A DNA stretch of 64,000 nt from Octopus vulgaris (taxonomy: Eukaryota), in contig OX597825.1 in assembly GCA_951406725.2 (NCBI GenBank), positions 45,508,001 to 45,572,000 of the forward strand, read 5' to 3'. The notes below the pieces were generated by a model. That model was not told where the DNA came from. It did not search any database and saw only the letters and a program-made list of their open reading frames with translations. A program made the position numbers and the translations under genes. Below, in pieces: positions 1 to 64,000 of this stretch (position 1 is the first letter of the stretch; each line of letters begins with the position of its first letter).

Positions 1-1317
1 ACGTTCCTCGAAGAAACTAACCGTCTCACTGACACACAGCATGGCTTTCGCCCAGGAAGAAGCTGCCTTACGCAGCTGTTACAACACTACGACTGGGTAC
101 TGAAACAACTACTGGATCGCTCACAGGTGGATGTGGTATATCTCGACTTTGCGAAGGCCTTTGACAAAGTCGACCACGGAGTGATATGTCACAAATTACT
201 CAGACTCGGCATAACAGGAAAAGTAGGTGAGTGGATACATGACTTCCTGAAGGACAGAAGCCAGATGGTTGCAGCCAATGGAGCCCTCTCGGGAAAGACA
301 CCAATAGCAAGCGGGGTGCCACAGGGCACAGTCTTGGGACCCTTGCTGTTTTTGGTGGCGCTCTCTGACATGCCCTTGGTAGCACAAACAACATCCCTCA
401 CTAGCTATGCTGATGACACAAAGGTAGCACAGGCAATCAAAAACCCAGCTGATGCTGACCTTTTACAACAAGATCTGGATGCCATATACAAATGGGCTGA
501 AGACAACAACATGCAATTTAATGCTGGTAAATTTCAAGCCTTACAATATCAAGCTGTAAACACATATACATTACAACACAACTATACTGGTCCAGGAGGG
601 ATCGAAATCCCAGTATCGAAATCAATACGGGACCTGGGGATAGACATGAGTGACGATGCATCTTTTTCTTCACACATCGCGAAGGTGGCGACAATGTGCA
701 GACGACTCACTGGCTGGATCCTGAGGACATTCCGGACAAGAGACTGCGAGACCATGTTGACACTATGGAGGACATTTGTCCTAAGCCGCCTGGACTACTG
801 CTCCCAACTGTGGTCACCGCATAGTGTCAAACTAACCACAGAGCTTGAGACAATCCAAAGACATTTCACCAAGAGGATTTCCACCATGAAAGAAAAGAAC
901 TATTGGGAGAGGCTTAGGGAACTCAATTTGTACTCCTTGGAACGAAGACGAGAGAGATATGCAGTGATATACATATGGAAAATCCTGGAGGGACTAGCAC
1001 CAAATTTTGGAATTGAGAGCTGTTCCAATCCCCGTACAGGACGTCACTGTGTGGTGCCAAAGGTCCCGTCTTCCACATCCAGGGTAAGGAGCAGATACTG
1101 TAATAGCCTGGGGTTCAGGGGCCCTCAGCTTTTCAACAAACTGCCAAGAAAACTAAGAGATCTACATGATGCGGATGTGGACATTTTCAAAAAACATCTA
1201 GACAAGCTGCTTTCCGGGATCCCAGATGAACCCACTGCAAGGTACGAAGGTAACCTAAGGGCAGCAGCTACAAACTCTCTCTTAGATCAGTGGCCAGCCA
1301 CGGCAAACTGGACTTAG
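1..1317 (+). CDS. CR1/L2-group non-LTR retrotransposon ORF2, RT and C-terminal part (open off the left edge)
   Basis: Frame is open from base 1 ([15 protein letters not shown]). Contains [40 protein letters not shown] and LYSLERRR, with no stops. Confidence 0.93.
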
Positions 1318-2820
<1,503 letters not shown>

Positions 2821-3107
2821 CAAGATAAAACTCTGAGTTTCAGATGCCGAAGCCAGAAGTGGAAATCCACAACACCATCTCTTCGGTTATCTGGCTATTT
2901 GAAAACGTTATGAAAAAATACCGTTAAAAATGAAGGGAAATTACTCTGTTATAACTCTGCTTTGCCTGCGTACTTATACATCGCTCGCATTTTTCGTGAT
3001 AAAAATTATATAAAATACATAAAAATATATAAAAATATATAAAAAATATATAAAATCTTCTTGGGACATAACATGATCCGAAAAGTTCTGTCCTTGTATT
3101 TAGACAT

Positions 3108-3446
3108 GTGGGCCTGACAGAGGGTAATTTCAAGGCCAGGTTCAATAACCACACTTTGAGCTTTAGGCACTGGAACAAAAGAAAAGCGACACAATTATCC
3201 AATCATATTTGGTCTTTAAGAGATAAAGGTGTCGATTATAACATACAATGGAAGATTTTGGCCAGATGTAAGCCCTACACTAACGGCAGCGGAAGGTGCG
3301 GTTTATGCGACATGGAGAGATGGCTTATCTGGAAAAGCAGCTTAGACCCTACCACATGTCTAAATACAAGGACAGAACTTTTCGGATCATGCCCACATGT
3401 GACTAAATTTCTGTTACGTTTTTGGTCCCCTAAAGAAAACGGATAG
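3108..3446 (+). pseudogene. GIY-YIG endonuclease fragment of a Penelope-like element
   Basis: GLTEGNFKARFNNH..SF, T.LSNHIW.L, C.LC..E and LN.R.E...CPH are typical of the PLE endonuclease C-terminus. Confidence 0.85.
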
Positions 3447-3643
3447 AACATGCTTTCTGTGTTATGTCCCAAGAAGATTTTATATATTTTTTATATATTT
3501 TTATATATTTTTATGTATTTTATATAATTTTTATGACGAAAAAAATGCGAGCGATGTATAAGTTACGCAGGCAAAGCAGAGTTATAACAGAGTAATTTCC
3601 CTTCATTTTTAACGGTATTTTTTCATAACGTTTTCAAATAGCC

Positions 3644-3706
3644 AGATAACCGAAGAGATGGTGTTGTGGATTTCCACTTCGGCATCTGAAACTCAGAGTT
3701 TTATCT
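3644..3706 (+). ncRNA. Variant type I hammerhead-ribozyme-like motif in the pLTR (mirror copies at ~2823-2892 and ~12204-12266, minus strand)
   Basis: Stem I AGATAA/TTATCT; core CCGAAGA...(T)GAAA; stem II GATG/CATC plus GTGGA-TT-TCCAC; stem III CTC-A-GAG; GUU triplet. Confidence 0.55.
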
Positions 3707-3801
3707 TGACTACCGAGTAATGTAACATATTGTATAGATAAATTTCTCTATTTACATAATATTGAGGTCTCTTTCTTTCTTTTGTTATCTTACCGTTTTA
3801 T

Positions 3802-5525
<1,724 letters not shown>

Positions 5526-5536
5526 TATATATATGT

Positions 5537-9927
<4,391 letters not shown>

Positions 9928-10052
9928 GTTAGGAAGGGCATCCAGCTGTATGCATGCCAAATTTACTGGAGCTGGTGCAACTTCTGGCTTCCCAGAACCC
10001 CGGTCGGGCCGTCCAACCCCACATGCTAGCATGAAGTTAAACGACGATGATG

Positions 10053-10212
<160 letters not shown>

Positions 10213-10231
10213 TTATATATATATATATGTG

Positions 10232-10428
<197 letters not shown>

Positions 10429-10479
10429 CTCTTTCTGTCTTTTTACTTGTTTCAGCCATCAGCTGAGGGTATATATATA

Positions 10480-10534
<55 letters not shown>

Positions 10535-11061
10535 GCTATTTCTGAAAAGTTCAGTGTGTGTATATTCTTTTACCATATTTTTATAAATTAATACTTCAAA
10601 TGTAATTAATTAATTAATTCGATTTTCATAACAATATAATGCTCTCTCTCTCCGAAATTTAAACAGTTTTACCTCTGTAAATGGAATGCTCTATGAAAAG
10701 CTCACGTGGGATGACAGGAGATAATAGATCTCATTCATGTTTTGGATTAGCTAATATGAGTGTCTGGCATAGTTTGTCCGATGTTGCAATATCAGACGGG
10801 TATGTTTGATTCTTAGTATTTTCAAATCTAAATCAAATGTAACTAGTGAAGGAAAAAGTGGCATTTACCACAAATCCAAAAAGTAGACTGTCCCTCAGGT
10901 AGTATTATATATGTGTCTTTCATTGTTTTCCCTTCTGGTATTTTTCTACATATGTTAACTGGAGACTTTATTTGCAGTTGAAGAAATAGCCAAATTTTTA
11001 ATATGAAAAAGTTGAGTAATGTGTACAAAGTGAAATTCTTTACTTTACCATATAAATTAAT

Positions 11062-11292
<231 letters not shown>

Positions 11293-11302
11293 CATATATA
11301 TA

Positions 11303-11574
<272 letters not shown>

Positions 11575-11638
11575 ATATATATATTACATATATATATTAT
11601 ATATATATATATATATTATATGTATATATATATATATT

Positions 11639-11673
<35 letters not shown>

Positions 11674-11695
11674 ATATATATATTATATATATATA

Positions 11696-11834
<139 letters not shown>

Positions 11835-11844
11835 CATATATATA

Positions 11845-11975
<131 letters not shown>

Positions 11976-11978
11976 TGA

Positions 11979-12799
<821 letters not shown>

Positions 12800-12899
12800 N
12801 NNNNNNNNNNNNNNNNNNNNNNNNNNNNNNNNNNNNNNNNNNNNNNNNNNNNNNNNNNNNNNNNNNNNNNNNNNNNNNNNNNNNNNNNNNNNNNNNNNN
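12800..12899. other. Assembly gap (100 N)
   Basis: Run of N. Confidence 1.
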
Positions 12900-12989
12900 T
12901 AGCCTCTTCCACTATCAGACATTGTTTACTCATAAAAATAATGGTCCTTTACAACTGAATACTTGGTATGATTAATAACTAATTATTGT

Positions 12990-13064
12990 TGATATATGCA
13001 TGTGTGTGTATATATATGTGTGTATATGTGTATATGTACATGTGTGTATATGTATGTATGTATG

Positions 13065-13135
<71 letters not shown>

Positions 13136-13392
13136 GTATATATGTATATATATATATACATATATGTATGTGTGTGTATATGTGTATTATGTGTGTATAT
13201 GTTTATATATATGTATGTGTGTGTGTATATGTATATATGTGTATATATATGAGTGTACGCGAGTATGTCGATGTATATGTAGGTATGTAGAGTTATGTGT
13301 ATGTGCAGGTATGCGAGTGTGGATACAAATTGTAGATGTGTATATATATGTATGTGTATGTGTGAATGTATGTAGGTATATGTATGTGTGTG

Positions 13393-13431
<39 letters not shown>

Positions 13432-13507
13432 GTATAGTATGTAGAGATATAAGTATGTGCATGTGTATATATATATATATATATATATGGGTATGTGTAT
13501 ATGTATG

Positions 13508-13552
<45 letters not shown>

Positions 13553-13701
13553 TTGTGTATGTATGCATATACGTATGTAGGTATGTATGTGCATGTGTAT
13601 GTATATATGTGTGTAAGTGTGTGTATATATGTAAATGTAAGTGTGTGTGCTTGTATGAGAATGTATGTATGTTTGCACACATGTATATGTGTGTGTATGT
13701 G

Positions 13702-13752
<51 letters not shown>

Positions 13753-15075
13753 GTGTATATATATGTGTATGTATATATATGTGTATGTGTGTGTGTGTGT
13801 ATACATGTGTGTATGTGTATGTATGTATGTATATATATGCGTGTGCATGGGTATGTGTATATGTACATATACGCGTACGCTCGTGTGTTTATGTATATGT
13901 AGGTACGTAGAGTTATCTATGTGTGTATTTATATGTACATGTGTAAGTATGTATATATGTATATATATATGTGTATGTGTGTGTGTGTATATATGTATGT
14001 ATGTGTGTATGTGTATATATATGTGTATATTTGTATGTATATATATATATATATATATCTATGTGTGTAAGTTTATATGTATGTATCCGTCTATATAATA
14101 GGTAACTGCACGTACATATACTTAATATAAATTACTTAATATTTATTATTTATTTTTTGAGTATGCATGTATGAATAACTGCGCGTATATATATTTTACT
14201 ATTTACTTATTTTTTGAGTATGCATGTAAGTATGAATATATATATATGTATATATATATATACATGTATGTATTTGTATGTAGGTGTACGTGTATGTGTG
14301 TGTATTTATATTTATTGGTGTATATGTATAGACTAGCCTTCTAAGAGTGTAGACATGAATCTGTAGGTACGCGTACGTATGTGTATATACGTGAATGTAT
14401 GTAGATGTATGTATGTATGAATATAACACGTGCGTGCGTGTATGCGTATGAGTGTACGAATGAGTGAGTGTACGTGCTAAAGAGTGTGCGTGAGTGAATG
14501 AGTGCTTGTTTTCCAGTAGCCGGATAAATGGACTGGCTGTCATAGCCAAGATGTTTGTGACCAAGCGGCCAAAGATAACAAAAGTAATAAACGAAGATAA
14601 TAAAATTAAAATTAGGGAATGGGTCTGTATTTGTATGTGTATATATATATGTGTGTATGTGTAGGTATGCATAGGTACACATATGTATATATATATATAT
14701 ATATATGTATATGTATATATATATGTGTATGTATATGTATGTGTGTGTATATATGTGTGTATGTGTATATAGGGACTAGTGTGATGTGTGTGTATGGATT
14801 TGTGTGTGTATGCGTGTATGTGAGTATGTGTGTGTATGTGTATATATATTTTTCTGTGTGTATATGTATGTGTGGTCGTGTGTGTATATATACATGTGTG
14901 TATACGTGTATGCATGTGAGTGTGTGTATGTATACATATATGTGTATGTGTAGATATGTATATGTATGTGTAAGTGTATATATATGTATATATATATGTG
15001 TGTGTATGTATGTGTGTATGTATATGTATATATGTTTGTATGCGTGTGTATATATGTATACATATGTGCATAGGT
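12990..15075. repeat. Degenerate (TA/TG/TATG)n low-complexity tract
   Basis: Direct reading, with short non-repetitive islands near 14100-14220 and 14505-14625. Confidence 0.93.
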
Positions 15076-15383
15076 ATAAGTGAGAATCTCCTTATTTACC
15101 TAAAACTCTTATTCCCCCTTTTTTTATATATATATTTTATTTTTTTTAATTTTTTTTTTTTATTTATTCTTCTATCTAATTTAACACTGACTCCTTGACC
15201 ACTCCCCCAAGTATGATATTTTGCGCTATGCCTAACCCCCACCAACGTCCCCCAAAAGTCCCCCACCAACACCCCTTTAAACCTGCCTAAATGTATAAAT
15301 GCCAATACAATTCTTGTTAACTAGCTTCCTGAAGATTTCTCTTGAATGAAACAGTTCTAGTCCTGTAGAAGCTCCTTCTATAT

Positions 15384-15627
<244 letters not shown>

Positions 15628-16302
15628 AGAAAATTTAAAAACATTTATATATATATCTATTATATATAGTTTACCATTAAACAATATATATCGTATAAGA
15701 AATTAGATATGTTTTTTTAATTTTCTCCTGGTTTATGGAATTAATGTTATTTTGCGGTTGAAGCTTTGGCTGTTATTTCTAGTGGGTGAATGGCCTATTA
15801 TGGCCATTCGTTGATTGTGATGTTGAACTTATAAATGGTTTATGACTATTTAATTTTTTCCCACTAGGCCGCTGGTGGCAAATAAATTCTACGAAATTTT
15901 TTGCCACCCTATATTGATTAATTATATATCATCATCATCATCATCGTTTAACGTCCGCTTTCCGCGCTAGCACGGGTTGGACGGTTTGACCGGGTCTGGG
16001 AAGCCAGGGGCCGCACCAGGCTCCAGTCTGAATCTGGCAGAGTTTCTACGGCTGGATGCCCTTCCTAACGCCAACCACTCCGTGAGTGGATTGGGTGCTT
16101 TTACGTGCCACCTGCACAGGGGCCGGAGGGTCCGGCATCGTCACGATCGGTTCGAGCATTTTAACGTGTCAGCGGCACGGGGGCAACGAGGTCCAGGGTA
16201 CTTTGGGGATCCGGGTACTTTGGGGATCCGGGGTACTTAGAATGGGTAGGTGGTATGTGGAATTGCTGCAGAAAGCAGCCCGGGTCTTTGTAGTCACAGC
16301 AT

Positions 16303-16660
16303 TTATCGTCACTGAGTAACGTAATTAGGTAGAGGAAAGAAATACAGATATTCTAGAGTTGAGTTGGGGTGGGGTCCAGTTGAGGCGGGTAATATAGGGG
16401 AGCAACCAGTGGGGAAGGTTGGGGTAAGGAGGAACGATGGCAGGAAGGGTTGGTGTAGGTTCCTAAGAAATAAAGACATTCGTTATCGTCACTGAGTAAC
16501 GTAATTAGGTAGAGGAAAGAAATACAGATATTCTAGAGTTGAGTTGGGGAGGGGGGTCCAGTTGAGGCGGGTAATATAGGGGAGCAACCAGTGGGGAAGG
16601 TTGGGGTAAGGGAGGAACGATGGCAGGAAGGGTTGGTGTAGGTTCCTAAGAAATAAAAAC
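16303..16660. repeat. ~180-bp direct duplication within the composite element
   Basis: ttatcgtcactgagtaacgtaattaggtagagg...aggttcctaagaaataaa occurs twice. Confidence 0.9.
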
Positions 16661-16863
16661 GTAGGATATTACGAGGCGGGAGGGTACTAAAGGGGATGGT
16701 CGGAATGAGGCAGTGTCAGGATGAAGCGTAAGATCGGTGGGCAGTTGATGAGCTATGGCGCTAGCAGCTTGTCTTTTCACAGTGAAAGCATATGAGGAGA
16801 AGGGGTAGTGGGAGGGAGTAGGGCGTACCCGGTGTAGATGAGTAAGGCGTATCCGGTGTAGAT

Positions 16864-17008
16864 GGTGAGAACAGGGTATACTGGTATTGGTGGTGGGGGG
16901 TGAGAACAGTGTTCACCGGTATTGGTGGTGGTGGCGGTGAGAACAGTGTTCACCGGTATTGGTGGTGGGGGTGAGAACAGTGTTCATCGGTATTGGTGGT
17001 GGGGGGGC
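16864..17008. repeat. ~33-37-bp VNTR, 4 copies
   Basis: Repeated ggtgagaacagtgttcaccggtattggtggtggg; single copy in the paralogue at ~34483-34525. Confidence 0.85.
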
Positions 17009-17014
17009 GGGCGC

Positions 17015-20000
17015 ACCGCCAATGGCGAAGAGATGGGATTACGGCTTGAGGTAGCCTAAGGTTAAATTTTGTAGAGAGAGAGATAGGAAAGATAAATCAA
17101 GTTATGGCGAAGGCTTGAAAGTAGCCTAAAAGGTTAAATTTTCGTAACAATGTATGAATAAACGTAGTAACAACGAATAAAAATAGTAAGATAAATTTTA
17201 AGAACTTGCTGCGGGCATCGATCGGGAGTTGAAATTGAAGAAGAAAGTAAGTTGAATTGGGAATTTAAATTGCAGAATCGTAATGGTAATGGCGATTTTC
17301 AAGTTTTAGCATAAGAAGAAGAAGAGGAGGAAAAAAGACCGCCAATGGCGGAAAGATGGGAAGAGATGGGATTACGGCTTGAGGTAGCCTAAGGTTAAAT
17401 TTTGTAGAGAGAGAGATAGGAAAGATAAATCAAGTTATGGCGAAGGCTTGAAAGTAGCCTAAAAGGTTAAATTTTCGTAACAATGTATGAATAAACGTAG
17501 TAACAACGAATAAAAATAGTAAGATAAATTTTTAAGAACTTGCTGCGGGCATCGATCGGGAGTTGAAATTGAAGAAGAAAGTAAGTTGAATTGGGAATTT
17601 AAATTGCAGAATCGTAATGGTAATGGCGATTTTCAAGTTTTAGCATAAGAAGAAGAAGAGGAGGAAAAGACCGCCAATGGCGGAAAGATGGGAAGAGATG
17701 GGATTACGGCTTGAGGTAGCCTAAGGTTAAATTTTGTAGAGAGAGAGATAGGAAAGATAAATCAAGTTATGGCGAAGGCTTGAAAGTAGCCTAAAAGGTT
17801 AAATTTTCGTAACAATGTATGAATAAACGTAGTAACAACGAATAAAAATAGTAAGATAAATTTTTAAGAACTTGCTGCGGGCATCGATCGGGAGTTGAAA
17901 TTGAAGAAGAAAGTAAGTTGAATTGGGAATTTAAATTGCAGAATCGTAATGGTAATGGCGATTTTCAAGTTTTAGCATAAGAAGAAGAAGAGGAGGAAAA
18001 AGACCGCCAATGGCGGAAAGATGGGAAGAGATGGGATTACGGCTTGAGGTAGCCTAAGGTTAAATTTTGTAGAGAGAGAGATAGGAAAGATAAATCAAGT
18101 TATGGCGAAGGCTTGAAAGTAGCCTAAAAGGTTAAATTTTCGTAACAATGTATGAATAAACGTAGTAACAACGAATAAAAATAGTAAGATAAATTTTTAA
18201 GAACTTGCTGCGGGCATCGATCGGGAGTTGAAATTGAAGAAGAAAGTAAGTTGAATTGGGAATTTAAATTGCAGAATCGTAATGGTAATGGCGATTTTCA
18301 AGTTTTAGCATAAGAAGAAGAAGAGGAGGAAAAGACCGCCAATGGCGGAAAGATGGGAAGAGATGGGATTACGGCTTGAGGTAGCCTAAGGTTAAATTTT
18401 GTAGAGAGAGAGATAGGAAAGATAAATCAAGTTATGGCGAAGGCTTGAAAGTAGCCTAAAAGGTTAAATTTTCGTAACAATGTATGAATAAACGTAGTAA
18501 CAACGAATAAAAATAGTAAGATAAATTTTTAAGAACTTGCTGCGGGCATCGATCGGGAGTTGAAATTGAAGAAGAAAGTAAGTTGAATTGGGAATTTAAA
18601 TTGCAGAATCGTAATGGTAATGGCGATTTTCAAGTTTTAGCATAAGAAGAAGAAGAGGAGGAAAAAGACCGCCAATGGCGGAAAGATGGGAAGAGATGGG
18701 ATTACGGCTTGAGGTAGCCTAAGGTTAAATTTTGTAGAGAGAGAGATAGGAAAGATAAATCAAGTTATGGCGAAGGCTTGAAAGTAGCCTAAAAGGTTAA
18801 ATTTTCGTAACAATGTATGAATAAACGTAGTAACAACGAATAAAAATAGTAAGATAAATTTTTAAGAACTTGCTGCGGGCATCGATCGGGAGTTGAAATT
18901 GAAGAAGAAAGTAAGTTGAATTGGGAATTTAAATTGCAGAATCGTAATGGTAATGGCGATTTTCAAGTTTTAGCATAAGAAGAAGAAGAGGAGGAAAAAG
19001 ACCGCCAATGGCGGAAAGATGGGAAGAGATGGGATTACGGCTTGAGGTAGCCTAAGGTTAAATTTTGTAGAGAGAGAGATAGGAAAGATAAATCAAGTTA
19101 TGGCGAAGGCTTGAAAGTAGCCTAAAAGGTTAAATTTTCGTAACAATGTATGAATAAACGTAGTAACAACGAATAAAAATAGTAAGATAAATTTTTAAGA
19201 ACTTGCTGCGGGCATCGATCGGGAGTTGAAATTGAAGAAGAAAGTAAGTTGAATTGGGAATTTAAATTGCAGAATCGTAATGGTAATGGCGATTTTCAAG
19301 TTTTAGCATAAGAAGAAGAAGAGGAGGAAAAAGACCGCCAATGGCGGAAAGATGGGAAGAGATGGGATTACGGCTTGAGGTAGCCTAAGGTTAAATTTTG
19401 TAGAGAGAGAGATAGGAAAGATAAATCAAGTTATGGCGAAGGCTTGAAAGTAGCCTAAAAGGTTAAATTTTCGTAACAATGTATGAATAAACGTAGTAAC
19501 AACGAATAAAAATAGTAAGATAAATTTTTAAGAACTTGCTGCGGGCATCGATCGGGAGTTGAAATTGAAGAAGAAAGTAAGTTGAATTGGGAATTTAAAT
19601 TGCAGAATCGTAATGGTAATGGCAATTTTCAAGTTTTAGCATAAGAAGAAGAAGAGGAGGAAAAAGACCGCCAATGGCGGAAAGATGGGAAGAGATGGGA
19701 TTACGGCTTGAGGTAGCCTAAGGTTAAATTTTGTAGAGAGAGAGATAGGAAAGATAAATCAAGTTATGGCGAAGGCTTGAAAGTAGCCTAAAAGGTTAAA
19801 TTTTCGTAACAATGTATGAATAAACGTAGTAACAACGAATAAAAATAGTAAGATAAATTTTTAAGAACTTGCTGCGGGCATCGATCGGGAGTTGAAATTG
19901 AAGAAGAAAGTAAGTTGAATTGGGAATTTAAATTGCAGAATCGTAATGGTAATGGCGATTTTCAAGTTTTAGCATAAGAAGAAGAAGAGGAGGAAAAAGA

Positions 20001-20406
20001 CCGCCAATGGCGGAAAGATGGGAAGAGATGGGATTACGGCTTGAGGTAGCCTAAGGTTAAATTTTGTAGAGAGAGAGATAGGAAAGATAAATCAAGTTAT
20101 GGCGAAGGCTTGAAAGTAGCCTAAAAGGTTAAATTTTCGTAACAATGTATGAATAAACGTAGTAACAACGAATAAAAATAGTAAGATAAATTTTTAAGAA
20201 CTTGCTGCGGGCATCGATCGGGAGTTGAAATTGAAGAAGAAAGTAAGTTGAATTGGGAATTTAAATTGCAGAATCGTAATGGTAATGGCGATTTTCAAGT
20301 TTTAGCATAAGAAGAAGAAGAGGAGGAAAAAGACCGCCAATGGCGGAAAGATGGGAAGAGATGGGATTACGGCTTGAGGTAGCCTAAGGTTAAATTCTGT
20401 AGAGAG

Positions 20407-20411
<5 letters not shown>
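17015..20411. repeat. Tandem array of 333-bp monomers (10 units plus a partial one)
   Basis: Unit starts (accgccaatggcg) at 17015, 17338, 17670, 18003, 18335, 18668, 19001, 19334, 19667, 20000 and 20333. Units are almost identical. Confidence 0.97.
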
Positions 20412-20454
<43 letters not shown>

Positions 20455-20514
20455 ATATATTTATATATATATATATATATTTTATATATTTATATATATA
20501 TTTATATATATATT

Positions 20515-20615
<101 letters not shown>

Positions 20616-20623
20616 GTATATAT

Positions 20624-20680
<57 letters not shown>

Positions 20681-20925
20681 TATATACATATCTACATATA
20701 TATATATATGTATATATGTATGTATATATGTATATATGTATGTATATGTGTATATATGTATGTATATATGTATGTATATATGTATGTATATATGTATATA
20801 TGTATGTGTATATGTATATATATATGTATTTATGTATGTATATATGTGTATATATATGTATATATATATGTATATATATATGTATATGTATATATATATG
20901 TATATATGTATATATATATGTATAT

Positions 20926-21118
20926 CATCATCATCGTTGAACGTCCGTTCTCCATGCTAGCATGGGTTGGACGGTTCGACCGGGGTTCTGGGAAGCCAGA
21001 AGGCTGCACCAGGCTCCAGTCTAATCTGGCAATGTTTCTACAGCTGGATGCCCTTCCTAACGCCAACCACTCCGTGAGTGTAGTGGGTGCTTTTTACGTG
21101 CCACCTGCACAGGTGCCA
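20926..21118 (-). mobile_element. 5'-truncated RTE 3' tail
   Basis: Same tail as 44400-44578. Confidence 0.85.
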
Positions 21119-21147
21119 ATATATATATGTATATATATATGTATATA

Positions 21148-23182
21148 TCTCATATTATAAAAGGCAGATTTTATCTGCCTCCCTTTGTCAGTTATAGAAA
21201 TCTACAATATAGGATTTCTTCAATTACAATTTACTTAGCATTTTTAAGAGTAGAATGCATCGGGTTTTGCCAGGTCCACTTTTTAAAATTTAAACTCCAA
21301 TGAAGCAAAATTTACAGAAAACTCACATTCTGGTGTGTATGTCAAATGCTTTTCTTAATGTGGTTTACACCACACGCACACGCACACACACAGTGTGCAA
21401 AGAATAAAATGAAAGTAATTCACCTTTTGTAGTGAGTGACTCTTTCAGTCTGCCACTTTGTCTTTACACACATAGACACGCAAATATATAAATAAAATTG
21501 TAAGCTAACGTGCGTGTGTGTGTGTGTGCGTGTGCGTGAGTGTGTGACAGGAAAGTTTTTTAGGACGAAGACCTATATCGGCGATGTTTCGCTTGTCGTA
21601 GCACAGGTTTCCGTGGATTTCCGTAAAAACTTTTATTTTTTTACATAAGTAATGAGAGCGAAAGAGACTAAGAGAAAGCGATTGTATGACGAGGGAAGTT
21701 CTTTTGAAGTTACCGTGCATGGGACGCATTGATGTACATGTGTGTGTGTGTGTGTGTTTGATGGAGTGTGGGAGACAGACAGTATGTTGTGTAAGTGAAG
21801 TGCTTCTGTTAGTGTGTGTGAAGAGACAGAGTAATGTGTGAAAGAGAGAGATAACTGAAATTTTTTACTCGGTTTATGTGTATATGTATGTATGCATGTA
21901 TGTGTGTGTGTGTATGTATGTGTGTGTGTATGTATGTATGTATGTATGGCCGATTCAGTGTTTACATTTTTTACGGAAATCGACGGAAACGTGTGCTACA
22001 AGCAAAACATCGCCCCTATATCCAAGTAGCAGAAAGATCGCCCAAAAGTGTATATAGATATTTAAATGTATTTATATATTCATCTATACACTGATGTATG
22101 TATAATGTGTGTGTATATATTTCCATACACGTAACCATTCACTCCGCACAAAGTTTTTTAGGACAAAAATAAGATCTAAAGTTATCTCTAAGAAACAGAA
22201 AGATCGCCCAAAAGTGTATATAGATATTTAAATGTATTTATATATTCATCTATACACACATGTATGTATAATGTGCGTGTATATATTTCCATAGAGGTAA
22301 CCATTCAATCCATACAAAGTTTTTTAGGATGAAAATATTTATATATAAAAGAAAGGTTGTGTGTCTGTCTACTCCGATTTAGATTCCTAACTACTCCCAC
22401 ATTTTGCGATGCAGTTTAACCAAAACCGGGTATCTTATAGTCGTGATTCATATCGAGCCCTTCTGGGTATTAGCGCGCGTCTACGATGAGTCTATGATTT
22501 TACAAATAATTTACCATCATTTTTTTCCATTTTAATGCATATTTTTTAAAATAAACGGAAGTAACTCTCAAACTTCACACCAATATGCGTGCTCATATGC
22601 GACGTAATATCACATCAGCAGCATTTCCTCACACCCTCCTTGCACTTGGCGAAGGCAAAATACCAGGGGATGAAAATGGTAATATTGCCATCGATTCCAT
22701 TTGTACCATTGTTAAGACGCCTTCTGATCTCAGAGATGCAGTGTTCCCAGATCTACAAGCTAATTATCAGAATATGGATTGGATTGGCAAAAAGGCTATA
22801 CTGGCCCCGAGGAATAAAACTGTTCACCATATTAATGATGAAATGCTAAAACTCATTCCTGGGGAAGTCTATGTATATCAGTCTATCGATACAACTCCTG
22901 ACCCAGAGGACGTCATCAACTATCCAATAGAGGTACTCAATTCCTTTGAGCACCCCGGACTACCACCACACTTTCTCAAACTTAAAGTTGGTGCCCCTAT
23001 AATGCTCATCAGAAATTTGGTTCCCCCAAAACAATGCAATGGCACACGTTTGATCGTTAAGTCCTTATCTCCCACCGTAAGCTTATATCAATATTTGCCT
23101 GAATAATCATCATAATTCAGTGCAATCATTAACAGTACTTTCAAGCAATTCAGCCCCGAGCAACGCCGGGCAATTCTGCTAG
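21148..23182 (+). mobile_element. Non-autonomous Helitron with a helicase fragment
   Basis: 5' TC after A; 3' hairpin cccgagcaacgccggg then CTAG followed by T; internal microsatellites and a ~165-bp duplication (~22028/22195). Confidence 0.8.
22585..23106 (+). pseudogene. Pif1-like Helitron helicase fragment
   Basis: AILAPRN..V..IN, Y.SID, E.LNS....GLPPH.LKLKVGAPIMLIRNL...CNGTRL. Confidence 0.9.
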
Positions 23183-23370
23183 TGTATATATATATGTATA
23201 TATGTATATATATATGTATATATGTATATATATACGTATATATATATGTATATATATATGTATATATATATATGTATATATATATGTATATATATATGTA
23301 TATATATATATGTATATATATATGTATATATATGTATATATATATATGTATATATATGTATATATATGTG

Positions 23371-23443
<73 letters not shown>

Positions 23444-23650
23444 GTATATATATATGTATATATATATGTATATATATATATGTATATATATGTATATATA
23501 TATGTATATATATGTATATATATATATGTATATATACATATATATATACATATATATATATACATATATATACGTATATATATATATATACATATATACA
23601 TATATATATACGTATATATATATATATACATATATACATATATATATACA

Positions 23651-23694
23651 CTAGCAGAATTGCCCGGCGTTGCTCGGGGCTGAATTGCTTGAAA
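23651..23694 (-). mobile_element. Isolated inverted Helitron 3' terminus
   Basis: Reverse complement of 23139-23182. Confidence 0.85.
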
Positions 23695-23733
23695 CGATGA
23701 TGATGATGATGATGATATATGTATATATATATG

Positions 23734-23764
<31 letters not shown>

Positions 23765-23773
23765 ATATATATG

Positions 23774-23804
<31 letters not shown>

Positions 23805-23832
23805 GTATGTATATATATATGTATATATATAT

Positions 23833-24175
23833 GAATGGTTGTATACTGTCAATCTAACAAGAACGTGACAGTAGGGGGTACACCACTGCTGTATAGCCCT
23901 AGGAAGCATCGAACGCCTCCTGATGGCTTTGACACATTTTTCCCTGTGTCCTTATATACATTTACGAAGGGGAGACAAACACCCTCGGCTGCCGAAACTA
24001 CATCTAGGGACACGTGTTTCAGGATTGTGTCCCTAGATGCAGTTTCGGCAGCCGGGGGTGTTTGTCTCCCCTTCGTAAATGTATATAAGGACACAGGGAA
24101 AAATGTGTCAAAGCCATCAGGGGGCATTCGATGCTACTGTTACGTTCTTGTTAGATTGACAGTATACAACCATTC
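23833..24175. mobile_element. Palindromic MITE-like element
   Basis: Arms of ~150 bp (gaatggttgtatactgtcaatctaacaagaacg...) around a short loop, with a ~30-bp extra block in the left arm. Confidence 0.85.
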
Positions 24176-24284
24176 TATCGCCCCACCACCGTACATGTCT
24201 CTACGAGAGATTTAGAAATTCAATATTTCTTATATATATATATGTATACATATATGTATATATATATATATGTATATATATATG

Positions 24285-24316
<32 letters not shown>

Positions 24317-24399
24317 ATATTAGGGAATATTTCAAACTTGCGGGGAAAAATTCAATTTATAAATAGTAAATCAAATTTCACAAAATATAATATATATAT

Positions 24400-24835
24400 A
24401 TATAAATTAGAAGAAAACCACCTTTTATCAATTCAACAATGAAAAAATACCATATAGAAAAAAATTACATCCTATAGAAAAAAAATTAAATATAAGATAA
24501 AAACATATACCAATTATTAAGTAATGTATAAAATAATAAATAAAATGTATATAATTGGTAAAATGAGGACGCACGTTTCATGGCTATGTTTAAGAACTGG
24601 TAACAGCAAAATCAATTCAATTTAAATATAGCCACTCTTCAGGTTAAAGATAAAAACAATAAAATAATTATATGTAGAAACATTGCCAGATAAGACTGGA
24701 GCCTGGTGCAGCCTTCTGGCTTCCCAGATCCCCGGTCGAACCGTCCAACCAATGCTAGCATGGAGAACGGACGTTAAACAATGATGATGATGATGTATAT
24801 AATCTTGTAAAATACGAAATATCTTAACGAATATA
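24400..24835 (-). mobile_element. AT-rich non-coding repeat with a hammerhead-like core, interrupted by an RTE tail (24676-24795, +)
   Basis: Inverted paralogue at ~31995-32315. Minus strand reads CTGAAGA-GTGGCTAT...ATAGCCAT-GAAACGTGCGTC at 24568-24642. Confidence 0.65.
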
Positions 24836-24971
24836 TTCTGGTGTAGAATAGAATAAATGGGTATAAATATTCATTATATCTATAAAAATATTTTAACTTA
24901 TATAAGAAAAGAATAACAAACTATAATATATCATTACTAGAAAATGAAATACAATTAATTAAATTATTTAA

Positions 24972-25003
<32 letters not shown>

Positions 25004-25007
<4 letters not shown>

Positions 25008-28000
25008 CTTGACCGACCAGTCTGTCAGGCGTCCATTTGACACTGCTGGTCACAGCACACTGTCCACTCCTCTCTGGATTGTGCCATTCTCATCCACGTG
25101 ATCCCAATCGTCCTCCTTAAATCGTAATGCCACCGTCGTGGAGGTCTTCCGGGTGGTCTTTTCCACTCGCGCGGGTACCACTCGACAACTGCGTGGGTCC
25201 ACCGATTATCGGTGAGCCGGGCAACGTGTCCAGCCCATCTATACTTGCTGCGTGTATACTCTGCGATGACATCTCACACGCCGGACTTCTTTCTAATGAT
25301 CTCGCTACTGATGTGCTCTCTCAATGAGATACCAAGCATTGACCTTTCCATGGCTCTTTGAGCCGTTACCAGTCTCTGCTCTTCTCTCTTTGTGATAGCC
25401 CATGTTTCACTACCATATAACATTGCAGGTAGAACTTCACTGTTAATGAGGTTGGCATGGGTGGTCCTGTCCAACCTTCCCTTGAGCACATCCCTTATGC
25501 CATTAAATGCCTTCCATCTGGCCCTTACTCTCTGTGAGATCTCTTTTTCGATATCTTGGCACATATTCACTTCCTGTCCCAGGTAGACATATTCTTTTAC
25601 CTCCTCTATTTCATCACTGCCGATCACCATTTGACCTGTTAATACGTTGTCTGACCGCATGAACTTTGTTTTTATGTGGTTCATCTTGTGACCTACTGCA
25701 GAGCTTATGATGTCGAGCTCCGTTAGCATGGTCTGAAGCTGATCCATGTTTTCAGCGATGAGTATGATGTCGTCAGCGAAACGGAGGTGAGTGAGGAGCT
25801 CGCCATTGATGTTGACACCACCTTGCCAGTCGATGCCTCTGATGATCTGTTCGAGACATGCGGTGAAAAGTTTTGGGGAGATTGTATCTCCTTGTTTCAC
25901 TCCCTTCTCAACCGGCACTCGTATGGGTGATGACAGTAGAGCTATGTTGGTGGTGCATCCGGAATTTGCCTCCCTGAGCAGCTGCACATATTGCACTTCG
26001 ACTCCTTGCCTCTGTAGCGAGTTCAGCACTGCATTGGTTTCGACGCTATCGCAAAGAGGCAGCTTGTACTCATTTGCTCGTTCAAGCAGTTGCGTTAGAG
26101 CAAATATATGGTCCATCGTGCTGTAGTTCTCCCAGAAGCCTGCTTGTTCCCTCGGTTGTTGTTCGTTGAGATGACGTGATAACCTGTTCAGAATTATCTT
26201 TGTGAACAGCTTGTACACGTGAGACAGCAGGCATATGGGTCGGTAGTTCTTTAGATCTTCTCTATCGCCCTTCTTATACAGCAGGATGGTATTTGACTCT
26301 TTCCACTGCGAGGGGATTCTTCCCTCGTCTAGATAGTGCGTAAATCGCTCAACGAGGATTTTCCAGAGCTGCTCTCTTGCCTGACTTTAGCACCTCCGAT
26401 GTTATACCATCTTTCCCTGGCGCCTTTCTGTTTTACATCGAGCCGATGGCTCTTTCAACCTCACTGACAAGGATAGTTGGCACGTTTTCTTCATGTTGGA
26501 GTGGTGGTAACGGCTGGACATTTCTGGTAGACTTAAAGAGCTTGGTGTAGAAGTCTTCGCAAACTTTTTCCATCTCGCTCTTCTCGTTGACCGGTATTCC
26601 ATCTGTATTCTCCAGGGCCGTCACCTCGGATCTATATAGTACCATGTCCCTCTTGCATTTCTTGAAGCTCTTCTTTTCCTCTGTGGCATTCAAGAGCTTC
26701 TCCATCCGGTATGGCTCAAAGTCTTTCTTTAGTTGCTGTTGAATCACTCTGCTGAAAATGGAATATTCAAGGTGATCTTCAATAGTCCATATTTTTCCTC
26801 TTCTCGAGTAACTTCGTAGTTCTTCCGAGATTCTTCCCTTCTTTTCTCTTAGGCATACTCCCTTTGCCTTCCTTAAACACTACTTCAGTTTCCCTATCGG
26901 TGAGTTGTAGTCATCGTCTATGTCGTCTCCTTGGCACCAGTCTTCCTGCGTGATGGCTTCCTGCAGTTTTGCCTCGTTGTAGACTCAGACACATTTTCCC
27001 CTCGACGCCAAATACAGCGCCATCTTCTCCCTCTTCCCGTCGATGATGACCCTCGCCCTCACCAGACGATGATTGCTGCCGGTGTTGAATGGCGTCACGA
27101 CGGAGGCGTCATGTAATATGCATCGCTTATCAACCAGGATGTAGTTGATCCCGCTTCAGTGCTTAGAGTTCGGCAATATCCAGGTCCATCTCTTCCTCTC
27201 CCTCTTCCTGAATAGGCTGTTTCCGTTGTAGAGCCGCCTCGCTTCTGCCATGGTAGCCAAACATTCTCCTCTCTCGTTTCTCTCTCCCATGCTGAATCTC
27301 CCGACATACTCCTCTCCTTGTCGTCCATGTCCAACCTTTGCGTTGAAGTCTCCCATCACGACAGTGTAAGTGAACTTCATAGCCAACCCTTTGTCTAGTT
27401 GTTGATAGAATTCTTCCACCTCGTCGTTGTTGCTGGCACTTGTGGGAGCATAGGTCTGGATAATCCGTGATGATATGAAGTGGCAAGAAGCGACCCTCGA
27501 AGTCCATTCCTTACTTATGATGAATCCGATACCTCTGACCGATCTAGCACCTTGTGCTCTCCCTAATCTCACAGTGCATCCATCTTGCCATCGTATACTC
27601 GCTTCCTTCTTCCAGCATGTCTCGCATAGCCCTAACACGTTGCACCTGATCTTCTTCCTCTCCTCCATTAGGTGGTTCAGATCTTACCACCCTGCCAAGG
27701 ACCTGCAGTTGTAGGTGCATGTGGCAAGGTTAGTCCTGTTCCATGACGGCCCTCGGGAACCTGTGATTCTTAGCAGCCTCTCGTCACTCGAGTTGCACTC
27801 CACTGTCATGGAGTGGCCCGATTGATGTGCAGGTTACTAAGGCCCTTTTCCTTTTCTCTTCGTTCTTCGTGCTATTTTAGCCACTGGCTGGGCGGGCAGG
27901 CCGGCATTTTGTTGGATGGCCGTTGACTATTCAGGAGTTCATCCGCCCTTTATTGGCTTTTATTTTTCCAACAGCACCCTCCTCAGCAAGCGAACCTGGT

Positions 28001-28089
28001 GGGGTTGTCAGTTTAGTCGCTGACATCCCAACCATGCAACGGGTTGTACTGGATTACATGTTACTAGTAGCACTCTAGAGCGACCTGAC
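25004..28089 (-). mobile_element. Near full-length, frameshifted RTE-clade LINE (APE + RT)
   Basis: APE motifs LGLCET, YAPT and MGDFNAKVG; RT motifs REQAGF, GVKQGDTISPKLF, LRFADD and YVYLG; bounded by TA runs. Confidence 0.92.
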
Positions 28090-28309
28090 ATATATAAATT
28101 TTTAATTTTCATTCCTTTCGTGAATTTATCCTTAATTGGTGGTTTGAGTTTTCTACTGCTCTTTCTAGCACAAGGCTTTTCTATTTGGAAGCCTCTTGTA
28201 TTTCTATGAGAATAATATATAGTCTAATGACTAATTCGTTTTTGTGCTAGGCCACTGGTAATAATAATTTCTTATTACCCTATTGTTATTTATTATATAT
28301 ATATATTTT

Positions 28310-28461
28310 TTTTTTTCTAGTTTCAGCTCAGAGCTGGAGCCTCGTGGAGCTTTTAGGTGTTTTCGCTCAATAAACACTCACAACGCCCGGTCTGGGAATC
28401 GAAACCGCGATCCTATGACCGTGAGTCCGCTGCCCTAACCACTGGGCCATTGCGCCTCCAC
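28310..28461 (-). mobile_element. Short tRNA-derived SINE with a CR1-type tail
   Basis: A box TGGCCCAGTGG, B box GGTTTCGATTCC, tail cagctctgagctgaaac plus an A-run. Confidence 0.8.
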
Positions 28462-28499
<38 letters not shown>

Positions 28500-28500
28500 T

Positions 28501-28613
28501 AGAAACACTGCCAGATCTGGCTGGGCCTGATGAAGCCTTCCGGCTTCACAGACCCCAGTTGAACCGTCCAACCCATGCTAGCATGGAAAACGGACGCTAA
28601 AAGATGATGATGA

Positions 28614-28616
<3 letters not shown>
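28501..28616 (+). mobile_element. RTE 3' tail fragment
   Basis: gaaccgtccaacccatgctagcatgg...gatgatgat. Confidence 0.8.
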
Positions 28617-28652
<36 letters not shown>

Positions 28653-28918
28653 ATACAAAATATGCATTAAATGAAAACTAAAATACTATAATTTAATCTA
28701 TATACACTAAATTAAATTATTTAAATGTAATACTACATAACAAATAAATCTCCTAACTATTAAATAATATATTGTTTTACAAAACTATTTCTCAAAGTAA
28801 ATTATATGTAATATGTTAAATCACATTATAAAAATAATAATAAATATAATAAATTAAATAGATATACGTATCTTAACTAATAATTATCAAGAAACTATAT
28901 ATAAATTAATATTTTAAC

Positions 28919-28950
<32 letters not shown>

Positions 28951-29015
28951 TAATAATAATCAAACATAATACAGTTCAAAAATTAAATAATTTTGTTAAA
29001 TAAAAACGTTGCTTC

Positions 29016-31930
29016 TTTTTTTTTTCTTGTTTCAGCTCAGAGCTGCGGCCATGCTGATGCACCGCCGTTTTGTGCTACACTGTTATTACGAAGAACCTCC
29101 TCTAATATGTGGCACTTGGTGAAGAATAGAGTTTGATATAGCTACTCTCATTTGCACCTCTTGCCGTGAGGTAGGTTCATCTGGGACTCTCGACAGGAAG
29201 ATGTCCAGCTTTGATTTAAAAGCCGCTACATCTACTTTGGGAGAATATTAAAAAGCTGTGGGCGCTTGAAACCCAGGCTGTTGCAGGAACTGGTCCTAAA
29301 GCGTGATGGCATTGCTGGGATCTTTGGCACTATGCAGTGTCGTCCTGTTCAAGCATTGGTGTAGCTTACAATGCCAAAATTTGGCACAATCCCTTCCAGG
29401 ATCTTCCAGACATATATTACTGCATGCCTCTCCCGTCTTCTCTCCAGGAAGTAGAGTCTTAGCTGTTTCAGCCTTTCCCAGTAGCTGAGCTGTTGCAAAG
29501 AGACGATCTTCTTTGTGAATCTTCTCTGGATTGCTTCAAGGTCCGCTTTTAATTTCACACTGGTGGGTGACCATAGCTGTGAGCAGTAATCCAGGCGGCT
29601 GAAGACGAATGTCCGCCAGAGGACCATCATGGTTTCCTTATCTCTGGTTCTGAATGTTCTTAGAATCCATCCAGCCAGTCGTCTGCACTTTGTCGCCATC
29701 CTGGTAATGTGCACTTGGAAAGAGGTATCCTCACTCATGTCGATACACAGGTCCCTCACAGACTTAGACTCTGGGATTGAAATTCCCTGTGGACCGGTGT
29801 ATCCTGTAAGTTTAATATTCAGTTTTGGATGCTGGTAACGCAGGGCCTGGAATTTTTCAGCATTAAACTGCATATTATTATCCTCAGCCCATCTGTAGAT
29901 TGAGTCCAACTCCTGCTGCAGGTGTGCAACATCGCTGGGGTTCTGTATTTTCTGCAAGACTTTCGTATCGTCTGCATAGCTTGCCAGAGTGGCTATCCGG
30001 GCATTTGAGGGCATATCTGAGAGGGCCACTATAAAAAGCAGTGGTCCCAAGACACTTCCCTGTGGAACACCACTCACTATTTGTGTGTTCATAGAGGTGG
30101 CTCCACTAACCACTACTGCCTGACTCCTATCTTTCAGCTAAGTTTTCCAGCTATGCCGAGGTCATGCAGTTTGTGGCATATCATACCATGATCCACCTTA
30201 TCAAAAGCTTTTGCAAAATCAAGGTAGATTACATCCACATTTGATTTGCTGAGTAACTGCCTCAACATCCAGTCATAATGTTGTAAGAGCTGGGTCAGGC
30301 AGCTCCTACCTGGTTGAAAACCATGCTGGGTATCACTCAGCAAGTTATTTTCCTCAAGGAATGCGATTAGTTTCTTTCTGACTATCCGTTCCATGACTTT
30401 GGTGATGTGTGAAGTCAGAGAGATAGGCCTATAATTTTTGGCATCTGCTCTACTTCCCCCTTTATGTATTGGGCATATTATTCCCTCCTTCAGCTTGCTT
30501 GGCAGTTTGCCATTTGTAAGAAAGCTCTGGAAAAGAATCTTGAGGGGTTTTGCCAGGGCATGCTTACACGCTTTGAGGAGGATTGCTGGGAAACCATCTG
30601 GACCAGCAGTTGAGTTTGTGTCCACTTCATTTATGGCTAGGACATCTTCTTCGCTAATGTCAATACATTCTATTGTAACCGCCTCGCTGGTTATAGGTGA
30701 GGCGGCAAAGAAGTCCACTGGTTTGTTCACTTGTCTGTGTTCCAACAGGATGGTAAAGACACTTTTGAACTGGTCATTCAGCATCTCACTGATCTTAGTT
30801 GGACTGTCTGTGAGGGAGCCATCCTTTTGGAGGAGGAGTCCTATCTTGTAGTGTACTGAGACTGTTTCTTTCGCATAATGAAAGAAGGCCTTTGGGTTTA
30901 ATTTAATGTTTTTTATAACCCAGGCTTCTTTGTCTGCTTTCTTTCTCACATAGAATTGTTGCAGCCTTTTTTCGATCACCATCTGTGTTGTTTTTAGGCG
31001 GGACGTTTCGCTACTTTTGGGATGTTGGTTGAGACGATTTGCAACCTTCGTCCATCGTCTCATGAGGATCTTCCTGTCTCTTGGAATCTTGCTCCTATTT
31101 GTTTTGGCCTTGTGCTCTGGGATATATTTCTGGCATACGGCTTGCACAGAAGACATGAAACATTCTAGTTTCATGTCAATGTCTGGTGTGGAGAGACATT
31201 CCGGCCAGTCCTCTCTGAGGATCTCTTTTTGGATCGATTTCCAATCTGCTTTGTGGAAGTTTAGATTGGAGAGATTTCGGGTGCTTCCTTTAGGCTGTAT
31301 CTCTCTTGTTACTTTTGGCCCAAACATAGACAGCTCTATTATGTTGTGATCCAAAACTAATGTCGGTGTCACTTTCACATCATGAATGATGTCCATATTG
31401 TTCGTGAAGCAGAGATCCAGAATGTTATTCGCCCTAGTTGGTTTGAGTACAACTTGCTCCATGAATAAGGCGTTGGTGAGGTTGAGCAGGGACTCCACCT
31501 GTACTTGCTTGCAATGATTCATTCCTGAGAGTATGAGACCTTCAGGCCATTTGACGTTGGGAAAGTTGAAATCACCCATAAGAAATATGGTCACGTTGTG
31601 TTCCAGATTCATGAAGATTTCTTTAATTCTTGTGAGGTAATCTTCAAACTTCCCTATGTGATTTGGAGCATCCGGTGTGCAATATGTATTGCATATGACT
31701 ATATTATGTTGTCTTATGTATACAATTAAAGTGTCACATACCGAATTTGAGTATGTCATTAAGACCTGAGGTGTGAGGTCATCTCGGATGTATACAGCAA
31801 CTCCACCATGGCTCCTTTCCCTTCTGTCTGTTCGCAGTATGGCATAGTTTGGTATGTGTACTTCTGCGTCGTCTATATCAGGGCTGAGGTGAGTTTCCAC
31901 GAGTGCTATGCATAGGGCTTGATTGCATCT
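29016..31930 (-). mobile_element. CR1/L2-group LINE, 5'-truncated within APE, with disrupted ORF2 (ORFs 30134-31900 and 29349-30113)
   Basis: [50 protein letters not shown] and YADD. Related to the element at 1-1393. Confidence 0.93.
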
Positions 31931-31994
31931 TATTGATGAGAATTTTATAACTGAATTTTAAATGTAATAATGTAGGTCTTAGCATTCATAATTA

Positions 31995-32320
31995 TATATT
32001 TGTTAAGATATTTCATATTTTACAAGATTATATACGTATATTTATTTATTTTATTGTTTTTATCTTTAACCTGAAGAGTGGCTATATTTAAATTGAATTG
32101 ATTTTGGTGTTATCAGTTCTTAAATATAGCCACAAAACACGTGTTGTCATTTTACCAATTATATATGTTTTATTTATTATTTTATACGTTACTTAATAAT
32201 TGGTATATGTTTATATCTTATATTTAATTTCTTTTCTATAGGATGTAATTTTTTTCTATATGGTATAATTTAGTTTTTTCATTGTTGAATTGATAAGAGG
32301 TGGTTTTCTTCTAATTTTCA
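31995..32320 (+). mobile_element. Second copy of the AT-rich hammerhead-like repeat
   Basis: Reverse complement of 24400-24835 without the RTE-tail insert. Confidence 0.7.
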
Positions 32321-32476
32321 CACTTATATATATATATATGTATGTATATATATGTATATATATATACATATATATATATGTATATATATGTATATATATA
32401 TACATATATATATATATGTATATATATGTATGTATATATACATATATGTATATATATATACATATATGTATATATA

Positions 32477-32510
<34 letters not shown>

Positions 32511-32536
32511 ATAAATAATATATAAGTATATGCATA

Positions 32537-33918
32537 TGATGGCCGTCCACTCGTGACCGAGGAAGACCATTGCCGACCTTCAGGAACATTGTGCACTCTA
32601 GGACTAACTTATATTTTGCATTTGCGGCTCCGTTGGTGGCTAATGAGCCCTGCTCTTGACAAGCATACACGACTGCAAACATTGCAGACCAAGCTTTCCC
32701 CATTCACTATACAAGCCATGCGCTTTCGCGCAGCTCGCTTAAGTTCTTCATGCTGGATACGTGCTCTCTCAAAAGTGTCGATCCCCTCCTTAACCTGCTT
32801 CCTCCATCTGTGGCGATGACAGGCATTGTTCTCCCAGTCAGTGTCCTGTATATCAAAAGCCTTTAATGAGGACTTGACACAGTCCTTAAATCGTAGCCTT
32901 GGTTTCTGCCGGAGTCTCCTTCCATTCACAAGTTCTCCATAGAGCATCTGCTTAGGAATCCTTCTATCCTCCATTCTAATAAGGTGTCCAGTCCAACGCA
33001 ACCGGTGCTTGTGTACCATTGCTTCAATACTCAAGATATCAGCTGTCCTCAGGATCTGTGTGTCTGGAATTTTTGAGGTCCAGCCAGCATTGAGAATGTG
33101 TCTGAGACATCTCTGATGAAAACGTTCAAGGACCCTTACCTGACGTTTGTACAGAGTCCATGTCTCACATGAGTAGAGAAGCGATGTCAGTACACAAGCA
33201 CGGTACACAGCAACTTTTGTTCTCCTTGTGATGCCATGTTGGGACCAGACACGAGACTGAAGAGACCGGAAGGAATTAGTTGCTCTCTGTAACCTGAAAG
33301 ATATTTTCTCATCCAGGGAGCAAGAACGGCTGAGTGTGCTGCCCAGGTAGACAAACTTGTCTTCTACCTTCAGAATTGTTCCTTCAACCAAGATAGCTGG
33401 TTCTATATATGGATTTCCTGGTGCAGGCTGGAACATTACAACAGTCTTGTCCAGGCTAATGCTGAGTCCAAATGCCCTGCAAGAAGCAGAAATGCAATTC
33501 ATGAGTATTTGCATGTCATCCACTGTATGAGTGACTAAGTCACAGTCATCTGCATAAAGGAGGTCACGAATAATAGACTGGGAAACCTTTGAATTGGCAG
33601 CAAATCGGCGAAGATTAAAGAGGCGGCCAGAAGATCGATATCTGACATATATTCCCAGAGAGCTAACCTTAGCAAAAGCATGAGTAAAAGCAGCAGCAAA
33701 GTACAAAGAAAAGAGAGTTGGGGCAAGGATGTCACCCTGCTTGACACCATTCTCTACAGGAATGGGTCCCGCCATGGCACCCCCAACATTGACCCAAGCC
33801 TCGATCCCATCATGAAATGATTTAATTATAGATACAAAATGATCCGGACATCCGAGTTTACCAAGTATTTTCCATAGAAAGGCCCTATTTACAGTATCAA
33901 AGGCCTTAGTTAAATCAG
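32537..33918 (-). mobile_element. 5'-truncated RTE (BovB-like) LINE; ORF 32609-33775 uninterrupted
   Basis: DLTKAFDTV, GVKQGDILAPTLF, LLYADD, FVYLGS, LLYSCETW, RLRWTGH and a terminal CxxC..H zinc finger. Confidence 0.92.
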
Positions 33919-33927
33919 TATATATAT

Positions 33928-34745
33928 CATCATCATCATCATCATCATCGTTTAACGTCCGTTTTCCGCGCTAGCACGGGTTGGACGGTTCGACCGGGGT
34001 CTGGGAAGCCAGGGGCCGCTCCAGTTTGATCTGGCAGAGTTTCTACGGCTGGATGCCCTTCCTAACGCCAACCACTCCGTGAGTGGAGTGGGTGCTTTTT
34101 ACGTGCCACCTGCACAGGGGCCGGGGGGTCCGGCATCGGTCGCGATCGGTTCGAGCTTTTAACGTGCCAGCGGCATGGGGGGCAACGGGATCCGGGGTAC
34201 TTTGGGGGGGTGGGGAAGGTTGGGGGGTAAGGAGGAACGATGGCAGGAAGGGTTGGTGCAGGTTCATAAGAAATAAAAACGTAGGATATTACGAGGCGTG
34301 GAGGGGACTGGAAGGAGATAGTAGGATTGAGGCAGTGTCAGATTCAAAACAGGAGGAAGCGTAAGATCAGTGGGCGGTTGATGAGCTGTGATGCTAGCAG
34401 CTTGACTTTTCACAGTGAAAGCATATGAGGAGAAGGGGTAGGAAGGGGTGGTGGGGGAGGAGGAGGGAGTATCCGGTGTAGATGGTGAGAACAGTGTTCA
34501 CCGGTATTGGTATTGGTGGTGGGGGTGGGAGGGCGGGCGCACGGCGCACTGGGAGAAGATGAGATTTTGGCGGCAGAAAGAAAGACAGGATTTGAGATGG
34601 AATGCTTTGCGATCGTGTGCATAAGTTTCTATGAGTGGAAGTTGGGAAAAGATGGGTTAGAGAATTAAGCGACAGAAAGAAAGACCAGATTTGAGACGAG
34701 ATGTTTTTGCGGCCGTGTGAGTTTTTGTGAGTGAAAGTTTATATG
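33928..34745 (-). mobile_element. Second copy of the composite RTE-tailed element, with a different 5' repeat
   Basis: Collinear with 15928-17014 up to gggcgggcgcac (~34542), then two ~100-bp repeats (cagaaagaaagac..gatttgaga) at ~34573 and ~34673. Confidence 0.78.
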
Positions 34746-34906
34746 CTTCAGCTAGCATTTGAGACGAAAGACAACGATAACGCTAATATATGGGGAAACA
34801 ATAATAATAAGAAGGCTTGATGGTGATGATGATACTTGCAAAAACAATGAAAAGAGGAACAGGACTTAGCTGATATTTTTCATCCTGCGTATTGGCTAAG
34901 CCTGTG

Positions 34907-34960
<54 letters not shown>

Positions 34961-36191
34961 AAATAAATATAATATAAATAATATATAAGTATATGCATAT
35001 ATACATATATGTACATACCTACAATATATGTATATATACATGCATATATGGGTGCAGGACATCAAAAAAATATGCACAAAAAGAGAAATGAGAACATATA
35101 TAAAAACAGAGAAGATGAAAAATTTTCGAACAATGAAAGAAACAAATAGAGAAATGAGACAGGCAACATAAAGAACATTCCCTTCATCAGTTGTCCCCTG
35201 TTTTTTCTACTCTGTGTTTTGAAGGTAGGGACAAGATGCAACTTTGTTAAAACAGTCCTTCCCGCAAAGCAAATTAAATAAAATTTGGGATTTTTTGTGG
35301 TACCCCAGCATGACTACAGTCTAGTGACTGAATCTAGTAAAATATATGTATGTATATATGTATGTATGTATGCATGCATGTACACACAAGTATATATGTG
35401 TAGACAAATGTATGTGGGTGTGTGTGCACATATATGTGTGTGTGTTACAAAGCACTAAGAGCTGTAAGGAAGCACATGTCCATATACTGATGAGAGAGTT
35501 AACCACCCCACAGTGAGTGAGATCACTATACCAGTTTAATTTTGATTGAAATTAAAGCTCATCAATAGTGACTACATCCCTACTGTCAATATATAGTATT
35601 TACCGTATGAATCAACAGCTGATTCAGCAAAATGATAATGTGAAAATTATAAAATAACAAAGAAGACTATACGCAATATAAAACCAAAAAGGAAAAATTT
35701 AATTGTCACTGATTGTGACTGACAGTGCAGGATAGCACCTGCATTGCTTGAAATAAGAGTTAAAAATCCCTTAGAGCTGCAAACGAAACTTGATTTGTAT
35801 AGTAATCTTGCTCATTGTGAAGCAGTTATCTCTCTGTCAGTGCATAGACATGTGCTTTCTTGCGACTCTAATGGGTTTTTTTAAAACTCCTATTTCTAGC
35901 AATGTAGATGCTACCCTGCACCATCAGTCAGAGTTAGTGTCAACTGAATTTTTCATTTTTTGCTTTATATTACATATAACCGCCTTCCTTATTTTATGAT
36001 TTACGCATTACCATTTTCTTGAATCATCCATTGATTCATTCATTAAACACTATATATTGACAGTTAGGATTTATCCAACCCATTCAGCAATGGAGTCAGT
36101 CACAGTTAGTGACAATTGAATTTTATATTTTCAGTTTTATATTGTGTACAGCTGCCTTTATTATTATATAAAGATAAATGTATGTGTGTGT

Positions 36192-36241
<50 letters not shown>

Positions 36242-36259
36242 TAACATCATCATAAAATA

Positions 36260-37890
36260 TATATCATCATTGTCCTAGGCTGATAAGCTGAGAGACTGCA
36301 CCAGACTACAGTCTGATTTGATATGGTTATTACAGCTAGATGCCCTTCCTAACACCAATCACTCTAAGAGTGTAATGGGTGCTTTTACATGTCACTGGCA
36401 CAGATGCCAGTTGTATGACGCCAGTATCTGCTATTACTATGATTTAACTTGGCTTGATAGGTCTTCTTCTCAAGCACAGCATATTGCCAACAGTCTTGGT
36501 CATTTGTCATTGTCTCCATGAGGCCTGGCACTCGAAATGTGCTTTTGACGTGCTACCGGCATGAGTGCTAGTTACACAACACTGGCATTGGCCACATTGC
36601 CTCTGTGATGCCCAGTGTTTGAAAGCTTTTTATGTGCCACCAGCATGAGTGCCAGTCACATGACACCAAACAACAGCCACAACTATGATTTCACTTGGTT
36701 TAACAGATCTTCTCAAACACGGCATATCTCCAAAGGTTTCAGTCACTTATCATTGCCTCTGTAAGGCCGAATGTTCGAAGATCATGCTTCAGCACCTTGT
36801 CTCATGTCTTCCTAGGTCTCCCTCTTCAACAGCTGTCCGCATCCATATGCATCACATGATCATACCAATGCAGAGGTCTCTCTTACACTCCACATCTGAT
36901 GTCTTTTATGCCCCAACTTCTCTCTCAAGATGTTTACACTTTGTTGTACATGCATACTGACATTGTACATCCAGCAAAGCACACTAGCTTCATTTCTTTC
37001 AAGCCTACGCATGTCCTCAGCTGTCACAGCCCATGTTTCACTGCCATGTAGCATAGCTGTTTGCACACAGGCATCATACAGTCTGCTTTTCACTCTGAGG
37101 GAGAGGCCCTTTGTTACCAACAGAGGTAGGAGCTCTCTGAATTTTGCCCTACCTATTCTTATTCTTGCAGCTATGCTTTCAGAGCAACTACTCCTACCAC
37201 TAACTTGGTCACCTAGATAACAGAAGCTATCAACTAATTCTAGTTTTCCCACCAGCATTTGATGGAGTCTATTTTCTGTACATTTTTAGTGTTAATTGTA
37301 CCTGTGCATCTTCCACATAGGAAAACTATTTTCCCTGTTAACCTTCCTCTGATATTGCTGCCCCTATCCGTAACTTACACCAGGTTCATCTTATGGAATT
37401 TGTACCTATGCCTTTCCTACAGATTGAGCAGGGCCATCTGCCTGAAGGGATTTGTGATTTGTCTGCCTTCCAAATTACTAGGACTGATCCTTGGTGAACC
37501 CCTACTTGTACTCTGAATTCTTTGCTATACTTGTTGCCAACCTTCATCTTACTGCTATCATCTCTCTACATGGCTTGTACAGCTCTCACCAACCACTCAT
37601 CTATCCTTAGTCTGCATTGACCACCAGATAAGGGATCAGAGAACCCTGACAAAGGCTTTCTCCATGTCAACAAAAGCCAAGTACACAGGTTTATCTTTGG
37701 CTAGATATTTCTCCTACAGCTGCCTTACCAGAAATATAGCATCAGTGGTGCTTCTCTCTGATGCAAAACCAAACTGTATCTCATCTAGACTCTGTCCTTA
37801 ATTAGTTGGGCTACAAACCTCTCTGTGACTTTCATCACCTGATCCAACAATTTGATACCTCTGTAATTCTTTCTGCCTAAGGCATCACCA
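36260..37890 (-). mobile_element. Degenerate RTE LINE (the family that donates the (GAT)n tail)
   Basis: FCYLGD, AKFRELLPLL and MLHGSETW, with 3' UTR similarity to 44117-44578. Confidence 0.8.
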
Positions 37891-37894
37891 ATTA

Positions 37895-39770
37895 TAGCTG
37901 GCCCAGCATGCCCTACCCACTGTCTAAGCAATTTCATCGCCATTATTTTAAAACCACTATGTACCTACATACCCAGCTTCATTCGGGATGACATCAATTT
38001 TCTATCCCATCTTCCTAAAACCACTGAAACAAATTCAATCCTACTAAGCTTTGATGTAGTAAGCCTTTACACCAATATCCCACATGATTTAGGAATAAAG
38101 GCAATCAAATACTGGGCATAAATATAGAGAAGCAATTCCCAAAAGATTCACAGTGACATTTATATTAGACTCAGTCAGATTTATTCTGGAAAACAACACT
38201 TTCTTCTTCAATGGAAAGGGAAAACAACACTTTCTTCTTCAATGGAAAGAACTACATCCAAATAAAAGGTACAGCAATGGGAATGAGGTTTGCTCCCGTT
38301 TATGCAAACTTGGTGATGGGATACTTAGAGCAAAAGCTCTACCAGGAAACAGAGGAGAGATACAGCACTGAATTTAGGAAGTATATTGAAAAAGCATGGA
38401 GGAGATACCTCAACGATTGCTTCATAATCTGGACAAGATCTCAAAACACTGTGGAAGAATTCAACATCCTCCTGAACAACCTACACCCATCAATCCAATT
38501 TACAAAGGAGATGAGCAGTACCAAATTACCATTTCTAGATATAATGATGATTAAAAAGAACACCGCCATTACCACATATATTATAAACACACAGATACAC
38601 ACCAATACCTGAATTTTAAATCGTGCCATCCACCGCATACAAAACGTAACATCCCATACTGCTTAGCCAGAAGAATCTGTACTATTGTAGAGAATCAAAA
38701 GACCAGAAATCAGCACCTGATGGAACTGAAAGAATTTCTGCTGAAACAAAAATACCCATCCCTACTTATAGAAAATGGTATTCAGCGGGCTATGAAAATA
38801 CCCAATCACTGAGGACACCACAAAGAAGAGAAAAACAAGAACAAATCATACCATTTATAGTGACACACAATCCATGACACCAGAACATCTTCAATATCGC
38901 TAAAGTAAGCCTACTAATCATTGCACAAAGTAGGGAATTGAGAAATATCATTACAGATCAAACTATAACTCTCAGTAAGAGACGGCCTAAAAGCTTGAAA
39001 AAGTTATTAACAAAGGCAAGATCAACCATTCACTGTGTCTAAATGAAATGATAGCCAATGCGGTACATGCCAATTAATTCATACCGGCCCATATATGAAC
39101 ACAAAAACTGGGAAAATATTCACAAACGCGAACATGAACTGCAAAAGCAGAAATTTAATCTACTGCATCAAATGCCCAAATTGTGAAGAACTGTATGTTG
39201 GCCAGACAGGTAATGCACTATCAGAACGCTCGACAACAAATTAAAAACCCAGAAGTCTGCCAAATACCACTGAGTAACCATCTGGCAACGTGGTCGGAAA
39301 ACTTTTATGATATTCCCATTTCATAATCTTTACAACCTGAATGAAATTCAGAGAAAAGGACTTTATTAAGAAATTCAAACCCAAGCTTAACAAACAATGG
39401 TTAAATTAATCTTATTTTGGGGTTTAAAAATCTTATCCCTATAACTAAAACACAAAAACTCTCTAAAAAGTACTGCTGTCATCATTTCTAAAAATAGACA
39501 TTGAAAAATGGTTTGGCATCATCTCTAAAAATAGCCAAACAACTACTACTGCTGTCCTCAGGAACGTATATAAAGGACAAAAGACAGCCAGTCAATTACA
39601 GTTGAAACATTCTTGTCACAACCTGGGACCTTGAAGACTGCTTAAATGCAAGAAAGTATACTAGTCCCTAAATATTTGATATTCAATATTTCATATATTC
39701 AATAAGACAATCAATACTTCATTTCATTTTACTAGATATACTATTTATACTATATTTTCTATATTCTACA
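37895..39770 (+). mobile_element. Degenerate Penelope-like element (RT + GIY-YIG, Neptune-like Cys linker)
   Basis: SFDVVSLYTNI, GTAMG..FAP.YANL, RRYLND, LPFLD; then CKS.NLIYCIKC..C...YVGQT near 39140-39210. Confidence 0.88.
39625..39668 (+). ncRNA. Minimal type I hammerhead-like motif in the PLE 3' region
   Basis: GGGAC-CTTGAAGA-CTGC ttaaat GCAA-GAAA-GTATAC-TA-GTCCC. Confidence 0.65.
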
Positions 39771-39831
39771 TTAATATTATAAAGAATATAAATAAAACAA
39801 AAAAACAGACAGAGTTGGAATTCCTTTGAAT

Positions 39832-39861
<30 letters not shown>

Positions 39862-39862
<1 letters not shown>

Positions 39863-40241
39863 CTAGCAGTATCACCTAGTGTTGCTTGGGTTTGTTTCGA
39901 CCCTTTAGAATTGGAATTTTTGAAAAGTAAAAATTTTGCATTATGCAACTTGTTATTCTCTTCAAGTGAACATTTTTCCAGTTGAAATACACCAAAAAAT
40001 GGTGACACAACAGTCAAAACTTGTAAAAAGTAGGGATTTTCATAGAAAAAAAGCACCTTTTTGATGTAAATAATTTTTGGTGTTAACATGGTCCGATTTG
40101 AATTTTATCTTCTACAGAATTTTATCTTCTATCATACTCTCAATTTTGGTCAACTTGCGCTGCAGGGTCTTGAAGGAGATAGTGTTAATTGAAAGCTACC
40201 AAACCTGCCACACACAGACAACTTCAGCTTTATATATAGAG
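39862..40241 (-). mobile_element. Short non-autonomous Helitron
   Basis: Minus strand starts tctctatatataaagc and ends cccaagcaacactaggtgatactgCTAG, similar to the 3' end at 23155-23182. Confidence 0.7.
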
Positions 40242-40439
40242 ATTTGCTACACACTACTTTTCATCCTTAATAATGAAACTTGGTAGATCCAAAAGTTAAA
40301 CACACAGACACACAAGTTGAGTTTTACATATATAGATTTCTCAACGGGGATTTCAGGGGAGTGTTTCAGGGAGTCGTTGGCTGTGTATTGTGATGATCAA
40401 AAATCCGGCCTGCTAAAATTTGGTTAAAGTGATTCAAAC

Positions 40440-41201
40440 TGCAGACTCAACGCAAAATGGTCACATTTAATTCAAAGCGTTAAAAATGTTATGAAAACAA
40501 TTGGTATGTGTTCACAAAGTCCACGAACTTGTCATTTGGAGAGAACAGTGGCTGCAGGTTCATTTTAGAGATGAATCAAAGTTTAATGTGATTGGTTCCA
40601 ATGACAGTATGTACATCCAATGAAGTGGCAAAATATTATCTCGTGCATGTGTGAAGAAGACAGTGAAATATAGAGGAAGCAGTGTAATGCTATGGAGAGT
40701 GATCTCTGGTCCTGGTCCACTTATTTGCCTACAAGGGACTGTCAATGATGAAATCTACAAGCAGATTCTAAGACAATATGCCCTTCCACATCTCCGACCT
40801 TATCAGTTCAACCTCTTATTTTTGTGCAGGACAATGCTCCCTGTCACACTGCGAAGAGAGTCAAAAATTTTTTGAGTGATGAAGGGATTGATCTCATGGA
40901 CTGGCCACCTCAAAGTCCTGATCTCAACCCTATTGAAAATGTTTGGAAGATTATTGGAGATGGGGCATGAAGGAGAAATCCAAAGAACTAAGATGAACTC
41001 TGTGAATTATTGAAAAATGAATGGAACAATATTACTCCGTCATTTTGTAAGGAATTAATTCAGTCCTGTGATAATAGATGTCAGGAGATTATTGATAGTA
41101 AAGGGATGTTCACAAAATATTAATAGTAAGGGTTTCTTTTTTTGTCCTTGTTCCATTTTTCATTTTTTTCCTAAGTGACCCTTAACTTTTGACCATTGCA
41201 G
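40440..41201 (+). mobile_element. Tc1-like transposase remnant
   Basis: F.DESKFN, VK..G.SVMLW, QDNAPCH and WPPQSPDLNPIENVW, spread across frameshifts. Confidence 0.85.
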
Positions 41202-42789
41202 TTTGGAAGATTATTTGTTTATTTCGTCATAACTTATGAAAGATTTATTCCATTCACTTGGAATTTTCACGAAAGATAGATATTAGATATATTTAAATTA
41301 CATGGGAAAATGCGAGCAAGAGAAATAATATTCTTAAGATTATAGACTTGGAAAAGTTCAGGAAAAGTTATTACATCTACTTAAAATATTGCAGCTAGGG
41401 ATAAAATTTCAAATAAAATATTTAAATTTAGAAAATATTAGCTTTCATTAAAACTAAAAATTTTATTACAAGTTATTACTTCTATTTGTTATTGTTACTT
41501 CTATTAAAAATAAAAGATAACTCAAAATATTTTTTGCACTTTAAAAAATTCATTTTTTTAATTATTAATTATTAGAAATTTGAAAATAGGTTATAAAAAA
41601 TAATAGTACTACATTAAATAGAATACAAAAATTAGCTATATATTACAGTAAAATCTACCTATGACAAATTCAGAGTAAAATTTGCTTGAGTTAATTGCCT
41701 CAGTCATTGCCAAGTCTTCACATTTTAGTCTTGACCCATTACCTGTTTTTTACATAATGAATTTGCCTACTGTATATACTGTTCTACTTTGCATAAAACT
41801 TCAGCTATATTGGTACTTCTGGCTCTCCTTTTTTAAGTATTCTAGTGTGTCCATATTTTAACAAAATGATGGTACCCTTTTTTAATCACAATGTTACTGT
41901 GTAAATTAGAATCAAATAATTTTTCATATTCAGATTTTATCCTTAGCTGCAATATTTTAAGTGAAAATTTTCTTGTTCTGTACTTTACCAGATGTAATAA
42001 CTTGTCCTGTACTTTTCCAAGTTTGTAATCTTAAAAATATTATTTCTCTTGCTCACATTTTTCCATGTAATCCATATTTTTTCCAGGCTATGCTATTATG
42101 TCAATTAATAATCTGCCAAATGTGTCAATTAGCGGTGTCGTTGATAAATTTTTTTCCATACCTCAATGATGCCAGTGACATATATTAAAAGTCCCTTATA
42201 GAACTATATTCATAAAAAAGTATACCACCTTCAAATTTGAGAAACAAACACTAATAACTTTTTCTTTTAAAACTTCATTGCATGAGATTGATACCATGAA
42301 ATTCCTCAAATTGAACTCTATCTTAAGCTTAATTAAAATATAATTTGTTTTTAAAATAGAAAAGTTAATTATACTTAAATCCAATTTTTTGCCTTTTTAA
42401 ATTTTTTTTTTAATATTTTACCTTACAACTCTTTTGATAGACATTTTTGTTGCATGGGATCAAAACTATGAAATTATTCATGCTTTCCTCTAACATTGAA
42501 GCTAAGATAAAAATATTTTTCTTTTAAAATAAAAGTTATTCAGATCTATAACATTGCTATAAATTTTGATGTAAACTTTTCTCTACTGGACCAAATCTCA
42601 ATTTTTTAATGCCAAAATGTAGCTAGGGACCAGTCCTCTTCAAAAATGTTAAACGTTTTCAATTTTGTTAAAAACTGAATTAGCGACAAGCTCTGAAAGA
42701 TGCAGCATGTAAGTAAATTGCTGCCTTAAAAATATTATTCAACTACTACCGTAGTTGAATGACTGAATATGTAAAAGTGCCTGTCCAAC

Positions 42790-43015
42790 AGTGATTTCAT
42801 CAGCCATACTCTCAACAATATGCTCTTAAATATGGTTTCTGATTACAAATATCTTGGGTCATACATATCATCATCTGAAAAAGATTTTCTAACTAGAAAG
42901 GGTATGGCCTGGTCAGCCTGTAATGATATGCATAAGATCTGGTCATCAAATCTAAGTAGAGATTTCAAACTTAAAATCTTCAAAGCCACAGTCGAACCAA
43001 TTCTACTATATGGCT
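42790..43015 (+). mobile_element. Non-LTR RT C-terminal fragment
   Basis: DYKYLGSYI...KLKIFKATVEPILLYG. Confidence 0.7.
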
Positions 43016-43391
43016 TTATAACAATGCTTGCCCACACGTTTCCCTAATGATGCTCCAGAAGTTGAGGGAACTTGGCTGTGAAATTCTTCCCCACCCAGCT
43101 TATTCCCCAGACCTTTCTACTACCGACTACCACTTTTTCAAGCACTTTGATGGTTTTCTGCGAGGAAGGAGTTCAAAAATCAAATTGATGCTGAAAGTGC
43201 ATTCAAAGAGTTCATCAGCTTCAGAACTCCAGATTTTTATGTTACTGGAATAAACAAACTTGTAACTCGTTGGCAGAAATGTGTTGATTGTAATAGTACT
43301 TACTTTGATGAATAAAATTGCTGCATTGTTGAAATATACTGTGATGAATTTCACATTTCAAAACATTGCTTACTTTTTACTCAACCTGATA
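43016..43391 (+). mobile_element. mariner 3' fragment with TIR
   Basis: LPHPAYSPDLSTTDYHFF (YSPDL motif); ends acttttta.tcaacctgaTA. Confidence 0.85.
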
Positions 43392-43574
43392 GATATATAC
43401 ACACTCACTCACACATGTGAAATTTGATTTGGATTGTTGGTACTGCTTTCAGAGAAAGAGAGTTTGCTAAGAAAAAGAAGGGAGGGAGAAATTTCCCTTT
43501 AGGAGAGAGAACTGCTCAGGGCTTTTTTTTTTTGTCTTATTATTATGGGATGTCTTTTTCTTATGAAGGTATGA

Positions 43575-44578
43575 AAGAAGGGTGTGCTGAAAGTGTAACT
43601 GCTAGAGTAAGAATAGCTTGGGCAAAGTTCAGAGAGCTCTTACCTCTGCTGGTGACAAAAGGCCTCTCGCTCAGAGTAAAAAGCAGACTGTATGACGCAT
43701 GTGTATGAACAGCCATGCTACATGGCAGTGAAACATGGGCCGTGACCGCTTAGGATATGCGTAAGCTCGCAAGAAATGAAGCCAGTATGCTCCGATAGAT
43801 GTGTAATGTCAGTGTTCATACTCGACAGAGTGTAAGTACCTTGAGAGAAAAGTTGCACCTAAGAAGCATCAGTTGTGGTGTGCAAGAGAGACGTTTGCAC
43901 CGGTATGGTCATGTGGCGAGAATGGATGAAGATAGTTGTGTGAAAAAGTGCCACACCCTAGCAGTTAAGGGAACCTGTGGAAGAGGCAGACCCAGGAAAA
44001 CCTGGGACAAGGTGGTGAAGCACGACCTTCGAACTTTAGGTCTCACCGAGGAAATGACTAGAGACCAAGACCTTTGGAAGTATGATGTGCGTGAGAAGAC
44101 CCGGCAGGACAAGTGAGACCATAACCCGTGGCCTTTTACATGGGATGTAGCCATTCCACATATGCATACCTTTCCTTCTTGGGACACAAAACTCTACTTG
44201 TGAAGACCTGTTGAGGCAAGTGAAAATCCAAAATCAAAATCAAAATCGATCAACATCAATGGAAATTGCAACTGTGATACCAGTGCCCGTGGTATGTAAG
44301 AGAACCATCCGAACGTGGCCGTTGCCAGCACCGCCCTGACTGGCCTCGTGCCGGTGGCACATAAAAAGCACCATCCAATCGTGGCCATTTGCCAGCCTCG
44401 TCTGGCACGTAAAAAGCACCCACTACACTCACGGAGTGGTTGGCGTTAGGAAGGGCATCCAGCCATAGAAACATTGCCAGATCAGACTGGGCCTGGTGCA
44501 GCCTTCTAGCTTCCCAGACCCCAGTTGAACCGTCCAACCCATGCTAGCATGGAAAGCGGACGCTAAACAATGATGATG
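43575..44578 (+). mobile_element. 5'-truncated RTE LINE: ORF end plus 3' UTR ending (GAT)n
   Basis: AWAKFRELLPLL, YGHVARM and GRGRPRKTW; stop at 44116; UTR continues into the tail shared with many fragments in the window. Confidence 0.9.
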
Positions 44579-45279
44579 AAGAAGTGAAGAGATAGAGGAA
44601 GGGTAATGAAAGCCTCAGAGTCATTTAAAATCAAAATTAACACTATACACAATATTATAGATATTTTCTATTTTCTTTAATTCTAACAGTAGGGGAAAGA
44701 CAAAGAAGGAAAGAGATTGAGTGATAAAAAGAGGGAAAGTCTCTTATTTTATTTCTCCCATTTTTTTTTTCCTCTAGTACCTATTCACCTTGTTTGATAG
44801 TTCTTCATGTAGACTTGATTACCATTTTCTCTACAAACTATATGCACATCCCTCTGTGAATATCATATTTCCATGCTGCTTATCATGTGTGAAATTTGAC
44901 TGGCAGCTGTTGGTGCTGCCACCTATGTTTGCTTTCATAGAGGTAGAGAGAAAGAGAGTTTGCTAAGAAATAGAGGGGTGGGAGAAATTTCCTTTAAGGG
45001 GAGAGAACTGCCCAGAGTTTTTTTTTCTTTTCCAATGTTTTTGACAATCTTTTCAAACTTATAATTTAGAAACTCTTATCATTATGAATTTTTAAAAAAG
45101 ATGGCATATAATTTTACAATTGTTGGATTTTTATTTTAGCTCTTTACATAAATCAGAATTTCTTGGTTTTTACGGCATTTTCCCACATTTCAAATTATTC
45201 ACGAGCAGAGCTTCTTTAAAATAAAACTTTTTAATCTATATTTTTTTCAAATGTCTACCCACAATCTCATCGTCACCAC

Positions 45280-45620
45280 TATTTACTCTTTACTCTTTTA
45301 CTTGTTTCAGTCATTTGACTGCGGCCATGCTGGAGCACCGCCTTTAGTCGATCAAATCGACCCCGGAACTTATTCTTTGTAAGCCCAGTACTTATTCTAT
45401 CGGTCTCTTTTGCCGAACCGCTAAGTGGCGGGGACGTAGACACACCAGCATTGGTTGTCAAGCAATGCTAGGGGGACAAACACAGACACACAAACACACA
45501 CACATATATATATACATATATACGACAGGCTTCTTTCAGTTTCCGTCTACCAAATCCACTCACAAGGCATTGGTCGGCCCGGGGCTATAGCAGAAGACAC
45601 TTGCCCAAGATGCCACACAG
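45280..45620 (-). mobile_element. SINE (5'-truncated) with a CR1-type tail
   Basis: Minus strand ends ggcggtgctccagcatggccgcagtcaaatgactgaaacaagtaaaagagta, matching the LINE tail at 1334-1393. Confidence 0.85.
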
Positions 45621-45799
45621 CCACTCCTGCGCCTTGTTTATTTGTTTTTTGTTACTTTTTGTCATGTAGTGCTCCACATTTTGAAACGCTTATAATTTGT
45701 ATTTGTACTGAATAAAATTTGGAAAAGTTATGCATAAATCAGAATTTCTCATTTTTTTTCCTTCATTTCCTTGAATGAAGAGGTGAATGTACAATTTTT

Positions 45800-47194
45800 T
45801 TTTATAAAATTGTGTATTACATGTGTTTCAAAATGTAGAATGCTATAACATTTAAGATATATTGTGCAACATACACAGAACAATCAAATGTAGCAGTTAG
45901 ATGAGTCCCTTTTGCTAGTCAATAAAAGTTTGTTTCTTGCTTATGTTTGCTTCATCAAAAATTAACGTTTGGTTCAAGAGTTGTTATTTGTAAGACAACT
46001 AGAAACAGATACAAAAAGTTGTCAGTATTTCGTTTTTGAGCAGTAAATTGAACACCATTGATGGTAGGTTGTCATTGCATCTTCATCGGTTTATTGAAAA
46101 TGTTATACCTAGTGTGCTTGCATGTGTTGCAAATAACTTAAGTGGTAGACTTAAATTGTTCAGCACACTGTTATCACAACAGTAAATAAAATCAAGGTAC
46201 ATGCTCTCAATTCCTCACTATTTCCACAGCTCTGCATTAAAAATGATAACAATTTTGAACTATTGTTATTGCATACAAAAATTAAATGGATGCTAATGGG
46301 GAACTGCCTGAAAATTTCTAAGCCCTTTTTAAAACAGTTGTTGAAATGTCTAATTCTGTTCTTCGTGATGAACTAAATAACATCAAACAGGACTCACATA
46401 GTTCAATGAAATTAATTTGCAACTGCAAGGAAATAAAGTTAAACCTTATCAAGGTAAAATCAGCTCTCTCCACATTTCTGCCCAAGTTATTTAAATGTAA
46501 CAAAAGCCGTTGTAATTTCTTCCAGTTTCAGAACCTCTCTGAATTTGAAAAGGAAAAGTGCATACCAGAAGATGACATTCAAGTTCACTCCTGGATGAGC
46601 TGCACAGAGACATCTGACAAACTTCAGGATATTTATTTTTGCTTAAAATACCAGTCTGAGCAATTCCTAGATATTGGTAATAAGGAAACAAGAATATTAG
46701 TAGAGGAAGAACTGATTTCACTTTAAAATGATACTGAGTTGAGGCCAAAGATCATATCAGGAATTTTCATTGCAAAAGGATATTTCTGACTGCTACAGAA
46801 CAAAGTGAAGATGTACTTTACTGCCTTCCCAATGTCATATTCAATAGAGCAGGTCTTCAGTACAGCTGCCCAGCTTTTTTCTAAGCCAGGTAAAACCAGA
46901 ATGAAAATTATTCAAAACAGAAATTTAAGACTACATTGGGAAGCTGATATCCCTGCACAATGTACATCCATTGCAATAAAAATATAAAGACATAGTTACA
47001 AGTGAAATGTAAATTTGCCGTTTTGTATTGTTAAAACAACAAAAGAATGGGTTAATTAGGTTATGATTTATTTGTGTAATACACTTATTTTAAATTTGAA
47101 AGAGGTCTATGCTTATGGTGATGTTGTGGGGAAGTGCTAGGAATGTGGTGTGGGAACCAAGGGGTCAGCAGTCTGAAAAAGTTTGGGAACCATT
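45800..47194 (+). mobile_element. Highly degenerate hAT (Charlie/Buster-like) remnant
   Basis: QLDES, ELLF...LETDTK and FPMSYSIEQVFS fragments; end aaaagtttgggaaccattg resembles a CAGTGGTTCCCAAAC-type TIR. Confidence 0.6.
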
Positions 47195-48267
47195 GAGTTA
47201 GAGTATGAATAAAGGGAGAGAAATAGGTATCTTGCATAGAGGAGTTACATGGTGACATCAGTTGTAGACAGAGAGATTGTGAAAATGTGATGAAGAGTAC
47301 ACTTAAGTGACAGGAAGGTGTATATAAGTGAAACCAAAGATTGGATAGTGTGAGTGGATGGGTAAGTTCACATGCTTGCTAAGGGGAGTGGGAGATGGAG
47401 GAAGGGAATAGAGTGGACATAAGTGGAGGGAAGGGGTGTTATGTTGTGGAGAGATTTAACAGGGACCCGTTATGTACAGGTACATTTATGAGGGTACAAT
47501 AGGAGAGCAGGAGATAGAGAAGAGGGGAATAATGCAAACTGTGAACACTAGTGGAGGAAGGAAGAATTGTTAGAAATATGGGTGGTTGGGGAGAGGTTTG
47601 TCAAGAGCAGATTGTGTGCATAAAGGACACGCCTATATGGCCTTGATTTTCCTTAGCTGGACAGGTCTTCTGTAGCACAACAAAGCACCAATCATCTCAG
47701 TCCTCTGTCACCGTCTCTGTGAGGATCGTTTTTCACCACTTTGTACACACCTTCTTATGTCTTCTTTTTCTACAGGTTAACACTTGATGCCTCTTATACC
47801 CAAATGCTTTCTCTCAACACATTTACAACTTGCCATACATGCACACTACATTGCACATCCAATGGAACATGCCAACGTAATTTCTCACCATTTTAGAGCA
47901 ATGTGTACAAGACATTGGGCAGAATAGGTTATAGAAAATTAATCTAGAGAAGGATTTCTTTTTGTGTTGAGTTGAGATGAGGAATGATGACGAGTTAATG
48001 TAATTGATCAAAGAGTTTATTGGACATTTGATTTAAAGTTAAATGAGGTTTTTGATTAAGTAGAAAATTAGTTTGTGGAAAAAGAGATAAATCAGAAATT
48101 AACGTAAAAGGTTAATGAGACAGCTGCTCAGACTGACAAAAGATTCAAATTCTGTAACTGAATGGAGTGGAAAATCCAAGAGAGTTGTGGGTGTTGAAAT
48201 TGACAAAAGCAATAAATCCAGACCAAGGAAAGTTGTAGTGAATTTTTCTTGAGAACATATTCAGTTA

Positions 48268-49115
48268 TTGAGAGGTAATATTTATCCCTACTTAAACATG
48301 GATGTTCTATTAGAACTTTACTATGGTAAATACCATGAGAGAAACTCCCATATGGGCTTTTGGTACAAAATGCACATTTGTTTATATCACTAGCAGGGAG
48401 ATACATCTTCACCATCTCCAGTGCCAAAACCACTAGTTCATGTGATTTCAACCTTCCTTGGTTTTGTTAATGACGAACGCTCAGCTGCTTGAGATAGCAG
48501 CAACCCATCTCTCCACTAGTGATATATAGAAAATCAGTGCCAGGAGAGGCACTGGTGTTGCAATTAGCCAGTGAACTTGTTGAAAAATATATATATTAGT
48601 GGCTGAAGCAGTATTAATACTGAGAGGTAATATTTATCCCCCCCACATCACCAATACCTATCCTGGCACTGATTTTCTATATGTCGCTGGCCACAGTATA
48701 GTTTGTTCTAACAGAACATCCACATTTAAGTGGGGAATAAATATTACCTCTCAGTATTAATACTGCATCTGTCACTAATGTATACTTTTTAAGCTCACTG
48801 GCTAATTGCAACACCAGTGCCTGTGCTGGCACTGATTTTCTATATATTGCTGGCAAGGAGATGAGTTGCTGCTATCTCTGGCGGTCAAGCATCCATCATT
48901 GATGAGATCAAGGGAGGTTGAAATCATGTGATCTTGTGGTCTTGGTGCTGGTGATGGCAAAGATTTATCTCCCTGCTATCAATATAAACAAGTGTGCATT
49001 TTGCACCAAAAGCCTATATGTGAGTTTCTCTCATGGTACTTACTGCAGCAAAGTTTGTTCCAACAGAATATCCATGTTTAAGTGGAGATAGGTATTACCT
49101 CTCAGTATTAATACT
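48268..49115. repeat. Diverged inverted pair of ~355-400-bp units
   Basis: 48268-48640 is the approximate reverse complement of 48730-49103; each unit restarts at gagaggtaatatttatcc. Confidence 0.85.
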
Positions 49116-49183
49116 AATATATATATTCAGTTATATGTATATTGTTTGATACTATTGACTTTTATTATTATTTCTTTTATCAG

Positions 49184-49233
49184 ACAAGGGAAATCTATTA
49201 ACACCCAACCAACGGAGAAAATATGCAGAAAAG
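49184..49233 (+). CDS. AAGAB: Internal 50-nt exon, probably alpha/gamma-adaptin-binding protein p34
   Basis: Acceptor tttcttttatcAG and donor AAG|GTCAGT. Translation (D)KGNLLTPNQRRKYAEK aligns without gaps to human DKAATLPHEQRKVHAEK (recalled from memory, not searched), with the phases I recall for that exon. Confidence 0.72.
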
Positions 49234-49334
49234 GTCAGTAAGTATTTAAAATTATATTCATATAGTTTAAAATTAATGCACTCATGTACAGTGCCAAATG
49301 ACAAAATGCCTTGTAATATTTTGCTACAGCCCTT

Positions 49335-49480
49335 GATGTTCTTAGTTCAAATTCCGTTGTGGTCAACTTTACTTTTCATTATTCTTGGTTCAATAAAGTA
49401 AACTACCAGTTAATACTGGATTCAATTTAATCTGCTCTACCTTCCCCCAAATTGTGTGATTTTGTATTAATGTTAAGAAT
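49335..49480 (+). mobile_element. Degenerate tRNA-SINE (second partial copy at ~49510-49590)
   Basis: B-box-like agttcaaattcc followed by gtcaactttacttttcat...taccagt..tactgg. Confidence 0.5.
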
Positions 49481-49791
49481 TAGTATTTAGTTATATCCTT
49501 CTGTGTTTTAAGTTCAGATTCCACCAGATTCAACTTTACTCTTCATTATGAATCAATTTAGTACAAATATGAATCAGTTAAGTACTGGTATCAACTGTTA
49601 TTCACTAATATTTATGTCTAAGTTAAAAATTATATGTTGCACACTAGAGTATTTTTTTAGATGGTACAGCCAGCATGCATACAGTTAAACGACTTCAAAG
49701 AAAAAGTTGTCTACCCAGTTAAATTCACCTTGCATTGGTCCACCATCAAGTTGTAACACTTCATTTTCTCCATCACAACTAGATGTGTTAA

Positions 49792-52620
49792 CCCTTTAAT
49801 GTTCAGATTAATCTGTCAAATGTAATGCTTATTTGTTTACATTATTTTGAATTATTCAAGCTCAAAAGGAGTGACCACAATATTTGCTTGTAACATTGTT
49901 AATTTTTTACATACAGATTTGAAATTTTACCAGTGGTTTGTAGTTATGTCATTTTAGCTGATCTTTCTGATTAAATTTGACTTTTATGGGCAGGTAAATT
50001 TAATTAACAGGTGTAAAAGCAATAATATTAGGGATATACACTAAAACTGAAATTCTTAATGCATCTTACCTGTTTGATTTGTTACCAAAAGTGTCCCAGA
50101 TGTCAATTGCCAACAATTTTGCCACTTTTCAAGATGAGGTACATTTGAATTAATTAAAATAAAGGTATAATTAGTACAAGATTTTATTCTTTCTCTGTAT
50201 TTCATCCAAACATTTTCATTGAAAATAAAGTAAAAAAACTCTTTTACTAGTCAATATACCATTGCCTATGTACTCTTATACAATTTAATGAATACATTTA
50301 CATAACAGAATGCATCTAATAAAAAAAAGCTCATTAACAGGTGAGACAAAAGTGAATACATGTGTGTAACATACTGAAAATTTATATGTAATTCTCACTT
50401 TTACATATTATTTGTAATAAAATGAAAGGAATATATGATAGTATTACTATCAAGCAACAAAATATAGTTATGCCATATTTCTATCATGAAACTGTCCAGA
50501 GTATCCTTTACACAAGGGCACTTTGCAAAATGAACACATATATGAGGTCTTGACCTGATATCCTTTCACAGTTTTTTTTTGCAGTGAACACAAATTAGAA
50601 ACTTTTTTCCCTTCCATTTATTTTTTTCCACTTTATGGAAGTCAATATTTTCTCTTTTGACACCCATCTCAATTAATTTTGCTTTTCTCCCAGTTCTGTG
50701 CTTTCTGGAAGACAAGCCCTCACATAACTGAGATGCAATGTCAACCCAAAATTTCAAATGGGCATAGTCACTTGGTGGTGGAGGTACCTTGTGGCTTTTT
50801 ACATAAACAATATATGAATTAACTATAGTTAAACATAATGCTGGAGATACATGGATCACCATACCTTATATCAAAACTCCAGTAGTTCCATAGCTGAAGA
50901 AGCTGCTTGATACTGTAGGGATATATACGACCATACGTAAGGAGTTGGTGACAAATGTCTCCTTTTGTATGCCGCACGGTCGTCCCTAGCAAAATAAGAG
51001 AGCTATTTACATGACATAAAATACAGTGCCAAAAGGAATAAATGAGGACAACAAACTGTTCTACTGTTTGGGAGAGAAGACTTTATTTGCAATGGGTACA
51101 AAGAGAAAGTGTGTGAGTGCTAGCGAAGTGTTGTGTCTGAATGAGTGCGACAAGTATTTGTTTGTGTGTGTTCGTGTGTGCAGTAGAAAGTACAGACAAA
51201 AGTGAATGTGTATAACAGAAATACAGAATACAAAGCATAAGATACGTCTCAGCATATTGAGTAAGATAGAGTTAGTTTACCAGTTCTTGAGGTACACAAT
51301 AGTAAGAGTTCTATAACAAGAGCCAGTTACTACCCGTGTAGAAGTTGTGGCTATCATGCCGTGCCGAGTCTCTTGATATAGATAGGTAGACTGCAACTGT
51401 TTTCCTCTCAGTGAAAGATTCACACAAACAGCGTAGAGTTAAACTGGTCAATGTTGATGTGTACATGTTGAAGTCGACGGAGATAGAGACGACAATGGTG
51501 ATGACAGCAGCAGAGAGGGAGAACGTCCTGTCTGTTGCGGGTGTACAATAGCGTTTTCATAGCTGGAGCAGTAACATGGCTGGCAGGCTGGTCGTCTGTC
51601 GCTGGAACTGGAACATGGCTGAGTAGCTCTGTGGTCAGTGACTAGACCTTAAAAGGTCTAAAGCCGAAAGACGAAGAATAGTGAAAACAAGCTTATTTAT
51701 TGCCCGTGGTAGGCTCAACTGAAGCAGGCCTTATTCGAAGGCCGTGATTGGTTAGCTTTACATACTGGCGCGAAATAAGTAGGGAGACAGACCGAGCTAG
51801 ATGCTAACCAATCAGATCAGTGCACACAACAGGGTCAAACTAGCCAAAGATGGTTGTAATCTCAAACGAGATCATTCTTATTATATCTCTCAAAGAGTGA
51901 GGATATCAATATCGCTACAATACCAAACATGTTTATAGTAAAAGAAGCTCACATTTCTGCAATATCAGTTGGCTGTTATAGTGGATCGGGTCTTCCACAA
52001 ATAGAAATTATGCATTGAACGTATTTATTTGTTTCTTCTGTGACAGTTTCAAAAGAACTTTTTGGTAAAAATAAAAATAAATAGTCCAATGGTTGAGCAT
52101 CAGCAGGTAGACTCTGTTGTGGATTAGTCTTTTCTGTAAAATCAGTAATTGTGGTTGATGCTGTAATCTTCAACCATGTTGCCATAATGTTTCCAATATC
52201 ATTTATCACTTTCATTATCAAAATCTTCCTCATCCGACAAAGATTCATGAATATCAATATCAGATTCATCCAAAGACAAAACACTATTGTTTTCATTTAT
52301 ATTTTGTACATCAAGAGTAAAACCTTCGAAGTCAGAATCACTACTTGCTGATGCCATATCGTTAAAAATTAAAATAAACACTTCTCTTCAAATGTTGAAA
52401 AAATCAAGAAGTCTCAAAAATTTCATTGTATTTTTACTTGAATAAATGCAGGAAAGGCTTTATCTCACATTATCTCCACGCTATGAGAATTCAATAATGT
52501 GATTTGTTTATTTTTTTAGCAATTTCATAGAGTTAATCAGATATGACCGGATTTCGCCAATTCAAACAAATAAAGGGGAATAATTTTTGGATGGTTTTGG
52601 CCAGTCAGAATATTAAAGGG
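49792..52620 (-). mobile_element. Internally deleted piggyBac element
   Basis: TTAA|CCCTTTAATGTTC ... GAATATTAAAGGG|TTAA; acidic N-terminus MASASSDSDFEGF, PLDYLFLF..ETNKY, and a Cys-rich C-terminus near 50500-50600. Confidence 0.88.
50914..51919. mobile_element. Solo LTR (Gypsy-type) nested in the piggyBac element
   Basis: TGTAGGGATAT...ATATCGCTACA termini with a 4-bp TSD (ATAC) on both sides. Confidence 0.85.
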
Positions 52621-53259
52621 TTAAACAATATACTGCTTACAGAGTATAGTCCAGTAATATTTGGTTGGAGCTAGAGATTTTTATGTTTGTCTGTCAACAG
52701 CCATTCAATAGGGAAGTAAGAATGTAACTATTTATCTTTAAGAGAGACTGAGCTAGGCAAATTATACAGGCCAAAATAAATTTTAAGATGGTGGATCCAT
52801 AGAATTTCATTGTTTGGGGGGTTTTTTTTCAATAAAACAGCTTGAATCCATAGAATTTCATTGTTTTGAGTTGTTTTTTTTTTTTCAATAAAACAGTTTA
52901 TGAGGAATATGTCATAGCATACATAGAAATTGGTTTTCCTCCAAAACCAGAATATTTTCTTAAAATTCTACTGTAAAACTAGTAAAAATCTTAAAATTTC
53001 TACGGACAAATTACATCATTGTTTATGCCTAATTTCCCATGAATTTGTACTTGGATGATTTTCTTGAGTGCTGAAATTCAGGAAGATCATGAGCCTAATT
53101 CTCCTGTCGTGTGCAAGTCCCATTTGCCTTGATACCTTTGTTCCATTGATTTTATGTCCTGAAGTGTTCTGGATTACTAGACAGTGAGAATCAAGATATT
53201 GTAGGAGAGAAGTGTGTGCAGATGGATAATGGTATGCTTCCAAGAAAACAAACAGGACC

Positions 53260-54330
53260 CTGCCCCCTTCAGGTAGGTGGCCCTGTTCAGTTTGTAGGAA
53301 AGATGTAGGCAGGAACTCCATATGGTGTACCCACTGTAAGCTATAGATACACAAGAGGTGCAGTAGATTAATAGGACGATTATCAGAGAAGGTAGTGTTC
53401 ATATATGGAAGATGCACAGGATCCATAAAAACTATAGAGGCTAGGGAAATTGATTCTCTCAAATGCCCTGGTGGTTCATTAGAGGTAGTAAATAATTTCT
53501 GCTATGTAGGGGACCAAATTAGTAGTGGGGGACAATGCACATAGAATATGATAACTAGAATAAGAATAGGCTGAACAAAATTCAGTGAGCTGTTATCTCT
53601 GTTGGTTACAAAATGTTCCTCTCTCTGAGTGAAAGGAAGACTGTATGATGCAATTCTACATGGTAGTGAGATGTGGGCCCTGAATGCAGAGAACATGCAA
53701 AGGTTGGAGAGGAATGAGGCTGGTATGGTCCACTGGATGTGTAATGTAAGTGTACATGTTTGACGAGTGCTAGTGTATTGAGAGAGAAGTTAGGCATAAG
53801 AGGAATTAGAGGCAGTGTATAAGAGAGAAAACTGCACTGGTTTGGTCATGTGATGCAGATAGATACTAACAATTCCATAAAGAAGTGCTGATCTCTCAAA
53901 ATAAATGGAACATGTAGAAGTGGGTGAGCCAGGAAGACATGGGATGAAGTACTGAAGAATGACCTCAGGACACTGAACCTTTCAGGCAAGATGACGAAGG
54001 ACTGAGATACCTTCTCAAGAAAACCCGTACTCCACAGCAGAAGACTGTCTGCTCCCCTAGTGAAGAGGATTGATCTGGAAGAATCCTGTGCCAGTGCTAC
54101 TTAAAAAGTACTTTTTGTGGTGCCACATAAAATCACCATGGGTGCAGTGCCATGTAGAAGCACCTAGCACACTCTGTAAAGTGGTTGGTGTTAAGAAGGG
54201 CATCCAGCTGTAGAAACCATGCCAAATCAGACTGGAGCCTAGTGCAGCTCTCCAGCTTGCCAGCTCTGGGCAAACCATTATCTATGCCAGCATGAACAAC
54301 AGATGTTAAATGATGATGATGATGATTATG
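53260..54330 (+). mobile_element. Old RTE LINE copy with (GAT)n tail
   Basis: Degenerate homology to 43575-44578. Confidence 0.75.
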
Positions 54331-54364
54331 ATGGTGGTGGTGGTGGTGGTGGTGGTGGTGGAAA

Positions 54365-55010
54365 CATTCTGCCTATTCATCACTTGTGTCACCAAGATTT
54401 TAAAGAAATTTATCAATGTGACTGTGGAGATAGTGCATCTTTATGCTCACATTTGGTCCCGACATTTGAAAGCTCTCCAGCATGTTGTGGACTATTTTGA
54501 CATAGTTGGCTGCTTTCTTGTTGCTCAGAAAGTCATTTACAAAGTTTCCATCTTTCATCAGTTTTCTGATTTGAAGCCCATCAAATACTTCAGCTTCTGT
54601 CATTTCACTGCTCATACCAGGAAACATGCTGTAAATAATATGAAAGCATGGGCTGTCTTTATCCAGAGCTTTAACAAATTGCTTCATAATGCCAAGTTTG
54701 ATATGGAGTGGAGGTGTTTTTTCCTGTTTTAACTCTTCAACCATATTAAAAAAACTCTGGAACTCATTTTTGCTGCATCCAGTCTTTGCTCACTCAATGT
54801 TTTTTCATGAATATGCTGTCCAACATACATAAAAAGCATGTATATTTGGTGTATCTGCTTTGTTGCCCCAGGAGAAAATTGACCATCTTAGAATTCACAC
54901 ATATCACACATAGATAATTGGGGTTTGGTTATCTTGAAATCTAGACTCAATGGTAAAAAATGGATTCGGTTTTTGAATTCAGCATATCAAAAACCTTTCA
55001 AATAAGGTGA
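54365..55010 (-). mobile_element. DNA transposase fragment, Chapaev3/CMC-like
   Basis: KMVNFLLGQQSRYTKY.CFLC..DS and PPLHIKLGIMKQFVKAL...FDG.QIRKL. Family assignment is from memory. Confidence 0.6.
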
Positions 55011-55329
55011 AAACATCCTAACAAAATACCCTTCTTAGGGACATAACACAATTATTTTTCTTGGCCTACAAAATATATTGTACCTTATGATGTTTTTTTT
55101 TATGACTTTGTCTAGAGGAAGGCATGACCATTGCAGGTCTTTGATAACTGGTAAGATAATACAGTTAATGCTCAATTTGAACATCTTTGTGTCAACATTT
55201 TCATGCTGAATAAATATGGGCAGGAAGAATTTAATGTGGGGCTTGCAGGGAAACAAGTGGGTCAGTGATATACTACTAACTAGTTCAGATGATGATATAC
55301 CTTTCTGATAGTCATAGAATTATTTCTTG

Positions 55330-56790
55330 GCAATATGCAGTGATGGAGAAGACCAGTCAAGCCAAATAAAATCGTAGTCATGGCAGATGTTTGTGTTACA
55401 CAATTGGCACCTGTGCCAATGGCACATAAAAAGCACCATTTGAGTGTTAGTGGTCGGCCTCGCTTGTGTCACGTAACTAGCACCTGTGCCAGTGGCACAT
55501 AAAAGACAATAACAAATGACCAAAACCCTTGGTGATATGCCATACTTCAGAAGACCCATCAAGCCAAGTGAAATCATAGTCATGGCAGATACTGGTGTCA
55601 TGCAACTGGTACCCGTGCTGGTGGCATGTAAAAGCACCCATTACACTCTCAGAGTGGTTGGTGTTAGGAAGGACATCCAGCCATAGGAACCATGCCAAAT
55701 CAGACTGGAGTCTGGCACAGCCCTTCAGCTTGCCAGCCCTGTTCAAACTGTCCAACCCATGCTAGCATGGACAACAGACATTAAATGATTTCAGGAGAAT
55801 GAGAGTTAGAGGCAGGGAGATGTAACAAGTGAGCACTATTAGAGGAAGGGGGTATTAGTAGGATGTGTTGTGGAGAAGGGATTTAAGAGACATTGTGTGA
55901 AGGTAGGTAGGTACCTGAGGGAAAATGGAGGGAGGAGGTAACAGCAGTGTTGAGTATAGGTGGGTTGTAGGGGAGGAGTGCATGGACAGGGATTTTACTT
56001 AGCTGGGCAAGCACTGCAAATTGCCAGTTGTCTTAGTCTTTTGTCACCTCCTCTGTGAGGCTCAACATCTGAAGATCATTTTTCATGACTCCATCCCACA
56101 CCTTCCTGGGTGTTCCTCTTTTACAGGTCCTTTCTACATTTAGAGATCAGTACTTCTTTATGCAGCTGTCTTCATCTATATGCATCATATTGCACATCCA
56201 CTGGAGTTTGCTAATTTCATTTCTTTTGCATGTCCTCAGCAGTCCCAGCCCATGTTTCACTGCCATGTAGTATGTCCATACACAGGCATCATAGTCTGCC
56301 TTTCATTCTCAGGGAGAGGCCTTTTGTTACCAAGAAAGATAATAGCTCTCTGAACTTTGCTCAACTGATTCTTATTCTAGCAACTACACTTTCAGAGCAA
56401 CTTCTACTGCCTAAGAAGGGGCTGAGAACTGATCCTTGGTGAACTCCTACCTGCACACTAAATGTCACTGCTCATTGCCAGCTTTCACCTTACTGACAGC
56501 ATCCCTGTACATGGTTTGGACAGCTCTCACCAACCACTCATCTAACCTTCTGTATTGACTACCATATAAAAAAATGAGGGACATTGTCAAATGAGGGACC
56601 ATGTTGACAAATGCAATTTATTTTTTGCTAAGTGCTTCTCCTACAATTGCCTCACTACCTCATCAGTAGTGCTTCTTCCTGGCACAAAACCAAAATGCAT
56701 CTCCTCTAGTTTCACTCTTTCCCTAATTAGTTGAGCTTTGACCTTTTCTGTAACTTTCATGACATAGTCCAACATTTTGATACCTCTGTA
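55330..56790. mobile_element. Old RTE fragments (3' UTR on + at 55330-55790; RT remnant on - at 56000-56790)
   Basis: Homology to 44117-44578 and to 36770-37890. Confidence 0.65.
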
Positions 56791-56795
56791 ATTAC

Positions 56796-57056
56796 TACAA
56801 TGGACAGATAGGTGTCCTCATCTTTGTTGTAGTTTCAATTGATGTACTCTCCATCCTTCATCAGGTGTTCTGGTGGAATTTTGAACCCAACCCTTTATTT
56901 GACTAATGGGGTACACTGTTCTCATTTCCACCAGAACACCTGATGAAGGTTGGAGAGTACATCAGCCAAAATTTTGTGATAAAATCAAACAAGATGAGGA
57001 CACCTATCTATCCATTGTAAATAATGTATATAATTCCTCATCTCAAAAATATAGAA
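56796..57056. mobile_element. Small palindromic element with two divergent hammerhead-like motifs, inserted in an RTE remnant
   Basis: Arms 56796-56880 and 56925-57019; CTGATGA at 56940 (+) and at 56858-56864 (-). Confidence 0.7.
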
Positions 57057-57129
57057 TAGCATCACCTTTCCCAGTCTTCATTATCCTCTCACCTTACAAG
57101 TAAATTGAAATTACAGGTAAATTAAATAA

Positions 57130-57800
57130 AAGATCATGGAAACTTGTAAAGCATTCCAGTCTACATAATGCAACTTTACAGAATACACATTCGAAAGTCT
57201 GTTCACTAGGAACCTTATTTTTTCTGATGTTGGTATTTGTGGCACATTTTTTTCTGTTTTATGAAGACTAGCTGAATTCAGAGGTATAACAGTTATTTTT
57301 TATGGATAGCCTGCCCTCAATTGTGTTGTTGCATCTGCTTGGAACTGCAGATGGTCACATTGTTTTTGAGCCCCTCCACATTTGGTATGTGGTATAATTG
57401 CATTCACATTTACTATAAACTCACCTCACTTATTACTCATTCCATTGACAATCCCCATGCAACAGCTGTAATTGAGATTCACAAACTGTGCCATTTTCAT
57501 CCAGATGTAGTTGAGCATAAGTGAATAAAAATGTTATTTGCCTCTTATCTCTGTAGGCAGTCACTTGCAAATTTTCTTTCTGCTGTAGGATTATTTTAAC
57601 TTTCTTTTTTACTTTTGCTTTTTTTATATTCAATGGTGCCCTTTTCTATTTGAAGTCACTGTAAAACATGTTTATGATTCCTCAGCTTCTAAATTTAGTG
57701 CAAGCTTGACCAAAAATAATACATGGCCCTAGTTATGAAATGGAAGCAATAATTTCCACACTGTACCTTAGGTAATGCTAACTTACATTATTGTCTCTTT
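57130..57800 (-). mobile_element. Degenerate piggyBac transposase remnant
   Basis: TAYRDKRQITFL and C-terminal TFECVFCKVALCRLECFTSFH. Confidence 0.6.
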
Positions 57801-58694
57801 TACCCTGTATAAAAATTAAATTCACAGCAGTATCTTTTCTCTCTTTCTATTTATATTCTGCATAACAGTTTGTTTCTACAGTTATTATCTGAAGCAACTG
57901 GTGAAGAAAAAATGAGAAAAAATGGTCAATTGCACTTGACTCATTGAAAAGACAATGCCTGTGTCCTGTCTCTTTTAAAAAACAATTCTTAAATCACTGT
58001 TCATTATGTTTTTGATAGAAACTCCTCACTTTCATATTCATTACCAGAGCTGTTATCATAGTCACTGCTTTTGCTATCAGATATCAAAATATCTAATTCT
58101 CTTTCATACACATGGTAGTACTGGTTGCATATTTTGCCTGAATTTTCTGTCTTCTTTTGAAAACCCTTCAAGTTCTAAATCACTATCTGTGAATATAAAT
58201 TTTTTTTTTTCAGTTGTAAAATAATATGATAGTTAGGATGTAGAAAAGAAATATCCAAAAAGTCAAAAAGTACAAATATTGCACCAAAAGCATGTTGCTC
58301 ACTTTTGAGCAATTGCTTGTTTAGTGTAACCATGTTTTCACAGAACATAGTGATGAGATTTGTATTGAAATTCTTATTTAAGTCTGTGTTATGACAAGAA
58401 TCATGACACCCCTGTGAGAGTGGACTAGCTGAACTCATATAAGTCGTAATGTGTTTGACTGAGAGCGATAGATGAGAAATCGCAGGAAATTGAAAGGTAT
58501 TGTTCCTGAGTTCATGATGTCACAGGAAATTGTTGAGAAGTTGTTATAGTCGTTGAGAGTTGTTTGGGATTGGTTACAGTTGTTGGTAGAGTATTTGGGA
58601 GACAGTTGGTGTCTACCCCATTTGTTCTGTGGTACTATTATCACACTGTATTAGTGCACGACACCAAGGTGACATATACAGAAATCATGTTATA

Positions 58695-61600
58695 AAAGTG
58701 ACGACGAGTAATTCAAGGCTTATGTTGGTCAAAAACAATTTTTTATGATACAAAAAATTTGTTAATTATGGACATATTACAGTTGCACCAACTACAACAC
58801 AACAACACAATCAGTTGCTGGAATTGATGTTGAAGTCGGGAAACACTGCAAGTTCATTTTTGCCAGACAGTGTTGTGAATACTATAACTGAATTTAGTTA
58901 TAACCCAGAAGAGGGTATAACTTTTTCAGTGTACTTCAGAAGATACAGAACATGAAAAATACTGCAATTTTATCTTGCCTGAAAAAACAAGTGAAATTTG
59001 TTTTGAGGAAACAATTGAATTGCTATCCAAAATGTTCAGCAATTAGGGTTCCCTGTTTAACAGTCACTGTGAGTGTTTGAACTTAGCTAAAGAAGAGGAC
59101 AAAGATTTTGTCAGCTATGCCGGAATCATAAGAAAATGTGCAAAAAATTTAAACTGAAGGAATTATCTCCAGACATGTTTAAATGCCTCATTTTTATGCA
59201 AAGATTCACAGCAAGCAAAGATGCGCAGATTCTTACGAAACTAGAACAGGAGGACCAGAATTTAACCCTGCAGGCAATTGCAGAGGAATGTTAAAGATTT
59301 ATTATCAACTTGTGACAGGACATAAAGAAAATTGAAGAAACAAATTTCTCTCAAGTACAAACATTTCGACTGGGAATAAATAAAAAAAAAATGCTACAAC
59401 CATATCCATGATATGGGTGTAGAGGTCTGCATTCTAATAAAGACTGTCCATTTAAAACTCAGAAATGTTTTAGTTGTCAAAAAATAGGACATAAAAGCTC
59501 ACACTGCATAGTGAAGCAAAAAGGGTCGGAAAAAAATTCCTCTAAAAAGGTTTACTCCACAGAATGTCATGACAACACCCCAAAAAGAAAGTATGTGTAT
59601 ATAAAAATAAATGCTGCAAACATGAATCTACAACTAGACAGAGATAGCAACATTACAATTATTGATGTGGAAGAAAATTGGAAAACCTACATTAAAGAAA
59701 ATATCTAAAGGTGCATGAGGCATCACAGGTGAAAGATTATACTTCTTAGGCAAAATTATAAGCAACATTACATTTCATGGCAAAATTTGTAAAGCAGAAG
59801 TGTTTGTGTTAAAAAGTGCAACAAACTTGTTCAGTACTGACTAGATGGAGTTGTTTGATTTATGGGACCTCCCCATAAATCTATTCTATAAAAACATAAA
59901 TGATTGTTCCTCCAGTAAGAATAAGGCATCATATGAATTGAAGAAAAAATTTCAAAATGCTTTTCCTGAAGTTTTGTCGAATAAATTAGGTTTGTCTACT
60001 AAGACTGAGGCATGTTTCCAAATTAAGGAAAATGCAATACCAGTGTTCAAACCAAAACGAATTGTACCTTTGCTGTGATAAAACATGTCGATGAAGAATT
60101 AGACAGATTAGAGAAAACTGGACTCATCAAAAAGTGGAATATGCAAAATGGGTAGCGCTAACAGTTTATCAAAAAAAAAAAGAATAACAAAATCAGGGTG
60201 TGTGTCAATTTTTCCACTGGTTTGAATGAATGTCTAAAAATGTGTTACTATCCACTACCTGCTCTGGAAGAAATTTTTGCAAAGTTAAACGGGGGCGTAA
60301 TATTTTCAAAACTGGATCTCTCTAATGTGTACCTACAGATTAGAGTAGACAAGGAATGCTCAAAATACCTATCAGTGAATATGCATAAAGGACTATATAA
60401 ATATAACAGATTACCATTTGGTCTAAAGATTGTACTTGCAATTTTTCAACAGGTTATGGATGCAATGTTAGTGGACTGTGAATTCACCTGGATGATATAT
60501 TAATTAAAAGTGAATCTCATGATCAGCATATCAACCATGTAAAATGTGTTTTTAATAAAATAAGAGATTACAGTTTCACACTGAGAAAAAATGCGAATTT
60601 TTCTTACTTAAAATTTAGGACAAATTATCGACGGGAATGGATGACAATTGGACCCGCCAAGGGCAGACGCAATTAAAAATACGTCTCCTTTGACTAATAT
60701 AATGACCTTACAAGCTTTTCTAGGTTTAGTGAATTATTATCAAAATTATATACCAAATATGCATGAATTAAGAGCTCCACTAAATCTATATTAATTTGCT
60801 AAAAATGGATGTGAAGTGGAATTATTCAAATAATTGTCTAAAGGCATTTGATGATATTAAAAAAACATTAATATTGGATTTGTCGCTGGCTCATTTCAGT
60901 CCTGCAGCAGAGATTGTTGTAGCTTCTGACGCTTCTGAATATGGCATAGGAGCAGTAATCCTACACAAATATAAAGACAGTAATATGAAGGCAGTAGTTT
61001 ATGCCTCACTTTCTCTGATAGCAGCAAAGAAAAATTATAGTCAAATAGAGAAAGAAGTTCTAGTGATCATTTCTGCCATGAAGAAATTTCACAGACTTTT
61101 GCACAGTAGAAGTTTTCAGCTACAAACTGATCACCAACCATTATTATCAATTTTGGGGTCTAAGAAAGGAATTCCTACCCATACTGCAATTAGGTTACAC
61201 TGCTGTGGTACGTTATTGTTGAATTATGTTTTTAAGATGGAGTATACACCATCCAAGAGGTTAGGCCATGCGGATTGTTTATCAAGGCTAATTCCAAAAA
61301 ATACAGAACTATTCGAAGACACTATGATTGCTGTGTTGCAAGTGAAAAATAAAATAAAAAACATTTTCTGTAGCTTCATTTGGGAGCTGCCAGCAACTGT
61401 TCAAGATATAAAAATTTAAATCTGAGAATGACAAATTCATTGCAAAGATGAAAGAAACATTGAAGGTAAAAAAAAAAAAGAAAAATATACGTAACAAAAA
61501 TGCAAACCATTTTTCTCTATGTAATAATGTGTTGATGTACACGCAAAGAGTTGTAGTACCAGCCACACTACAAGAGCGTGTATTAAGTGAATTTCATATG

Positions 61601-61770
61601 GGACACCTGGGGATTTCAAGAATGAAATCAGTAATAAGGTGTTACATGTATTAGACTCCTATGGACCGTGATATTGAATGATGATGCTCTCACAGCAAAG
61701 TCACCACTGGTGAAATTCCAATCATGGCCTGAGTCCGTGGTCCAGGCTGCTTGTAGATTTTGCTAAACCA
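58695..61770 (+). mobile_element. Degenerate Gypsy LTR-retrotransposon internal region (gag, PR, RT, RH, start of IN)
   Basis: PBS-like gtgacgacgag; CCHC knuckle CFSCQKIGHKSSHC; LQLD..S.ITII; FSKLDLS, YNRLPFG; VVASDASEYGIGAV, NYSQIEKE, TDHQPL; H.GHLGI.RMK. Confidence 0.9.
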
Positions 61771-62000
61771 GTAAAATTTGATCACATGTCCATATGTCTT
61801 TAACTTTATGGCTACTAAGCTTTACTCTAAAACACATAGCACATAGTAAATTATTACATATGTCCCTCTAAACCATTCAGGGTCCATATAAGATTTTGCT
61901 GTTAAAATTTATCTCCAATAAATTGGTTATACTTCTACAATACACAAAATATTTCAATAACTTTTTCATTAATTCCAAATGATATTTAATTATAAGTATG

Positions 62001-63766
62001 TACCATATTTTGCAGTTTATTAGATGCATTTTTTTTCTACAAAATATCTCCAAAAACCACCCTACATCCTATAAACTGAAGGTCAGTGACAGGAGCTATA
62101 AGCCATTGAAACTAAAACAAGTCCAGTGTTTCAAAATTACAGTTAATTGATAACATTTTGAGACTAGCTATTTATGAAATACAGATATAGTACTGGGATA
62201 TTGACAGAAAACAAAATTCCTCCTTCTTTTTTCTTAACAATTGAAGCCACAAAGCAGCGTCATTTATGGTAGGCACTTAAAAATAATGCTACTGTATACT
62301 ACACTATTGTTAGAACATGCTGGATATTTTCACTTTATTAGGTACCAGTAATCATATTTTCACTTTATTACCAGGTACCAGTAATCATATTTACCATATG
62401 CCATAGTTACAGTGTCAAATATTGCCAAGCAAATATGATGGCCCAACAACAGCTGTAGCAACCATTTTTGTTTATACTGATAATCACTGACAAAGACATG
62501 TCAGTATTAACTCTGAGACCCTCACTATATAGAGCTGCGTACACAACAGCATCAGCAACTGTTTCATCAGTTCAAATTGGGAGATCATCATAACTTAGGA
62601 TCAAAGGGAAATGAATAGTAATAAGATTATCTCCACCATATTGAAGTACCATAAATTTTTACATTTCCAGATACGATACCCATTTTATGTATGATGGCTG
62701 GGAAAAAGAGACATGCATACACCATACATTTTAAATTAATGGTAGTTGATTATGCCAAAATACATAGCAACAGACCTGCAGAGAGGGAGTTTGGGCTATT
62801 GAGAAGATGATAAAAGTGTGGCATCAACAAGAAGACAGATTGAGGACAGCACAGAAGAAAAAGCATAATCTTCATCGCAAACCAGCAAGATGGCCAGGAC
62901 TGGAAGATGAAATTAAGAACAAGATAATAAATGAAAGGAATTATGGTCGTGCAGTGTCTACATCAACTATAATAAATGAGGTCAGAGCTTGGGCAAAACA
63001 AAATGGGATCGAAGATTTTCGTGGCACTGCAAGCCTGTGTTACCAGTTTATGAAATGCAGTGGTTTATCAATGAGGACCCACTCTAGGATTGCCCAGAGA
63101 ATGCCTGATGAATACAAAGACAAAATCATAGAATTTCACAGGTTTGTAATTAATGCCAGAAAATAAACCATGTACAAGCTCAGCCAAATTGGAAACATGG
63201 ACTGGGTCCCCCTCAATTTTGATGTTCCTTCTAACAGGACTGTTGATTTACTTACTAATAAAAATGTAACTATTAAAACTTCAGGTAATGCAAGAGAGAA
63301 AGTGAAAACAGACTATTGTGAAGTCTTTTTAAAAATATGATGGAACAGAAGATGACCTTGTTTATGAGGCTAGTGACACTTCAGAGTTTGATATTGATGA
63401 CCCCGATGGTGTGAATGCAGAGAACAACTCTGAAAGTGATTGTTGGAATGATGAAAATAGTGATTTTTCTGGTTTTGTAGACAGCAGTGAATTTTCTGGG
63501 TATGAAGATGAATAAAATTATAGTTTTTCCTTTTTCTTTCCTCAATAATCTGATGACAGTATTTTAAAAATAAAAGTGAAGAACTCCAATAGATTTAACA
63601 TAACATTTAATGTTCTGAAGTCACAGCTGAAAGAACAAGTTGAGACAGGCTTTTGCTGATGTTCACTAACAGAGTAAATATTACTTGGTATTAAGCACTC
63701 TTGACTTTTTTTTCTGATTATTACCTTCTAAATTGGGATGCGTCTTATAAGCTGAGAAATATGGTA
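62001..63766 (+). mobile_element. pogo/Tigger-type DNA transposon remnant (ORF fragment 62807-63166)
   Basis: TIRs TAccatattt..cag.ttat.aga.gca at both ends; CENP-B-type HTH (WPGLED...F.....LS.R) and IGNMD..PL.FD. Confidence 0.85.
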
Positions 63767-64000
63767 ATAGGATATTTTAACATCGAATGGCTAGAAGGTT
63801 CCACCTGAGTAAAATTGGAATCAAAGGGGTTCATAAGCAAAAATGGTTGAGAAACAATGCAATTGTCAATGTCACCTCGTTTTTAACAACAAAATATATG
63901 TATTGATTTTATAAATACCTTGAGGAAGTCATCCACCATCACTAACTTGCAAGATTACTGATTAAAAAGCAAAGGTTTTTGCGTATTATATGGCAGGCAA

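Follow-up and report, generated by a model that had tools for sequence, protein, structure and literature searches.

An internal-deletion derivative of an RTE-like LINE with a tandem 5′ monomer array in the Octopus vulgaris genome

Introduction

Retrotransposons of the RTE clade possess a single open reading frame (ORF) with an AP endonuclease and a reverse transcriptase (RT), without an ORF1. They have been described as carrying a microsatellite-like 3′ tail (PMC6007223, Table 2) and as producing target-site duplications of 7–15 bp (PMC6007223). Bipartite non-autonomous RTE LINEs, such as Bov-A, RTESINE1/2, MAR4_MD and WALLSI3, retain only the two ends, 5′ and 3′, of a coding LINE, were amplified after an internal deletion and have no small-RNA head (PMC5786205). 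The mouse L1Md subfamilies A, F, Tf and Gf carry tandem monomers in variable number at the extreme 5′ end, followed by a tether before the ORF; truncation within a monomer, rare very long arrays and unrelated monomer types on related bodies have been reported (PMC6454616, PMC5381506), and the way in which the arrays regenerate is stated to be unresolved (PMC6454616). RTE bodies of the SolRTE group in Nicotiana swap non-homologous 5′ ends (bioRxiv 10.1101/2022.11.04.512097), and RTE-2_OV of Octopus vulgaris has a single ORF of ~1100 aa, a 5′UTR of ~600 nt and a repeat-rich 3′ end (PMC9115989). In Lathyrus, short arrays within dispersed LTR retrotransposons occasionally expand into satellites (PMC7004042).

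We analyzed a stretch of 64,000 nucleotides of Octopus vulgaris DNA (hereafter the window) that contains an element resembling each of these systems in part. As in the bipartite RTE LINEs, coding-LINE 5′ and 3′ parts were amplified after an internal deletion and a small-RNA head is lacking; however, the octopus family has a multi-kb tandem 5′ array, and the word "tandem" is absent from PMC5786205. The mouse L1 comparison, which had already been drawn in a reading of the sequence alone, fits with regard to the tandem 5′ monomers, their variable number, the tether, truncation inside a monomer, rare very long arrays and unrelated monomer types on related bodies. The octopus parent, in contrast, is a single-ORF non-L1 LINE of an invertebrate, its monomers are AT-rich and measure 333 or ~510–640 bp, its ORF-less derivatives retain the array, and the promoter role of the monomers is putative. 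Non-homologous 5′ ends on related bodies recall SolRTE, although that source uses neither the word "tandem" nor the word "monomer". The single ORF, 5′UTR and repeat-rich 3′ end are also reminiscent of RTE-2_OV, but none of five published primers and probes matched long copy L052 with up to three mismatches, which distinguishes the two by primer and probe sequence (PMC9115989); the passages of that source mention neither tandem repeats nor monomers for RTE-2_OV, and one of its supplements does not hold the full sequence. Finally, whereas the Lathyrus case involves LTR elements and pericentromeric expansion (PMC7004042), the octopus arrays arise at a LINE 5′ end and reach only ~14–18 kb.

Results and Discussion

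Structure of the window element

The components named in the sequence-only reading were all recovered on the minus strand between positions 15928 and 20413 (Table 1): a partial monomer followed by ten near-identical monomers, which differ from the first unit by zero to two events each; a four-copy VNTR; a 180-bp duplication; and a 3′UTR matching several RTE-type tails within the window, with a terminal (GAT)n. As had been noted, no ORF of at least 100 aa was present within 15928–20377. The 180-bp duplication is not a hallmark of the family. Of the 60 short copies scored, 13 had it in full, 24 in part and 23 not at all; it marks one short subfamily.

Table 1. Positions of the features described in the text (window coordinates)
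Feature	Position	Strand	Basis and remarks
5′ array of type-A monomers	17014..20413	-	10.2 units of 333 bp (TRF, 17022–20413, 99% matches); 5′-truncated; stops at tether boundary motif; contig C12:45525014-45528413
Start of unique 5′UTR (tether) and C-rich VNTR of ~35 bp	16864..17013	-	TRF, 4.1 copies of 35 bp at 16864–17006; VNTR also in long copies
Remainder of tether	16303..16863	-	24-bp and 180-bp tandem duplications (180 bp: TRF, 16304–16669); 96.7% to L041 over first copy
Deletion junction	16302..16303	-	~3.15 kb of parent ORF gone; long and short junctions compared; 172 exact copies
Remnant of parent ORF end, ~44 last codons, stop codon, 17-bp minisatellite	16169..16302	-	tblastn with parent residues 1069–1130
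3′UTR	15946..16168	-	common to parent and, less closely, many RTE-type tails
(GAT)6 tail	15928..15945	-	read from sequence
(TA)n tract at 5′ junction	20411..20925		TRF; usual insertion context of family
Sister ORF-less element	33932..34910	-	partial type-B monomer (34540–34910), related tether, different deletion, same kind of tail
3′ fragment of B-lineage coding LINE	43541..44582	+	72% aa and 78.7% nt to A parent; 87–89% nt to B long copies L216 and L234

The coding parent

We searched the 2.8-Gb assembly with one monomer, scored the best 37 of 253 candidate places and fetched the 36 lying outside the window. The same tether adjoined the array at all 36 loci, which bears out the attachment of monomers to the body that had been predicted. 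Of these loci, 16 were of a short form with the deletion junction of the window element, and 20 (one of which ends at a contig end) were of a long form with 3.15 kb of extra DNA between tether and tail. The extra DNA is one ORF, of at least 1000 aa in 16 of the 19 complete long copies, with Pfam matches to RVT_1 (E 1.5e-29) and Exo_endo_phos (E 5.8e-8) and a weak PHD match under its cut-off (E 6.5e-4). Because 20 monomer loci carry this single ORF, the array, the VNTR and the body are the 5′UTR of a young coding LINE.

Genome-wide, the exact pattern of the deletion junction occurred 172 times and that of the long form 112 times, compared with 0 for reversed control patterns. The junction is hence not unique to this locus, and the proposed family of non-autonomous retroelements exists. 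With 112 long junctions and intact ORFs, it is unlikely that the long copies are late recombinants of the short form. To obtain a sample chosen irrespective of monomer content, we used every junction place on contigs C1–C6 (66 short, 48 long). The ORF was uninterrupted in 29 of 57 long ORF spans, with a median pairwise divergence of 0.86%. The last ~248 bp were identical to those of the window element in 47 of 75 short copies and differed by one to three substitutions in 44 of 53 long copies, and (GAT)n formed the 3′ end of all complete copies displayed.

The window tether is 96.7% identical to that of long copy L041, and the window monomer is 97.6–98.5% identical to the monomers of L041 and L043 (98.5% for L041); therefore, the window copy is an internal-deletion derivative of this coding LINE, of the bipartite non-autonomous type. 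Its 5′ and 3′ parts are colinear with the coding LINE, the ORF is deleted, and amplification followed the deletion, as one junction is found at 172 loci. We are highly confident of this structure and parentage. Three more junction types, all with the array kept, represent further deletions of the same A parent, and the family includes at least six separate deletion junctions, a point of difference from the bipartite RTE LINEs described in PMC5786205. The parent protein has 94 homologues, with up to 53% full-length identity. Its architecture and motifs (one ORF that encodes both an AP endonuclease and an RT, the lack of an ORF1, and a microsatellite-like 3′ tail) indicate that the parent likely belongs to the RTE clade. 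Apart from these copies, locus L210 (reverse strand, near 1989) holds a short element with the same boundary motif and a third kind of tether, possibly from another lineage.

Monomer arrays across the genome

The assembly contains 1474 exact type-A monomer anchors (reversed control, 0). The first 100 listed anchors, covering the first 134.5 Mb of C1, form 15 arrays, all of which join a tether, and no free satellite was found among them. In the C1–C6 sample, the anchor was reached by 45 of the 66 short and 29 of the 48 long copies, the rest starting further 3′. Two long copies (L127:3131-4504 and L154:3261-4548) have an array of 86-bp mini-monomers instead of the anchor type, and this mini-monomer may mark the essential core of the monomer. 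Arrays ranged from <1 to 45 units, the longest having at least 45 units (14 kb), although some long arrays are cut by the limit of the retrieved sequence, or run into or include 100-N assembly gaps. More than 10 units were present in 11 of 74 arrays; in mouse, according to PMC6454616, 99% of promoters carry 10 monomers or fewer, and the maximum is 50.

The type-A unit length varied from 86 to 392 bp by subfamily, and units were closer within a locus than between loci in all six subtype groups. Some arrays showed dimer, trimer or five-unit periods, those of L031 and L146 were mosaics of two subtypes, and subfamily variants were common to whole arrays at different loci. Beyond the junction-proximal unit, we observed no index-by-index inheritance of array variants from one locus to another. 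These patterns show block duplication and exchange, in DNA or during reverse transcription, and growth in place is likely because 14-kb arrays sit on a 4-kb parent.

Contigs from sequencing runs of organisms A, B and C contained both monomer and tether, and a contig of run X16 (organism B) spans the joint of the 180-bp duplication. In run X15 (organism A; probably DNA), the summed contig depth was ~143,000–269,000 in monomer bins, 9,000–15,000 in the tether and 50–89 in unique flank, a rough ratio of at least 10 monomers per tether that is to be taken as a hint and not as a copy number. The contigs of three presumed-RNA runs also cover monomer and tether, and such contigs give neither strand nor start. 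For L060:1005-2219, the monomer/tether depth ratio in X16 was roughly 30–70, apparently above that in X15, and may reflect longer or free arrays in organism B.

A second monomer type in a sister lineage

The 5′ sequence of the ORF-less element at 33932–34910 also proved to be a tandem monomer, of ~510 bp (503 candidates, 40 scored), and 62 exact junctions between this type-B monomer and a tether were found. Among 20 sampled B copies, 18 were short and two were long; the latter have ORF DNA 70–79% identical to A, a different tether and monomers of ~620–640 bp. The best match between A and B monomers was 18 bp (E 0.024), plus a CT microsatellite, and we treat the two as unrelated sequences with only the short boundary motif in common. 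In the short B copies, B monomers stand together with a tether and a 3′ end that are both A-like, an arrangement suggestive of a 5′ switch similar to those reported for L1 and for tobacco RTE (PMC5381506; bioRxiv 10.1101/2022.11.04.512097). At one locus (G000:C6:89680334-89698138), B monomers apparently extend over 17.8 kb or more ahead of the tether junction. The window contains three other pieces of LINE ORFs at 25274–33970, which match RT but are only 24–33% identical to the parent protein, and the B-type element adjoins one of them.

Putative promoter role, probable mobilization in trans and alternative readings

In our judgement, the best explanation of the window element, and one that we regard as probable, is an internal-deletion copy of a young RTE-like LINE that kept the 5′ array, the tether and the tail, is copied in trans and uses its monomers as internal promoters. 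RNA polymerase II would start inside a monomer, such that a truncated copy with one or two monomers would remain transcribable; the endonuclease/RT of the parent would bind the shared 3′ end and prime reverse transcription at AT-rich targets or AT microsatellites; and arrays would regrow via unequal exchange or template switching, sometimes to >14 kb. ORF-less derivatives would in this manner exploit both ends of the parent. Across the family, we observed staggered 5′ truncation, a fixed 3′ (GAT)n end and a bias to (TA)n sites. Mobilization in trans by the parent protein is likely in view of the shared 3′ end and the intact parents.

That the monomers are repeated internal promoters we hold with moderate confidence, and we infer this role from 5′ ends that avoid one third of the monomer. 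Of the 74 arrays, 61 were usable in this analysis (10 were dropped as cut by the fetch edge and three as unreliable), and only eight of the 61 5′ ends fell in monomer positions 1–113, compared with 31.5% expected (binomial P = 0.0013; six-bin chi-square P = 0.012), although the bias is broad (positions ~110–325), the bins were set post hoc and related copies do not count as independent. The most GC-rich part of the monomer lies within the avoided stretch, and joining to (TA)n targets could therefore explain the bias. The mouse YY1 motif GCCATCTT, given for L1Md Tf and Gf in PMC6454616, is absent from the octopus monomer, which contains only the GCCAT core, three times.

Other kinds of 5′ head were considered separately. 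An Rfam search of 15900–18100 for a ribozyme or other structured RNA gave two chance-level matches, none near the gathering score; divergent RTE ribozymes could escape such a search, and a single fixed ribozyme cut is disfavoured because the 5′ ends are scattered. ARAGORN predicted 0 tRNA genes.

Alternatively, the promoter could lie in the tether or flanks, and the monomers would be passengers that ride along and expand in place as a young dispersed satellite. Arrays of 21–45 units with block duplications and higher-order periods do exceed what a promoter needs, the monomer length drifts as described above, and the 5′ ends are not focused on a single site. However, the same position is taken by two monomers that are unrelated yet terminate at similar boundary motifs, every deletion derivative seen retains the array, and CpG is not depleted in the monomer (observed/expected 1.48, compared with 0.58 in the window). 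We regard passenger monomers as unlikely and internal promoters as the preferred reading.

The element had also been described as an SVA-like composite. SVA elements are non-coding, contain a VNTR, are moved in trans and join parts of unrelated origin. The octopus element resembles them in its lack of coding capacity, its VNTR and its probable mobilization in trans, and a free satellite and VNTR that had become joined to an RTE tail, with the RTE at 43575–44578 as the driver, would account for its modular appearance in the window alone and for the shared 3′ tail (88%). The array, VNTR, body and tail are, however, all colinear with one coding LINE, which bears the same array, VNTR and tether; no free array occurred among the 36 and 15 examined; and the RTE named as the driver is a fragment of the sister lineage (Table 1). 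A composite origin is thus very improbable, and the driver of the window family is likely the long A form. Least probable of all is that assembly error created the array length from an element with one or two monomers, since the near-identity of the units and the 100-N gaps at or within some long arrays are set against locus-specific variant patterns in arrays of <1 to 45 units and the X15 depths, which, though not a copy number, roughly indicate at least 10 monomers per tether.

Relation to known mechanisms

Three phenomena are already known separately: bipartite derivatives of RTE elements, monomer promoters in L1 and 5′ switching in RTE. In the literature searched, we found no description of the window family or of 5′ monomer arrays on an RTE element (Repbase, Dfam, subscription papers and the PMC13282606 library lay outside its scope and may hold one), nor any precedent for the combination of the three or for such arrays on an RTE-type LINE with a single ORF. 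We slightly favor the view that an invertebrate RTE-type LINE independently evolved the mouse-L1 answer to 5′ erosion, namely renewable and exchangeable promoter monomers, in two unrelated versions, parasitized by ORF-less derivatives and with arrays growing in place to dispersed satellites of 10–18 kb. The family is very young (~1% divergence, ~300 loci, marked subtypes and mosaic arrays) and offers an independent case in another LINE clade, by which two proposed models of array regeneration may be told apart. It also illustrates dispersed satellite-like arrays that originate at the 5′ end of a LINE. In repeat libraries, elements of this kind may be broken up into three entries: a satellite, an unknown and a SINE-like tail.

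Insertion sites and flanks

The motif (AT)3 followed the tail in 59 of 114 copies and preceded the 5′ end in 40 of 61, compared with 930 of 17,600 background positions. No target-site duplication of at least 6 bp was found in the ~8 copies bordered by unique sequence at either end, and in most copies a duplication is unreadable because most flanks are (TA)n. A search for the empty site of L060 in four runs gave no joint that skips the element among the best 15 of 24 matches. L036 (890–970, 2557–2650) and L039 are inserted in palindromic repeats, at the central (TA)n, so that their 5′ and 3′ flanks are reverse complements of each other, and the 5′ flank at L201:1140-1208 is of the same kind as that of L036. 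Within the window, two AT-rich tandem arrays at 6686–7830 and 8122–9334, with consensus units that are mutual reverse complements, are placed in a mirror arrangement and appear foldback-like.
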